Source: an uncultured Pelagibacteraceae bacterium (GTDB taxonomy: Bacteria; Pseudomonadota; Alphaproteobacteria; Pelagibacterales; AG-422-B15). From it: 64,000 nt of DNA. The position numbers and the translations under genes are program-made. Numbering within the stretch: the first letter of the stretch is position 1; each line of letters opens with the position of its first letter. Location of the stretch: positions 344 to 64,343 of the forward strand of contig CABYZG010000006.1 in assembly GCA_902523455.1 (NCBI GenBank), read 5' to 3'. Positions 1-64,000 of this stretch are shown here, in pieces. The notes below the pieces were generated by a model. That model searched no databases and was not told the DNA's origin. It saw nothing but the letters and a program-made list of their open reading frames with translations.

Positions 1-1
1 A

Positions 2-2806
2 TCTGGAACGGTTGGGGGTGACACAACTGGTACTCACGGTACACTTTCAATGAATGCAGATGGTACTTATTCTTATGCGGCAACTAACGATGCTCTTGAT
101 CCAAATGAACAAGTTGATGATGTTTTCACTTACACGGTAAAGGATGATGATAATAAAAACTCAAGTACTGCGACATTAACAATAACAGTAACTGGAGCAA
201 ATGACCCAATTACTGCGAATAATGATACGGATGCTGTAAATGCAGGATCTACAATTACTCGAAGTGAAAGTGATACACAAGAACTTGATCACAACGATAC
301 TGACCCTGATGGTGATGATGTATCAGGTAGCTTTACTATTACCAATATCAGACATGGTTCTGATGATTATAACCCTGGTCAAGAAATTACGACATCAAAA
401 GGTAGATTAACAGTCAATGCAAATGGTTCTTATACTTATGTAGCTGATCAAAACGGTTCAACAAGTCTAGGAAACGGTGTCGAAGCAGATGATGTCTTTA
501 CTTATACAGTAAGAGATCACAGTGGAGGAGATACAGACACTGCAACACTTACAATTACAATTACTGGTTCAAATAATACTCCTCCCGTTGCAGACAATGA
601 TGGTAACGCTGGAACGGGATACATTTTAGAAGATCAAACATTGACAGTTACGAATGGTTCTACTGGAGTTACCGGTCTCGACAGTAATAACAATAACGAA
701 AGTGGTGATAATACCGGGGATGTTCTAAATAACGATACCGATGCTAACGGTGATACACTTACTGTTTCAGCTATCTCAGGAGGATCAGTTGGAGCTGGAG
801 GTGCAACAGGAACATACGGAACATTAACCATTCAAAGTGATGGAAGCTATACCTACAATGCCAACAATGCAGACTCGATAGCAAAAGATACTACTGCAAC
901 TGATGTTTTCACATATACAGTCAGTGATGGCAATGGTGGCACAGATACTGCCACAATAACCATTACCATTTTAGGTGTGAATGATGCTCCAAGCGCAAGC
1001 AATGATACCAATGCTGTTGATGAAGATGCCACAGCAACAAAAACTGCTGGTACGGGAGTACTTTCAAATGATAGTGATGCTGATACAGGTTCAAGCATGA
1101 CGGTGACTGGAATTACTGGCGCATCAACAGGCTCAGTTGGTGGATCAACAGATGGAACTTATGGTACTCTGACCCTTAATTCTGATGGTAGTTATTCTTA
1201 TACTGCTGACAAAGCAGCCGCAGACCAATTGGCGCACAACGCTACGGCAAATGACGTATTTACTTACACAGTCACAGATAACGAGAACGCTACTGCCACT
1301 GCAACTTTGACTATTGTGGTAACCGGTAAGGGACCTGTTGGTTCAGCTGACACTGCTTCAGTCAATGAGAATGTTTTACTTGAAAAGAATGAAGCAGATG
1401 GCGTATTAACAAACGACTCAGGTGGAGATACTGAGAATTTGATTGTAACTAATATTTCATCTAATGACACCAGCAATACTGGCACTGCTGGTCAAGGTGT
1501 ATTAGGAACTTATGGTACTTTAACTATTAACGCTAATGGAAGCTATTCGTATACACCGGATACAGCCGCCGCAGAAGCTTTGGATAAAGATGATGTTGTT
1601 ACTGAGGTCTTTACCTATACGGTAAAAGATGACAATGGTGTTAATTCAAGTACTGCAACTCTTACATTTACAATAACTGGAGTAAATGATGCAATTGTAG
1701 CAGTTGATGATACAGATAGTGTCGATGAGGACGGTACAGTTACAAGATTAATCAGTGACGATCAAGAACTGGATCATGATGATACCGATGTTGATACAGA
1801 TGATGTAAGCGGAAGTCTTACAATTACAGACATAAGAACTGGTCCAAAAGATGGAACTGGAACTGATGGGACAGTAGGCGTGGCGCTAACTGGTGAATTT
1901 GGAACACTTACAGTTAATGCAGACGGTTCATATACCTATGTTGCTGATCAAGATAAATCAGATCAACTTACTACAGGTCAAACAGGCACAGATACATTCA
2001 CCTATACAGTTAGTGATGGAAATGACACTTCCACTGCTGAACTTTCATTTACTGTTACAGGTATCAATGATAACGATCCGGTTGCGGTAGACGACACTGA
2101 TACTGTAAATAGAGATGCAACTATAGATAGAACAAATGGGTCTGCATTTGATTTAGCTATTGATGATACAGATGCTGACAACGATACATTAACAATCACA
2201 GAAATTAGAAAAGGCAATAACAAAGGTGGGGGTGATGCTGGAACCATAGGACAACCACTGGTTGGTGAATATGGTACATTAACGTTACAAGCTGACGGCA
2301 GTTATAAATATGTTGCTGATCAAGACTCGATCAATAACCTTGGTCGTGGACAAAGTGTAATTGAGCATTTTAATTATACCGTATCTGACGGCTCAAGAAC
2401 TTCAACAGGACTGCTTTCAATAACTGTAAATGGCATTAGTGATCCACCTGTTCCAGTGGATGACACACTAGATATTGACGCTGGTGCGCAAACAGAAAAA
2501 GGGGCAAATCAAGGGGTATTGATAAATGATACTGACCCTGATGGAGATACTCTATCAGTAGACAGCATTAGAACTGGTCAAGAAAATAAAACGGGTACAT
2601 CAGGTACCATTGGTACAGCCTTACCTGGAACATATGGTGATTTAACGATGAATTCTGACGGCAGTTACATCTATCAAGCAAACAATGCAAAAGCACTAAA
2701 TCCAGGTGAAACTGCTACAGAATACTTTACTTATACTGCAACTGACGGCGAGTCCTCAGTTGAAGCTCAAATTGCAATTACTGTAACAGGTAAAAACGAT
2801 CCGCCT
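2..2806 (+). repeat. Tandem coding repeat array (VCBS-type units, period about 120-130 codons), with a higher-order similarity between units 1 and 5 at an offset of 1485 nt
   Basis: Unit signatures sit at regular spacing. QELDHNDTDPDGDDVSGSFTITNIRHG (from nt 278) and QELDHDDTDVDTDDVSGSLTITDIRTG (from nt 1763) are near-copies exactly 495 codons apart. Confidence 0.8.
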
Positions 2807-4180
2807 GAAGTCTTATATCCTGTTCGAGATCCAAATACCACTACTGGTACGCCATTCATAATCAGGCACAAACAGATCTTTGATGATCCAGACACAGGTA
2901 TTTATGATATAGCAGAATATAAAATTATTGACCCTGAAGATGGAACAGAGATAAGTCTTCCTGATGGATTAAGATTAAAGCAAAATAAAATTCATGGATC
3001 TATTAGCACACCTGGAACTTATTCAATCACAATTAGAGCAATTGATGGTGAAGGACTTTATGCTGATCATACGTTCACAATTACAGTAAATCCTAAACCA
3101 GGAGAAATGGTTGAAAAAGAGACATCTGATGAAGAACCAACGCCTCCATCCAAACCAATTGTAATTAAACCAAAAAAAGATTATTTAGCAGCTGTTCAAG
3201 AGACCATTACTGAGGCGCCAGTAATCAGCGATGATGGCTTTACTCTTGATACGATTTCAATTGCTGATACTGCTTCTCTTTCAAAACCGCTAAAATTTAA
3301 CGGTGGTTTGAGATTAATGGATGCTGTTGCAAACGAAGTTTCAGGCGATACAGAATCTGATCTAAAAGTTGGAGTTAAACTAAATGATGATAATCAGAAA
3401 AATGTAGAGTTGTATTCAGGTCAGCTCTCTAACGGTGAAGCTTTACCTGAATGGATTAGTGTCAATCCTGAAACTGGAGAAACAACAGCTGATATACCAG
3501 AAGGTGTTGAAGCGATTGAGGTTCAGTTGGTAGCGCTTGATAAGGACGGAAACACGAGAGATATTAATATTGTTTTAGATAAAGCTAAAATTAAGGGCGA
3601 CCAAGATTTCACGAGGGGAGCCGTTGATCAGGCAAGGGTAGTTGTTGATAATGATTCAAATGTAAACCTGATTAGAGAGAACAACAATGCATCTAGTAAT
3701 ACAGCAAATAATAATTTGAATGCTCAAACAGATTTTGAAGGCACCATGAAGCTAAGCAGTCTTCAAATGGATGCGGGCCAATACACAATAGACGTAATAG
3801 ATGATAACCAGTCAAATGTGAAAATGTATAAAGCTGAGTTAAAGGGCGGCGGCGAACTTCCTGATTGGATAACAATTGATCCAGAAACTGGAAAAATTGC
3901 TGCTGATCCTTCAAAAGGAAGAACAGGTTTAGCAGCTCCAGCTTTCTTAACCGAAAGCCTCCAAGTTCTCGAACTAAAAATTATTGCTGAAGACGAAGAT
4001 GGTAAAGAAAGAATTATTGAAGTTGAGATAGATCTCAATGAAATAACAGAAACTGAGTCAGATGTTGAAAATTCAGAGACAAATGATGAAGTTTCCTTCA
4101 TCCCACTTGATGAACAATTAAAGCTACACGCTAAAGTAGCAGATAGCTATGGCGAAAAGATTGTATCTCTAGTAAGTTAA
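2..4180 (+). CDS. Giant repetitive surface/adhesin-like protein, C-terminal part only (the 5' end lies upstream of the window). Contains 8 tandem VCBS/cadherin-like units, one Ig-like (dystroglycan/He_PIG-type) domain, two C-terminal cadherin-like repeats and an acidic tail
   Basis: The frame stays open back to nt 2. SGTVGGDTTGTHGTLSMNADGTYSY there matches the internal GTYGTLT.N.DGSY.Y repeat, so the M at nt 50 is not the start. The motif D.FTYTV.D..G...TA.LTITVTG.ND recurs 8 times, with NDTD.DGD calcium-site-like motifs. Twin repeats LPEWISVNPETGE and LPDWITIDPETGK are present. No GGxGxD RTX nonapeptides were seen. Confidence 0.85.
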   Translation, partial: SGTVGGDTTGTHGTLSMNADGTYSYAATNDALDPNEQVDDVFTYTVKDDDNKNSSTATLTITVTGANDPITANNDTDAVNAGSTITRSESDTQELDHNDTDPDGDDVSGSFTITNIRHGSDDYNPGQEITTSKGRLTVNANGSYTYVADQNGSTSLGNGVEADDVFTYTVRDHSGGDTDTATLTITITGSNNTPPVADNDGNAGTGYILEDQTLTVTNGSTGVTGLDSNNNNESGDNTGDVLNNDTDANGDTLTVSAISGGSVGAGGATGTYGTLTIQSDGSYTYNANNADSIAKDTTATDVFTYTVSDGNGGTDTATITITILGVNDAPSASNDTNAVDEDATATKTAGTGVLSNDSDADTGSSMTVTGITGASTGSVGGSTDGTYGTLTLNSDGSYSYTADKAAADQLAHNATANDVFTYTVTDNENATATATLTIVVTGKGPVGSADTASVNENVLLEKNEADGVLTNDSGGDTENLIVTNISSNDTSNTGTAGQGVLGTYGTLTINANGSYSYTPDTAAAEALDKDDVVTEVFTYTVKDDNGVNSSTATLTFTITGVNDAIVAVDDTDSVDEDGTVTRLISDDQELDHDDTDVDTDDVSGSLTITDIRTGPKDGTGTDGTVGVALTGEFGTLTVNADGSYTYVADQDKSDQLTTGQTGTDTFTYTVSDGNDTSTAELSFTVTGINDNDPVAVDDTDTVNRDATIDRTNGSAFDLAIDDTDADNDTLTITEIRKGNNKGGGDAGTIGQPLVGEYGTLTLQADGSYKYVADQDSINNLGRGQSVIEHFNYTVSDGSRTSTGLLSITVNGISDPPVPVDDTLDIDAGAQTEKGANQGVLINDTDPDGDTLSVDSIRTGQENKTGTSGTIGTALPGTYGDLTMNSDGSYIYQANNAKALNPGETATEYFTYTATDGESSVEAQIAITVTGKNDPPEVLYPVRDPNTTTGTPFIIRHKQIFDDPDTGIYDIAEYKIIDPEDGTEISLPDGLRLKQNKIHGSISTPGTYSITIRAIDGEGLYADHTFTITVNPKPGEMVEKETSDEEPTPPSKPIVIKPKKDYLAAVQETITEAPVISDDGFTLDTISIADTASLSKPLKFNGGLRLMDAVANEVSGDTESDLKVGVKLNDDNQKNVELYSGQLSNGEALPEWISVNPETGETTADIPEGVEAIEVQLVALDKDGNTRDINIVLDKAKIKGDQDFTRGAVDQARVVVDNDSNVNLIRENNNASSNTANNNLNAQTDFEGTMKLSSLQMDAGQYTIDVIDDNQSNVKMYKAELKGGGELPDWITIDPETGKIAADPSKGRTGLAAPAFLTESLQVLELKIIAEDEDGKERIIEVEIDLNEITETESDVENSETNDEVSFIPLDEQLKLHAKVADSYGEKIVSLVS

Positions 4181-4191
4181 TAAATACCTTT

Positions 4192-4911
4192 ATGAACAAA
4201 TTTGTAACATTTGCGGTAACAGCATGCTGTATATTATTGCCTTATATTTTGTCAGCAGAAGAATATTCTACACGTGTTTTAGTAACTGCAACCGAAGAGG
4301 CAACACTCTCAAGTGAACTTGCTGCAAAAGTTGAGTCAATTCCAATTGATGAAGGATCTAAATTTAAAGAGTCTGATATTTTAATTAAGTTTGATTGTTC
4401 ATTCTTTGAAGAACAAAGAAAAGTTGTTGAAGCACAATTAGAGAGCGCAAGAGTAACTCTAAAGAGCAATCAAGACCTTGCCTTGATGAGATCCATTGGT
4501 GAATATGAGGTTCATTTATCAGAAATCGATGTAAAGCGTGCAGAAGCTGAATTACAGATTGCTAAACTCAATACAGATCGATGCATAATTAAAGCCCCTT
4601 ACGATGGTAAAGTATCTAAAGTTTTTGTTAATGAGTTTGAGAGCATTGAAAGGCAGCAGCCATTGGTCGAAATCATTGGTTCTGGTATTCTTGAGGCCAA
4701 ATTGATTGTTTCAAGCAAATGGCTTGCTTGGATTGATGAGGGTTATCCAATGAAAATCAGCATTGATGAAAATGGACAAACATATAGCGCCAAAATTCAT
4801 ACTATCGGCGTTGATATTGATCCTGTTAGCCAAACCATCGACATTACTGCAAAATTTGATGAAAATTATGATACATTACTGCCAGGCATGAGTGGGACAG
4901 CAACGTTTTGA
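4192..4911 (+). CDS. Small secreted HlyD-family membrane-fusion (periplasmic adaptor) protein
   Basis: N-terminal signal peptide MNKFVTFAVTACCILLPYILSAEE. Split lipoyl-like halves (ATLSSELAAKVESIPIDEGSKF... and IIKAPYDGKVSKVFV) flank a short helical hairpin, followed by a beta-barrel-like C-terminus. It starts 11 nt after the adhesin stop. Confidence 0.6.
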   Translation: MNKFVTFAVTACCILLPYILSAEEYSTRVLVTATEEATLSSELAAKVESIPIDEGSKFKESDILIKFDCSFFEEQRKVVEAQLESARVTLKSNQDLALMRSIGEYEVHLSEIDVKRAEAELQIAKLNTDRCIIKAPYDGKVSKVFVNEFESIERQQPLVEIIGSGILEAKLIVSSKWLAWIDEGYPMKISIDENGQTYSAKIHTIGVDIDPVSQTIDITAKFDENYDTLLPGMSGTATF

Positions 4912-6245
4912 ATGATAATACTTCAATAAAAATAGCAAGATTAATTACTCTTGAGAAAAAATTTCGGACTGCAGAAAACTTATCCGAGCTAGGATTCGTT
5001 TGTGCAAATGAGTTAAGAAGTGTTGTTGATTATAATTTTTTATTTTTTCTTAATAAATCTGCAACAGGTCGACAGAAAGTCCAAACTATCTCTGATATTT
5101 CAGTCGTTGATAGAACAGCACCGACAGTTACTTTTGTTGAAAGATTAATAAATAAAAAGAAGGTTGAAACGGGAGTCTTTTCAGAAGTTTCAATTAGTGA
5201 TTTAAGAGAAGATGGTTCAAATTTAGACTTACCTGAAAATTTTCCAAATGAGTTAATGGTTGTTCCATTAATTTCAAGAACAAAGGGCGACTTAGGCTCT
5301 TTGGTCATTGTACGATCTGCTAAAGTTTCAAATTCAGAAAAAGAACTGTTGCAGCATATTGCTGAAACATTCAGCCATGCATTGGATTCATTTTTATCAA
5401 GAGGATCGGTAATACCATTTATTGGTAGAATTTTTTCAGGTTGGTTAAAGTGGTTAATATTATCAGCAATTGCACTTGCAATGTTTATGCCAATTAACAT
5501 ATCCGCAGTAGCTCCAGTCGAGGTTATCGCTAAAAATCCGTCAGTTGTTACATCGCCAGTAAACGGTGTAGTGAAAAAAGTATTAGTTAACACAAATGAT
5601 GCTGTTGATGTTGGTATGGAGCTTATAAAATTAGATGATCTCAATTTTAAATCTCAATATGAAATAAACTTACAGGAATTAGAAGTTGCTGAAGCAGAAT
5701 TACTTAGAGCCAAGCAATCCTCATTCACGAATGATGAGGCAAAAGCAAAGCTGGTTGAGCTATCAACTGAAGTTGCGTTGAAGAAAAAGCAAGTTGCTTA
5801 TGCCGAAGAACAATTAAAATATTCCGTTATTAAAGCAGAGGTTTCGGGAGTTGCAGTTGTTGAAGATTTTATTGATTGGCAAGGTCGTCCTGTAAATATA
5901 GGTGAAAAGATACTAACGATTGCCGACTCAAATGATATTGAGTTCTTAATTTACTTGCCAACAAAAGACTCACTATTTATTGAAAAATCAGCAAGAGTTA
6001 AAGTATTTTTGGACAGCAGCCCACTAAACTCAATTGAAGGTAAAATATTAAGAACTTCTTACAAACCTGAATTAACAGCTGAGAATATTTTAGCTTATAA
6101 AATTCATGCTAGCCTTGAGGATAATATTGATCCACCGCGTATTGGATTAAGAGGATCTGCAAAAATTTATGGAGATCGGACATCTCTTTTTTATTATATC
6201 TTCAGAGTTCCAATTAATATCAGTCGACAATTTTTGGGAATATAA
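4908..6245 (+). CDS. HlyD-family adaptor with an N-terminal cytoplasmic GAF-like domain and a single TM anchor
   Basis: The ATGA start/stop overlaps the previous gene. The N-terminal ~165 aa have a GAF-like pattern (ELMVVPLISRTKGDLGSLVIVRS...EKELLQHIAETFSHAL). The TM segment is WLKWLILSAIALAMFMPI. The adaptor part shows VTSPVNGVVKKVLV, a coiled coil, VIKAEVSGVAVV and a barrel. Confidence 0.65.
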   Translation: MNDNTSIKIARLITLEKKFRTAENLSELGFVCANELRSVVDYNFLFFLNKSATGRQKVQTISDISVVDRTAPTVTFVERLINKKKVETGVFSEVSISDLREDGSNLDLPENFPNELMVVPLISRTKGDLGSLVIVRSAKVSNSEKELLQHIAETFSHALDSFLSRGSVIPFIGRIFSGWLKWLILSAIALAMFMPINISAVAPVEVIAKNPSVVTSPVNGVVKKVLVNTNDAVDVGMELIKLDDLNFKSQYEINLQELEVAEAELLRAKQSSFTNDEAKAKLVELSTEVALKKKQVAYAEEQLKYSVIKAEVSGVAVVEDFIDWQGRPVNIGEKILTIADSNDIEFLIYLPTKDSLFIEKSARVKVFLDSSPLNSIEGKILRTSYKPELTAENILAYKIHASLEDNIDPPRIGLRGSAKIYGDRTSLFYYIFRVPINISRQFLGI

Positions 6246-8354
6246 ATGATTGTACCGTCTATTCGACAAGATTTAAAACTCAGTGAGGGACCCAAGAAAG
6301 AGGACGGTTCAGCGTCATGGCTTCTTTATGACTCCTTAAGAAATAAATACTTTTCGATAAATAAAAAAGCATTTGATCTTCTTAAAAATTGGTCAAGTGG
6401 AATTGAGACGACAGAATTTATTGAAAAAATAAAAAAAAGTAATCTGTCTATTACACAAGAAGAAATTGAAGAATTTATCAGTTTTCTGAATTTGAATAAT
6501 TTAACCATTAAAAAAACAGGTGATGAAGTTAAATCTTTAGTTGTTCAAAAAGAGAAACTTAACAAACACTGGCTGTTAAAAATTATTCATAATTATTTGT
6601 TCTTTAAAATTCCAATATTTAAACCAGGAAATGGTCTTGAAAACAGTTTACCTTTTGCATTGTTTCTCGGATCGCAAACCAGCAGACTTATAATTTATAT
6701 TCTGGGGATCATTGGTATTTTTTTAACAATCCAAAACTATGAAACATTTTTAACAACATTTTCTTATTTCTTTAATCTTAATGGATTGATTTTGTTTGGT
6801 GTAACGATTGTTTTTGTAAAAGCCTTGCACGAACTAGGGCATGCATATGTTGCCACTTATTATAAATGTAAAGTTTCTTCAATTGGTCTTGCAATGCTGG
6901 TTTTTTTCCCCTTCTTGTACACAGATACAACCGATGCTTATAAATTAACTGATCATCGAAAACGCTTACTGATTAATTTTGCTGGCATGCTGACTGAATT
7001 GCATCTTGCCCTTCTTGCTACATTTGTTTGGGCTGTAAGCCCTGAAGGCATTATCAAAAGTGCTTCATTTTTTATTGCAACTTCAAGCTGGATATCATCA
7101 CTTCTAATTAATATTAGCCCGTTTATGCGATTTGACGGTTACTATGTGCTCTCAGATTTTCTTAAAGCGGAAAATCTTCAACCGCGCTCTTTTGCTTTAG
7201 GTCGATGGCAGATTAGAGAATGGATCTTTGGATTTAAATTCCAACCACCGGAACAGCTCATGAGTCAAAGACGGTGGACTTTCATCATTTACGCTTGGAT
7301 GACATGGATATATCGCTTCTTCATATTTATTGGAATTGCCTTATTGGTTTATTATTTAACATTCAAAATTCTTGGCATAATTCTGTTCATTATTGAGATT
7401 GTTTGGTTCATTTTACTACCAATTTGGAGAGAAATTAAACAGTGGTGGGGACTTAGAAGGTACATGCGTTTTAATTGGACTTCTTTAAGATCAATTTTTA
7501 TTTTCTCAGTATTTTTGGCAGCAATGTTAGTGCCATGGCGAAGTTCACTCAGTCTTCCAGCGGTGATTGATCGAGGTGAAGTGGTTGATATCTATCCAAC
7601 AGAGGATTCTGAGATAAAAGAGATTTTTGTTATTTCAGATCAACAAGTCGAAAAGGGTGATTTATTAATTACTATGATGAGTCCTTCTTTATCAAATAAA
7701 GTTGATAAAGCAATTGAGCGCGTAAAGATGATACAGCAAAAACTAGATCGTCGAATTGGATCAGAGGCTGATATGAGTAATCTCATGGTGTTAGAAAACC
7801 AATTAAAAGTAGAATTTGAAATTCTTAAAAGTCTTAAAGAAGAAAATGAAAATCTATCAATTTATGCACCAATGAGTGGGGTGATAAAAGATCTTAAGTA
7901 CTTAAATAATGGACAGTGGGTGAATATAAAAGAAAAACTATTTTCTATTGTTCAATTCAATGACACTAAAGTTGTTGCATTTATAAGCGAGAATGATTTG
8001 GACAAACTTGAAGGTAATACAAGCGGCTATTTTGTTCCAAAAAATAATGAATTTGATGAAGCAGAAGTTGTCTTGGTTTCACAAAATAATACATCAACAG
8101 AAGAACTTCCCTACTTATCACTAGTATCCACTTTTGGTGGATCAATTGCATCACGTGAAGTTAAGGGAGATGGAAAAGTTGTTTATCGACCAGAAGAAGC
8201 TTTGTACCAGCTTAATTTTTCTACTAGTACAGAAGTTGAGACTGTTCAATGGCAAACAGCAGGTAAAGTAAAAATTCAGACTGAAAACTATAATATTTTT
8301 CAAAATTTATTTAATTTGATTTCTTCAACGTTAATCAGAGAAAGTGGATTTTAG
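6246..8354 (+). CDS. Fusion protein: PqqD/RRE-like N-terminus, polytopic M50 (site-2-protease family) zinc metalloprotease core and a C-terminal HlyD-like adaptor region
   Basis: HELGH at 6828-6842 and NISPFMRFDG (the M50 NxxPxxxxDG motif) at 7110-7139 lie among multiple hydrophobic segments. The C-terminal part shows IYPTEDSEIKEIFV, a coiled coil and IYAPMSGVIKDL, which is an adaptor lipoyl/hairpin layout. The start abuts the previous stop with a 0-nt gap. Confidence 0.75.
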   Translation: MIVPSIRQDLKLSEGPKKEDGSASWLLYDSLRNKYFSINKKAFDLLKNWSSGIETTEFIEKIKKSNLSITQEEIEEFISFLNLNNLTIKKTGDEVKSLVVQKEKLNKHWLLKIIHNYLFFKIPIFKPGNGLENSLPFALFLGSQTSRLIIYILGIIGIFLTIQNYETFLTTFSYFFNLNGLILFGVTIVFVKALHELGHAYVATYYKCKVSSIGLAMLVFFPFLYTDTTDAYKLTDHRKRLLINFAGMLTELHLALLATFVWAVSPEGIIKSASFFIATSSWISSLLINISPFMRFDGYYVLSDFLKAENLQPRSFALGRWQIREWIFGFKFQPPEQLMSQRRWTFIIYAWMTWIYRFFIFIGIALLVYYLTFKILGIILFIIEIVWFILLPIWREIKQWWGLRRYMRFNWTSLRSIFIFSVFLAAMLVPWRSSLSLPAVIDRGEVVDIYPTEDSEIKEIFVISDQQVEKGDLLITMMSPSLSNKVDKAIERVKMIQQKLDRRIGSEADMSNLMVLENQLKVEFEILKSLKEENENLSIYAPMSGVIKDLKYLNNGQWVNIKEKLFSIVQFNDTKVVAFISENDLDKLEGNTSGYFVPKNNEFDEAEVVLVSQNNTSTEELPYLSLVSTFGGSIASREVKGDGKVVYRPEEALYQLNFSTSTEVETVQWQTAGKVKIQTENYNIFQNLFNLISSTLIRESGF

Positions 8355-8428
8355 TGGTGCCCCTAGCTGGTTACGCTCCAGCGGCTGATCATTACCAATG
8401 ACCTGCTTTACTATTAAGCGATAGGGGC
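8355..8428 (-). tRNA. tRNA-Thr(GGU)-like 74-nt cloverleaf with encoded CCA and non-canonical D- and T-loops. It may be a divergent tRNA, a tRNA mimic or a pseudogene
   Basis: The minus strand reads GCCCCTA TC GCTT AATAGTA AAGC A GGTCA TTGGTAA TGATC AGCC GCTGG AGCGTAA CCAGC TAGGGGC A CCA. All four stems pair, with one G-U. The anticodon loop is TT-GGT-AA. The D-loop lacks the GG pair and the T-loop lacks TTC. The element is a GC-rich island in AT-rich DNA. Confidence 0.5.
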
Positions 8429-8438
8429 TTAATAGAAA

Positions 8439-9200
8439 TTACTCTTTTGTACCATAGCCTTTTGTGATAGCAATTGCCACGCCAGCAACACAAATGCTTA
8501 AGAAAGCAACTAAAGAAATTACACTGACCCAGATATTAATATCAGATGCCCCGTAAAAGGACCATCTCATGCCATTCACAAGATATAAAACTGGATTAAA
8601 GTAAGTTACATTTTGCCAAAATTCTGGAAGCATTTCTACGGTGTAAAGACTACCACCTAAAAAAACTAAAGGGGTGACGATGATAAGTGGCACAACTTGC
8701 AACTGTTCAAAATTTTCACTGAGCAATCCAATAAGAAATCCAAAAAGACTAAATGTAAGACATGTTAATACCAGAAGAAAAAGCATTAATAAGGGATATT
8801 GAATTTCTAGTTCAACAAAGAAAGTTGCAGTAATGAGTATAATGACACCAACAATAAGTGATTTAGTTGCACTGGCTCCAACAAATCCTATGATAATTTC
8901 TAAAGAGGAAATAGGTGCCGCAAGGACTTCATAAATCGATCCGGTAAATTTTGGAAAAAATATTCCAAATGAAGAGTTAGATATACTTTGAGTTAACAAA
9001 GTCAGCATCAATAAACCAGGTACGATGAATGACCCATAACTGACACCTTCAATTTGCGGAATCATACCCCCAATAACTGAACCAAATACAATGAAATATA
9101 AAGAAGTCGAAAGCACGGGCGAAAGCACACTTTGGAAAAGGGTTCTTCTCATTCGATCCATTTCATGAAAATAAATTGCTCTGATTGCGTAAAAATTCAT
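8439..9200 (-). CDS. ABC-2 type transporter permease
   Basis: 253 aa with about 6 hydrophobic segments and an ABC-2/YadH-like layout. It overlaps the upstream ATPase gene by 1 nt. Confidence 0.8.
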   Translation of the reverse strand: MNFYAIRAIYFHEMDRMRRTLFQSVLSPVLSTSLYFIVFGSVIGGMIPQIEGVSYGSFIVPGLLMLTLLTQSISNSSFGIFFPKFTGSIYEVLAAPISSLEIIIGFVGASATKSLIVGVIILITATFFVELEIQYPLLMLFLLVLTCLTFSLFGFLIGLLSENFEQLQVVPLIIVTPLVFLGGSLYTVEMLPEFWQNVTYFNPVLYLVNGMRWSFYGASDINIWVSVISLVAFLSICVAGVAIAITKGYGTKE

Positions 9201-10123
9201 TATTTTTCCTTTACCAGTTCCACAAAGATCTTTTCAAGTGAACTTTGCTCTGTATTTAAATCTTTTAGTTTTAATCCAGCTTCTTTCATATCTTGTAAGA
9301 GAGATGTTATTCCAGTTTGTTTACTTTGTGTATCGTATTGGTAATCAATTGATAATCCATCATTAACTATTGTAAGTTTATAATTTTTTAGTGACTCAGG
9401 TAATGTCTTAACTGTTTCATGTAAATCAATTGTTAGAGTTTTCTGGCCTAAACTTTTTATTAAATTGGATGTTTCATCAACTACTATCATTTCACCTTTA
9501 TTAATGACTGCAACTCGGTCAGCTATTGCTTCTGCTTCTTCTATATAATGGGTTGTCAAAATTATTGTAACACCTTTATCTCTTAAATTCTTGATGACTT
9601 CCCACATGTCTTTTCTTAATTCGACATCAACACCAGCTGATGGCTCATCAAGAAATAAGACTGAAGGCTCATGAGAAAGAGCTTTAGCAATCAAGACGCG
9701 TCTTTTCATTCCTCCAGAAAGCTCATTAATTTTGGAGTCTTTTTTATCCCACAAACTTAAATCTTTTAGTATTTTTTCAATATACTGAGGATTAGGAGGC
9801 TTACCATATAAGCCTCTAGTATAGGATACGTTGTTATAAACAATTTCAAATTGTTCTAAGGTTAGCTCCTGAGGTACAAGTCCAATTTGTGACCTAGTTT
9901 TTCTATAATCTTTAATAATATCGTAGTTACCAACCTCAACTGTCCCAATACTTGGTGTTACAATTCCACAGATAATACTAATCAAAGTTGTTTTTCCTGC
10001 ACCATTAGGTCCAAGAAGTGCAAATATTTCATTCTGTTTGATATCTAAATTAATATTATTGAGTGCCTGAAATTCATTACTGTAAGTTTTAGATAAATTT
10101 TTTACTGAGACGACATTTTGCAT
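9200..10123 (-). CDS. ABC transporter ATP-binding protein (ABC-2 subfamily partner)
   Basis: Walker A GPNGAGKTT, signature LSGGMKRR, Walker B LFLDEPSAGVD. Confidence 0.9.
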   Translation of the reverse strand: MQNVVSVKNLSKTYSNEFQALNNINLDIKQNEIFALLGPNGAGKTTLISIICGIVTPSIGTVEVGNYDIIKDYRKTRSQIGLVPQELTLEQFEIVYNNVSYTRGLYGKPPNPQYIEKILKDLSLWDKKDSKINELSGGMKRRVLIAKALSHEPSVLFLDEPSAGVDVELRKDMWEVIKNLRDKGVTIILTTHYIEEAEAIADRVAVINKGEMIVVDETSNLIKSLGQKTLTIDLHETVKTLPESLKNYKLTIVNDGLSIDYQYDTQSKQTGITSLLQDMKEAGLKLKDLNTEQSSLEKIFVELVKEK

Positions 10124-10228
10124 CGGTCCCTTATACCAGCAAATTTTTGAAAATAAACACTTCTATCTTGTTTTGAACATATTTTTATCAAAATTAAGCC
10201 TTGCTTTTTAGGTACATATTTATCAAAC

Positions 10229-10408
10229 ATGAAAAAGTCGAAGATGAAACCTCAGTACATAAGAAGACAATCCTATAATGGTGAATCGACTCTCGTGATT
10301 ATACCTTCAACCACAAAGCTTAAACTTTCTAGAACCCCTAAACTTTTATCAAGCTTTGTGATCGCGACAGGTTTTCTTGGCTTGATGTTTTTCTCCATTA
10401 GTGGCTAA
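10229..10408 (+). CDS. Candidate 59-aa small protein: basic N-terminus plus one C-terminal TM segment (below the ORF-track length cut-off)
   Basis: An ATG-to-TAA ORF read by hand: MKKSKMKPQYIRRQSYNGESTLVIIPSTTKLKLSRTPKLLSSFVIATGFLGLMFFSISG. It lies in the longest noncoding gap of the window and is followed by a hairpin. Confidence 0.25.
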   Translation: MKKSKMKPQYIRRQSYNGESTLVIIPSTTKLKLSRTPKLLSSFVIATGFLGLMFFSISG

Positions 10409-10413
10409 AATCC

Positions 10414-10441
10414 TTTCGGTACGGTTGTACTGGTACCGAAA
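10414..10441 (+). terminator. Hairpin (9-bp stem TTTCGGTAC/GTACCGAAA) downstream of the small ORF; weak intrinsic-terminator candidate
   Basis: The inverted repeat was read directly. The T-rich tract is not immediately adjacent. Confidence 0.3.
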
Positions 10442-10531
10442 AGATTAAAAATTTTCTTCAGATCAATAATATTAGTTGTCTCGTATTCATCTTTTATCTA
10501 GAATTTTAATGAATAACCGGGGGAAAAATTA

Positions 10532-12037
10532 ATGTCAGTTTTAGATCGTTTCAGTGAAATCAGTTCAAAAATTTACATGGGTGGTAAATTTTATAAAAGT
10601 CAATCAACAGACTCAATTGATGTGATTGACCCTGCAACCGAAAATAAAATTGGAGAAATTCCTGAAACTTCACAATCTGAAATTGATGAAGTTGTATCTA
10701 TTGCGAACAAAGCTCATAAGGCTTGGAATCAAAAATCTCCACTTGATCGAAGTCATGTCCTCCATGAAGTTGCAAATAAAATGGGTGAAATGGCACCACT
10801 ATTTGCTGAAGCTCTGACAAGAGAAATGGGAAAACCCTACAAGGAGTCAATGGATGAAGTTCATTGGAGTATTCACAATATTCGTTTTTATGCAGAGATG
10901 GGCAGAGGTGAAACAGGAAAAGTTATAGGCTCTGCTGTTGAAGGACAGTTTCATTACACACTCAAACAACCTTTGGGTACATGCGTCTTAATCTTACCAT
11001 TTAATTATCCAATGGTGTTACTTGCATGGGAAGCAAGTGCCGCTTTGGCTGCGGGAAATGCTGTCATTATCAAGCCTTCACAATACACATCTCTAACTAC
11101 ACTGTTATTTGCTGAAGCTTTCAAGGCATTACCAGATGGATTATTTCAAGTTGTAACAGGTGAAGCTGCTGCTGGAAAATCATTAGTTGAGCACAAAGAT
11201 ACGCATATGGTTGCATTTACAGGCAGCGTTCCAGTTGGAGTAAGCATTGCTTCCAAGTGTGGTGAACTTATGAAAAGATCATTAATTGAAAATTCTGGAA
11301 ATGACCCCTTCATTGTTATGCCATCAGCTCCTATGGACATCACTGCACGAGCAGCAGCGTTTTCTGCATATATGAATTGTGGACAAATATGTGTTTCAGC
11401 TGAAAGATTTTTTGTGCATGAAAAAATTCATGATGAGTTTGTTGAAAAATTAATTGAAGAAACAAAAAAGATTAGAGTTGGTAATGGTCTTGATAAGGTA
11501 GATATGGGTCCAATTGTTTCATCAAAAGAGAGAGACCGATACGAGAATGTTTTACGCAAAGCTTTAGATGAAGGCGCAAAAGCTGTTGAGGGTGGAGGGC
11601 GACTAAGTCAGTTTAATAAAGGCTGGTTTGTTGCACCAACTGTCCTGGTTGATTGCAATGATGAAATGAGTATATTTAACAATGAAAGCTTTGGTCCAGT
11701 TGCGCCAATTTGTAAAGTATCTAGTTTTGAAGAGGCTATGGAGAAAGCAAATAACTCTAGATATGGACTTGGTGCTAACATTTATACAAAAGATTTATCA
11801 GAGGGAATTCGTGCTTCAGAACAATTCCAGGCAGGAATGGTTTGGGTAAATGCGCCGTTGCTTGATAATGATGCTGGCCCTTTTGGAGGAACAAAACTCT
11901 CTGGTATGGGTCGACAATTAGGTGCGGAGGGATTAGAGACATTCAGAGATACCAAGACTGTGATGATTGATCCTGATTGTCAGCCACAAGATTTCTGGTG
12001 GTTTCCGTATTCTGACGAGGAAATGTATAAGAAATAA
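10532..12037 (+). CDS. NAD(P)-dependent aldehyde dehydrogenase family protein
   Basis: 501 aa. ALDH motifs FTGS..VG, the IENSGNDP region (equivalent to ELGGKSP) and the catalytic Cys region NCGQICVSAERF. Confidence 0.9.
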   Translation: MSVLDRFSEISSKIYMGGKFYKSQSTDSIDVIDPATENKIGEIPETSQSEIDEVVSIANKAHKAWNQKSPLDRSHVLHEVANKMGEMAPLFAEALTREMGKPYKESMDEVHWSIHNIRFYAEMGRGETGKVIGSAVEGQFHYTLKQPLGTCVLILPFNYPMVLLAWEASAALAAGNAVIIKPSQYTSLTTLLFAEAFKALPDGLFQVVTGEAAAGKSLVEHKDTHMVAFTGSVPVGVSIASKCGELMKRSLIENSGNDPFIVMPSAPMDITARAAAFSAYMNCGQICVSAERFFVHEKIHDEFVEKLIEETKKIRVGNGLDKVDMGPIVSSKERDRYENVLRKALDEGAKAVEGGGRLSQFNKGWFVAPTVLVDCNDEMSIFNNESFGPVAPICKVSSFEEAMEKANNSRYGLGANIYTKDLSEGIRASEQFQAGMVWVNAPLLDNDAGPFGGTKLSGMGRQLGAEGLETFRDTKTVMIDPDCQPQDFWWFPYSDEEMYKK

Positions 12038-12081
12038 ATTGAAAATTTAAAAAGAATTTTTATTTAACTTAATACATTTTT

Positions 12082-12522
12082 ATGAGAACAGTTGTACTAA
12101 TTATAGTTGCATTAATTATTGCTTTTTTTCTATATCAGGCCTTTAGTAATCAAACGATAGAAGAAGAAGTTGCTCAAGCTCAAAAGCCAATTCATCCTGA
12201 AACTATAGTCGCTTATCAAAATAATTGTGCTTCTTGTCACGGGGTTAATTTACAGGGTCAAGAAGGTTGGCAAAATACTCTAGATGAAGATGGACATCGG
12301 CTAGCACCACCATTAAATGGTACTGGTCACACGTGGCACCATTCACCAGAATATTTATTTCAAGTTATTAAATATGGCTTTCCAAGTTTCGATCCAAATT
12401 ATGAGGGAAAGATGCTTGGCAATGATAGTTTAAGTGAAGATGAGGTTTGGCAGCTGATTACTTACATCAGACAAGAATGGCCAGTACAAATACAAGATGT
12501 CTATAACAGTAGATATGAGTAA
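12082..12522 (+). CDS. Membrane-anchored mono-haem c-type cytochrome
   Basis: N-terminal TM segment, then a single CxxCH haem motif (CASCHG). Confidence 0.75.
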   Translation: MRTVVLIIVALIIAFFLYQAFSNQTIEEEVAQAQKPIHPETIVAYQNNCASCHGVNLQGQEGWQNTLDEDGHRLAPPLNGTGHTWHHSPEYLFQVIKYGFPSFDPNYEGKMLGNDSLSEDEVWQLITYIRQEWPVQIQDVYNSRYE

Positions 12523-12528
12523 ACGCTG

Positions 12529-12990
12529 TTACCAGTCAAAAAACCCATGAACACCAGTTTCTCCACGGTAATATTCAATATTACTTGCAGCCATCTCATA
12601 GCCAACAACTGCAAGGTCCTCGATATTTTGGGTTTCTATTTTCATTTTTCCAGTAACATAAACAGGTTCCCACCACGCTAAACCTTCCCATGGGTTTTCT
12701 GCTTCAACATAAACCAGTTGATTAGGTGCTGGAGGTGGAACATGAATGCATGCTCCAATATATGGAACCAACAGAAAGCTATTCACTCCCCGTCCAAATG
12801 TATCTAAAGGAAGAACATATCCTGGTATTTTAACTTCTTTATCAACCAAGCTTTTGTTGAATTTTACTTCTCCGGGACTAAAGACTGAAGTCCATGGAAT
12901 CAAATCGTCCCAGTCTATTTCTTTGGGAACAGCATATGCGGCGGTTGTGATAAATAATAAAAGTAATATTAAATATTTTAATTTACTCAT
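12529..12990 (-). CDS. Secreted DUF3299-like protein, last gene of the Zrg-like zinc ABC operon
   Basis: Signal peptide MSKLKYLILLLLFITTAAYA. It overlaps the permease gene by 1 nt. The family assignment is by recollection of DUF3299 neighbours of FtsX-type ABC systems. Confidence 0.55.
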   Translation of the reverse strand: MSKLKYLILLLLFITTAAYAVPKEIDWDDLIPWTSVFSPGEVKFNKSLVDKEVKIPGYVLPLDTFGRGVNSFLLVPYIGACIHVPPPAPNQLVYVEAENPWEGLAWWEPVYVTGKMKIETQNIEDLAVVGYEMAASNIEYYRGETGVHGFFDW

Positions 12991-14240
12991 CAGATTTTGA
13001 TTGTCATTCCATCATTTATTGAAAACCAGTACGCCCTAATTGCAGGCAATAAGCTGACTAGTATAGATGCAAAAATAAATGTCATAAAAACATACATATC
13101 TCGTAAAGATAACATTTCAACATTCACCAAAATACCATAATTATAATCGATCCAAGGTTGTAAGATAGATAATGAGAAGAATAATAAAATAACACTTAAC
13201 AATATACTAAGCACTGAAATAAAAATTGCCTCAAGCATCAAGAGCCCAACAACAGTTCTAGGTGATGCTCCCATGGCCCTCCAAATTGCCATTTCTCGTC
13301 TTCTTTCACTTAAACTTGAAAACATGATAGCTGTCATGCCAATCAATGTTGTAAATATGACAACAATTGATATCCCCAACAATAAATTTTCAACCACACC
13401 AACAACACGCCAGAGTTCCTGCAGCGCTGCACCAGGTAGAATCGCTGTCATTGCTTCCTCAGGGTACTCATTAATCCATCGTTGAAGATTAAAGATTGTT
13501 AATTTTGATTTCACTCCAATGAGAGCGGCGGTAATATTTTTAGGAGTAAGATCCATTTTTCGGATTTCTTCGATGGGCGTTTCTTGCCCAGGAATTTTTG
13601 CTCCAGTAGACCAATCAACATGTATTGCTTCAATTGCAGCCAAACTCACAATCACAGTATTGTCTACTGGCGTACCCGTTTTTTCCAATATTCCAGAAAC
13701 TCTGAATGGTTGATCGTCATGCTCTGAAAATGATTGAAGGCCATGCGCTACGATTAGCGGCGTGTCTATGTCATATCCTAGTTTTTCAGCTACTCCAGCA
13801 CCCAACACTACGTCATAAAGATCTTCAAATAAGTATCCTTTATCAATATTAATTGATTGACCACCTCTATACTTATAACGAGCAAAGAAATCTTTATTTG
13901 TTCCCATAACCCGAAAACCTTTATGGCTGTCACCAAGTGAAATTGGCACTGCCCAATCAACTTCTTCTTTATTCACAATATCCAAGTAGCTTTCCCAGGT
14001 GATGTTATTGGTTGCATTGCCAATCCTAAATACAGAGTAGAGCATCAATTGAACTGAGCTTGCTCTTGCACCAATAATTAAGTCTGTTTGAGAAATTGTA
14101 TCTGTAAAACTTGTGTAAGCAGATGTTCTTAATTTTTCTACACTCATGTAAAGCATTAGAGAAAAAGAAATTGCAATAACGGTCATGCCTACAGTTACTA
14201 GTCTTGCGTAGAGAGAGCTCAATGAAAGTTTTAACAACAT
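12990..14240 (-). CDS. zrgC: FtsX/MacB-like ABC transporter permease (ZrgC-like)
   Basis: 416 aa. One N-terminal TM, a large periplasmic domain and a C-terminal FtsX-type TM bundle. It sits in an operon with an ATPase and a DUF2796-like protein. Confidence 0.7.
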   Translation of the reverse strand: MLLKLSLSSLYARLVTVGMTVIAISFSLMLYMSVEKLRTSAYTSFTDTISQTDLIIGARASSVQLMLYSVFRIGNATNNITWESYLDIVNKEEVDWAVPISLGDSHKGFRVMGTNKDFFARYKYRGGQSINIDKGYLFEDLYDVVLGAGVAEKLGYDIDTPLIVAHGLQSFSEHDDQPFRVSGILEKTGTPVDNTVIVSLAAIEAIHVDWSTGAKIPGQETPIEEIRKMDLTPKNITAALIGVKSKLTIFNLQRWINEYPEEAMTAILPGAALQELWRVVGVVENLLLGISIVVIFTTLIGMTAIMFSSLSERRREMAIWRAMGASPRTVVGLLMLEAIFISVLSILLSVILLFFSLSILQPWIDYNYGILVNVEMLSLRDMYVFMTFIFASILVSLLPAIRAYWFSINDGMTIKI

Positions 14241-14242
14241 AT

Positions 14243-14929
14243 CTAATCTTCTCGGGTTAACACTTCATTGATATCTATTAATCGATCAAATCGTTCAGCA
14301 AGAGATTTATCATGAGATACCATAAGTAAAGTTGATTTGTTATTCGAAATCTGTTCAAACATGAGGTCTAAAAAAATTTGTTGTGCATCTGTATCTAGCG
14401 AAGATGTGGGTTCATCTGCAATAACTAAGGAAGGATTGCCTATCAATGCTCTTGCCACGGCTACTCTTTGTTGCTGCCCAACACTAAGACTACTTGCTTT
14501 ATATTGATCAATATCATCAGGTAATCTCAATTGTTTGCAAATATTTAAGGCCGATTCTCTTTGATTAGTTACATTAGCAGATCTTACTTTTGAGAAATAA
14601 AGAGGCAGAACAATATTATCTATAACATTTGCATATGGGAGTAGATTAAATTGCTGAAAAATAATACCTATATTATCTGCTCGATGTTCATCTTTAGTTT
14701 TAGAAGAAAGCTTATTTATCGTACTTCCATTAATTGATATGCTTCCAGATAAAGGGTTTAAAAACCCACAAATTAATGAAAGAAGAGTTGTCTTGCCTGA
14801 GCCACTCTCTCCCAATAAAAGAACCTTTTCACCTTTATTGATCTCGAAATTGGGGACAAATATTTTAAAGCTACTTTTTTTTGACCAATGAAATCTTACA
14901 GAGTCAATTTTAATAATATTTTCATCCAA
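14243..14929 (-). CDS. zrgB: ABC transporter ATP-binding protein (ZrgB-like, MacB/LolD type)
   Basis: Walker A GESGSGKTT, signature LSVGQQQRV, Walker B VIADEPTSSLD. Confidence 0.8.
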   Translation of the reverse strand: MDENIIKIDSVRFHWSKKSSFKIFVPNFEINKGEKVLLLGESGSGKTTLLSLICGFLNPLSGSISINGSTINKLSSKTKDEHRADNIGIIFQQFNLLPYANVIDNIVLPLYFSKVRSANVTNQRESALNICKQLRLPDDIDQYKASSLSVGQQQRVAVARALIGNPSLVIADEPTSSLDTDAQQIFLDLMFEQISNNKSTLLMVSHDKSLAERFDRLIDINEVLTRED

Positions 14930-15559
14930 TTAGATTTTTCCTTTTAAGTCTATGAAAGGCCTATCTCCTTCCACTTCAAAACTCGTGGATCCAACTTCAG
15001 ATACAAATTGTATTTCAAGCTCTCCAGAGTTAGGAAAAGTAGTAAAATATGGAAAGTCTATTCTGTCAATTTCTTTTACATTACCGCATGTAAATGAATA
15101 GTGAGCAACAAACTCATTATGAGCTTCTTCCTCATGTTCATCATGATTGTGCTCATCCTCGTGATCGTGCTCATCTTCATGCTCATGCTCATCTTCATGA
15201 TCGTGCTCATCTTCATGATCATGCTCATCTTCATGATCATCTCCCTGATTTATGTCAATTTCAGCATCGACTAAATTACAATTTCCACTGCTAGATAAAG
15301 TAAAGATGTTTTCAAAATCTTGAAATTTGGAAAGAGCTGTATTTACCAATGCTATATCACTATCACTTTTTGCTTCATACTCGAACCCAACAATATCTGC
15401 GCCAGGTATCATAAACTCTAGATTTATGGCACTGCCTTCTACAGCAATATTTAACTCACCGACCCCATGTTCATGCTTGTCAACTTGCCTTGTTTCTTCT
15501 GCGGCTGCAACTGACATCATCGCAGACATTAATAGTGAATAGTAGATACTTTTTTTCAT
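14930..15559 (-). CDS. zrgA: Periplasmic His/Asp/Glu-rich metal-binding protein (DUF2796/ZrgA-like)
   Basis: Signal peptide, then the acidic His tract GDDHEDEHDHEDEHDHEDEHEHEDEHDHEDEHNHDEHEE. It is the first gene of the operon, directly downstream of a Zur-box palindrome. Confidence 0.65.
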   Translation of the reverse strand: MKKSIYYSLLMSAMMSVAAAEETRQVDKHEHGVGELNIAVEGSAINLEFMIPGADIVGFEYEAKSDSDIALVNTALSKFQDFENIFTLSSSGNCNLVDAEIDINQGDDHEDEHDHEDEHDHEDEHEHEDEHDHEDEHNHDEHEEEAHNEFVAHYSFTCGNVKEIDRIDFPYFTTFPNSGELEIQFVSEVGSTSFEVEGDRPFIDLKGKI

Positions 15560-15616
15560 TTTATCTCCTGAGAATTTTTTAAAAATCTTATTGAAAAAAT
15601 ATTTAGGTGTCTAGAA

Positions 15617-15637
15617 AAATGTTATTTTATAACATTT
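15617..15637. promoter_or_regulatory. Zur-box candidate upstream of the zrgA-like operon
   Basis: Perfect palindrome AAATGTTAT-TTT-ATAACATTT, 57 nt upstream of the zrgA-like start and 5 nt past the zur stop. Confidence 0.6.
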
Positions 15638-15642
15638 ATATT

Positions 15643-16065
15643 TTAATGCTTCGTATTTTCAATTTGTTTATTTTTACAAGATTTACAAGTTCCAAAAAAC
15701 TCTAAATTATATCCATCAAATACTGTTCCATCTTTATCTCTAAAATCTTTTAAATTTTTAAATAGTTTTGGATCATTGATTTCAGAGACAATTTCACAAG
15801 AATTACAAATAGAAAAAACAGTTTTATGGGGTGTGCCACAGTTTGAAATTTTACAAGCAACAAATGAATTTTGACTCTCAACTCGATGAATTTTTCCAAT
15901 TTTAATTAATTTGTCTAATGCTCTGTAAACTTGGGGAGGTGCATTAATTCCTTTTTTTTGAACATTAGATAAGATTGAATATGCTTTAACAGGCTTTTTA
16001 TTCTTCTGAATGAAGTCCAAAACAATTTTTTGATTTTTTGATAATGATTTACTCTTCTTATCCAT
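15643..16065 (-). CDS. zur: Fur-family zinc uptake regulator
   Basis: 140 aa with a winged-helix N-terminus and paired CxxC motifs (CNSC, CKSC). It is the last gene of the znuC-znuB-zur overlap chain. Confidence 0.8.
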   Translation of the reverse strand: MDKKSKSLSKNQKIVLDFIQKNKKPVKAYSILSNVQKKGINAPPQVYRALDKLIKIGKIHRVESQNSFVACKISNCGTPHKTVFSICNSCEIVSEINDPKLFKNLKDFRDKDGTVFDGYNLEFFGTCKSCKNKQIENTKH

Positions 16066-16855
16066 AGTTTCTTTTTTTGATTCCTATTAATGATAAGATA
16101 AATAAAATTAGCGCAACTACAACTATTGTTGGTCCCGAAGACGTGTTAATTTCAAATGAAGTATATAATCCAATAAACACTGATAAAAGACCGCCAATAA
16201 TTGATAAAATAACCATCTGTTTTGGATTATTAGATAAATTACGAGCCATTGTTGTAGGGATAATCAGCATTCCAGTAATTAGTAATAATCCAACCATTTT
16301 TATTGAAATCGCAATAAGTGCGGCTAGCAAAATCGTGAAAATTGCATTTACTCTCTCCGGATTCATGCCCTCGGCTTCAGCGAGCTCATAATTTACTGTT
16401 GAGGCAAACAACGGTTTCCAAATAAACCATAAAACTAAAAGAATAATGGCTCCACCAATCCAAATAGCAAGCAAGTCATTTACATTTACTGAGAGTATAT
16501 CTCCAAATAGAACTCCCATAATATCGAATCGAATAAAAGATAAAAATCCCAGTATTACCATTCCCACTGCTAATGAGGAATGAGATAACAAACCTAACAG
16601 AGCATCGCTTGGTAAGTTAGTTGTTTTCTGTAATCTTAATAACAGAAGAGCAATTAGAGATGATACAGTAAAAATTGTAAGTGATATGTTTAGATCAAAT
16701 GCAACAGACAACAAAACTCCCAACAAAGCTGAATGAGCTAACGTGTCACCAAAAAAAGATAAACGTCGCCACACAACAAAGCATCCTAGTGGACCAGTAA
16801 CAAGAGCAATTCCAATTCCTGCTATTAAAGCTCTGAATAAGAAATCATCAAACAT
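16058..16855 (-). CDS. znuB: Zinc ABC transporter permease
   Basis: 265 aa polytopic ZnuB/ABC-3 family pattern (FFGDTLAHSALLGV). It overlaps znuC and zur. Confidence 0.9.
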   Translation of the reverse strand: MFDDFLFRALIAGIGIALVTGPLGCFVVWRRLSFFGDTLAHSALLGVLLSVAFDLNISLTIFTVSSLIALLLLRLQKTTNLPSDALLGLLSHSSLAVGMVILGFLSFIRFDIMGVLFGDILSVNVNDLLAIWIGGAIILLVLWFIWKPLFASTVNYELAEAEGMNPERVNAIFTILLAALIAISIKMVGLLLITGMLIIPTTMARNLSNNPKQMVILSIIGGLLSVFIGLYTSFEINTSSGPTIVVVALILFILSLIGIKKRNYG

Positions 16856-17600
16856 TTTCTTTTACTATGTCTCCATCAGCAGTGTGTACATGGTCGTGGT
16901 CATGTTCGTATATTGATAATAATTGTGATGATTTTTCACCAAATAATTCTTTGTAGTGTTTATCACGTGCCACATCTACAGGTGTACCCGAACAGCAAAC
17001 ATGACCATTTAGGCAAACAACATAATCAGTAGCCGACATAACTACATGTAAATCATGAGAAATCAGAAGAATACCACAATTTAATGTTTCAGATATCTTC
17101 TTAATGAGTCCATACAAAGCTACTTCACCAGCAAAATCAACTCCCTGTACCGGTTCATCTAAAACTAAAAGCTCAGGCTTTTTTGCAATAGCTCTAGCAA
17201 GTAGTACCCTTTGGAATTCACCGCCAGATAAGTCTCTGAGATTTCTCGATATTAAATGATCAACACCAGTTAAATTCAAAGCATCATTTATCTCTTGAGG
17301 TTTTAAATCTTCTGTTAAAACCATAAAATCCAAAACCCTAATGGGTAAAGTCCAATCTATTGATACTTTCTGGGGGACATATGAGATCTTTTTAGTGAAC
17401 GTCTGAACATTTCCCTCAATTTTTTTATGAAGACCAAGGACAATTTTTGCTGTTGTTGATTTTCCTGAGCCGTTGGGACCAATAATTGTAACTATTTTAC
17501 CCCTATGAATTTCTAAATTAACATCCTTTACAAGCCATTTGCCGCTCTTCTGAATCCCTGCGTTAGAGATTTTTACAAGGACGTTTGGATTATTGGTCAT
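16848..17600 (-). CDS. znuC: Zinc ABC transporter ATP-binding protein
   Basis: Walker A GPNGSGKST, signature LSGGEFQRV, Walker B LVLDEPVQGVD, and a His/Asp tail. Confidence 0.9.
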   Translation of the reverse strand: MTNNPNVLVKISNAGIQKSGKWLVKDVNLEIHRGKIVTIIGPNGSGKSTTAKIVLGLHKKIEGNVQTFTKKISYVPQKVSIDWTLPIRVLDFMVLTEDLKPQEINDALNLTGVDHLISRNLRDLSGGEFQRVLLARAIAKKPELLVLDEPVQGVDFAGEVALYGLIKKISETLNCGILLISHDLHVVMSATDYVVCLNGHVCCSGTPVDVARDKHYKELFGEKSSQLLSIYEHDHDHVHTADGDIVKENV

Positions 17601-17622
17601 TAAAAACTTGCTATTAAAAATT

Positions 17623-17637
17623 TGTTATATTATAACA
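17623..17637. promoter_or_regulatory. Zur-box candidate in the divergent znuC/znuA intergenic region
   Basis: Perfect palindrome TGTTATA-T-TATAACA, 22 nt from the znuC start and 33 nt from the preferred znuA start. Confidence 0.65.
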
Positions 17638-17670
17638 CTATACTCAATTATTAATGAAAGCAATTATACT

Positions 17671-18744
17671 ATGAAATTACAACATAAATTTGGCCTATTA
17701 CTATCATCTCTATCTTTATTCTCCTTTATTTCTTCTGCTGAGGCTGAACCAAAAGTTGTAACATCAATAAAACCAATACATTCACTTGTAAGTTATGTTA
17801 TGGATGGTGTTGGACGTCCTGATCTGCTTGTTGACGGAAGCACTTCTCCTCACACATTCCAATTGAAACCCTCACACGCTACAATGCTACAAGAAGCAGA
17901 TATCGTTTTTTGGATCGGAGAAGACTTAGAGTCGTTCTTGGAAACACCTCTTGACTCAATTGCTGCCAGTGCAAAAAGAGTAACACTCATGGACTCTGAT
18001 CAGATTGAGCTTCTAAAATTTAGAGAAAAAAATGTATTTGATGATCATCACGATGATCACGATGACCATGATGAACACGAAGATCATGCTGATGGACACG
18101 ATGATCATGACGAACACGACGAACACGATGAACACGACGAACACGATGAACACGAAGGTCACGACGATCATGAAGAACACGCTGACGGACATGACGATCA
18201 TGATGAACACGAAGGACATGATGATCACGGTCACCATCACGGTGAGCACGATATACATTTTTGGCTAGATCCAGAAATTGCAAAAACAATTGTAAGTATT
18301 GCTTCAGAAGAATTATCTGAAATTGATCCTGCCAATAAATCAATTTATTCATCCAATGCTGCGAATGCTATTAATGACCTTGACCAGTTAATAGACAATA
18401 CAAGATCAAAAATAAATAGTGATGCAACATACATTGTGTTTCATGATGCCTATCAATATTTTGAGCAGAGATTTGGTATTGAAGTAATTGGTGCTCTTAC
18501 TGTAAATCCTGAGGTGTTGCCTGGTGCGAAGCAACTTGCAGAAATAAGAGAAGTTATTGAGCATGAGAGTGTTAATTGTTTATTTTCAGAGCCTCAATTT
18601 AACCCAAGTATTGCAGAAACAATTGCAAGTGATACTGGTATAAAGTCTGCCGTTTTAGATCCATTAGGAGCTGAATTGGAGCCAGGAAAAGATCTTTATT
18701 TTGATCTAATAGGTGACATGGCATCTTCATTTGAAAATTGCTAA
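17671..18744 (+). CDS. znuA: Periplasmic zinc-binding protein ZnuA with a very long His/Asp/Glu-rich loop
   Basis: The preferred start is MKLQHKFGLLLSSLSLFSFISSAEA (a signal peptide). The ORF-track start at 17593 would overlap znuC and the Zur box. Cluster A-I SBP fold motifs are present, plus an approximately 70-aa DDHHDDHDDHDEHEDH...GHHHGEHD loop. Confidence 0.9.
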   Translation: MKLQHKFGLLLSSLSLFSFISSAEAEPKVVTSIKPIHSLVSYVMDGVGRPDLLVDGSTSPHTFQLKPSHATMLQEADIVFWIGEDLESFLETPLDSIAASAKRVTLMDSDQIELLKFREKNVFDDHHDDHDDHDEHEDHADGHDDHDEHDEHDEHDEHDEHEGHDDHEEHADGHDDHDEHEGHDDHGHHHGEHDIHFWLDPEIAKTIVSIASEELSEIDPANKSIYSSNAANAINDLDQLIDNTRSKINSDATYIVFHDAYQYFEQRFGIEVIGALTVNPEVLPGAKQLAEIREVIEHESVNCLFSEPQFNPSIAETIASDTGIKSAVLDPLGAELEPGKDLYFDLIGDMASSFENC

Positions 18745-18762
18745 TTCTACAAAATATTTTTC

Positions 18763-19410
18763 ATGAGCTTATTTAAAGCTGACAATCTAGAATCTTTAAA
18801 AGAATTCAAGGATACTGACTATAAATTAGGTATATTGGAGCGTGAACAACCTGAGGGTGCAGGTTCTTTCTTTCAAAAATTAATGAAAAATGACTTTGGA
18901 ATTGAGGGCACTCTTAATTCAATTAATTTGAAAGAAGATTTAAAAAATTTGGTCCAGGAAATAATTCCTAACCAGTTAAGTTCAACTGAGTTTTATAATT
19001 ATTGGCTTGCAGATATGGAAACCGTTTGCAGAATATTCTTACAGATTGAAAAAACTGATACCCTTTGCTTTTGGCTTGGGACAAAACGAGAGTGTAGACG
19101 TTATCATGTTGATAACGTACCAAGACGTCTTTTGGTCACTTATGCTGGACAAGGTACAGAATGGATACAAAATCAGGATGCTGACCGTCTAGCCTATGAG
19201 GCAGGTGAACCAAATGAAAAGATCGTTAGAGATAAAAGTAAATTACATTTCATTGATAAATGGAACATTGCAATATTTACCGGTGGTAGCAATGGTATAC
19301 TTCATCGCACACCTGATTCTGCTCTAAATGGTCCTTCAATATTAATGAAACTTGATCATCCGGAGTATTTAAATTCTGTATATTCTTCAGAAGTTCTTAA
19401 ATTAAATTAG
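18763..19410 (+). CDS. Hypothetical protein, DUF1826-like; probably co-transcribed with znuA
   Basis: 215 aa, 18 nt after the znuA stop with no intervening promoter-like sequence. The motif RRYHVDNVPRRLLVTYAGQGTEW recalls DUF1826, a family often found in Zur regulons (recollection, not searched). Confidence 0.45.
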   Translation: MSLFKADNLESLKEFKDTDYKLGILEREQPEGAGSFFQKLMKNDFGIEGTLNSINLKEDLKNLVQEIIPNQLSSTEFYNYWLADMETVCRIFLQIEKTDTLCFWLGTKRECRRYHVDNVPRRLLVTYAGQGTEWIQNQDADRLAYEAGEPNEKIVRDKSKLHFIDKWNIAIFTGGSNGILHRTPDSALNGPSILMKLDHPEYLNSVYSSEVLKLN

Positions 19411-19411
19411 A

Positions 19412-20035
19412 TTAAATTAAATCAAACTTTTTTTTCTCAAAATCATACGTCTCTATAGATCCAGATCCAATATCATTCCAAACCCCATAAAGCATAATTT
19501 CACCTGACTTTACTTCAGTATTTATAAAGGGATATTTACTTAAGTTCTCTAATGATACGATAATGCTTTCTTTCTCCATGTACTTAACTTTCACATCGTT
19601 TCCTTCACCTGAAATGTTATCGTATACTGGTTTTAGTAACTTAAGCCAATTAGAAATTGATGAGTTATCATCAAAATTATTTTCATGACACATATGATAC
19701 CCATTCTTTATACCTCCACATCCTGAGTGCCCAATTATAATAATATTTTTAATATTTAATGCCGTTACACCAAATTCGATAGCTGCAATTGTTCCGCTAT
19801 GTTCCGTTAATTGACTATAGGGTGGCACTATATTAGCAATATTTCTATGAACTAGCATTTCACCAGCTTTTGATTTGAATATAGCATTCGGATCAACCCT
19901 TGAGTCTACGCACGATATGATCATGTATTTAGGTGACTGACCTTCTTTTGCAAGTCTTTCAAAGTGATCTTTTTGTTGCGCGAAAGAGCTTTCTTTCCAG
20001 TCTCTGTATTTATTGATGAGATCTTTTGGTAACAT
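19412..20035 (-). CDS. Beta-class carbonic anhydrase
   Basis: Zinc-ligand motifs SCVDSRV and GHSGCGG. Confidence 0.85.
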   Translation of the reverse strand: MLPKDLINKYRDWKESSFAQQKDHFERLAKEGQSPKYMIISCVDSRVDPNAIFKSKAGEMLVHRNIANIVPPYSQLTEHSGTIAAIEFGVTALNIKNIIIIGHSGCGGIKNGYHMCHENNFDDNSSISNWLKLLKPVYDNISGEGNDVKVKYMEKESIIVSLENLSKYPFINTEVKSGEIMLYGVWNDIGSGSIETYDFEKKKFDLI

Positions 20036-20039
20036 TCAC

Positions 20040-21968
20040 TTATTTATTTTTTATCCAAATAGGTGAAGACCATGCCATCTCACGCGTAATTTTTGGATAA
20101 TTTTTAGCAGGTTTTTCATCAATTCTAATACTATCATAAGTTGACCAACGACATGTAGGATTTTCGATAGCTCTTGCATAATAAAATGTATTTTGATCAG
20201 GTGTATACTCAGTATCAGTCCAAATTACTTCTAATCGATCAGATCCATAGTTTTCATCGAAAGAACAATTTTCAAAATTTACACTTGCTTTAGTTTCCTT
20301 ACATTTGTTGTTTCTATTATTTATATCTCTATCATCACTACAAATCACGTCGTAAACAACTTCATTTATTTTTCCATTCTCAGACCACCCTTTGATAATT
20401 TGAATTTTGTCTAAAGGTGCACTCAACGTGTCTCTCTCAGCAGTGATATAAAATTTAGGTTGCTGCATCGAACCATTCATTACTGTACTTCCCATTGGAT
20501 GACCATTTTTATAAGACTCAGCTATTGGGTCTAATGAGTTTAGTAATTCTTCGGTACCATTGAAATTTAGAAAAAATCTTAATTTAATTCTCGTACCACT
20601 GGTCGCATACACTTCTTTTTTTTGCATTGCCTCAAACAATGTATCTCTATTATTTTCCTCAGCCCAAATTGCGGCTAGTCCGCCTGGATTATTTACTAGT
20701 TGAGTTAAAAGTAAACCATCCTTCACTCTCACTTTAGATGGTCCAACAAAACTAGTGCGACCTCTGTAATCCCATTCCTCAGTATCCCCAGGATTTGAAT
20801 TATGTGAGTCAGAACTACCAATCATACCAAAATCAAGTGGATTAAAGCCTATTTTATCTTCGAGGGTCAGTCCAATTTTTAGACCATCGCGCGCCATAGA
20901 AGTTTCCTGAATACAAAGAGTATCATTTTCTTTTTTACACTTTGGATAAAACTGCTCAATATCGCATTCTTCATCTGTGCTTCCAAAAAATGTACTGCAC
21001 TCAGAACTTCCTTTATCTTGAAAAATTTCAACTAACGGTTCGTTATCATTTCTGAGTTTCCAATCATCAATTGTATATTTATCATTGTCTATGGTGTGAT
21101 TTGCAAACGCATATCCCCATGATCTATTACCGTTGTGCGGTATTGTCATAAATTCACATGGATGATTGCAGTTTTCTATCAATTTTTTCCACAAATCAAT
21201 GGCAGTATGTGCATCAAACAGCGAATAAGCTTTTTCTGGAACTGTATTATTTTTAAATATGACGTTCCTGTGATTGTATCCACCATCAGGTAATGTAGGT
21301 GAATATTCGTATGCAACGAAAGTTGTAAATTTTCCAGGCTCATAATGAAGATCTGCAGCTTTTATAATTTTATCCCATGTTGATCTTACAAAACGCTTTT
21401 CTTTTTCCTTATCTCCTATTGCTTCGGACATGATACTGACCGGTGGTCGCGCAACAGAAGTATCACGCAGACCAATAAAAAAACGATAGCTAGGAGACTC
21501 GAGTCTTTCACATGTAAGTCGTGACTCATTAGTAATTTCTGGGTCAGCACAACTTTCTTGAAGGCCAAATGTTTCGGCGTGATCAGTAACAGCTGCAAAG
21601 TCAAGTGGTCTTGAAATTTGCATTTTTTCGCCAAACATATTCTGCATTGGTTCACCTTTTGCAAAATTATAAGTCTCTTCTAGGCCGTAACGATTTCCAA
21701 AAATATATGAGTCGAATGATAAACTGGAGTGAACATGAAGATCACCAAAGTATACATTTTTATTTTTACTTGGCTTTTTAAACTCAAATGGTTCAAAAAC
21801 GGTTTGCTTAGTAATATTCTCTCTTTGCTCTTTTGCCTCTTCGGATAGTTTTTGAATATCTTCCTTTGATAAGACAGGTACATTGTATAAGTTGTATAAA
21901 TAAAGAGAACCAATTAAAATCAAAAAACCTAATGTACTGAGTAGAATAATCCAATGAATTTTTCTCAT
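20040..21968 (-). CDS. Membrane-anchored DUF3604-like protein (PHP-like metal-dependent fold)
   Basis: 642 aa. N-terminal TM IHWIILLSTLGFLILIGSLYL, then YFGDLHVHSSLSFDSY, typical of the DUF3604 N-terminus. Confidence 0.6.
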   Translation of the reverse strand: MRKIHWIILLSTLGFLILIGSLYLYNLYNVPVLSKEDIQKLSEEAKEQRENITKQTVFEPFEFKKPSKNKNVYFGDLHVHSSLSFDSYIFGNRYGLEETYNFAKGEPMQNMFGEKMQISRPLDFAAVTDHAETFGLQESCADPEITNESRLTCERLESPSYRFFIGLRDTSVARPPVSIMSEAIGDKEKEKRFVRSTWDKIIKAADLHYEPGKFTTFVAYEYSPTLPDGGYNHRNVIFKNNTVPEKAYSLFDAHTAIDLWKKLIENCNHPCEFMTIPHNGNRSWGYAFANHTIDNDKYTIDDWKLRNDNEPLVEIFQDKGSSECSTFFGSTDEECDIEQFYPKCKKENDTLCIQETSMARDGLKIGLTLEDKIGFNPLDFGMIGSSDSHNSNPGDTEEWDYRGRTSFVGPSKVRVKDGLLLTQLVNNPGGLAAIWAEENNRDTLFEAMQKKEVYATSGTRIKLRFFLNFNGTEELLNSLDPIAESYKNGHPMGSTVMNGSMQQPKFYITAERDTLSAPLDKIQIIKGWSENGKINEVVYDVICSDDRDINNRNNKCKETKASVNFENCSFDENYGSDRLEVIWTDTEYTPDQNTFYYARAIENPTCRWSTYDSIRIDEKPAKNYPKITREMAWSSPIWIKNK

Positions 21969-22013
21969 AATATCTAGTCATAGACAATATAAGGGTATAA
22001 AATTTTTACAAGC

Positions 22014-23156
22014 ATGTCAGAAGGATATATTTTAAAAAAAACTGAAAAATCTCTACCTTTAAATTGGTATTTCAATCAAAAGCAATTTGATAGAGAGATT
22101 TCAAAAGTTTTGTCTAAAGAGTGGTTATATGTTTGCCACGTGGATACTATTTCAAAACCTTTATCTTTTCACACAGTTGAAATTAGCAAATTTAATATAC
22201 TTATTGTTCGTGATAAAGAAGGAGAAATAAATGCTTTTTATAATTCATGTAGTCATCGAGGTTCAATTTTAAAAAAAGAAAAAAGTGGCAAACTAAAATC
22301 AAATTTATTGATTTGCCCATATCATCAATGGTCATATAACGCTAGCAATGGAAATTTAGTTAGAACTACATCTATTATTGATCCTAAAAATTTTAGAAAA
22401 GATGAAAATTGTCTAACAAAAGTAAAAATTAAAGTTTGGAATGGGTTAGTTTTTATTAACATGAATAAAAACGCTAAATGGAATGCAAAAAAAGTATTTC
22501 CAGATTACAGTGATGCTTTTTCTCAATTGAATGTCAGTGACTACCAAATTGGCCATACCTGGAAGAAAAAAATAAAGTGTAATTGGAAAATATTTTGGGA
22601 AAATTATAGTGAATGCTTACATTGTCCCAACCTTCATCCTGAACTATCTGACCTAGTCCCTATTTATGGAAGAAGGTTAGTAGATATTAAAGATGATCCA
22701 AACTGGAAACGTTTTACTCATCATGATGATCCAAAGTACAAAGGTGGAATGAAAAAAGGTACTGAAACTTGGTCAATGAATGGAAGCGCACAAGGTCATC
22801 GAGTAGAGTACTTGGAAAATCAAACCGATTTTCCTGGTTACATTTACATGACTACTTGGCCTTCTATGTTTTTAGCAATATTTACTGACCATATAAGAAT
22901 GGTTCGTATTCTTCCTTTGTCAGAGGAACTTACAGAAGTTACGGCAGAGTGGGTATTTAGAAAAGAAACTCTCAAAGATAAAAAATATTCAATGAAAAAT
23001 GTTGTTGATTTTGCTGTATTAGTCATGAAACAAGATGCAGAAGCTTGCGAACTGAATCAAAAAGGCATACATAATCCAACAAGAAAAAATGGAACATTAA
23101 TGCCTGAAGAGTATGAAATTAAAAGGTTTCACAGCTGGCTAAGAAAAAAACTATAA
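22014..23156 (+). CDS. Rieske [2Fe-2S] non-haem iron oxygenase, alpha-subunit type (GbcA/CntA/Stc2-like)
   Basis: Rieske motif CSHRG...CPYHQW and a catalytic-domain motif FWENYSECLHCPNLHP. Confidence 0.8.
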   Translation: MSEGYILKKTEKSLPLNWYFNQKQFDREISKVLSKEWLYVCHVDTISKPLSFHTVEISKFNILIVRDKEGEINAFYNSCSHRGSILKKEKSGKLKSNLLICPYHQWSYNASNGNLVRTTSIIDPKNFRKDENCLTKVKIKVWNGLVFINMNKNAKWNAKKVFPDYSDAFSQLNVSDYQIGHTWKKKIKCNWKIFWENYSECLHCPNLHPELSDLVPIYGRRLVDIKDDPNWKRFTHHDDPKYKGGMKKGTETWSMNGSAQGHRVEYLENQTDFPGYIYMTTWPSMFLAIFTDHIRMVRILPLSEELTEVTAEWVFRKETLKDKKYSMKNVVDFAVLVMKQDAEACELNQKGIHNPTRKNGTLMPEEYEIKRFHSWLRKKL

Positions 23157-23166
23157 ATTATTCCAA

Positions 23167-24330
23167 ATGAATTCAGTTACACAAAATTATGAGAAGGAAA
23201 TGCTTGAGTGGCGTCATGATTTTCATGCGCATCCTGAGCTAAATTTTGACTTAGATATAACCTCGTCAAAAGTTGCAGATATCTTGAAGAGTTTTGGACT
23301 GGAAGTACATGAAGGCATAGGCAAGACCGGAATTGTTGCTGTTCTCAAAAATGGAAACAGTAATAAAAGTATTGGTATTCGAGCAGATATGGATGCATTA
23401 CCGGTAACAGAGGAAAATGACTGCACGTATAAGTCCAATCACGAAGGTAAAATGCATGCGTGTGGTCACGATGGTCATACAGCAATGGCTCTAGGTGCAG
23501 CTAAATATCTATGTAATACAAAAAATTTTAACGGAACTGTTTATTTTATTTTTCAACCTGATGAAGAAAAAACTCAGGGAGCTCAAGCAATGATAGATGA
23601 TGGGCTGTTTGAAAAGTTCCCAATGGATGAGGTATATGCTTTTCATAATTTGCCTGGTATGGAACTTGGAAGCTTTGCAACAAGAGCAGGAACTATCACT
23701 GCAAGCGAAAGTTTATTTAAAATTGAATTAAGAGGTCAGGGAGGTCATTCAGCCTTGCCACACATGGGTGTTGATACTATTACAGTAGGTTCTCAAATAA
23801 TAACAGCTCTCCAATCAATTGTTTCGAGAAAAATTAATCCAGCTATGAATGGTGTTGTTTCAGTCACAAAATTTGAATCTGATGGTAATGAAAATATACT
23901 ACCTGGTCATTCTATCATTTCAGGTGATGCACGTGCGTTGTCACCAGAAGCTAATCAAATTATTGAACGCAGCATGAAAGATATTGTAGATGGAACGGCG
24001 AAAGCACATGGTGTCGATTATGATTTTAACTACCTCACAAGAACAAACATGACAATTAATTCTAAAGATCAAGCAGCTTTTGCAAGTAAGGTTGCAGCTG
24101 ACCTATTTGGAGAGGATAAAGTAGATGGAAATTGTGATCCAAAATTATTTTCTGAGGATTTTGCCCAGATGCTAATGGTTAAGCCTGGATGCTATATTTT
24201 AATTGGAAATGGAACAGAAGGAACGCATGGACAATCTTTACATTCTTCAAATTATGATTTTAACGACAAGCTTCTTGTCATTGGTTCATCATTTTGGTCT
24301 AAACTTGTTGAAGAAAGACTTAATGATTAA
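23167..24330 (+). CDS. M20-family amidohydrolase (hippurate hydrolase / N-acyl-amino acid amidohydrolase type)
   Basis: 387 aa with MHACGHDGH, FQPDEE and other M20D pattern elements. Confidence 0.85.
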   Translation: MNSVTQNYEKEMLEWRHDFHAHPELNFDLDITSSKVADILKSFGLEVHEGIGKTGIVAVLKNGNSNKSIGIRADMDALPVTEENDCTYKSNHEGKMHACGHDGHTAMALGAAKYLCNTKNFNGTVYFIFQPDEEKTQGAQAMIDDGLFEKFPMDEVYAFHNLPGMELGSFATRAGTITASESLFKIELRGQGGHSALPHMGVDTITVGSQIITALQSIVSRKINPAMNGVVSVTKFESDGNENILPGHSIISGDARALSPEANQIIERSMKDIVDGTAKAHGVDYDFNYLTRTNMTINSKDQAAFASKVAADLFGEDKVDGNCDPKLFSEDFAQMLMVKPGCYILIGNGTEGTHGQSLHSSNYDFNDKLLVIGSSFWSKLVEERLND

Positions 24331-25499
24331 TGATATTTTCTAAAAGTGAGTATATTGAAAGACTAAATAAAGTAAAAAAATCAATGCAAGAAAAGGGTAT
24401 TGATTTATTAGTCTCCCAAGATACAGCAAACATAAATTACCTTACCGGTTATGATGCATGGTCTTTTTATTATGCTCAATGTGTAATTATACATATAGAC
24501 TCAGAAGAACCTTTACTTTTCGTACGTGATCAAGATGCTGGAGGGGCATTTCTTCAAAACTGCTGGTCACAAGAAAATATAATTGTTTACGCTGAAAAAT
24601 ATATACATACATGGCCAAATCATCCTTATGATTATTTGATTGAAATAATTAAAAACAAAAATTGGGATAAACTTTCAATTGGACTTGAAATGGACAGCCA
24701 TTATTTCACGGCATTTTGTTATAAAAAATTATTAGACGGGCTTCCTGATGCTACACTGAAAGATTGTGAGCGCCTTGTGAATTGGGTACGATTTGTGAAA
24801 TCAGATGCAGAAATTGATCTAATGAAAAACGCCGCTTTAATTACTGATAAATCAATGCAAACTGCAATTGATGTTATCAATCCAGGTGTTAGACAATGTG
24901 ATGCGGTTGGAGAGATACAAAAAGCAATGTTTTATGGAACCCCAGAGTATGGAGGAGAATATTCAAGTATAGCAACTTTACTTCCAACTGGAGCTGGAAC
25001 TTCTGCCTCACATCTAACGGCTACGCAGGAAAGATTTGTTAAAGGTGAAGCAACAATAATTGAAATTGCAGGTGTTTATAAAAGGTATCATGCACCACTC
25101 GCAAGAACAGTTCTGCTTGGAAAAGCAGAACAAAAAAAAATTGACGCCATAAATGCAACTAATGAGGCGCTTAATGAGGGTATATCGGCTATAAAGCCAG
25201 GCAATACAGCAGATGACGTTGCGCAAAAATTTTGGGCAGTATTAGATAAATACGATATCAAAAAGGAATCTCGGACTGGATACTCCATTGGAATTGGTTA
25301 TCCACCTGATTGGGGTGAGCACACAATAAACATATCAAAAGGTGATCCAACTATTTTACAACCAAATGTAACCTTTCATATGATTGCTGTTATGCAATTT
25401 GGCGATTGGGGAGTAGAGGCAAGTCACTCATTATGTGTTACAGAAAGTGGCTCAGAAAAGTTTTCAGATTTCTCAAGCGATTTATTCATAAAAGAGTAG
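24330..25499 (+). CDS. M24-family hydrolase (creatinase/Xaa-Pro peptidase/ectoine-hydrolase-like)
   Basis: 389 aa with a creatinase-type N-domain plus a pita-bread C-domain. TAATG overlaps the M20 gene. Confidence 0.8.
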   Translation: MIFSKSEYIERLNKVKKSMQEKGIDLLVSQDTANINYLTGYDAWSFYYAQCVIIHIDSEEPLLFVRDQDAGGAFLQNCWSQENIIVYAEKYIHTWPNHPYDYLIEIIKNKNWDKLSIGLEMDSHYFTAFCYKKLLDGLPDATLKDCERLVNWVRFVKSDAEIDLMKNAALITDKSMQTAIDVINPGVRQCDAVGEIQKAMFYGTPEYGGEYSSIATLLPTGAGTSASHLTATQERFVKGEATIIEIAGVYKRYHAPLARTVLLGKAEQKKIDAINATNEALNEGISAIKPGNTADDVAQKFWAVLDKYDIKKESRTGYSIGIGYPPDWGEHTINISKGDPTILQPNVTFHMIAVMQFGDWGVEASHSLCVTESGSEKFSDFSSDLFIKE

Positions 25500-25629
25500 C
25501 AGATAACTGGGAATGAGCGTCCCTTGTTTTTACTAGAGAATCCATTAAATATTGTATAAAGTAGCGCAATTCATGGAGTTAATTATGGGTATTCATCACG
25601 ATTATAAATCAAAACGTGGGGAGAGAGCA

Positions 25630-25773
25630 ATGGCCAAGCAGCAGAAACGTGAGGCTAAGTTTTCAGATAACACGGATAAAAAAGAAGAAGAAAAGCTCAT
25701 CAAAGAATTAAAAAAAGCAGGGTTGAATAAAGATGAAATCAAACAATTCCTCGAAGGAAGAGCAAAAGGATAA
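25630..25773 (+). CDS. Candidate 47-aa Lys/Glu-rich small protein
   Basis: The ATG is preceded by the SD-like GGGGAGAGAG. Sequence: [47 protein letters not shown]. The ORF-track version starts at TTG 25552. Confidence 0.3.
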   Translation: MAKQQKREAKFSDNTDKKEEEKLIKELKKAGLNKDEIKQFLEGRAKG

Positions 25774-25867
25774 AAAGCTAGACAGCACAGAGAGGCTCGC
25801 TGAGGCACTAAGGCAGAACTTAAGAAAAAGAAAAGAGTTTCAAAGAAGGCAAAAGAAAGAAGATTAA
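25733..25867 (+). CDS. Candidate 44-aa basic small protein immediately upstream of dcd
   Basis: Hand-read [47 protein letters not shown]. Its stop lies 1 nt before the dcd ATG. It overlaps the previous candidate by 41 nt in another frame. Confidence 0.3.
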
Positions 25868-25868
25868 T

Positions 25869-26423
25869 ATGACAATCATGTCGGATAACTGGATAAAGAA
25901 AAAAGCCTTAGAAGAAGGAATGATTGAACCGTTCGTTGATGGACAAAAAAAAGAAGGTACAATTTCATTTGGCCTTTCATCATATGGGTACGATGCAAGG
26001 GTTTCAGAAGAATTTAAGATTTTCACCAATGTAGACTCTGCTTTAGTTGATCCAAAAAACTTTGATGATAAAGGGTTTGTTGATCGGCCTGGTAAAGAAT
26101 GCGTAATCCCACCTAACTCATTTGCATTAGCAAGAACCGTTGAGTATTTTAGAATTCCTCGCGATGTCCTTGTAATTTGTTTGGGAAAATCAACTTATGC
26201 AAGATGTGGTATTATCGTAAATGTTACTCCTCTCGAGCCAGAGTGGGAGGGTCACGTAACTTTAGAATTTTCTAACACAACTCCATTACCTGCAAAAATT
26301 TATGCTAATGAGGGAGCGTGCCAGTTTTTATTCTATAAGGGAGAAGCGCCACCAGAAGTTTCATATAAAGATCGTAAAGGTAAATATATGATGCAAAAAG
26401 GGGTTACTTTACCTAAGCTTTAA
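25869..26423 (+). CDS. dcd: dCTP deaminase
   Basis: 184 aa with N-terminus MTIMSDNWI and the GLSSYGYD and EPEWEG motifs. Confidence 0.9.
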
Positions 26424-26430
26424 ATCGTTC

Positions 26431-27693
26431 ATGCAAAAAATATCGATAAATGGAGGAAACCTTCTCCAAGGTTCTGTTTCTGTCAGTGGATCAAAAAATG
26501 CATCTCTCCCAATAATGGCCGCAAGTATTCTTACTAATAAAAATTTAGAACTCGAAAACGTACCAGATTTAGTTGATGTAAATACAATGTCAGCAGTTTT
26601 ATCATCGCTTGGTGTCAATGTTACAAAAAAAGATGCTAAAACAAATCGTCTTACACTTTGTTATTCAGACTCTGAAAGCACAATAGCGGAGTACGATTTA
26701 GTTAGAAAGATGAGGGCTAGTATTTTAGTTCTTGGACCATTACTTGCACGCAAAAGACACGCTAGCGTATCTCTTCCAGGGGGGTGCGCAATAGGTGCTC
26801 GACCAGTAGATTTGCACATAGATGCATTGACGAAACTTGGCGCAGCATTTGAATTAGATGGTGGATATATTAAATGTAGCGCTCCTAATGGCTTAAAAGG
26901 AAATAAAATTAATTTTTCAAAAGTATCAGTAGGAGCTACTGAAAACATAATTATGGCTGCATCGCTTGCTCGAGGAGAAAGTGAAATTAGAAATATCGCA
27001 GTTGAGCCTGAGGTTATGGACCTTATAGACTGTCTTAATAAAATGGGTGCTAAAATCGAATTAGGAGAAAATAGAAATGTTCACATTCAAGGTGTTGACC
27101 AACTCCAAGGCACTGTCCACTCGATTATCCCAGATCGCATAGAGGCAATCACATATATAATTGGAGGAACTATAATTGGTAACGATCTCAAGATTACAAA
27201 TCTGAACCTTGAGCATATCAGCAATGTATTGGAATTATTGAATGAGCTATCTATTAATTACTCAATGGGTGAGAATAGTATTGTTGTTAATCAATCTGAG
27301 ATCTCTAATGGTATTGATATTAATACAATGGAATATCCAGGGTTCCCAACTGATGTACAGGCACAAATGATGGTCTTATTATCTCTTGGAAAATCTAAAT
27401 CACAAATAACTGAAAATATTTTTGAAAACAGATTCATGCATGTTCCAGAATTAAACCGCATGGGCGCTAATATTGAAATCAATGGTAAAACAGCAATTAT
27501 TAATCCATGTAAAGAGTTTATTTCAGCTCAAGTCATGGCAACTGATTTACGGGCTTCGGTAAGTTTAATTTTAGCTGGATTGGTTGCTAAAGGTGAAACA
27601 ATACTTAACCGAATTTATCATCTTGATCGAGGTTATGAAAAAATAGAGCAAAAATTGCAAGCTTGTGGTGCAGATATTCGGAGAATAAATTAG
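26431..27693 (+). CDS. murA: UDP-N-acetylglucosamine 1-carboxyvinyltransferase
   Basis: 420 aa with the GSKNASLPIMAAS, LPGGCAIGARPVD and MATDLRAS motifs. Confidence 0.95.
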   Translation: MQKISINGGNLLQGSVSVSGSKNASLPIMAASILTNKNLELENVPDLVDVNTMSAVLSSLGVNVTKKDAKTNRLTLCYSDSESTIAEYDLVRKMRASILVLGPLLARKRHASVSLPGGCAIGARPVDLHIDALTKLGAAFELDGGYIKCSAPNGLKGNKINFSKVSVGATENIIMAASLARGESEIRNIAVEPEVMDLIDCLNKMGAKIELGENRNVHIQGVDQLQGTVHSIIPDRIEAITYIIGGTIIGNDLKITNLNLEHISNVLELLNELSINYSMGENSIVVNQSEISNGIDINTMEYPGFPTDVQAQMMVLLSLGKSKSQITENIFENRFMHVPELNRMGANIEINGKTAIINPCKEFISAQVMATDLRASVSLILAGLVAKGETILNRIYHLDRGYEKIEQKLQACGADIRRIN

Positions 27694-27698
27694 GATAA

Positions 27699-28121
27699 AT
27701 GAATCTTAATGCAATTGATACTGATGAGCTAAAAATTATATCGACCATACTTCAGGATGGACTCATTGAAGTAAACGATATTAAATATTTACCTTCAATT
27801 AGGTCATTTTTTCTTATGATAACTAGATTTATGTGGGAGGAAAAAATAGTAAATAAAGTAGATCAAAGAATAAAAGCAGTACTAAGCTTTGAGGATGTTT
27901 TATCGGTTTACTCAAAAAATATAGATCAATTGAACAAAAATAAGACACTAGAGCTCGTAACTTTTAATTATTATCCTAACAATTCTAAAAATATAGAAAT
28001 TGAATTGCTTTTCAAAAATGATGCAATTATAAAGCTCGAAACTGAAATAATAAGATGCAAGTTAGAAGATCAGGGTGAACCCTGGAATATTGAAAAAATA
28101 GAAAATGACAAAAATAATTAA
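27699..28121 (+). CDS. DUF2948-like hypothetical protein
   Basis: 140 aa. It sits in the conserved alphaproteobacterial position between murA and hisD. Confidence 0.5.
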   Translation: MNLNAIDTDELKIISTILQDGLIEVNDIKYLPSIRSFFLMITRFMWEEKIVNKVDQRIKAVLSFEDVLSVYSKNIDQLNKNKTLELVTFNYYPNNSKNIEIELLFKNDAIIKLETEIIRCKLEDQGEPWNIEKIENDKNN

Positions 28122-29400
28122 TTCTGCAAATCAAAATTTTGAGAATGATTTTAATAATCTTCTTACAATGAACAGATCAAGTGACTCGGATGTTACTCAG
28201 ACTGTGGCAGCAATCATCGATGATATTAGAAAAAATGGAGATGAAGCGCTTTTGAAATATACTCATCAATTTGATAAGAATAGCCTTGATATAAACAACA
28301 TACTGCTTGGAGAAGATGAAATTGAAAAGCAATCACGTGATGTACCGAGTGATCTTTGTGATGCGCTTAGAGTATCAATGGATCGTGTTCGCACTTATCA
28401 TGAAAAACAATTACCAAATGATTTAGTTTATGAAGATAATCTTAACTCAAAATTAGGATATGTTTGGCGTCCAGTAGAGTCGGTGGGTATTTATGTCCCA
28501 GGTGGTACTGCAAGTTATCCAAGTACGGTAATAATGAATGCAATACCAGCGGTTGTAGCCGGTGTTGAAGATATCACCATGGTCACACCAATGACTAATA
28601 CCGCGATAAGTCCATCAGTACTATATGCGGCAAAAATTTGTGGAATAAAAAAAATATACTCTATAGGAGGTGCCCAGGCTGTTGCTGCTCTGGCATATGG
28701 AACCAAGACCATAAGATCCGTTAATAAAATTGTTGGACCAGGAAATATTTATGTTGCTGAAGCAAAAAGACAAGTTTCAGGTTTTATAGGCATCGATATG
28801 TTTGCCGGACCATCTGAAGTAGTCATTATTGCTGATGGAAAAAATGATCCAAAAATCGTTGCAGCTGACCTCATCGCTCAAGCTGAACATGATCAAAGTG
28901 CACAAAGTATTCTTATAACAACTGATCAGAAATTAGGAGATGCAGTAAACAAAGAAGTTGAGAAACAAATAGAGGCACTTCCTCGAAAAGACATAGCTGC
29001 TTCAAGCTGGAAAAATAATGGAAAGATAATTATCACTCAAAATCTTGAAGAAGCTGTTTTATTATCAAATAAATTAGCGCCAGAACACTTGGAATTATTA
29101 GTTGATAATACAGAAGATATTCTTAAACGAATAAAAAATGCTGGAGCAGTTTTTATGGGCCGCAATACACCTGAGGCACTTGGAGACTATTTAGCAGGTC
29201 CAAGCCATGTACTTCCCACTTCTAGAAGTGCTAAATTTTCTTCTGGACTATCTGTTTTTGATTTTCTCAAAAAAATATCACTTGTTGAATTTTCAAAAGA
29301 AGGTATTGAACAAGTTGGAGATAGTGCTATTAAAATCGCAGATAATGAAGGTCTTGACGGGCATTCAAGATCGATAGAATATAGGCTTACAAAAAAATAA
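28105..29400 (+). CDS. hisD: Histidinol dehydrogenase
   Basis: 431 aa with the GGTASYPSTV, GPGNIYV, AEHD and PEHLEL motifs. Confidence 0.95.
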   Translation: MTKIINSANQNFENDFNNLLTMNRSSDSDVTQTVAAIIDDIRKNGDEALLKYTHQFDKNSLDINNILLGEDEIEKQSRDVPSDLCDALRVSMDRVRTYHEKQLPNDLVYEDNLNSKLGYVWRPVESVGIYVPGGTASYPSTVIMNAIPAVVAGVEDITMVTPMTNTAISPSVLYAAKICGIKKIYSIGGAQAVAALAYGTKTIRSVNKIVGPGNIYVAEAKRQVSGFIGIDMFAGPSEVVIIADGKNDPKIVAADLIAQAEHDQSAQSILITTDQKLGDAVNKEVEKQIEALPRKDIAASSWKNNGKIIITQNLEEAVLLSNKLAPEHLELLVDNTEDILKRIKNAGAVFMGRNTPEALGDYLAGPSHVLPTSRSAKFSSGLSVFDFLKKISLVEFSKEGIEQVGDSAIKIADNEGLDGHSRSIEYRLTKK

Positions 29401-29403
29401 TTT

Positions 29404-29622
29404 ATGTCAAAAGAAGAAATACTAGAGTTCAAGGGTAAGGTTACAGATTTACTTCCCAATGCAATGTTCAAAGTAGAGTTAGAAAATGGCCATGAAGTAT
29501 TAGCACATACAGCAGGAAGAATGAGAAAAAATAGAATCAGAGTACTTGCCGGGGATGAGGTTCTTGTTCAGGTTACACCTTACGATCTAACCAAAGGCAG
29601 GATAATATTTCGATATAAGTAG
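29404..29622 (+). CDS. infA: Translation initiation factor IF-1
   Basis: 72 aa: [48 protein letters not shown]. Confidence 0.95.
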
Positions 29623-29634
29623 TTTGAGATTATT

Positions 29635-30201
29635 TTGAAGCTAATTCTAGGCAGCGCATCTCCACGAAGACTTGAGTTATTGGCAAAACTTAACATTAAT
29701 CCAAGTGAGATAGTTTTCCCAAGTATAGATGAGTCCATTAAAAGTAATGAGCTACCTCTTCAATATTGTAAACGTATAGCACATGAGAAACTAAAACATT
29801 TTCAAAATAAGTATAAAGACTCAGTAATTTTAACTGCTGATACGATTGCCTATACTGGTAGAAAACTCATAGATAAAACAGATGACGAAAATATTGCTTA
29901 TAAAAACTTACTGCGACTATCGGGAAAAAGACATAGGGTCAGCACTTCCATTTGTATAAGAAATCTAGAAAATAGAATATTTAAAAAAACTGTTACGACA
30001 GTTGTTAGTTTTAAAGTATTAAGTGGTCAAGATATAGAAGATTATATGAAAACTAATGACTGGCAAGGTGTTGCAGGGTCATATAAAATTCAAGGGATGG
30101 CAGAGTCTTTTATCAAATCCCTAAATGGATCTTACTCAAATGTAGTCGGTTTACCCTTATTTGAAGTGAAAAATCTCCTTATTTCAGCTGGATATAAATG
30201 A
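29635..30201 (+). CDS. maf: Maf-like nucleoside triphosphate pyrophosphatase
   Basis: TTG start, LILGSASPRR, GAYGIQG-like SYKIQG, and VVGLPL. Confidence 0.85.
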   Translation: MKLILGSASPRRLELLAKLNINPSEIVFPSIDESIKSNELPLQYCKRIAHEKLKHFQNKYKDSVILTADTIAYTGRKLIDKTDDENIAYKNLLRLSGKRHRVSTSICIRNLENRIFKKTVTTVVSFKVLSGQDIEDYMKTNDWQGVAGSYKIQGMAESFIKSLNGSYSNVVGLPLFEVKNLLISAGYK

Positions 30202-30554
30202 TTGAATTAATTTTTATTTATAATGCAAAAAGTGGTATCGGAAATGCCTTTATAGATTGGGCGCATAAAATAATATCGCCAAAAACTTATGACTGCAACT
30301 TATGCTCAATTACATACAATAATTTAGGTAAAGAAATAAAGTGGAAAGAATTTCTTAATAATATAAATGCACATAGCCGATTTTACTATATTGACCATCT
30401 AAAAGAACTTGATTTTGTTGATGAGAAAACAGAGCTACCATGTGTTTTTATTAATGAGAAGGATGAATTTAAATTAATAATTAATTCCCATGAGATGAAT
30501 GCATTTGATAATGTTGACCAATTAATCAGTAGATTAAAGGTTTTTCTGGATTAA
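30198..30554 (+). CDS. Hypothetical 118-aa protein with a CxxC motif
   Basis: It overlaps the maf stop by 4 nt (ATGA). The motif SPKTYDCNLCSITYN is present. I could not assign a family. Confidence 0.5.
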   Translation: MIELIFIYNAKSGIGNAFIDWAHKIISPKTYDCNLCSITYNNLGKEIKWKEFLNNINAHSRFYYIDHLKELDFVDEKTELPCVFINEKDEFKLIINSHEMNAFDNVDQLISRLKVFLD

Positions 30555-30623
30555 CTGTATTCAGAATATTTTCTTTGCACGAATTAATGTTATAGAATAA
30601 AAGACTAGGATCACTAATTAAAT

Positions 30624-30699
30624 GGCTCGATAGCTCAGTTGGTAGAGCAAAGGACTGAAAATCCTTGTGTCGGTGGTTCAATTCCACCTCGAGCCACCA
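30624..30699 (+). tRNA. tRNA-Phe (GAA), CCA encoded
   Basis: Canonical cloverleaf GGCTCGA TA GCTC AGTTGGTA GAGC A AAGGA CTGAAAA TCCTT GTGTC GGTGG TTCAATT CCACC TCGAGCC A CCA. Confidence 0.95.
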
Positions 30700-30704
30700 C
30701 TTAT

Positions 30705-30781
30705 GCAGCTGTAGCTCAGTTGGTTAGAGCGCCTGGTTGTGGTTCAGGAGGTCGGTAGTTCGAATCTACCCAGCTGTACCA
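30705..30781 (+). tRNA. tRNA-His (GUG), CCA encoded, with no encoded G-1, a G1-U72 pair and A73
   Basis: GCAGCTG TA GCTC AGTTGGTTA GAGC G CCTGG TTGTGGT TCAGG AGGTC GGTAG TTCGAAT CTACC CAGCTGT A CCA. The base preceding G1 is T. Confidence 0.95.
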
Positions 30782-31956
30782 GTAATTACTTTTTTTACAG
30801 GTAGAGTTAATACAATCAGAAACATAATTATCATCACAAACCCAAAAGCTAAGTAGAGTACACCAAATTCACCTGTTAAATCATAGCTTCTCGAAATCAT
30901 GATCAGTGCAATAGGACCAACTGTAAATGATACAATAAATTTAATACCGTAGACTAAGCTTTGATATTTTTCAGGTGAAAATTTTGCAAGTAACAAATTT
31001 TCTGCAGGCAGTATACTTGAATTAAAAGCAACGATTGCAAGACTTATTGCAATTAACCAGTAATTTGAAAGACTAACAATGAAGAGTAAGAGGAGTCCTT
31101 GGCCAACTATTCCAATTGAATAAATCAGCTTTTCAGAATATTTATCTGTTAGAATACCTCCAACATAATTCATTAAACCACTTACAATATATATAGCAGA
31201 AACTATGTAGCCGATATCTGAAGTAGATAAATCAAGACTATCAGTAAGTCTGATATCAATTGCCTTCGGAAGACTTGTCTGAAGAATTTGATAAACAAAG
31301 CTCAAACATGTAATACTTAACAGCATTATAATTGCAATTTTTAGCATCTGATTTTTTTCAGGATTATCTTTAAACTGCTCTGAAGATATATTCTTTAATG
31401 ATATTTTTCCTGATTTAAGATGATAGGTTAGACTTAGTCCAACTACTAATGAGATCAATCCGGGCAGCATAAATGCAGCTTGCCAATTAAATTGTTCAAT
31501 TAATACACCCGCAAAAAAGGCACCTAATCCAATACCTACTCCCCCAAAAATATTATTAAAGCCAAGCGCTTTACCAGTTTCCTTTGAGGTGTTAACAACC
31601 CATGAAATTCCAGCGGGGTGATAGATAGCGCAAAACAATCCAAGCAATGATAAACTGATAAATAAAGAAACTTTATTTCCGCTCAAGCCACATAATAATG
31701 AACTAATTCCCAAGCCAATGAACATAATTGCAATCATTCCAGAACGACTCCATCTGTCACTGATCCATCCAGCAGGAAGGGCTCCCAAACCCACAAGTAA
31801 AGATCCTAAAAACCAAAGATTTAGTAATTCATCGTAGCTAAGCTTCCAGTCGTCTTCAATTGCTAGAACTATAACAAAATAGAATGCAGCAAACATATGC
31901 ATTAGTAAGTGACCTAAGGCGGCATACGTGACTGTCAATTTGCTATCATTTTCCAT
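30766..31956 (-). CDS. MFS transporter
   Basis: 396 aa with about 12 hydrophobic segments and the DRWSR-type loop GWISDRWSRSG. Its 3' end overlaps tRNA-His by 16 nt (convergent). Confidence 0.8.
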   Translation of the reverse strand: MENDSKLTVTYAALGHLLMHMFAAFYFVIVLAIEDDWKLSYDELLNLWFLGSLLVGLGALPAGWISDRWSRSGMIAIMFIGLGISSLLCGLSGNKVSLFISLSLLGLFCAIYHPAGISWVVNTSKETGKALGFNNIFGGVGIGLGAFFAGVLIEQFNWQAAFMLPGLISLVVGLSLTYHLKSGKISLKNISSEQFKDNPEKNQMLKIAIIMLLSITCLSFVYQILQTSLPKAIDIRLTDSLDLSTSDIGYIVSAIYIVSGLMNYVGGILTDKYSEKLIYSIGIVGQGLLLLFIVSLSNYWLIAISLAIVAFNSSILPAENLLLAKFSPEKYQSLVYGIKFIVSFTVGPIALIMISRSYDLTGEFGVLYLAFGFVMIIMFLIVLTLPVKKVITGTAG

Positions 31957-32175
31957 AACTACTTTTGATAAAAATAGTGCAATTATTATAAACTTTAAGA
32001 AAAATTTAAAATTATTTGACTTTTATTAATAAATAAGGCATTTCAGCTTCATGTTTAAATTTAAACATCATCACTATCATATCTAAGTTCGCTGAAAAAA
32101 ACAATCAGCGGGCAATAACCCCTTTTTATATTAAATAAACACACTTTGTAGTATCTTACTTACAGTGGGAGTAAA

Positions 32176-33564
32176 ATGAGTAAAATTAAAAATAATCCAA
32201 AAGCAATTTTGCCGAAGGGTTTTAAAGACAGCGACATTGAAATTTTAAATCTTAGAAAAAAAGTATCTGAGATAATAGAGAAGGAGTGTCTAAAGTATGG
32301 ATTTATTGAATTAGATACATCCACAATTGAATATACTGAGAGCATTGGCAAGTTTCTTCCAGATGTAGACAGGCCTAGTGGAGGTGTATTTTCATTTCAA
32401 GACGATGATGAGAAATGGCTATCACTGAGATATGACTTAACGGCTCCCTTAGCAAGATACGTAGCTCAAAATTATCAAGACCTCGTCAAGCCATTTAAAC
32501 GTTATCAATCAGGACTAGTTTGGAGAAATGAAAAACCAGGACCAGGTAGATACAGAGAATTTTTTCAGTTTGATGCTGACGTGGTAGGAGTTGATTCAAC
32601 ACTAATTGATGCAGAGCTGTGTGTAATGGTATGTGATATTTTAATTGAGCTTGGCCTAAATACTTCACAATTTGAAATAAAATTTTCAAATAGAGAAATT
32701 TGGACAGAACTTTTTTCGAACTTAGATGTTAAAGAGGACGATTTACCAAAAATTCTTAGAGCAGTAGATAAAAAAGATCGATTAGGTATAGAAGGCGTGA
32801 ATGAGTTGCTTCAAAAAGGAAGAAAAGATGTATCTGGTGACTTTATGGAGGGCGTGGGCTTAAGCGAGACTGATGCTGATAAAATTATTTCTTTTATAAC
32901 CAGTTCAAACCAATCAAACGCCCAGATGGAAGAATTCAACTGCTATATAAAAAATTTCCCAGATTATCCAATTCGTTTTGATTCATCAGTTGTTCGCGGT
33001 CTCGACTATTACACTGGAATGATTTTTGAAGCAGAGCTTCTTGTTGATATTAAAAATGAGAAAGGCGAAAAAATTGTATTTGGATCAGTTGCTGGCGGTG
33101 GAAGATATGACAGACTTATTTCAAGATTTGGGAAAGAAGATGTTCCAGCTACTGGTATATCTATAGGTGTTGATAGATTAATTGTAGCGTTAAATCAATT
33201 AGACCTTTTAGATAATAAGAAAAATCCATTAGTGGTAATTGCAAATTTAGATAATCAAAATATGCCGGATTATATTTCAATGGCTAAAGAAATTAGAAAT
33301 GAAGGTATTGCATGTGAAATATCATTTGGATCTAAAAACCTTGGAAAGCAATTAAAGTATTGCGATCGCAAAGGTGCAGATATTGTGATCATTGCTGGTG
33401 ATGAGGAGTTAAAAAAGGGTGAAATATCAATTAAGGATTTAAATAAAGGTAAAGAGGTTTCAAAAGATATTGTCGATAGAGACAAATGGAAAGAGGCAAA
33501 AGCTGGACAACAAACAATTAATCGCTCTGACCTGATGACAGCATTAAATGAAATTTTGAATTAA
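32176..33564 (+). CDS. hisS: Histidine--tRNA ligase
   Basis: 462 aa with class II motifs (YRYDLTAP-like LRYDLTAPLARY, FRNEKPGPGRYREFFQFD, GGGRYD) and a C-terminal anticodon-binding domain. Confidence 0.95.
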   Translation: MSKIKNNPKAILPKGFKDSDIEILNLRKKVSEIIEKECLKYGFIELDTSTIEYTESIGKFLPDVDRPSGGVFSFQDDDEKWLSLRYDLTAPLARYVAQNYQDLVKPFKRYQSGLVWRNEKPGPGRYREFFQFDADVVGVDSTLIDAELCVMVCDILIELGLNTSQFEIKFSNREIWTELFSNLDVKEDDLPKILRAVDKKDRLGIEGVNELLQKGRKDVSGDFMEGVGLSETDADKIISFITSSNQSNAQMEEFNCYIKNFPDYPIRFDSSVVRGLDYYTGMIFEAELLVDIKNEKGEKIVFGSVAGGGRYDRLISRFGKEDVPATGISIGVDRLIVALNQLDLLDNKKNPLVVIANLDNQNMPDYISMAKEIRNEGIACEISFGSKNLGKQLKYCDRKGADIVIIAGDEELKKGEISIKDLNKGKEVSKDIVDRDKWKEAKAGQQTINRSDLMTALNEILN

Positions 33565-33570
33565 AATAAA

Positions 33571-34698
33571 ATGTCACTTCAAGAATTAAATATCAATTTA
33601 AAGAATTATTTTATTAAGTCTGGATTTAATTATATTGAACTTCCATTGCTGTTTGATGCGGATATATTTTTTGAAACTTCAGGTGAAGAAATTAGAAGAA
33701 AGATGTTTTCGTTTACAGACACTTCAGGAAAAGAAAAATGTTTGAGACCAGACATGACTGTACCAACATGTCAAAATTTTATTGCAAGTAATAATCAATC
33801 CAGTGAGTCAAAGTTATGTTACAGCGGTCCTGTATTCAGATCATCCAATGAGTTATCAAATAATTCCATTGAATTAAATCAGTCTGGTATTGAGATCATT
33901 TTTTCTGAAAAAAATTTAAATAATATACATGAAATGGATGCGTACATTTTAAAGACAGCTCAAGATACAATGTGTCAATTAAATATTGATAACTATAAAA
34001 TTAAAATTGGTAGCATTAAATTATTTAATCAATTTATCAACAAATTAGAGCTGCCAATTAGATGGAAACAGAGATTAGTAAGACATTTTTTTAGAAGAAA
34101 ATATTTCGGGAGTTTACTTGATAGATTAGGTGAAGGCGTAGGGTATGATAATGAAAAAAAGCAAAGCATGCTTCAAGAGAAATTTAATATAGATGACGTA
34201 TCTGACAAAGGCTTGACAGATTTAATTAATAAACAAAATATTCGAGGTTTAGGCGCTCGAACTGTTGAGGAAATTGTTGATCGATTTCAATTAAAAAGCC
34301 TTAATGTAATAATTCAGAAAGATGGAAAAAAAATTGTTGATTTAATAAATAATTTTTTAAAATTAAGTTGTAACCTTTCGGAATTTCCATCACTACTTCG
34401 CGAATTTACTAAATCAAACAATATTTCTTCATTTGAGAGTGAAGTAGAGGAAATGGAGAATTTTGTGAATGCTGTATCAGAAAAAAGTAACATAGAAAAA
34501 TATTATTTTGATAATGACTTTGGTCATTCAATTGAATTTTATGACGGCATGATGTTTGAAATTTATAATCTTGATAATCAAAGTGAATTAATTAGTGGAG
34601 GGCGGTATGATAAATTGCTTATTGATTTAGGCTCTAAATCAAACTTATCAGCAGTTGGGTTTGCAACTAATAATAACAATATAATTGAGCTGATTTAG
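33571..34698 (+). CDS. hisZ: ATP phosphoribosyltransferase regulatory subunit (HisRS paralogue)
   Basis: 375 aa with a HisRS-like core (LRPDMTVP, GGRYDKL) and no anticodon-binding domain. It lies between hisS and hisG. Confidence 0.8.
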   Translation: MSLQELNINLKNYFIKSGFNYIELPLLFDADIFFETSGEEIRRKMFSFTDTSGKEKCLRPDMTVPTCQNFIASNNQSSESKLCYSGPVFRSSNELSNNSIELNQSGIEIIFSEKNLNNIHEMDAYILKTAQDTMCQLNIDNYKIKIGSIKLFNQFINKLELPIRWKQRLVRHFFRRKYFGSLLDRLGEGVGYDNEKKQSMLQEKFNIDDVSDKGLTDLINKQNIRGLGARTVEEIVDRFQLKSLNVIIQKDGKKIVDLINNFLKLSCNLSEFPSLLREFTKSNNISSFESEVEEMENFVNAVSEKSNIEKYYFDNDFGHSIEFYDGMMFEIYNLDNQSELISGGRYDKLLIDLGSKSNLSAVGFATNNNNIIELI

Positions 34699-34700
34699 GA

Positions 34701-35402
34701 ATGAATATACAAAATAAACTTCGGATTGCATTGCCAAGTAAAGGTAGATTGAGAACTGACATGGAGTCTTTGTTTGAAGAAAAAAAAATAATTTTTAGTA
34801 ATCTTGAAAATGATAGAGAGTATATTGCAGCAATAGAGGGTCTTGATAATGTAATTGTTTATTTCTTAAGTGCTAAAGAAATTACAAATCGACTTGATGA
34901 AGGATCTATTCATGTTGGTTTAACTGGTGACGATTTAGTACAAGAAAAAATAACTAATCATAACCAGAAGGTTTCAAAAAAACTTAAGTTAAATTTTGGT
35001 AAAGCAAATTTAGTTGTTGCTATACCAGAAATATGGATTGACGTAATGACAATGGCCGACTTAGAAGAAATCTGTTATTTACACAGAACTAAATTCTCTA
35101 AAAGACTTAGAGTTGCAACAAAGTATAAGAATTTAACAAATGAATACTTTTCAAATTGTGGGGTTGTTGATTATAGGACGGTAGAAAGTGATGGATCAAC
35201 CGAGAGCGCTCCATTTAATGGCTTTGCAGAAATAATTACTGACATCACATCATCAGGAGAAACATTAAGAGCTAACAATCTAAGAGTACTTGATGATGGA
35301 CTTATACTAGAGTCGTCTGCAAACATTTTTACTTCAAATGTAGCTGAGTGGAATACAAATTTAGAAAATATACTCAATTATTTTATAGATAGAATTTCAT
35401 AA
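34701..35402 (+). CDS. hisG: ATP phosphoribosyltransferase, short form
   Basis: 233 aa with LRIALPSKGRL and TDITSSGETLRAN. Confidence 0.9.
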   Translation: MNIQNKLRIALPSKGRLRTDMESLFEEKKIIFSNLENDREYIAAIEGLDNVIVYFLSAKEITNRLDEGSIHVGLTGDDLVQEKITNHNQKVSKKLKLNFGKANLVVAIPEIWIDVMTMADLEEICYLHRTKFSKRLRVATKYKNLTNEYFSNCGVVDYRTVESDGSTESAPFNGFAEIITDITSSGETLRANNLRVLDDGLILESSANIFTSNVAEWNTNLENILNYFIDRIS

Positions 35403-35429
35403 AAAAACCCGGCTGGGCCGGGTTTTTTT
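35403..35429. terminator. Bidirectional intrinsic terminator between hisG and groEL
   Basis: AAAAA-ACCCGGC-TGG-GCCGGGT-TTTTTT: a 7-bp GC stem flanked by an A-run and a T-run. Confidence 0.85.
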
Positions 35430-35452
35430 AGATTAGCTTTAATGAGCTCAAC

Positions 35453-37117
<1,665 letters not shown>

Positions 37118-37124
37118 TTAATAT

Positions 37125-37439
37125 TTATTTTTTCTTTTTTGATTTAGATTTTGTATCTATTACGCCCATGATGTCTGACTCTTTCATAATACAGAGTTCT
37201 TCACCATTAACCTTTACTTCTGTTCCAGACCACTTACCAAAAAGAACGATATCGCCAACTTTAAGATCAAGTGGGGTTACTTTACCATCTTCACTTTTAG
37301 TTCCATTTCCGACGGCTACAATTTGACCTTCTTGAGGTTTTTCCTGAGCAGTGTCTGGTATGATAATACCCCCTGCTGTTTTTTCTTCAGTATCCAGTCT
37401 TCTAACGAGTACACGATCGTGTAAAGGTCTAAAATTCAT
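37125..37439 (-). CDS. groES: Co-chaperonin GroES
   Basis: 104 aa: [31 protein letters not shown]. Confidence 0.97.
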
Positions 37440-37484
37440 GTCTTAATCTCCTAAATATGTTTGTACAAAGCTTAATTACCTAGG

Positions 37485-37513
37485 CATATAGTGATCTAGG
37501 GCAAGTGTGTCAA
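37485..37513 (-). promoter_or_regulatory. Candidate groESL promoter
   Basis: The minus strand reads TTGACA-N17-TATATG. The same stretch also resembles the alphaproteobacterial RpoH-type pattern CTTG-N19-CTATAT (the spacer is slightly long). Confidence 0.35.
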
Positions 37514-37575
37514 GGGGTGGAAAAAATTTCGATTTTATTGGAATTATCAAAAAAACAAGTATTTTCAATAATTTG

Positions 37576-38343
37576 CTATTGTTCTGATTCACCGCCATCA
37601 ATTACGATGTTTTGACCAGTCATAAAAGATCCCGCTTCAGAAGCCAAATATACTGCAGCGCCTGCAATTTCGTCAGGCATTCCTATCCTTTTTAAAGCTG
37701 CTTTGGCAGTCATAGATTTTAAGATACTCTCATTCTCCCATAATGCTCTGGCAAAATCAGTTTTTATTAAACCAGGTGAGATACAATTTGCACGAATATT
37801 ATCTCTTCCATATTCTACTGATATATTTCTTGCCAACTGGGAATCCGCAGCTTTTGATATAGCATAAGCACCCAACATGCTGTTGCCGCGCAAACCTGCG
37901 ATCGAGGAAATAATTATAATTGAACCATTTTTCATTTTGATCATATCTGGGAGCACCTCATTACAGAGCCAAAAATTACTTTGCACGTTTGACTTCATTA
38001 TTTTTTCAAACGCCTCGTCAGGTATATTATTTGATGGTCCAAAATATGGATTGATTGCAGCATTACATACAAGAGTGGAAATGTTGCCACAGAAGTCTAA
38101 CGATTTTTTGTAAAGATTTTTTAATTGCTCTTTGTCCGAAATATTACATGAAATTGCCGTTGCACGTCCCTCTCCAAATGTATCATTTATCTCTTTAGCG
38201 ACTGCTTCACATGCATCAAGCTTTCGACTTGTGATAATGACTTTTGCACCATGCTCTGCCATTCTGTAGGCTATAGCTTTGCCTATTCCTCTCGAAGATC
38301 CTGTGATTATAGCATTTTTATCTTTTAGGTTAAAAAGTGTCAT
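37576..38343 (-). CDS. SDR-family oxidoreductase
   Basis: TGSSRGIGKA cofactor motif and the YAISKAA catalytic motif. Confidence 0.85.
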   Translation of the reverse strand: MTLFNLKDKNAIITGSSRGIGKAIAYRMAEHGAKVIITSRKLDACEAVAKEINDTFGEGRATAISCNISDKEQLKNLYKKSLDFCGNISTLVCNAAINPYFGPSNNIPDEAFEKIMKSNVQSNFWLCNEVLPDMIKMKNGSIIIISSIAGLRGNSMLGAYAISKAADSQLARNISVEYGRDNIRANCISPGLIKTDFARALWENESILKSMTAKAALKRIGMPDEIAGAAVYLASEAGSFMTGQNIVIDGGESEQ

Positions 38344-38407
38344 TTAATAAAATATCATAATAATTTATAAGAAGATTATAAATTTATAGGATAATTTCAA
38401 TATAATT

Positions 38408-39262
38408 ATGGAAATTAAAAAAATCGTAAGCGCTACTGAATTTTCACTTTCTTATAGAATCATACTTTGTGATCTTTGGGGCGTTATTCATAATGGTGTT
38501 GAAGTATTCTCTGATGCAAAATCCTATCTTGAGGCAATGAAAGAAAATAATATTGATGTTTATTTGATTTCTAATGCTCCGAGACCTGAGGCAGTAGTAA
38601 GAAATGGTTTAATAAATAAACTTAATCTCAATCCTGAATTATTTAAAAAAATTTATACTTCAGGCGATACAGGTACACAGTACATAAATTCTAAAGTTCA
38701 TGGACAATCATATTATCATTTGGGACCAGAAAAAGATTATGACTTGTTAGAAAATATAAATATTCAAAAAACTAATGACATAGAGTCCTCAGAATTTGTT
38801 GTCTGCACAGGCTTATATAATGATAACGATGAACGCCCAGAGGACTATAAAAATATTTTTGAGGATTTTCTAAAACAAAATTTAGAAATAGTATGTGTTA
38901 ATCCAGATGAAATAGTCTACCGAGGTCAGGCACGCATATATTGTGCAGGTGCTCTTGGAAAATATTACGAAAAACTAGGAGGTAAAGTAACTTACTACGG
39001 AAAACCTTATCCAGAAATTTATGATTTTGTAAAGACTGATTTATTGTCTAAAGATACAACAATCAAAAAAGAAATATTAGCTATAGGCGACAGCCTAAAA
39101 ACAGATTGCTTAGGGGCACACAAATCGGATTTAGATTTTTTATTTATAAAAAATGGTATTCATAAAACTGAAATTGCAAATGATGACGATTTAGTGAGAA
39201 TATCAAAAGCTAATTTACCTGAAACTTGCAAAACTCTAATGTATACTGAAATTTTAAATTAA
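38408..39262 (+). CDS. HAD-superfamily IIA hydrolase (TIGR01459-like)
   Basis: LCDLWGVIHNG motif I. This is the usual alphaproteobacterial neighbour of ribF. Confidence 0.7.
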   Translation: MEIKKIVSATEFSLSYRIILCDLWGVIHNGVEVFSDAKSYLEAMKENNIDVYLISNAPRPEAVVRNGLINKLNLNPELFKKIYTSGDTGTQYINSKVHGQSYYHLGPEKDYDLLENINIQKTNDIESSEFVVCTGLYNDNDERPEDYKNIFEDFLKQNLEIVCVNPDEIVYRGQARIYCAGALGKYYEKLGGKVTYYGKPYPEIYDFVKTDLLSKDTTIKKEILAIGDSLKTDCLGAHKSDLDFLFIKNGIHKTEIANDDDLVRISKANLPETCKTLMYTEILN

Positions 39263-39271
39263 TTAAAAAAA

Positions 39272-40231
39272 ATGAAATTTTTTAAAAGTTTAAATAGAAG
39301 ATCATTAAATTATACAAAGAATTCTGTATTAATTATTGGAAATCTTGATGGAGTTCATAAAGGGCACCAATCAATAATTAATTCAGCAAAAAAAATTGCA
39401 AATAAACAAAAAACAAAAATAGGTGTGTTACTTTTTGATCCTCATCCACGGAAATATTTTAACAAAAATATTAAAAGTTTCTTATTAACAGAGTTGAACG
39501 AACGTCTCGAAATCTTAAAATCTTACAGTATCGATTATGCAATAATAATAAAATTTAATAAAAAAATATCCTCTATGACACCTAACGACTTTTGTAAAAA
39601 AATATTACTTAGAGGAATATCAATGAAATATATTTTAGTTGGTAAAAATTTTAAATTTGGTAATAAACGATCAGGCGACTATAAGTTTCTTCTGAATTTT
39701 GGTAAAGAAAATCAATTTTATGTAAACCCAGTGAAATTATTAAAAACACCAAATCATCTTTTTAATAAAACAAAGATGAAAATATATTCGTCTACAAATA
39801 TAAGAAAACTTATTTCAAATGGTAATGTAAAATTGGCAAAAAATTTTTTGGGAAACAATTTCAGTATAACGTCAAAAGTTATAAAAGGAGATCAACGAGG
39901 CCGAAAAATTGGCGTTCCAACTGCTAATCTAAATATAAATGAATACGTAGCACCAAAATATGGAGTATATGCTATTGAGGCCTCATTCCTTAAAAATTCA
40001 AAGAAAAGAACTCTTAAAGGTATTGCGAATTTTGGTATCAGACCAACATTTCATAAGAACTCTGAAATTTTGGAAGTTCATCTATTTAGATTTAAATTGA
40101 ATATTTATAATTCTTTGCTAAAAGTCGACTTTGTTGAATTTATAAGGCATGAAAAGAAATTTTCAGGAGTAGAGGCCTTAAAAAAACAATTAAAATCAGA
40201 TATAGCTAAAGCACAAAAAATTCTAAATTAA
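39272..40231 (+). CDS. ribF: Bifunctional riboflavin kinase / FMN adenylyltransferase
   Basis: IGNLDGVHKGHQ; GDQRGRKIGVPTANL. Confidence 0.9.
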   Translation: MKFFKSLNRRSLNYTKNSVLIIGNLDGVHKGHQSIINSAKKIANKQKTKIGVLLFDPHPRKYFNKNIKSFLLTELNERLEILKSYSIDYAIIIKFNKKISSMTPNDFCKKILLRGISMKYILVGKNFKFGNKRSGDYKFLLNFGKENQFYVNPVKLLKTPNHLFNKTKMKIYSSTNIRKLISNGNVKLAKNFLGNNFSITSKVIKGDQRGRKIGVPTANLNINEYVAPKYGVYAIEASFLKNSKKRTLKGIANFGIRPTFHKNSEILEVHLFRFKLNIYNSLLKVDFVEFIRHEKKFSGVEALKKQLKSDIAKAQKILN

Positions 40232-40236
40232 GCAAA

Positions 40237-43050
40237 ATGAACACTAAAAATGATAAAATAGACTTTAGTGAAACTCTATTTTTACCAAAGACGTCCTTTG
40301 CGATGCGTGCTGGCCTACCCGAGCAAGAGCCAAAAATTCTAAATGGCTGGTCAAAGGATAATATTTATGAAAAATTAAGGGAAAAATCAAAAAGTAGAAA
40401 AAAATTCGTATTACACGATGGCCCCCCTTACGCTAACGGTCATTTACACATGGGGCACGCCCTGAACAAAATACTAAAAGACTTTGTTGTGAGATCACAA
40501 CAAATGCTTGGAAATGATAGTTCTTACATTCCTGGCTGGGATTGTCATGGGTTGCCAATTGAGTGGAAAATAGAAGAGCAATATAGAGAACAAGGAAAGA
40601 ATAAAGATGATGTCGATATTATAAAATTTAGAAAAGAATGCAGAGAATTTGCTGAAAAATGGATTGATATACAAAGAGAAGAATTTATTCGCTTAGGAAT
40701 AAACGGAGATTGGTACTCTCCCTATACTACAATGTCATATGAGGCAGAGTCTATAATTGTAAGAGAATTTTTTAAGTTTCTTGAGAACGAAAGTTTATAT
40801 CGTGGGTCAAAGCCTGTTATGTGGTCAACTGTTGAAAAGACTGCATTAGCTGAAGCTGAGATTGAATATAAAGAACATAAATCAACAGCTATCTGCGTAA
40901 AGTTTCCAGTAAAAGAGAGTTCTGAAGCAAATTATCAAGATGCATCTGTAATTATATGGACTACAACTCCATGGACAATTCCAGGAAACAGAGCAATTGC
41001 TTATAGTAAATCAATAGCGTATTCAATGTTTGAAGTAGTAAGTTTAGAAGAACACAGTACTTTGCAAGATGGAGATAAAATTATAATTGCAGATGAACTT
41101 TTAGATAATGTAAAAGTTCAATGCAAAATTAGAGAATTAAAAAAAATATCAGAGGTAAAAAACTTAGACAAAATTATTTGTAATCACCCTTTTAAAAAAT
41201 CTGGTTATGATTTTGAGGTAAGAATTTTTGATGCTGATTTTGTTACTTTGGAGCAAGGCACGGGTTTTGTTCATATAGCACCTGGCCATGGAGCTGATGA
41301 CTATAATTTGGGCATTACAAATGGTATCGAAGTACCTGATACAGTAGACGAAAATGGTGAATACTTTCCCCATGTACCATTATTTAATGGTAAAAAGATT
41401 TTTAATGAAGATGGATCAGATGCTGATGCAAACGTGGCAGTTATCATTGAGCTAAAAAAGCATGAAAATTTAGCAGGCAAGGGTTCATTGCGTCATAGCT
41501 ACCCTCATTCATGGAGATCAAAAGCTCCTGTCATCTTTAGAAATACTCCACAATGGTTCATCAGTATGGAAAAAAATCAATTGAGAGAAAAAGCGTTGAA
41601 CGAAATTGAAAAGGTTAAATGGTATCCAAAACAGGGAAAAAATAGAATTTATTCGATGATTGAAGAAAGACCTGATTGGGTAGTGTCAAGACAACGGGCA
41701 TGGGGCGTACCTTTATCTATCTTTTACAATATTAAAACAGGAAAGCCGCTGATTGATAAAGAAATAAATGAAAAAATTATTAAACTTTATGAAAAAGAAG
41801 GGTCAGATGCGTGGTTTAAATATTCAAAAGAAGAATTATTAGGTTCAAATTATAATCCGGAAGAATATAAAAAAGTTAATGATATTTTAGATGTATGGTT
41901 TGACTCAGGCTGTACTCATGCATTTGTTTTAGATGGAAAAAATGATCAAATCTGGCCAGCATCTATTTATCTTGAAGGAACAGATCAACACAGAGGTTGG
42001 TTTCATTCATCACTTTTAGAATCTTGTGGCACAAGAGGAGTTGCGCCTTATGAGTCTGTTTTAACTCATGGATTCATACTTCATGAAGATGGCCTAAAGA
42101 TGAGTAAATCATCATCCAATACTGTCTCGCCAGCAGAGGTCATTGAAAAATCTGGAGCTGACATACTAAGGCTCTGGGTAGCAAGCAGTGATTACTCTGA
42201 GGATTTAAAGATCGGGCCTGAAATCATAAAAAGCAACATTGATAGCTATAGAAGACTACGCAATACACTTCGTTTTATTTTAGGTAATTTATCAGATTTT
42301 GATCATGACGAGAAAGTATCTGTGGATGAACTTGATGAATTAGATTTATATATTTTATCAGAATTAGAGATTTTAAAAAAAGAAGTTATCTCAAACTATA
42401 AAATATTTGAGTATCAAAAAGTTTTTTCTGCGATATTTAATTTTTGTACAAACGACTTATCATCTTTCTATTTTGATGTAAGAAAAGATACTCTTTATTG
42501 TGATTCAAAAAATAACAAAGTAAGAAAATCTACTCGCACTGTTCTAGATATTTTATTTCACGATTTATTAAGTTTGCTTGCACCAATACTCTGTTTTACC
42601 ACTGAAGAAGCCTGGCAAAGTCGATTTGGTTTTGAAAACAGCATACATGAAAAAGATTTTCCAAAATTAAATGATACTTTAATTAATAAAAATTTATCAA
42701 CTAAATGGGCAGTGTATAAAAAATTAAGAAAGGTCATTAATGGAGCAATCGAAGTGAAAAGAAAAGAAAAAGTTCTTGGATCCAGCCTTGAAGCTTCTGT
42801 TAAACTGTACATATCTAAAGATGAAATCGAAAAGATTGACCAAAAAGTATTAGAAAATATTTCAATTATTAGTGAATTGGAAATTGTAAATAACAAGCCT
42901 TCAGGTGACAGCTTTATATCTGAAGTTGATAAAAATATCGGAGTGCATGTAAGTAAAACTGATGGTGAAAAATGTGAGCGGTGTTGGAAATATTTTTCTA
43001 ATTTAAAAGATAATGTTTGCGATAGATGTCAAGAAGTGCTTTGTAAATGA
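40237..43050 (+). CDS. ileS: Isoleucine--tRNA ligase
   Basis: 937 aa with the HIGH motif (PPYANGHLHMGHA), KMSKS (LKMSKS) and a C-terminal CxxC zinc finger. Confidence 0.97.
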   Translation: MNTKNDKIDFSETLFLPKTSFAMRAGLPEQEPKILNGWSKDNIYEKLREKSKSRKKFVLHDGPPYANGHLHMGHALNKILKDFVVRSQQMLGNDSSYIPGWDCHGLPIEWKIEEQYREQGKNKDDVDIIKFRKECREFAEKWIDIQREEFIRLGINGDWYSPYTTMSYEAESIIVREFFKFLENESLYRGSKPVMWSTVEKTALAEAEIEYKEHKSTAICVKFPVKESSEANYQDASVIIWTTTPWTIPGNRAIAYSKSIAYSMFEVVSLEEHSTLQDGDKIIIADELLDNVKVQCKIRELKKISEVKNLDKIICNHPFKKSGYDFEVRIFDADFVTLEQGTGFVHIAPGHGADDYNLGITNGIEVPDTVDENGEYFPHVPLFNGKKIFNEDGSDADANVAVIIELKKHENLAGKGSLRHSYPHSWRSKAPVIFRNTPQWFISMEKNQLREKALNEIEKVKWYPKQGKNRIYSMIEERPDWVVSRQRAWGVPLSIFYNIKTGKPLIDKEINEKIIKLYEKEGSDAWFKYSKEELLGSNYNPEEYKKVNDILDVWFDSGCTHAFVLDGKNDQIWPASIYLEGTDQHRGWFHSSLLESCGTRGVAPYESVLTHGFILHEDGLKMSKSSSNTVSPAEVIEKSGADILRLWVASSDYSEDLKIGPEIIKSNIDSYRRLRNTLRFILGNLSDFDHDEKVSVDELDELDLYILSELEILKKEVISNYKIFEYQKVFSAIFNFCTNDLSSFYFDVRKDTLYCDSKNNKVRKSTRTVLDILFHDLLSLLAPILCFTTEEAWQSRFGFENSIHEKDFPKLNDTLINKNLSTKWAVYKKLRKVINGAIEVKRKEKVLGSSLEASVKLYISKDEIEKIDQKVLENISIISELEIVNNKPSGDSFISEVDKNIGVHVSKTDGEKCERCWKYFSNLKDNVCDRCQEVLCK

Positions 43051-43562
43051 TACAAACCATTGGAAGATTTATATTTTTAATACTGGTTATTTTTGCAGCC
43101 GATCAACTCTCAAAGTTTTATGTAATCAATGTTTACAACATTGATGTATCAAATCTCAGTTCACAATATTTAACATCAATAAATAAATATCTTAATTTTC
43201 ATTTGATATGGAATAAGGGCTTTGCATTTGGGATATTGCAAAATGAAATTTCGATGGTTAATTATATTTATATGTTTGTCATGGTTATTATTGCTATAGC
43301 AGTATTTTTTTATGCAATAAGTATTAATAAAAAAATTTATTATTATGGATTTAGTTTAATTATAGGAGGAGCGCTTGGTAACTTGCTCGACAGATATCAA
43401 TATTCTGCTGTATTAGACTTTATAGATTTACATTATAACAATTATCATTGGTATGTATTCAATATAGCTGATATAAGTATCACGCTCGGCTGTATTTTGA
43501 TTATTTTACTTGAGTTGTTCTCAAAAAAAGAAAATGATAAAACCGTTAAAAATGATACGTAA
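43047..43562 (+). CDS. lspA: Lipoprotein signal peptidase II
   Basis: 171 aa with 4 TM segments, NKGFAFG, GGALGNLLDR and FNIADISI. ATGA overlaps ileS. Confidence 0.9.
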   Translation: MIQTIGRFIFLILVIFAADQLSKFYVINVYNIDVSNLSSQYLTSINKYLNFHLIWNKGFAFGILQNEISMVNYIYMFVMVIIAIAVFFYAISINKKIYYYGFSLIIGGALGNLLDRYQYSAVLDFIDLHYNNYHWYVFNIADISITLGCILIILLELFSKKENDKTVKNDT

Positions 43563-44166
43563 CTATTTAATTATATTTTTTATATTAATTTTTGCTGCTT
43601 GTACTAACAATACAGTCAGAGATTACACATCATTAAAGCAAAAAGCACTAGAAATACCTCCTGATTTTGAACTAACCCCACCAGTTGTTGGTGAAGAGGA
43701 AGTAGAGGAGGCCGCGCCTACAGGTGAGTCAGCCGAAGATATTCAGGATATCATTACACAAGACTCATCCACCAGTGTGCCTAGTAATGCTGATACATCA
43801 TCGTTAGACGAATTTATTGATAATAATTTTGGAAACGAGGATCAAAATATAAATAATTCAACTTTACCTGAGGATCCTATTAATGAGGTAATTGAAGATT
43901 CACTTGTTGAAAGTAATGAATTAGACGTTGTAACAAATGACGATAGCATTTTAGATACAACTGATAATATTGGTTTGAGCGAGGAAGAGTTTTTGGAAGG
44001 AATATCAAACACAGATGAAATTACAACACTTCCTGAAGAAGATCAGCTTAAACCAGAAATAATTGATGAAGCAATGTATGATGATGCTCCTAGTTTTGAT
44101 GAAAACGAAGATTTGAATGATCTTCTTAACAGGGTGGATGACTTACTTAATTCATATTCAAATTAA
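43552..44166 (+). CDS. Acidic lipoprotein (DUF3035-like)
   Basis: The preferred start is MIRNYLIIFFILIFAAC (lipobox FAAC). EIPPDFELTPP is present and the C-terminal half is very D/E-rich. The ORF-track start at 43510 lies deeper inside lspA. Confidence 0.55.
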   Translation: MIRNYLIIFFILIFAACTNNTVRDYTSLKQKALEIPPDFELTPPVVGEEEVEEAAPTGESAEDIQDIITQDSSTSVPSNADTSSLDEFIDNNFGNEDQNINNSTLPEDPINEVIEDSLVESNELDVVTNDDSILDTTDNIGLSEEEFLEGISNTDEITTLPEEDQLKPEIIDEAMYDDAPSFDENEDLNDLLNRVDDLLNSYSN

Positions 44167-44177
44167 TTATTCTATAA

Positions 44178-45176
44178 ATGTTTAAGTTTTTTAGAGATCC
44201 AAAATGGTTTTTATGGGCATACATCGGTTCAGCTATTATCTTATCATCTCTGTGGGTTCAGGTTCAAATTGATGTAAAAATTAATGAATGGTTTGGTGAG
44301 TTTTACGACATGATACAGGAAGCCTTGTCTGCTCCTAACGCCATCACAATTGAAGAATATTGGGCAAGTTTATTATCCTTTATAACACTAGCAGGAATGT
44401 ATGTAGCAGTTGCAGTCCTTGTAAGTTATTTTACTAATCACTTTTTATTTAGATGGAGAACTGCCATGGTTGAGTGGTATCACTCTGTCTATGATAAGGC
44501 GCGTAAGATTGAGGGCGCGTCACAAAGAGTTCAAGAGGATACGATAAAGTTTTCAAGAATTATGGAGTCTCTTGGTACAAGTTTGATTGAAGCTTTAATG
44601 ATCCTGGTAGAATTTATGCCAATACTGTTTGGCTTGAGTATTGGAATTCCAATATTTTTCTTTGGTGAATGGGAGTATGGTTTAGTCGTTGGTGCATTAT
44701 TATGGTCTATAGGAGGAACATTATTTTTAATTGGACTTGGTTTAATTTTAAGGCTTGTTGGCATTGAATATGATTTACAAAAACAAGAAGCGGCATATAG
44801 AAAAATGTTAGTAATTGCTGAAGATGATGAAACAGTAAGACCAAAAACCCTTGAGGAATTATTTGATGATGTAAGGCAAATTCATTTTTTAAGTTATATA
44901 AGATATCTATATTTCGATATTGGTCGTATTGCATTTTTACAGGCAAATGTTTTATCAGCTTATGTATTTTTAGCCCCTGCAATTGTTGCCGGGGTAGTTA
45001 CTCTTGGTGTAATGCAGCAAATAATCAGGGCATTTGGTAGAGTTGAGGGGTCAATGCAATATCTTCTTAAAGCTTGGCCAACAATTATTGAACTCGCAAG
45101 TGTTTATAAAAGATTGAGAGAGTTTGAAAGGCAAATAGATCAAGCAACCGTAACAGCTGGTCAGGAAGTGCGATGA
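44178..45176 (+). CDS. SbmA/BacA-like peptide transporter, short form (lacks about 70 N-terminal residues relative to E. coli SbmA)
   Basis: Long colinear similarity to E. coli SbmA as I remember it: INEWFGEFYDMIQEAL, FRWRTAMVEWY, IEGASQRVQEDTIKFS, AAYRKMLV, YFDIGRIAFLQ, VYKRLREFE. Confidence 0.85.
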   Translation: MFKFFRDPKWFLWAYIGSAIILSSLWVQVQIDVKINEWFGEFYDMIQEALSAPNAITIEEYWASLLSFITLAGMYVAVAVLVSYFTNHFLFRWRTAMVEWYHSVYDKARKIEGASQRVQEDTIKFSRIMESLGTSLIEALMILVEFMPILFGLSIGIPIFFFGEWEYGLVVGALLWSIGGTLFLIGLGLILRLVGIEYDLQKQEAAYRKMLVIAEDDETVRPKTLEELFDDVRQIHFLSYIRYLYFDIGRIAFLQANVLSAYVFLAPAIVAGVVTLGVMQQIIRAFGRVEGSMQYLLKAWPTIIELASVYKRLREFERQIDQATVTAGQEVR

Positions 45177-46198
45177 TGAATTATCCATTTCTTGATTTTG
45201 ATAAGCTTGAAAACTCATATTCCGAATCGTTAGGAATACTGGATCAAAGCTTTAATAAAATTTTAGTAGTCGGTATAGGTGGCTCTTCTCAGGGATCAAA
45301 AGCAATTAATCATTTTTTAAATGAAAAACGTGTTCAATATGTTGATCATTTAAATTCTGTTAAGATTAATGAATTGTTAGACAATACTCAACTAGATGAG
45401 ACTGGTTTCATTTTCGTATCAAAATCAGGACAAACATCTGAAACGTTAGCCATATTTGAATATATGATCAAAAAACTAGATGGGAATATTGATTTTTCAA
45501 AAAATTTCTATTCGTTTACAGAAAATGTGTCTTCTCCACTAAGAGACTTGTCTATACAAAAATCAATAAAAACTATTGAACTAAGCAACGAAATTGGAGG
45601 CAGATTTTCAATTTTTAGTAATAATAGCCTTATCCCCAGTTTTTACTTTAATAAAGATCTGTGCACTGAGTTTTTAAATGGAGGAAGAAAAGCATTAGAA
45701 GATAAAGACCAAATAAAGAATATGGCTGAGGAAGATTTTAAAAGAATAAAAAATGGAAAGAATATATTTGCTTATTTGATTTATGGTGATGAGCTTATTG
45801 AAATTGGTAATTGGCGAAAACAATTATATGCGGAGTCATTGGGTAAAAAGGCCAAAGGTATTTTACCTGTAGTATCTGAAATGCCAAAAGACCAGCACAG
45901 CCTTTTACAATTATATCTAGATGGACCCAAAAATATTTTTTTTGAAATTATGGGTATGGAATATTCAAAAATGAATATGATTAATATCACACTTTCAAAT
46001 CATCTTGATGCCATGAGTAAATCGTTATCAAAGATAAATGAGAATACTAATAAACATATTTTTAAAGATAAAGATATGAGTAAGATCGGCCATTTTTTTG
46101 GAACAGAAATGTTAAGGGTTATCTATCTTGCTGAATTATTAGAAGTTGACCCCTTTACTCAAGATGCAGTTGACATTCAAAAGAGTTATTTAAATTAA
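45173..46198 (+). CDS. pgi: Glucose-6-phosphate isomerase family protein (short form)
   Basis: VGIGGSSQGSKA, FVSKSGQTSET, the PGI signature-1-like EIGGRFSIFS and the signature-2-like FTQDAVDIQK. ATGA overlaps the sbmA-like gene. Confidence 0.6.
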   Translation: MMNYPFLDFDKLENSYSESLGILDQSFNKILVVGIGGSSQGSKAINHFLNEKRVQYVDHLNSVKINELLDNTQLDETGFIFVSKSGQTSETLAIFEYMIKKLDGNIDFSKNFYSFTENVSSPLRDLSIQKSIKTIELSNEIGGRFSIFSNNSLIPSFYFNKDLCTEFLNGGRKALEDKDQIKNMAEEDFKRIKNGKNIFAYLIYGDELIEIGNWRKQLYAESLGKKAKGILPVVSEMPKDQHSLLQLYLDGPKNIFFEIMGMEYSKMNMINITLSNHLDAMSKSLSKINENTNKHIFKDKDMSKIGHFFGTEMLRVIYLAELLEVDPFTQDAVDIQKSYLN

Positions 46199-46759
46199 TT
46201 TAAAAAAACTAAATTTAGAATTACCTAATTCTTTTTCACGTAAAAGTATTATTTCTGAGAGTTCGATGTGTTTAGATTTTTTTTCTTCCTCTAAGATGAT
46301 TATACTGTCTTTTTCTAATAAGTTTTTTTTAATAATATTTTTAATTGCTCTGAGTCCAAGATTTTTCCCATACGGTGGATCTATATAAGCAAGATTGAAC
46401 TTTGTAGCTTCAGAATACTCTTCAAATGAACAAGCATTTTCAGATATAACAGCTATCTTATCTAAATACCCCAGCTTGTTTGCACTTTTATAAATTATAT
46501 CTATCATTTGTTGATTGTTCTCTACCATGGTTGCGTGTTTAGCACCACGTGACAAAGCTTCAAAGCTAAATGAACCAGTGCCAGCGAAAAGATCAATTAC
46601 TTTTGCTTCTTCAAGACTAAAGTTAATTTTTACCAATTCTTTTCCATGCGTTAAAAGATTAAAAATGGTTTCCCTATTTTTGTCTGAAAGTGGTCTTACA
46701 TCTTTACTTTTAAAGCTAAATATTGAATGACCTTTTCTTTCTCCGCTAATAATTCTCAT
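46190..46759 (-). CDS. rsmD: 16S rRNA (guanine966-N2)-methyltransferase
   Basis: MRIISGERKG, DLFAGTGSFSFEALSRGA, DPPY. Confidence 0.85.
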   Translation of the reverse strand: MRIISGERKGHSIFSFKSKDVRPLSDKNRETIFNLLTHGKELVKINFSLEEAKVIDLFAGTGSFSFEALSRGAKHATMVENNQQMIDIIYKSANKLGYLDKIAVISENACSFEEYSEATKFNLAYIDPPYGKNLGLRAIKNIIKKNLLEKDSIIILEEEKKSKHIELSEIILLREKELGNSKFSFFKLI

Positions 46760-46760
46760 T

Positions 46761-47471
46761 TTAAGTAACTTTTTTTATTTCCCCTTTTTTCAAACTTCCA
46801 AGCTTAAATTCCCCATAAGTTATTCTAATTAATCTTGTGACTGTAAAATTCAAAGAATCAAAAATATTTCTAATTTCTTTATTTTTACCTTCAGTAAGTG
46901 TCATTTTTATCCATGAGTAAGTATTTGTTTTGCTTATGAATGATGCTTTTATGGGTTTATATTTAACTTTTTTATACGTATAACCCCTTAATAAGGTATT
47001 AATAAATTTATTATCAATAAAGCCTTGTATTTTTACTTTATAAACCCTTTCAAAATTATTTTTGGGTAATTCCATCTTTCTTTTCAAGCTACCGCTGTTA
47101 GTCAATAGTAATAGCCCCTCTGAATTGTAATCAAGTCGTCCAATTGAAATTAAATTATGATTTTGTTTAGGTATATATTCATAAATAGTTTTGCGATTTT
47201 TTGGATCTGATTTTGTTACCAAGCATCCTCTTGGTTTGTTGAAAATATATATATCATTTAATTGCTGATCAGATTTTAGGTTAATAGGTTTATTGTCTAT
47301 TTTTACAATACTGTTGATACTTATTTGAACTCCTTGTTTTGTCACCAATTCGTTATCAACAATAACTCTTTGCTCATCGATGAGTTTATCTATTTCTCTT
47401 CTCGAAAAGTTAGTTGACTGTGCTAATAATTTATTAATTCTTACTAATTTTTGTTGTCTCAAAGTAGGCAT
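46761..47471 (-). CDS. RsuA/RluB-family pseudouridine synthase with an S4 domain
   Basis: N-terminal S4 domain (RINKLLAQSTNFSRREIDKLI) and the catalytic motif GRLDYNSEGLLLLTNSG. Confidence 0.85.
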   Translation of the reverse strand: MPTLRQQKLVRINKLLAQSTNFSRREIDKLIDEQRVIVDNELVTKQGVQISINSIVKIDNKPINLKSDQQLNDIYIFNKPRGCLVTKSDPKNRKTIYEYIPKQNHNLISIGRLDYNSEGLLLLTNSGSLKRKMELPKNNFERVYKVKIQGFIDNKFINTLLRGYTYKKVKYKPIKASFISKTNTYSWIKMTLTEGKNKEIRNIFDSLNFTVTRLIRITYGEFKLGSLKKGEIKKVT

Positions 47472-47503
47472 GAATTAGGATTGCTTATATTAATTAAATA
47501 TTT

Positions 47504-47953
47504 ATGACACAAAATAAATTCATGGCAATGGCAATTGAGGAGGCAAAAAAAGGCTTAAAAATTGGAGAAATACCAATTGGATGCGTTATCACTAACAAGG
47601 AATATAAAGTTTTAGCACGGTCCCATAATTCAGTGGTTAGCAGAAAAGACCCGGTAGGTCATGCTGAACTAAACGCTATAAGAGAGGCGTGTGAAATGAT
47701 TAACTCTGATAGATTGGTCGATTGTAATATTTACGTGACTTTAGAGCCATGTATCATGTGTGCCAGCGCTATATCAAAAGCTAAGCTTAAGAGGTTGTAT
47801 TATGGTGCAGATGATTTAAAATACGGTTCGATAAATGGGAACTTAAATTTTTTTATATCAAAAAATTGCAATCATTTGCCAGAAATTTATGATAATATTT
47901 CAAAAACTGACTGTGAAAACTTAATAAATAATTTTTTTAAAGGTAAAAGATAA
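47504..47953 (+). CDS. tadA: tRNA adenosine(34) deaminase
   Basis: HAELNAI and PCIMCASAI zinc motifs. Confidence 0.9.
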
Positions 47954-49158
47954 TGAACATATCGCCAAAAGCAAAAGAAACTACGGATAGATTGAATAAT
48001 TTTATGGATAAGCACGTTTATCCAAACAACGAAACATATCATAGTCAGATCGAAAATTTTGGAGCTGACAGATGGCAGGTGGTGCCGGTGATTGAAGATC
48101 TTAAAAAAGAAGCAAAAAAAGAAGACCTTTGGAATTTATTTTTACCTGAAAGTGACTATGGGCATGGCCTTACAAACGCAGAGTATGCGCCAATGTGTGA
48201 AATCATGGGGAGAGCAATGTGGTCTGCGGAAGTTTTCAATTGTTCTGCTCCTGATACCGGTAATATGGAAGTTTTAGTTCGATATGGAACAGATGAACAA
48301 AAAGAAAAGTACTTAAAGCCATTATTAGAAGGTGAGATACGCTCTGCTTTTGCCATGACAGAGCCTGCAGTCGCTTCATCAGACGCAACAAATATTGAAA
48401 GTGAAATAAAAAAAGAAGGAAATCAATATGTCCTTAATGGAACAAAATGGTGGACTTCTGGTGCAATGGATCCAAGGTGCCAATTTTTTATCTTCATGGG
48501 AAAAACAGACCCAGATAATCCTGACAGACATAAGCAACAATCCATGATACTGGTTGATAAGGACACACCGGGTATCAAAATAAAGAGACATTTGCCTGTT
48601 TTTGGTTTTGACGACGCCCCTCATGGACATGCTGAGGTTGAATTTAAAGACGTCAAAGTTCCTCCAGAAAATATGCTTTTAGGCGAAGGCAGAGGATTTG
48701 AAATTGCACAGGGTAGATTGGGACCTGGACGAATTCACCATTGTATGAGAACTATTGGCCTTGCTGAAGTTGCACTTGAAGCAATGTGTAAAAGACTAAT
48801 GAGCAGAAAGGCTTTTGGCAAAGAAGTGGTAAGGCACTCTGTTTGGCAAGAGAGAATTGCTGATGCTAGAATTAATATTGAGATGACTAGACTACTAACA
48901 TTAAAGGCCGCAACTATGATGGATGAAGTAGGAAACAAAGTTGCAAAAAATGAAATAGCCATGATTAAAGTAGCTGCACCAAATATGGCATTAAAAATTA
49001 TTGATGACGCAATTCAAGCGTTTGGAGGAGCTGGAGTAACAACAGACCCACACCTAGCACAAGCTTACGCAGGAATGAGAACTCTGCGATTAGCGGATGG
49101 GCCAGACGAAGTGCATAGACTTTCTATTGCAAGAAATGAATTAAAAAAATACTTATAA
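47953..49158 (+). CDS. Acyl-CoA dehydrogenase, ACAD10/11-type
   Basis: 401 aa with [28 protein letters not shown] and a C-terminal helical domain. Confidence 0.9.
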
Positions 49159-49160
49159 TT

Positions 49161-49328
49161 TTGATAAAAAAGAAGAAAACCTACCAGAAAGATAATTACG
49201 GAAGATACGTTAAGTCACACGAATTTGATCGCTATTGGGATGAGTACCACAATCTGGAAGATATTTCGATGAAAGAGTCAATAAGACAGAGGAAAGAGCG
49301 AGAAAAAAATATAAAAAATTCTAAATAG
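49161..49328 (+). CDS. Candidate 55-aa basic small protein (TTG start)
   Basis: Hand-read ORF (M)IKKKKTYQKDNYGRYVKSHEFDRYWDEYHNLEDISMKESIRQRKEREKNIKNSK. It fills an otherwise empty 162-nt gap. There is no ATG start and no clear SD. Confidence 0.25.
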   Translation: MIKKKKTYQKDNYGRYVKSHEFDRYWDEYHNLEDISMKESIRQRKEREKNIKNSK

Positions 49329-50559
49329 TTTTATCCAAAAACCCTATTAATTTTCTTACCTCTTCTATGCTATTGTAATGAACCATAGAGACTCTAACTA
49401 CCCCATCATTTGGCTCAATGCCCAAACCCTGTAAACATCTCCAGGCATAAAATTCACCATTTCTAATGCCAATATTATTTCTTCCAGCCTCCTGGGCTAC
49501 ATGCAATGAGCTTTTATCTTTAACAGTGAATGATACAGTTGGCATACGATCACATCTAGCATATGTTTGTTTGCCAATCATTCTTATATTTTTTTTTGTT
49601 TTGAGGAATTCAATCAGTTCTTTCATTAATACCTCTTCATGTCTGGATACCAATTCAAAAAATTTTTTACCTTTGCGATGAAGATCTAAATTATTTTCGC
49701 CAAAATGATGATCATATAAAGTTTCGTAGTAGTCAGTTATACCTGATAAACATCCAAGTTCCTCATGATTAGGACCACCTGGATTAAGTGTATATGGTAC
49801 ACTTCCTTCCAAGAATTCATGATTAAGATTTTTTGTTTCAAGTAATAAATCTCTCTTACCATATAATAGTGCTAAATGTGGTCCATAAGTTTTGTATAGG
49901 CTAAAACCATAGAAATCTATATCGAGATCTTTTAAATCCGCAATATCATGTGCCATGTATGCTACACCGTCTCCAACAACTTTGATATTATTCTGATGCG
50001 CCAATGTAATGATATCTTTTAGATTATTAATTGATGCAACAACATTAGATGTGTGACAGACACAGATAAATTTTGTTTTTTCTGTTATGAGATTTTTTAA
50101 TTCATCTAATTCTAGTTCAGCAGAGTCAGGGTTAAACTTCCATTCATTTATTTTGATACCGTGTTCTGATAATTTTCTCCATGCGCCAATATTTGCTTCA
50201 TGATCTTGATTTGTGACTATGATTTCGTCCCCATCGTTAAGCCACGATCTCACAGCATTAGATAGTAAAAACATATTCATAGTCGTAGATGGTCCAATGA
50301 TAAATTCATCATTATTGATATTTAGGAGTTCAGAAATTTTGCTTATACTATTATCCATTTCGTTACCTGCTTCAATCGACGGACCAAAGTCGCCATAAGG
50401 TTGTACTTTTTTAGTCGTCATAAAATCATTTAACTTTTCAATAACCTGTTTTGGCACATACGTACCACCAGCATTCTCAAAAAATGCAAAGTTTGAAGTT
50501 TTAGGGTTTTGAAAAACAGGGAATTGTTCTCTTACAAAATCTATATCCAGCTCTGTCAT
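49321..50559 (-). CDS. Class V aminotransferase-fold PLP enzyme (cysteine desulfurase/lyase-like)
   Basis: 412 aa with HTSNVV and the PLP-lysine region FSLYKTYGPH. Confidence 0.8.
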   Translation of the reverse strand: MTELDIDFVREQFPVFQNPKTSNFAFFENAGGTYVPKQVIEKLNDFMTTKKVQPYGDFGPSIEAGNEMDNSISKISELLNINNDEFIIGPSTTMNMFLLSNAVRSWLNDGDEIIVTNQDHEANIGAWRKLSEHGIKINEWKFNPDSAELELDELKNLITEKTKFICVCHTSNVVASINNLKDIITLAHQNNIKVVGDGVAYMAHDIADLKDLDIDFYGFSLYKTYGPHLALLYGKRDLLLETKNLNHEFLEGSVPYTLNPGGPNHEELGCLSGITDYYETLYDHHFGENNLDLHRKGKKFFELVSRHEEVLMKELIEFLKTKKNIRMIGKQTYARCDRMPTVSFTVKDKSSLHVAQEAGRNNIGIRNGEFYAWRCLQGLGIEPNDGVVRVSMVHYNSIEEVRKLIGFLDKTI

Positions 50560-50564
50560 ATTAA

Positions 50565-51632
50565 TTATTTTGCTGCCTCTTCCACAATATTCCAGCCTAA
50601 TTTTCCTAATATTGGAACAAAGCTCTCATAGTTTTTAGCCTCTGAACTTGAAGCTGTTCCATCTCTTACTCTACCAACAATTCCTTGCGCAATTCCAGCC
50701 AAGCGGAAAATGTTATACGCCATATAAAAATCCCAGTTTTCAATTTTACTTCTGCCTGTTTTTTTGTAATACATTTCAGCGTACTCATGTTCAGAGGGAA
50801 TATTAAGCTCTTCTAAGTTTGATCCCATCATTCCAAGACCCTTTGCTGCAGCAGGCAGTCGCCATGACATCATGTGATAAGTAAAATCCGCTATAGGATT
50901 TCCGAGTGTAGAAAGCTCCCAATCCAGAATAGCCATAACTTTATTATTTTGTTTATCAAATATCATATTATCAAGACGAAAGTCTCCATGTACAATTGTA
51001 GTTTCATTATCTTCAGGAATATTAATTGGCAACCATTCTATTAAATTATCCATTTCATTGATTTTTCGTGTTTCAGAATCTTTATACTGTTTGGTCCAAC
51101 GATGAATTTGTCTTGCCATATAATTTTCGTGTTTTCCGTAATCACCTAGCCCAATTTTTTGAAAATCAACGTTGTGAAGTTTTGCAATCGTATCATTCAT
51201 GGATAGGTAAATTTCACGGCGTTGGTTATTATCTGAATCTGGCAATAAAAGTTCCCAATATATGTTTCCATCAACATGATCCATTAAAAAAAATTGTGTT
51301 CCAATGACGTCTTCATCTTCACAAAAACAATAAGTTTCAGGAACCGGTACATCAGTCTTGCCAAGCGCAGTAATGACTTTATATTCTCTGTCTACGGCAT
51401 GTGCAGATTTTAGTAATTTACCAGGAGGTTTACGCCTTAACACATAGTTTTTTGTTTTATCCTTAATCAAATAAGTAGGATTAGATTGCCCTCCTTTAAA
51501 TTGCTTTATACTTAGAATATCAAACTCATTTCCAATTATTTTTTTCAAGTAATCATTGAGATTATCACTATTAAAAACTAACTTTTCATCAACCTCCTTA
51601 GTGCCAGAAAATATTTCGTCACGAGTAGTCAT
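50565..51632 (-). CDS. APH-family phosphotransferase (ACAD10/11 kinase-domain-like)
   Basis: 355 aa. The Brenner motif HGDFRLDNMIF and DWELS are present. Confidence 0.8.
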   Translation of the reverse strand: MTTRDEIFSGTKEVDEKLVFNSDNLNDYLKKIIGNEFDILSIKQFKGGQSNPTYLIKDKTKNYVLRRKPPGKLLKSAHAVDREYKVITALGKTDVPVPETYCFCEDEDVIGTQFFLMDHVDGNIYWELLLPDSDNNQRREIYLSMNDTIAKLHNVDFQKIGLGDYGKHENYMARQIHRWTKQYKDSETRKINEMDNLIEWLPINIPEDNETTIVHGDFRLDNMIFDKQNNKVMAILDWELSTLGNPIADFTYHMMSWRLPAAAKGLGMMGSNLEELNIPSEHEYAEMYYKKTGRSKIENWDFYMAYNIFRLAGIAQGIVGRVRDGTASSSEAKNYESFVPILGKLGWNIVEEAAK

Positions 51633-52891
51633 TTAATTGCCTTTTTTCCTATATCTCTTCTGTAATAACCATCTGGCCAATCAAGCTGACCGATGTAAGC
51701 ATAAATCATATTTAGAGCATCTCTTAGATTTTTATTTTTTGCTGTTACGGAAAGAACTCTACCTCCGTTAGCTAGAAGGTTATTTCCATCATGTTTTGTT
51801 CCTGCGTGAAATACTTGAAATAGATCACTACTCTCGAAATTTTCATAGCCAATAATTTTTGTATTTTTTTTATAGTCGCTTGGATAACCTTTTGCTGCCA
51901 CAACCACTGTAGCACTATTATCATCTTCCCATTCCAATTTAGTTTTACTTAAACTGCCTTCCAAGCAATTAAGAATTAATCTAATTAAATCATTTTTCAT
52001 TCTTAGCATTAACACCTGACACTCTGGATCACCAAATCTAATATTATATTCAACCAATCGGGCATAACCATCTTTAATCATTAATCCAGCATAGAGAATA
52101 CCTTTATAAGGATGTCCATTTTTTTTAAGAGCTTTTAGAGTGGGTGTAATAATTTCCCTGTCTACTTGTTCTTTTATTTTAGGTGTAAAAATTGGCGCAG
52201 GTGAATATGCCCCCATTCCTCCAGTGTTAGGCCCTGTATCATTTTCACCTATTCTTTTGTGATCTTGAGCACTTTCTAATGAAACAAAATCCTCACCATC
52301 ACAACAAACAAAATAACTCGCTTCTTCACCATCCATAAACTCTTCAATAACTACATCCATATTTGCCCCAAACTTCTCGTCAAAAATGTCATTTATTGCT
52401 TGTTCTGCCATTTTCTTTGTGTCCGCAACAGTAACGCCTTTCCCAGCTGCTAGACCATCAGCTTTAATTACAATAGGTAAAGGCTGTGCATTTAAATAGT
52501 TTATAGCTTCTTCTTTATTATCAAATCGAGCATAGTCAGCTGTTGGTATCCTATTTTGTTTACAAAGATCTTTCATAAAACCTTTGGATCCTTCTAACTG
52601 CGATGCATACTTATCTGGTCCAAAGATTTTTATTTCTGTCTCTCTAAAAAAATCAACAATCCCTGCAACCAATGGCACTTCAGGGCCGACAATGACTAAT
52701 TCTATCATTTTAATTTTACAGAAGTCGTATATTTTCTCAAAATCTGTTTGATCAATTTGTTCACATTCAGCAAGTTGGCTTATTCCGTAGTTTCCAGGTA
52801 TTGCATAAATAGATGAAACCAGAGAGCTCTTAGATATTAAGTAACATAACGCATGCTCACGAGCCCCACTGCCAATCACTAAAATTTTCAT
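51629..52891 (-). CDS. purD: Phosphoribosylamine--glycine ligase
   Basis: 420 aa with MKILVIGSGAREHAL and ATP-grasp motifs. Confidence 0.95.
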   Translation of the reverse strand: MKILVIGSGAREHALCYLISKSSLVSSIYAIPGNYGISQLAECEQIDQTDFEKIYDFCKIKMIELVIVGPEVPLVAGIVDFFRETEIKIFGPDKYASQLEGSKGFMKDLCKQNRIPTADYARFDNKEEAINYLNAQPLPIVIKADGLAAGKGVTVADTKKMAEQAINDIFDEKFGANMDVVIEEFMDGEEASYFVCCDGEDFVSLESAQDHKRIGENDTGPNTGGMGAYSPAPIFTPKIKEQVDREIITPTLKALKKNGHPYKGILYAGLMIKDGYARLVEYNIRFGDPECQVLMLRMKNDLIRLILNCLEGSLSKTKLEWEDDNSATVVVAAKGYPSDYKKNTKIIGYENFESSDLFQVFHAGTKHDGNNLLANGGRVLSVTAKNKNLRDALNMIYAYIGQLDWPDGYYRRDIGKKAIK

Positions 52892-52943
52892 AAAGTATAT
52901 TTTTGATTTTCTTGTTATATTAGCACATTAATATTTAAATTAA

Positions 52944-54248
52944 ATGGTAAGAGAGAACATCAAAGAATATACAGTTACTGAAATTTCAGCCTCAATTAAA
53001 GAGACCCTTGAGGATAACTTTGGCTATGTGAAAGTTCGTGGAGAAGTATCTGGTTTAAGCAAGCCAGTATCGGGCCATGTATATCTTAACCTTAAAGATG
53101 AAAATGCAATTATAAAAGCGATTGCATGGAGAAGCACTGTTGCAAAACTAAGCTTTATGCCAGATGAAGGCCTTGAAGTAATTTGCTCTGGGAGACTTAC
53201 AACTGGGTATTCAGATAGATACCCAGGAAGATCCGACTATTCCATTATTATAGACTCAATTGTACCAGCGGGAGAGGGTGCATTAATGGCATTGCTTGAA
53301 CAAAGAAAGAAAAAATTAATGTCAGAAGGTATTTTTGATCAAGACCACAAAAAGCCTCTTCCATTATATCCTGAAACAATTGGAATTATTACTTCACCTA
53401 CAGGAGCGGTTATAAAAGATATTATTCATAGACTTGAAGATAGATTTCCATGCGATGTTATACTTTGGCCAGTTCCTGTACAAGGAGATGATGCTGCGCA
53501 TTTAATCGCAGATGCTTTAAATGGATTTAACCATTCCCTAAAAGGTAGCGAATTTAAAGTTCCAGACTTAATTATTGTAGCCCGAGGTGGAGGGAGCATA
53601 GAAGATCTCTGGGCATTTAATGAGGAAATTGTTGTAAGAGCTGTATTCGCTAGTGAAATACCTGTTTTGTCAGCTGTTGGACATGAAACAGATACGACAC
53701 TTATTGATTTTGTATCTGATCTCAGGGCGCCAACTCCAACAGCAGCAGCAGAGTTGTGTACACCTAACAGAGATGAGCTTTTAATCAATTTAAAAGACCT
53801 TCAAAAAGACCTTCGTGACTCAATTAACAGTAATTTAGAAAATAAATTAAGTTCATTTAAAATTCTAAATGATAAGTTGCCAGTCTCTTTGAAATTATTT
53901 ATAAAAAGTCTGTTATCAGAATTTAAAGAAATTACTCAGTCACTTAACTATCGTATTTTAGAGGAACAAGTAAATAATTTTCAACAAAAACTGATTTCAA
54001 AATTTGATAAATTAAATAGTTCTACAAACTTATTTGTAGAAAATATGCGCAATCAAATTAATTATAATGAAAAGTTATTAGAAAGTATGAGCTATAAGTC
54101 AGTTTTAAACCGAGGGTACTCTGTTACAAAAAACTTAAACAATAAGGTTATAAAGTCAAAAAAAAATCTAGAACACGATACAGATATAATTATTGAAACA
54201 AGCTTTGCAAAAATCTCTGCTAAAGTGAAGGAAATTAAAGATGAATAA
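52944..54248 (+). CDS. xseA: Exodeoxyribonuclease VII large subunit
   Basis: 434 aa with an OB-fold N-terminus, RGGGSIEDLWAFNEE and GHETDTTL. Confidence 0.9.
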   Translation: MVRENIKEYTVTEISASIKETLEDNFGYVKVRGEVSGLSKPVSGHVYLNLKDENAIIKAIAWRSTVAKLSFMPDEGLEVICSGRLTTGYSDRYPGRSDYSIIIDSIVPAGEGALMALLEQRKKKLMSEGIFDQDHKKPLPLYPETIGIITSPTGAVIKDIIHRLEDRFPCDVILWPVPVQGDDAAHLIADALNGFNHSLKGSEFKVPDLIIVARGGGSIEDLWAFNEEIVVRAVFASEIPVLSAVGHETDTTLIDFVSDLRAPTPTAAAELCTPNRDELLINLKDLQKDLRDSINSNLENKLSSFKILNDKLPVSLKLFIKSLLSEFKEITQSLNYRILEEQVNNFQQKLISKFDKLNSSTNLFVENMRNQINYNEKLLESMSYKSVLNRGYSVTKNLNNKVIKSKKNLEHDTDIIIETSFAKISAKVKEIKDE

Positions 54249-54450
54249 TTTTGGGACAAAAGCTGAAATTGTTCTTAATCATGGTCATTTCCAAGTTAAG
54301 ACACCCGGTGATTTTGTGGAATGTTCAATAACTGGAGAAAAAATTACACTCGAAAATCTTAAATATTGGAACGTAGAACTTCAAGAAGTATATGCATCAC
54401 CTGAAGTGGCACTAAACAGATACAAAGAGCTTAATGGTCTTAATAAATAG
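54241..54450 (+). CDS. DUF2093-like small protein
   Basis: 69 aa. The pattern GDFVECSITGEKITLENLKYWNVELQEVYASPEVAL matches my recollection of this alphaproteobacterial family. It overlaps xseA by 8 nt. Confidence 0.5.
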   Translation: MNNFGTKAEIVLNHGHFQVKTPGDFVECSITGEKITLENLKYWNVELQEVYASPEVALNRYKELNGLNK

Positions 54451-55237
54451 GGCTTTTCTTCTTTTATTTTATTTAAACGTATGCGCGTATTCGTCTGAAC
54501 TTTCTAAAAGTTTTCCACAAGGAAGTCTTGTTGTAGGTCAAAACAATGAAGCAAATGAAATCTTTGTTGATGGAGAGCCGATTAAAATAAGTCATGATGG
54601 ATACTATGTTTTCCCAATATCTCGAGAGCAGATAGAACCAATAAATGTTACATACAGCAACAGTGATGGTATTTTCTTAATACACCAAATCTCTATCGAA
54701 GAACAAGATTATGATATTCAAAGAATTGATGGCCTACCTGAACAGATGGTTACGCCTCTTGATGATGAAATCATAAAGCGAATTATTGCTGAAAATGAAG
54801 TAATAAAAGAAGCGAAGAAATTAGACATGGATTTGACTTATTTTAAGGAAGAATTTATTCAACCAACAAATGGAATTATCAGTGGAGTTTTTGGCAGCCA
54901 AAGAATTCTTAATGGTAAAGCAAAAAGCCCTCATAGAGGTATTGATATTGCTGCTAATGAAGGAACACCTGTATTGTCTTGTAATGAAGGAATAGTCATT
55001 CATGCTGAAAGTGATTTATATTATACCGGAGGCACAATAATCGTTGATCATGGTCATGGAGTAAAATCTATTTATGCCCACTTGTCTTCTGTAAATGTTA
55101 CAGTGAATCAAAAAGTTAGCAAAAAAGATATAATAGGCAAAGTAGGATCAACAGGCAGGTCAACTGGACCACATCTACATTGGGGTGTAATGGTTTTTAA
55201 TACTTATGTTGATCCACTTTTGTTATTAGAAAATTAA
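54434..55237 (+). CDS. M23-family peptidase (secreted)
   Basis: Signal peptide, then HRGIDIA, DHGHG and GPHLHW. Confidence 0.85.
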   Translation: MVLINRAFLLLFYLNVCAYSSELSKSFPQGSLVVGQNNEANEIFVDGEPIKISHDGYYVFPISREQIEPINVTYSNSDGIFLIHQISIEEQDYDIQRIDGLPEQMVTPLDDEIIKRIIAENEVIKEAKKLDMDLTYFKEEFIQPTNGIISGVFGSQRILNGKAKSPHRGIDIAANEGTPVLSCNEGIVIHAESDLYYTGGTIIVDHGHGVKSIYAHLSSVNVTVNQKVSKKDIIGKVGSTGRSTGPHLHWGVMVFNTYVDPLLLLEN

Positions 55238-55243
55238 ATAAAA

Positions 55244-56122
55244 TTAGTCTAGTTTCCACCTATTATGAAACCAAAAATATTGTTCCGGATATTTCTTAAT
55301 CATGCTTTCATAATAAGCAATAATTATCTCCGATATTTTCTCTACGTTATCTGAAGTATCTTTATAATCGCTGGCATGAATTGATTGATGAATTTCAAAT
55401 TCAAATTTTCCATCATTTTTTCTTATAGGCCATCCTAAAAATATTTTACACCCAGATTTTAGGGCAAGTTGCGCAGGTAAAGATGAAAACTTCATTTTCT
55501 TTCCAAAGAAATTAAGGTTAATACCTGACGATAACTGAAGATCAGCTAACAGAGCAATTGACTCACCATTTTTAAAATTATTAAGTAATTGTTTTGTACC
55601 TATTCTGTTTTTACTCAAACATTTAAGACTATATTTGACTCTAAGTTGCTTTAAAACAAAATTAATAAGAGGATTGTTAGGTTCTCTTACAATTGCAGAT
55701 GTACGATGCATCGTTTTTCTTATGGACATTCCTGGTATTTCCCAATTTGAATTATGAGCAGATATAATGATTGATCTTTCGCTACCCGAGAAGGCTTCTC
55801 TGTAAAGATCATTTTCAATTACATTAATTTTATCTTTTAATATTTTTTTGAGATGTGAATATTCGGCTATTGTATTTCCTAAATTTTCCCATACTTTTTT
55901 TGCTTTAGTATTAATCCATTTTTCGTCTTGATCCTTAAAAGCAATTCTTAAATTTTTTTTAACTAAATTATTAATTGAAAATAAGGGGCCTAAGCTTGTT
56001 GTTATGCTTACCCCTAGTTTTCTTGCAATAGAAAGAGGTAGTAATTTGAATAAAAGATATAGAAAAACAAATAGAATAAATTCGGAAGGATATCGAATAT
56101 ATCTTTTTAGAAAAATCTTCAT
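55244..56122 (-). CDS. lpxL: Lipid A biosynthesis lauroyl/late acyltransferase family protein
   Basis: 292 aa with an N-terminal TM and the HNSNWE (HX4E-like) acyltransferase motif. It sits next to lpxK-waaA. Confidence 0.65.
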   Translation of the reverse strand: MKIFLKRYIRYPSEFILFVFLYLLFKLLPLSIARKLGVSITTSLGPLFSINNLVKKNLRIAFKDQDEKWINTKAKKVWENLGNTIAEYSHLKKILKDKINVIENDLYREAFSGSERSIIISAHNSNWEIPGMSIRKTMHRTSAIVREPNNPLINFVLKQLRVKYSLKCLSKNRIGTKQLLNNFKNGESIALLADLQLSSGINLNFFGKKMKFSSLPAQLALKSGCKIFLGWPIRKNDGKFEFEIHQSIHASDYKDTSDNVEKISEIIIAYYESMIKKYPEQYFWFHNRWKLD

Positions 56123-56127
56123 AAGAG

Positions 56128-57105
56128 TTAGTTAACCAGTTTATGTATAAATTTATCTACGTCGTGTAATTTTATCTTCACTTTTAAACATTCAATTCCA
56201 TTCCTTTTTTCTTTTGGAATTCTAACAAAATCTTTTTCAGTCGTAATAAGTGAAAGGTTATTATCTGACGCTGTTTTTTTAAGTTTGTTAAGATCATTTT
56301 CTGAAAAAAAATGATGATCCGGAAATTCAACTGTTTTAAGTACAGTGCAATTATTATCGATAAGAGTATCAAAGAAGCTTTGATTGTTTCCAATACCGCT
56401 AAAAGCTAAGTATTTTTTATTTTTGTCGACATATAATGGTTTTATCGAAGCGGTAAGGGTATCAATATTTATATTTTTATACATACTTTTTATTTTTGTT
56501 TTATCATCGCCAACAATAATTAAAAATTGGGCTTTTTTTAATGCAGGCTTAATTAGTTCTCTTAATGGTCCAGCTGGCAAACACAATCCGTTTCCAAAAC
56601 CACGTTCCCCATTTACAATCAAAATGTTTTTATCTTTAAAAATAGACTTATCTTGGAAACCATCATCAAGTAAAATAAAATCAGGATTAACATCATCTAG
56701 AATTTTTTTCACAGCTAACCTCCGACTCGTTGAAATATAAGTAGGTACATGATTTGAATAAAGAATTGCCTCATCACCCACTAGGACCGCTGATTCATCT
56801 GGTGATACTTTTTTAAAAATAGTTTTTTTACCACCATATCCTTTTAACAATACACAAATATTTTTGTTATTAATTTTGAAATGATTAATAATTTCTAAAA
56901 GAGTCGAGGTCTTTCCTGTACCGCCTAAGTTTATATTACCTATACAAATGATTGGAATATCAATTTTGTGTTCAGTTTTGAGTATTCTGATTAAATAAAA
57001 AATTAATAAATATAGTAAAGATATTGGAATAAGTAAGTACGAGATTAATCTATAAAAAATTTGATTGGAATACCATATATTCAATATTATTTTTTCCATG
57101 CGCAA
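56128..57105 (-). CDS. lpxK: Tetraacyldisaccharide 4'-kinase
   Basis: GNINLGGTGKT P-loop; LLDDGFQ. Confidence 0.85.
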   Translation of the reverse strand: MRMEKIILNIWYSNQIFYRLISYLLIPISLLYLLIFYLIRILKTEHKIDIPIICIGNINLGGTGKTSTLLEIINHFKINNKNICVLLKGYGGKKTIFKKVSPDESAVLVGDEAILYSNHVPTYISTSRRLAVKKILDDVNPDFILLDDGFQDKSIFKDKNILIVNGERGFGNGLCLPAGPLRELIKPALKKAQFLIIVGDDKTKIKSMYKNINIDTLTASIKPLYVDKNKKYLAFSGIGNNQSFFDTLIDNNCTVLKTVEFPDHHFFSENDLNKLKKTASDNNLSLITTEKDFVRIPKEKRNGIECLKVKIKLHDVDKFIHKLVN

Positions 57106-58353
57106 CTATAAATATTGGTAAATAACGTCCAGTACTTTACTTACTGTATCATCACCCTCTTTTTTTAGTCTATTTATATTAATACCCTTATTAATAGACT
57201 TTGGGTTAGCTAATGCTTCTTTAACGTAATGCTCTAGCTGGCGCTCATTTTCTACTTGTTGAGTGAATTTTAATTGATTAAGAACGTCGTAGACATCGAT
57301 GAAATTCTGGATATTTTTGCCATGATATATTTTTTTACCTAAATAAGCAGCTTCTATGGGATTTTGTCCACCATGTGGAACTAAACTGCCACCAATAAAA
57401 ACGATATTTGCTAAACTATAAAATATGCTCAATTCTCCTATTGTATCAGCAAGATATAAATATGTTCGATCATTGATTTTTTCTTTCTTTGACCTGATAG
57501 ATAAGCCAAGTCCTTTAGATGATGAAAAAAATGATTTTCTAGTTACGTGTCTGGGTACAATAATTGTCAGAAGGTCTTTTACGGTTTTTTTTAAATTAAG
57601 CGTAATGTTTTTAATTATTTCTTCCTCTCCAGGATGTGTACTGGCTGCAAGAAATATTTTACGTTTCTTTGTAAGGGATCTCAGTTTTTTTAGTTCATCT
57701 GAAATAATTTCATCAGGTTTATAAGCAAATTTAAGATTCCCTGTATTAATAGTATTTTTAATACCTAACTTCCCATAAAAAAAAGCACTATCACTGTTTT
57801 GAGTACAGCATGCAGTAATATTAGAAAATAGATTTTTTGATGATCCACCAAGCATTGACCATCTCTTAAAACTTTTAATTGTCATTCTTCCATTTATAAT
57901 TAGAGAACATACATTTCTTTTTTTAAGTTCAGTTAGAAAGTTAGGCCAAATTTCAGACTCGACAAATACAGCCAAAGAGGGGTTCCAGTGATTTAGAAAC
58001 TTATGTATATAAGATGGTATATCAAATGGAATAAATTGATGAATAATTTTTTTTGATAACTTATCTTTGAGGATATTTGCAGAAGTAAGTGTCCCGGTAG
58101 TAAGAATTATTTGATCAATGGATTTATCAGAGTTTAATTTTTTTAGTAAAGGTAATATTGATAAACTTTCACCAATACTAGCAGCATGAATCCATATAAC
58201 TTTTCCGTCTTTTCTATCAATATCACTTATTCCATATCTTTCTGATACCCTTAATCTATCTTCTTTACCCTTTAAAATTCTGATAAGAACATAAAAAACA
58301 ATAAATGGTCTAATGAGTGTCGTAATTAACCTATAACTATAATAAGGTAGCAT
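57106..58353 (-). CDS. waaA: 3-deoxy-D-manno-octulosonic acid (Kdo) transferase
   Basis: 415 aa with WIHAASIGE and GGSLVPHGGQNPIEAA. Confidence 0.9.
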   Translation of the reverse strand: MLPYYSYRLITTLIRPFIVFYVLIRILKGKEDRLRVSERYGISDIDRKDGKVIWIHAASIGESLSILPLLKKLNSDKSIDQIILTTGTLTSANILKDKLSKKIIHQFIPFDIPSYIHKFLNHWNPSLAVFVESEIWPNFLTELKKRNVCSLIINGRMTIKSFKRWSMLGGSSKNLFSNITACCTQNSDSAFFYGKLGIKNTINTGNLKFAYKPDEIISDELKKLRSLTKKRKIFLAASTHPGEEEIIKNITLNLKKTVKDLLTIIVPRHVTRKSFFSSSKGLGLSIRSKKEKINDRTYLYLADTIGELSIFYSLANIVFIGGSLVPHGGQNPIEAAYLGKKIYHGKNIQNFIDVYDVLNQLKFTQQVENERQLEHYVKEALANPKSINKGININRLKKEGDDTVSKVLDVIYQYL

Positions 58354-58355
58354 TA

Positions 58356-59033
58356 TTAATTATTTTTGTTTGCTCTTTTAGTTAAATTTTCCATTTTAAC
58401 TTCTAGTTTATTCTTAGTCTGATTAATACTTTTTTCATCTTTTATTGCTGGAATTGCTTCACCCCAGATTATAGTGATTTGATTAAATGGTTTTGGTATA
58501 ATAAATTTATCCCAAGTATTCAGCACCCATTTTTTTTTAAAACCTATTCCTACAGGAAGTATCGATGAATTACTCAGACGGGAGATGCTCAGGATGCCGT
58601 CGCTGACCTTGTGGCGTGGTCCTTTAGGACCGTCGGGCGAGATTCCAATTGAAATACCGTTTTTAAGAGATTTTATCATTTGGCGCGCTGATGTCAGCCC
58701 ACCTTTATTCTTAGTTTTGCCAGATTTATGGGTAGATCCTCTAATAGACTTAAATCCAAGTTTTGATATTAATCTAGCGATTATATCGCCGTCTCTGTGT
58801 TTAGAGATTAATACTTTTATTTCAAATTCACTTTGCCATGTAAGAGGGCAAAATAATAGTTGATCATGCCAAAATGCATAAATGAAAGATTCATTTTTTT
58901 TAAATAACCTATCAATATTTTTTCTATTCTTCAAATTAATCGTAGATGTCTTGTAAACAAATAATACGTACATTGATCCAAGCAAGGATATTAATAATTG
59001 GGTTAATTTAAATCCAGCAATGTATTTTACCAT
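58356..59033 (-). CDS. DUF374-family (lysophospholipid acyltransferase-like) protein
   Basis: 225 aa. It occupies the conserved position between msbA and waaA in Alphaproteobacteria. Confidence 0.7.
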   Translation of the reverse strand: MVKYIAGFKLTQLLISLLGSMYVLFVYKTSTINLKNRKNIDRLFKKNESFIYAFWHDQLLFCPLTWQSEFEIKVLISKHRDGDIIARLISKLGFKSIRGSTHKSGKTKNKGGLTSARQMIKSLKNGISIGISPDGPKGPRHKVSDGILSISRLSNSSILPVGIGFKKKWVLNTWDKFIIPKPFNQITIIWGEAIPAIKDEKSINQTKNKLEVKMENLTKRANKNN

Positions 59034-59039
59034 CAGCTT

Positions 59040-60770
59040 TTAAAATTCACGCTCATATAATTTTTTATAAACGCCATCTTTATTTAATAATTCTTCATGA
59101 GTACCAGTTTCTACAACCGTACCTGAGTCCAAAACAATTATTTGATCTGAATTTATAATCGTACTAAGTCTATGAGCGATTACGAGAGTAGTTCTATCCT
59201 TCATGAGAATACTTATCGCTTTTTGTACAAGATGTTCAGACTCTGTATCAAGACTTGAAGTAGCCTCATCAAGTAAGAGTATTGGTGCGTCTTTAAGAAA
59301 GGCTCTTGCAATTGAAATCCTCTGCTTTTGCCCACCCGATAAACTATAACCTTTTTCACCTACTACAGTTTGATATTTATCTGGAAGTTCATTAATAAAT
59401 TCATCCGCCGCAGCTGCTTTTGCAGCCTTGATGACTTCATCATTAGAAGAGTCTGTTTTACCATATAAAATATTATCATGAACAGACATATCAAATAAAA
59501 TAGGCTCTTGACTTACTAATGCGATTGAAGATCTTACCGATGCAATTGATAATTCCTTTATGTCTTGGTTATCAATTTTAACACTTCCTGTATCAGGGTC
59601 ATAAAATCTTGGTATAAGATTTAGAATTGATGATTTACCTGATCCGCTTGGGCCAACTAAGGCGGTTGTTTTACCGTGCGGGACCTTTAAGCTAATTTCT
59701 TTCAATGCTGAGTTTTTTTGCCCTTCATAAGATAAAGTTACATTTTCAAAAGATATATCTGATTTACTGAGAGATAGATCAGATGCGTTGAGCTTTTCAT
59801 TAATGTAGCTTTTTTGGTCAAGTAATCCAAACACTCTAATTGCTGCTGCAAATCCCTCTTGTAAAGTTGCATTTATTTGAGCTAAGCGTCTTAGAGGTTG
59901 AAAAGCGAGCATCATTGCACCCAAAAATGATACAAATTCGTTTAAAGCCAATTCACCTTGCAGTCCCCTTAAACCTGCATAGTAAAGTGCGCCAGCGATA
60001 CCGAAACCTGCCAGAAATTCTGCAAATGGGGATGCAGCACCTCTTGCATTAATACCTTTCAAAATTTTTTGCATTCTTCGAAATACGGATTTACTTAGCT
60101 TTTCTATTTCCTGCGTTTCCTGTTGATAGGCTTTTACAATTCTTGTTCCATCTAGATTTTCAGACAATATAGAAGCAAGGACACCAGTTTCCTCTTGTGT
60201 TTCTGTTGAGGCTTTTTTTATTCTTTTTCCTAAACGTCTAGTGAGTACCCCAACCAACGGAAAAGCAATTATTGAGATTGTTGCTAGCTGCCAATCTTGA
60301 TAATACATTACACCAACCAGACAAATCAATGTGAGTATATCTTTTACTCCATTTGCTAAACTACTACTTACAGAATCTTGTAACAATGTAACATCGTATA
60401 AGAAATTCGATATTATTTTAGCTGAATGAATTTTATGCAACCAGGCAAGATCTGCATTTATAATTTTCTTAAAAAGTTTTATTTGTGTATCAGCAATAAT
60501 ATTCTGAGCAACTCCATTCAATAATATTATTTGTATGTAAGTAGCTACACTCTTAATAAATAGTGTTAATATTATTGCAATTGGAATTAATAAGAGCATT
60601 GACTCATCTTTATCCAGAAAAATTTTATCAATTGCAGGATCCAAAAGCCAAGCAGTCGCTCCAGTTGCAAGTGCTATGATGACCATAAAAAATAGAGAAC
60701 TAAACAATCTTACTGTATAGGGTTTTATACTGTCCCTAAACAGCCTGATTAGTATTTGCGATCCTGTCAT
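59040..60770 (-). CDS. msbA: Lipid A export-type ABC transporter (fused permease/ATPase)
   Basis: 576 aa with 6 TM segments, then GPSGSGKSS, LSGGQKQR and LLLDEATSSLD. Confidence 0.85.
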   Translation of the reverse strand: MTGSQILIRLFRDSIKPYTVRLFSSLFFMVIIALATGATAWLLDPAIDKIFLDKDESMLLLIPIAIILTLFIKSVATYIQIILLNGVAQNIIADTQIKLFKKIINADLAWLHKIHSAKIISNFLYDVTLLQDSVSSSLANGVKDILTLICLVGVMYYQDWQLATISIIAFPLVGVLTRRLGKRIKKASTETQEETGVLASILSENLDGTRIVKAYQQETQEIEKLSKSVFRRMQKILKGINARGAASPFAEFLAGFGIAGALYYAGLRGLQGELALNEFVSFLGAMMLAFQPLRRLAQINATLQEGFAAAIRVFGLLDQKSYINEKLNASDLSLSKSDISFENVTLSYEGQKNSALKEISLKVPHGKTTALVGPSGSGKSSILNLIPRFYDPDTGSVKIDNQDIKELSIASVRSSIALVSQEPILFDMSVHDNILYGKTDSSNDEVIKAAKAAAADEFINELPDKYQTVVGEKGYSLSGGQKQRISIARAFLKDAPILLLDEATSSLDTESEHLVQKAISILMKDRTTLVIAHRLSTIINSDQIIVLDSGTVVETGTHEELLNKDGVYKKLYEREF

Positions 60771-60835
60771 GAAGAGGTATTCATAATACTATTATCAAAA
60801 ATTTAAATCTAAATATTGATAAATGGCTAAAACTC

Positions 60836-62167
60836 TTATTTTCCAGCTAAAGTCATGCTCTCGATGAGTACTGTTGGGGCATTGGTACGGTATTTAAATT
60901 CTAAATCATTTGCTGCTGATAAATTCATAAATATTTCTTTTAGATTTGAAGCAATTGTTACTTCGCTTACTGCATGCGTTATTTCGCCTTTTTCAATAAG
61001 CATACCGCTCGCTCCCATACTGTAATCGCCAGTGACTAAATTAACACCCATACCAATTAATTCAGTCGCATAAAAACCATAACTAATAGAGGATAAAATA
61101 TCATCGTAACTTTTTAAACCGTTTGTCATGTATAAATTAGAGGTTGATACACCTGGTGGAGAACCAACTGATCTTGATGCGTTTCCAGTAGTTTTTAATC
61201 CTAATTTTTTTGCAGTTGATGTATTTAAGATCCAAGTATTGAGTTTACCGTTTGTAACTAACTCTCTCTTCTTAACTTTAATACCCTCACCATCAAATGG
61301 TTTTGATCCAAGTCCTCTATTAATCGCTGGATCATCTATAATTGTTACGTCTTTATTAAATATTTGTTTACCTAAACTATCTTTAAGAAAACTTGTACCT
61401 CTAGCAATTGACGTTCCCGATATTGAACTTGCTAGATAACCAAGTAGATCATTACTAATTCTTTTGTCAAAAACAACAGGCAATTTTGTTGAACTGATTT
61501 TTTTTGCATTAAGTCTTTTGAGCGTTTTTTCCGCTGCCGATAAACCAATCTCCTTTGCATTTGGTAAATCACTTATATGTCTTTTCACGGCATATTCGTA
61601 ATCCCTTTCCATGTCTTGACCTTGCCCAGCAAGAACTGAACAAGATACAGAACTGCTTGATGATTGATATCCCCCTTGGAAGCCATTACTTGTTGCAAGA
61701 AAGAACTCTCCTTTAGAAGAAGAAGCGCCAGCGCCTTCAGAGTTTGTAATTCCTTTGACTGACAAAGCAGCATCTTCACACTCTTTAACAGCTTCAATTA
61801 ATGTTTCGGTATTTACTTCTTCTTTCTCGAATAAATCTAGATCTGCGGCATCATGTTCAAACATGGAACTATCTCCAAGTACAGCAGTATCATCAATTGG
61901 TGCTAATTTTGCCATTTCAACACATTTTGTAACAAGTTTATCAACATTATCTGTCTCAATGTCCGAAGATGAAACAAAAGCCTGGCGTTGGTCAACTAAT
62001 GCTCTAATACCGATTGTTTTTTCGTTAGACTCATCTAGATCCTCTATTTTCTGAAATCTACAACTAATTGACTTACCATGAGACTTAGCAAGCACAACGT
62101 CACAATCAGATGCGCCTGCTTTGAGAGTTAAATCTATTATGTTTTGAGCTGTTTCTTCAAAATTCAT
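60836..62167 (-). CDS. pmbA: TldD/PmbA-family metalloprotease component
   Basis: 443 aa with the PmbA-like pattern, including C-terminal GDYSMGASG and the TLAG tail. Confidence 0.75.
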   Translation of the reverse strand: MNFEETAQNIIDLTLKAGASDCDVVLAKSHGKSISCRFQKIEDLDESNEKTIGIRALVDQRQAFVSSSDIETDNVDKLVTKCVEMAKLAPIDDTAVLGDSSMFEHDAADLDLFEKEEVNTETLIEAVKECEDAALSVKGITNSEGAGASSSKGEFFLATSNGFQGGYQSSSSSVSCSVLAGQGQDMERDYEYAVKRHISDLPNAKEIGLSAAEKTLKRLNAKKISSTKLPVVFDKRISNDLLGYLASSISGTSIARGTSFLKDSLGKQIFNKDVTIIDDPAINRGLGSKPFDGEGIKVKKRELVTNGKLNTWILNTSTAKKLGLKTTGNASRSVGSPPGVSTSNLYMTNGLKSYDDILSSISYGFYATELIGMGVNLVTGDYSMGASGMLIEKGEITHAVSEVTIASNLKEIFMNLSAANDLEFKYRTNAPTVLIESMTLAGK

Positions 62168-62169
62168 AA

Positions 62170-63021
62170 TTATAAAATACCTATAAATAGGGTTAGAGCA
62201 ACTATCAATCCTAAGTATTGATTACTTTTAAAAATTCTCAAACATTTGCTTTTATTATCTATATCTAGTCTTTTTATTTGGTAAAACAAATGAGCAACAA
62301 CAAAGATCAGTGAAATAAAAAAGTAAATATTCTGATCATGCAATAGTCCAAATAAAATCAAACACAATGCCATCAAACTATAGAAAATGATGATCCATTG
62401 CTTCGTATTATCACCAAACAAAATTGCAGTAGATTTTATTCCTATATTTAAGTCATCCTCTCGATCCTGGTGTGCGTATATTGTGTCATAGCCCAAAGTC
62501 CAAAAAATACCAGCAAGATACAATAACATAATTTGAGTATTTAATTGATTTTCAACAGTGGCATATCCAATCAAACAGCCTATGTTAAATGTGACTCCTA
62601 AGAAAAGCTGCGGCCAATAAGTTATTCTTTTCATTAAAGGATAAAAAATAAACAACACAAAAGAAATTAAACCAATAATAATGGCGAGCAAATTTAGAGA
62701 TAGCAATATGGTGAGACCAATTAAATTAAGTATTGAAAAAATTATGAAAGCTTCAAAAGAAGAAATTGTTCCATTAGCGAGTGGTCTTTGAGATGTTCTT
62801 GATACATGTTTATCTAGATCTTTATCAAAAAAATCATTTATGATACATCCAGCCGATCTCATAACAATTGATCCGATAGCAAATATAAGAAATAAGTAAA
62901 TATTGCTCCATAAGTGCTGGTAGGAATTTGAGGCAGCAAGCAAGCCCCAAAAACATGGCAGCATTAGCAGAAAAAAACCAACAGGCTGCTCTAGACGCAA
63001 TAATTGTGAATATTTTTTCAA
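62170..63021 (-). CDS. ubiA: 4-hydroxybenzoate polyprenyltransferase
   Basis: 283 aa polytopic protein with NDFFDKDLD and the second Asp-rich motif YAHQDREDD. Confidence 0.9.
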   Translation of the reverse strand: MKKYSQLLRLEQPVGFFLLMLPCFWGLLAASNSYQHLWSNIYLFLIFAIGSIVMRSAGCIINDFFDKDLDKHVSRTSQRPLANGTISSFEAFIIFSILNLIGLTILLSLNLLAIIIGLISFVLFIFYPLMKRITYWPQLFLGVTFNIGCLIGYATVENQLNTQIMLLYLAGIFWTLGYDTIYAHQDREDDLNIGIKSTAILFGDNTKQWIIIFYSLMALCLILFGLLHDQNIYFFISLIFVVAHLFYQIKRLDIDNKSKCLRIFKSNQYLGLIVALTLFIGIL

Positions 63022-63062
63022 CTTATCTTTATAAAATAAATAATGATATAACCAATATATAT

Positions 63063-63782
63063 ATGAAAAAAATTAAAAACAGAATTTTTGTAGATAAAAA
63101 AATAAATTTGAATGATCAAATTATTCTTGATGCTAACCAGATACACTATTTAAAGAGTGTTTTGAGAACAAAAAAAAGTGACTATGTTTCAGTTTTTAAT
63201 CGTGAGCTACTTTGTTTAACTAAAGTTATTAGTATTACAAAAAATAAGTGTGAATTAGAAATAATTGATCAAAAAAAAATAGAAAGCGAAGATCATAATA
63301 TAACTCTATTTTTTTCTCCTATAAAACGTACACCTCTAGAAATCATGATACAAAAGTGCTCAGAAATTGGAATTTCAGTTTTTCAGCCAGTAATTATGGA
63401 GAGAACTAATATGAAGAATATTAATTTTGAAAGACTTAGACTAATTGCTGTTGAAGCGTGTGAGCAGTCTAATCGAAATAAGATACCAGAAATTAATAAA
63501 CCTATATTATTTACCACAATGATTAATGATAACTCTTTAGCAAGTTATTTATATTGCTCGTTAGATAATAATGAAGAAAAAATAAAGAATATGAAACTGA
63601 CCAAAAATGAAGCAATCGGTATAATCATAGGACCTGAAGGAGATTTTTCAGCTAAAGAGTATGAAATTTTAAAATCAAAGAAAAAATCTATTGGTGTTAC
63701 ACTTGGGCCAAATATTTTAAAATCAGAAACTGCTGCAATTACGGCGACCTCAATTATTATGGACAAAATTTATAATGCTTAA
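63063..63782 (+). CDS. rsmE: 16S rRNA (uracil1498-N3)-methyltransferase
   Basis: The preferred start is MKKIKNRIFVD. The ORF-track start at 62928 would overlap ubiA by 94 nt. IIIGPEGDFS and LGPNILKSETA are present. Confidence 0.85.
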   Translation: MKKIKNRIFVDKKINLNDQIILDANQIHYLKSVLRTKKSDYVSVFNRELLCLTKVISITKNKCELEIIDQKKIESEDHNITLFFSPIKRTPLEIMIQKCSEIGISVFQPVIMERTNMKNINFERLRLIAVEACEQSNRNKIPEINKPILFTTMINDNSLASYLYCSLDNNEEKIKNMKLTKNEAIGIIIGPEGDFSAKEYEILKSKKKSIGVTLGPNILKSETAAITATSIIMDKIYNA

Positions 63783-64000
63783 CAAAAGTGATCTAATAAA
63801 ATATTTTGAAAACGGTATTAAGAATACCTCTGAAATTAAAATAGGAACCGAACATGAGAAATTTATTTATCATAAAAGTGATCTTAGTTTAGTATCCTTT
63901 AGCGGCGATGTAAGTATAAGCTCAATTTTTGACGACTTTATAAATGATGGTTGGACACCAGTAGAAGAGAATGAAAATATTATTGCACTTAATAAAGATA
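63775..64000 (+). CDS. gshA: Glutamate--cysteine ligase (plant/alphaproteobacterial GCS2 type), N-terminal fragment running off the window
   Basis: Hand-read ORF MLNKSDLIKYFENGIKNTSEIKIGTEHEKFIY..., open to nt 64000. The IGTEHEKF motif is characteristic. It overlaps rsmE by 8 nt. Confidence 0.65.
   Translation, partial: MLNKSDLIKYFENGIKNTSEIKIGTEHEKFIYHKSDLSLVSFSGDVSISSIFDDFINDGWTPVEENENIIALNKD

Follow-up and report, generated by a model that had tools for sequence, protein, structure and literature searches.

A probable threonine tRNA with an altered elbow in an uncultured SAR11 lineage, and the apparent use of its gene as a chromosomal attachment site

The tRNA gene and its surroundings

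The window (the whole stretch of DNA that was analysed, 64,000 nucleotides) contains, between an ABC-2 transporter operon and a convergent gene for an M50 protease/HlyD fusion, a 74-nt element on the minus strand which folds as a complete cloverleaf (Table 1). Read from 8428 to 8355, it consists of the 5' acceptor strand GCCCCTA, a TC linker, the D-arm (GCTT, loop AATAGTA, AAGC), a single A, the anticodon arm (GGTCA, loop TTGGTAA, TGATC), the variable loop AGCC, the T-arm (GCTGG, loop AGCGTAA, CCAGC), the 3' acceptor strand TAGGGGC, the discriminator A and an encoded CCA. The stems are thus of 7, 4, 5 and 5 bp, and the variable loop has 4 nt. All these details had been given by the first-pass annotation, from the stems and loops to the GGT anticodon and the terminal A and CCA, and each is found in the sequence; the open reading frames on both sides also agree with the position that it gave, 10 nt from the ABC-2 stop codon and directly against that of the M50 gene. 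The gene is indeed GC-rich, with 53% G+C compared to about 34% for the window.

Table 1. Coordinates of the features at the tRNA locus, in positions of the window
Feature	Position	Strand	Basis and remarks
Probable tRNA-Thr(GGU) gene, 74 nt, CCA encoded	8355..8428	minus	Rfam RF00005, MFE fold, covariation
Anticodon GGT, in loop TTGGTAA (8392-8398); U33, G35, U36, A37	8394..8396	minus	Sequence; ARAGORN Thr(ggt) on orthologues
D-loop AATAGTA: A14, A15, U16, A18, G19, U20, A21	8409..8415	minus	Rfam alignment
T-loop AGCGTAA: A54, G55, C56, G57, U58, A59, A60	8371..8377	minus	Rfam alignment
Variable loop AGCC, 4 nt; A15/C48 at the Levitt position	8383..8386	minus	Sequence
First 38 nt of the tRNA (5' end), with copies at island borders and in integrase elements	8391..8428	minus	
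Presumed crossover core ATTGGTAAT	8391-8399	minus	3'-half copies in L273 start there
ABC-2 permease	8439-9200	minus	Pfam PF01061; stop codon 10 nt before tRNA position 1
ABC ATPase	9200-10123	minus	Pfam PF00005; upstream of the tRNA with the ABC-2 permease (8439..10123)
M50 protease/HlyD fusion ORF	6246-8354	plus, convergent	Pfam; stop codon TAG ends at 8354 and touches the last A of CCA (8355)
Cadherin-like giant protein/HlyD cluster, including the M50/HlyD gene	50-8354		Pfam; conserved neighbour in most type-1 loci

When the whole window is searched with the Rfam tRNA model RF00005, the element is aligned end to end (model positions 1-71 of 71, covering 8358-8428) with a score of 50.9 bits, compared to a gathering score of 29, and an E value of 5.7e-8. 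The cloverleaf is the predicted minimum-energy fold, at -27.8 kcal/mol (z = -3.07), and none of 200 shuffled sequences is as stable. The element is therefore a genuine tRNA gene and not a random hairpin, as had been proposed from the letters of the sequence.

Running tRNA finders on the locus, which had been suggested as a check, gives a divided answer: the Rfam score is well above the gathering score, but ARAGORN does not call the gene. Among the five main types of orthologue described below, ARAGORN recognises two (types 2 and 5) as tRNA-Thr(ggt) and misses the three others, that is, type 1 (the one present in the window), type 3 and type 4. Presumably, the gene is annotated as tRNA-Thr by pipelines based on Infernal. 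Its score is about 20 bits under those of the neighbouring tRNA-Phe (74.8 bits) and tRNA-His (68 bits), so that the possibility left open by the first-pass annotation, an uninteresting tRNA of normal score, does not fit a gene which scores 50.9 bits against 68-75 and whose odd elbow is itself conserved. The tRNA-Phe and tRNA-His of the window have canonical GG and TTC loops, and their CCA is encoded too. The tRNA-His has A73 and lacks an encoded G-1.

Nothing above chance was found near the tRNA that would resemble a promoter or a terminator of its own. Because of this, and because of the 10-nt spacing, the gene is probably co-transcribed with the ABC-2 operon. In strains which have an island between the ABC-2 genes and the tRNA, the tRNA is preceded instead by DNA derived from the element.

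Conservation and covariation

One genome per species (185,579 species) was scanned with the pattern TTGGTAA-N12-13-GGAGCGTAACC. The scan returned 79 loci, of which about 65 have a full tRNA of the AGCGTAA type, the remainder being chance matches that are not tRNAs. Among the 79 hits, the combination of the AGCGTAA T-loop and the GGT anticodon loop takes the shape of a tRNA only in genomes of the SAR11 type and of the order TMED127/Methylaequorales. The alignment was made of the tRNAs from the scan and of ten loci fetched via the ABC-2 protein. It comprises 77 copies from about 65 species of SAR11 and TMED127/Methylaequorales, which correspond to 11 distinct sequences and five main types.

Over the 11 distinct sequences, 99.6% of the pair cells of the alignment are standard pairs, and 11 of the 21 stem pairs are changed on both sides, so that compensatory changes in orthologous loci, which had been named as a check, are indeed present. 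Covariation is seen in all four stems; the observed score is reached by none of 500 shuffles, and pairing drops to 26-46% when the registers are slid. Changes of the same kind occur at short evolutionary distance: in strain L007, from the window's own population, two pairs of the anticodon stem differ by compensatory double changes, and in another strain of this population a G-U pair has become A-U.

Unlike the stems, the loops hardly vary. All 11 variants have the anticodon loop TTGGTAA, the variable loop AGCC, A73 and CCA, together with U8, A14, U33, the purine at position 37, an anticodon loop of 7 nt and the discriminator-CCA end. In the D-loop AATAGTA, the sole change is to AATAGCA, found in two variants. 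As the search pattern itself prescribed the T-loop AGCGTAA, the invariance of this loop is only partly tested. When metagenomes were scanned for this D-arm and anticodon loop combined with a base other than G at position 53, no full-length tRNA with another T-arm was found, and only partial copies and chance matches were returned.

Together, the covarying stems and the constant loops indicate a functional tRNA, and suggest that selection also acts on the unusual loops. A decaying pseudogene, or a cloverleaf formed by chance in a GC-rich spacer, would explain why ARAGORN misses the gene and why its loops are non-canonical. It would not explain that 11 of the 21 pairs are compensated while nearly all cells stay paired, that the loops are identical across two orders or that the Rfam E value is so low, and we regard this explanation as having a negligible probability.

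Hosts and genomic setting

Types 1 and 3 of the tRNA belong to Pelagibacterales. The ABC-2 permease of the window is found with identical sequence on many marine contigs, including nanopore contigs of 0.8-1.3 Mb and single-cell genomes of Pelagibacteraceae. The aldehyde dehydrogenase cluster also bears the name Pelagibacterales. The pair formed by tRNA-Phe and tRNA-His is known as the left anchor of the hypervariable region of Pelagibacter (bioRxiv 10.64898/2026.04.03.716430). These features are consistent with a SAR11 host, as are the A73 and the missing G-1 of the tRNA-His. The ABC-2 and M50 proteins of the window share only 72% and 49% identity, respectively, with their orthologues from HIMB5 and 'Candidatus Pelagibacter sp.', and the host is therefore not Pelagibacter sensu stricto. 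No tRNA adjoins the ABC-2 or M50 orthologue in the loci of HIMB5 and other Pelagibacter.

Type 2, which shares 70% identity with type 1, comes from about 25 species. Among its hosts are the metagenome-assembled genomes MED652, MED715 and TMED13, which belong to the GTDB order TMED127/'Methylaequorales', a deep-branching, streamlined (about 1.5 Mb) and marine order of alphaproteobacteria described in 2025 (PMC12542740). TMED13 has also served as an outgroup for SAR11. The placement of all type-2 hosts in TMED127 relies on these three named genomes and on the shared gene context. The names of proteins from type-2 hosts gave no more than broad labels (Rickettsiales, Alphaproteobacteria, Rhodospirillaceae). 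An assignment of these hosts to HIMB59/AEGEAN-169 was considered and dropped, MED652, MED715 and TMED13 being listed as TMED127.

In SAR11 loci of type 1, the tRNA lies between the ABC-2 and M50 genes, while the identity of the flanking proteins goes from 100% down to 62-86%. In TMED127, the tRNA has dihydroorotase on one side and, on the other, a GltS-like gene followed by dCTP deaminase; identity between the flanking proteins falls to about 60%. A position which is stable while the flanks diverge points to a long-resident core gene of the SAR11 lineage and of TMED127, and not to cargo. The first-pass annotation had also considered a tRNA mimic or a processing signal at the end of the ABC-2 operon; this idea is hard to maintain, since the gene is also found behind urease or restriction-modification islands and, in TMED127, among unrelated neighbours.

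Cultured SAR11 isolates are missing from the 79 genome hits, and the feature is therefore not pan-SAR11 in its exact form. Its distribution is either patchy or under-sampled by the search pattern.

Function as a threonine tRNA

In E. coli, the identity set of threonyl-tRNA synthetase (ThrRS) comprises G1-C72, C2-G71, G35 and U36, and A37 is the site of the t6A modification in tRNAs which read ANN codons. G1-C72 is present in all 11 variants and C2-G71 in ten of them, the last one having U2-G71; G35, U36 and A37 are strictly kept. The codons ACT and ACC represent 47% of the threonine codons in the long open reading frames of the window. The complete genomes of Pelagibacter have 30-36 tRNAs, with a mean of 32.1 (bioRxiv 10.64898/2026.04.03.716430). 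This corresponds to about one tRNA per required anticodon, and a redundant GGU copy is therefore unlikely.

The identity pairs, A37, the use of ACY codons and the low tRNA count lead us to read the gene as encoding an ordinary ACY decoder. In other words, 8355-8428 is very probably a functional elongator tRNA-Thr(GGU), the normal decoder of ACC and ACU in this uncultured SAR11 lineage. Among the options that the first-pass annotation had listed, a divergent but chargeable tRNA-Thr is thus the one favoured by the covariation in four stems, the invariant anticodon loop, the ThrRS pairs and the CCA. From the streamlining of the genome and the tRNA counts, it is probably also the sole GGU isoacceptor. 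No second threonine tRNA was found in the window by ARAGORN or Rfam, and ARAGORN found no further one in about 0.9 Mb of SAR11 and TMED127 DNA (loci L001-L089 and the window).

The life of such a tRNA would be conventional. It would be transcribed with the ABC-2 transporter operon or just behind it, and trimmed by RNase P and 3' exonucleases, its CCA being already encoded. ThrRS would then charge it through G1-C72, C2-G71, G35 and U36, and the mature tRNA would read ACC and ACU.

The gene could instead encode a specialised, additional tRNA-Thr, dedicated for example to regulation or to tRNA-dependent amino-acid transfer of the kind known from the staphylococcal cell-wall tRNA-Gly, while a canonical GGU copy located elsewhere would ensure decoding. 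In favour of this, the elbow lacks T54, Psi55, A58 and G18, and the bacterial tRNAs best known for a deviant T-loop do not serve in protein synthesis. On the other hand, the genomes of the group are small (about 1.3 Mb, about 32 tRNAs), the gene is a core gene with a conserved position in two orders, its anticodon loop and t6A-compatible A37 are strictly kept, the searches just mentioned did not return a second threonine tRNA, and Pfam finds no Fem-type or other aminoacyl-tRNA transferase among its neighbours. A specialised role is thus unlikely compared to that of an ordinary decoder.

The altered elbow

The contacts T54-A58, G18-Psi55 and G19-C56 are near-universal in the elbow of tRNAs. In the canonical structure, U55 contacts G18, C56 pairs with G19, and nucleotides 59 and 60 are flipped out; the eukaryotic initiator, which has A54-A58, is the sole exception named for position 54 (PMC7912444).

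Compared to the Rfam consensus AaUGGUA, the D-loop AAUAGUA has A in place of G18 and retains G19, so that it contains a single G. The T-loop AGCGUAA retains only C56 and R57 of the Rfam consensus UUCgAaU (canonical TTCRANY). In the elbow, A18/G55 thus replaces G18/Psi55, A54/U58 replaces T54/A58, and the Levitt position is occupied by A15/C48. G19-C56, G53-C61 and the purine at position 57 are retained, and positions 59 and 60 are both A. Four near-universal tertiary positions, G18, T54, Psi55 and A58, are therefore missing. Inspection of the two loops reveals no complementary run beyond G19-C56 which could support a Watson-Crick 'kissing' interaction between them. The deviation is particular to tRNA-Thr(GGU), since the tRNA-Phe and tRNA-His of the window are canonical.

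The loss of these four positions, together with the fact that the sole exception with A54 named in PMC7912444 is eukaryotic, means that normal function is not guaranteed. Moreover, because the bases at positions 54, 55 and 18 are altered, the substrates for the m5U54, Psi55 and Gm18 modifications would be missing. However, the unusual loops are constant while the stems compensate, which argues for a selected architecture and not for a decaying gene. The odd elbow thus appears to be a conserved state.

A structural model can be proposed to explain how the elbow would work. A54 and U58 may still pair, in a reversed Hoogsteen or Watson-Crick geometry, and this pair would close a three-base mini-loop made of G55, C56 and G57, while A18 would fill the stacking place of G18. 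The L-shape would then be preserved, and so would the surface for stacking on its outer side; the retained G19-C56 pair is the one on which RNase P, the ribosome and other partners stack. That A18/G55, the swapped A54/U58 and A15/C48 together form a working alternative elbow, in an elongator tRNA essential to its free-living bacterial hosts, is a more tentative proposal, possible rather than probable. No description of a tRNA-Thr(GGU) elbow with A18/G55 and A54/U58 was found in the literature that was searched.

Use of the gene as an attachment site

Strains which have the ABC-2 protein of the window differ in the DNA next to the tRNA. In L002 and L006, a urease cluster lies between the ABC-2 genes and the tRNA. 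In L008, the same place is occupied by an 8.4-kb island which encodes a restriction-modification system of the MmeI type and a helicase; next to ABC-2 (10773-10810) there is an exact copy of the first 38 nt of the tRNA, which stops where the anticodon loop ends, and the intact tRNA is at the far end of the island (19243-19316). L004 has three genes on the other side, between the tRNA and M50.

The metagenome scan detected about 21 contigs in which the identical 38 nt are fused to unrelated DNA. In three of them (L218, L233 and L251), a P4-type tyrosine integrase, with the domains Arm-DNA-bind_3, Phage_int_M and Phage_integrase, starts less than about 200 nt from the 5'-half copy and on the same strand. 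L218 and L251 additionally encode a DUF5906/VapE primase-helicase. L218 contains two copies of the 38 nt, 7,245 nt apart, and the 794-nt ends of the contig are 93% identical, as would be expected of either a circle or a tandem array. Just upstream of the 5' halves carried by elements, the DNA resembles that upstream of the intact tRNA in L002, L006 and L008, the islands of which therefore end in an arm of the element. L273 contains two 3'-half copies which both start at ATTGGTAAT, and the crossover thus lies in the anticodon loop.

These data indicate that the tRNA gene is an active chromosomal attachment site for small elements with an integrase and a primase-helicase. Recombination would take place within ATTGGTAAT, in the anticodon loop; as the elements carry a copy of the 5' 38 nt, their integration would rebuild the gene.

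The idea of a locus of integration, proposed by the first-pass annotation on the grounds that islands typically insert at tRNA 3' ends, is thus correct as regards the hot spot, but the clearest islands are on the 5' side, and the crossover is in the anticodon loop. The adhesin locus (cadherin/HlyD/M50), which was suspected to be the island beyond the 3' end, turns out to be a conserved neighbour and is present in Pelagibacter without the tRNA. Nor is the gene a relic attachment site, as it is intact and appears to be under purifying selection. The site of the window is empty: it has no partial copy of the tRNA, and the direct repeat of one of its halves that had been envisaged is not observed for either half. 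No tRNA fragment of at least 13 nt occurs elsewhere in the window, where a chance 12-mer (330-341) is the sole exact match that reaches 11 nt.

Given the heavy integration at this site, with copies of the 5' and 3' halves, adjacent integrases and varied islands, the sequence might be viewed as a mimic of a tRNA or a tRNA-like attachment site which has no decoding role and is maintained for mobile elements or by them. However, TMED127 keeps a fully covarying tRNA, and no partial copies of the TMED127 type were found in the metagenome scan. The integrases need only the core of the anticodon stem-loop, which leaves the identity pairs, the T-arm, A73 and CCA unexplained, and the elements rebuild an intact gene, as expected if the target is essential. 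We therefore consider a mere attachment sequence very improbable, and a decoding tRNA whose gene is used by mobile elements remains the preferred reading.

A viral origin, or a phage attP site, was also considered and rejected: IMG/VR gave 0 hits for the 3' half and for the specific 5'-half pattern, and chance hits only for a looser 16-nt pattern. A blastn search against 50,697 phage records returned just two chance matches of 23-26 nt. A tRNA-Thr attP has been reported for relatives of the HTVC106P-type pelagiphage, and no tie between it and the gene at 8355-8428 was found.

Implications

The elbow formed by the T-loop and the D-loop is the most conserved part of tRNA, and it is the handle by which RNase P, the ribosome, CCA-adding enzymes and modification enzymes hold the molecule. 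A stable natural elongator tRNA in which G18, T54, Psi55 and A58 are all replaced would thus be a test of which elbow contacts are required. The hosts belong to the most abundant bacterial groups of the ocean. In practice, pipelines based on ARAGORN would report their genomes as lacking tRNA-Thr(GGU), which could be misread as incompleteness of the genome or as unusual decoding.

The set of loops is fixed in the SAR11 lineage and in TMED127 while the stems have diverged at 11 pairs, and on the tentative proposal of a working alternative elbow it would be an old derived character. It could then be a rare structural marker of the relationships among streamlined marine alphaproteobacteria, a much-disputed part of the tree. 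Alternatively, it would be evidence of an ancient transfer of the tRNA gene between the SAR11 lineage and TMED127.

Comparison with known systems

The tRNA-Thr(GGU) of E. coli (thrT/thrV) and that of the window share the cloverleaf, G1-C72, C2-G71, the U33-G34-G35-U36-A37 stretch, the encoded CCA and G19-C56. They differ in that the tRNA described here has A18 and not G18, A54-G55 and not T54-Psi55, U58 and not A58, A60 and not a pyrimidine, and A15/C48 in place of G15-C48, as well as a D-loop of 7 nt and a variable loop of 4 nt.

The staphylococcal cell-wall tRNA-Gly, which are used for the synthesis of the pentaglycine bridge, are non-proteinogenic, and their T-loop departs from GTPsiC. They are extra isoacceptor copies in Gram-positive bacteria, which function with Fem transferases. 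The gene described here differs from them: in the DNA examined it is single and core, its genome is minimal, and no such enzyme is encoded nearby.

With the eukaryotic cytoplasmic initiator tRNA-Met, the only common features are A54 and A60 (PMC7912444). The initiator keeps Psi55 and (m1)A58, and has an A54-A58 pair, whereas the SAR11 tRNA has G55 and U58. The latter is also an elongator of bacteria, and it has the anticodon GGU and G1-C72.

As for the mobile elements, they have in common with the tycheposons of Prochlorococcus and with P4/PICI-like satellites the association of a tyrosine recombinase and a primase/helicase of the VirE/VapE type (bioRxiv 10.1101/2020.12.28.424599). Like tycheposons, they integrate in a tRNA gene and leave partial copies of it, they have a variable cargo (restriction-modification, nutrient genes) and their marine host is streamlined. 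Here the host is SAR11, in the best-resolved cases it is the 5' half of the tRNA that is carried and the island lies upstream of the gene, and the likeness is one of modules and of tRNA site. SAR11 would thus have an equivalent of the integrase/primase elements by which genomic islands are built in Prochlorococcus.

Mobile DNA at the tRNA-Thr site

The 3' end of the tRNA-Thr(GGU) gene adjoins the M50/HlyD gene, and its 5' side the gene of an ABC-2 permease. Among strains in which this permease is identical (loci L002, L004, L006, L008 and L009), the DNA at the tRNA-Thr site varies, and the genes found there include a complete urease cluster, a restriction-modification gene and methyltransferases (see table). 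Urease, a nitrogen-acquisition trait, seems to be carried on an island at this site. Rfam matches to RF02514 (Helicobacter "5' ureB sRNA"; 103-105 bits) lie antisense to the urease gene in L002 (12515-12800, minus strand) and L009 (12514-12799, minus strand). They most likely arise from the conserved coding sequence of ureB and do not mark a real sRNA.

L218 (metagenome contig JGI24004J15324_10002035) holds a unit bordered by two copies of the first 38 nt of tRNA-Thr, spaced 7,245 nt apart, and the two ends of the contig are 93% identical to each other. The unit, which encodes an integrase and a primase-helicase, is a small SAR11 integrative element, tycheposon- or satellite-like, and either circular or in tandem.

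On a single short metagenome contig, L273, the tRNA is present once as a 5'-half copy and twice as a 3'-half copy. Both 3' halves are preceded by a conserved arm of about 60 nt (ggatattctttca...gatattcaagaa) and followed by a T run. Partial copies of tRNA-Thr therefore occur in both polarities, which suggests either that two or more element families are involved or that old integrations form arrays.

Features of the window and of the comparison loci
Feature	Locus	Position	Strand	Remarks
Giant cadherin-like repeat protein, two HlyD-family proteins, M50 protease-HlyD domain fusion (in this order)	window	50-8354	+	
Corresponding cluster	L309/L310	1-8103		
tRNA-Phe/tRNA-His pair	window	30624-30781	+	
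tRNA-His	window	30705-30781	+	T at position -1 (no encoded G-1); G1-U72 pair; discriminator A73; CCA encoded
Urease cluster ureDABCEFG	L002, L006, L009	10950-15800		complete
MmeI-type restriction-modification gene and PLD/helicase gene	L008	10811-19242		
Methyltransferase trio	L004	10847-12723		
Contig with the integrative unit	L218	1-8039		unit of about 7.2 kb
P4-type tyrosine integrase	L218	6006-7271	-	
DUF5906/VapE primase-helicase	L218	1125-3380	-	751 aa
tRNA-Thr(GGU), type 2	L057	5021-5094	-	example
tRNA-Thr 5'-half copy	L273	1535-1572	-	
tRNA-Thr 3'-half copies	L273	1773-1816; 3516-3561	+	

Distribution and detection of the tRNA

The tRNA-Thr(GGU) with non-standard D-loop and T-loop bases is a core gene in TMED127/Methylaequorales, an order of marine methylotrophs that depend on lanthanides. 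In these type-2 loci (L013-L086), it always adjoins a GltS-like gene of 539 aa, with dihydroorotase and dCTP deaminase close by. TMED127 shares this tRNA with SAR11, through either descent or ancient transfer.

ARAGORN misses three of its five sequence types (window 8355-8428; L020, L042, L079). The Rfam/Infernal score of type 1, that of the window, is well over threshold. A pipeline that depends on ARAGORN would list these genomes as devoid of tRNA-Thr(GGU).

Relation to Pelagibacter

The cadherin-like/HlyD/M50 cluster is an unusual arrangement of the secretion type, and is kept from the lineage of the window to Pelagibacter, with 49% identity for M50. At 1,376 aa, the giant protein of the window is shorter than that of sister strains (more than 2,300 aa) or of Pelagibacter (6,339-9,101 aa).

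The tRNA-His of the window has what we take to be the atypical form described for an alphaproteobacterial clade that includes SAR11, which gives independent support to the taxonomic assignment. The universal hypervariable region of Pelagibacter has a conserved left boundary (bioRxiv 10.64898/2026.04.03.716430), which the tRNA-Phe/tRNA-His pair of the window matches. The window therefore covers the start of this region and its origin-proximal flank.
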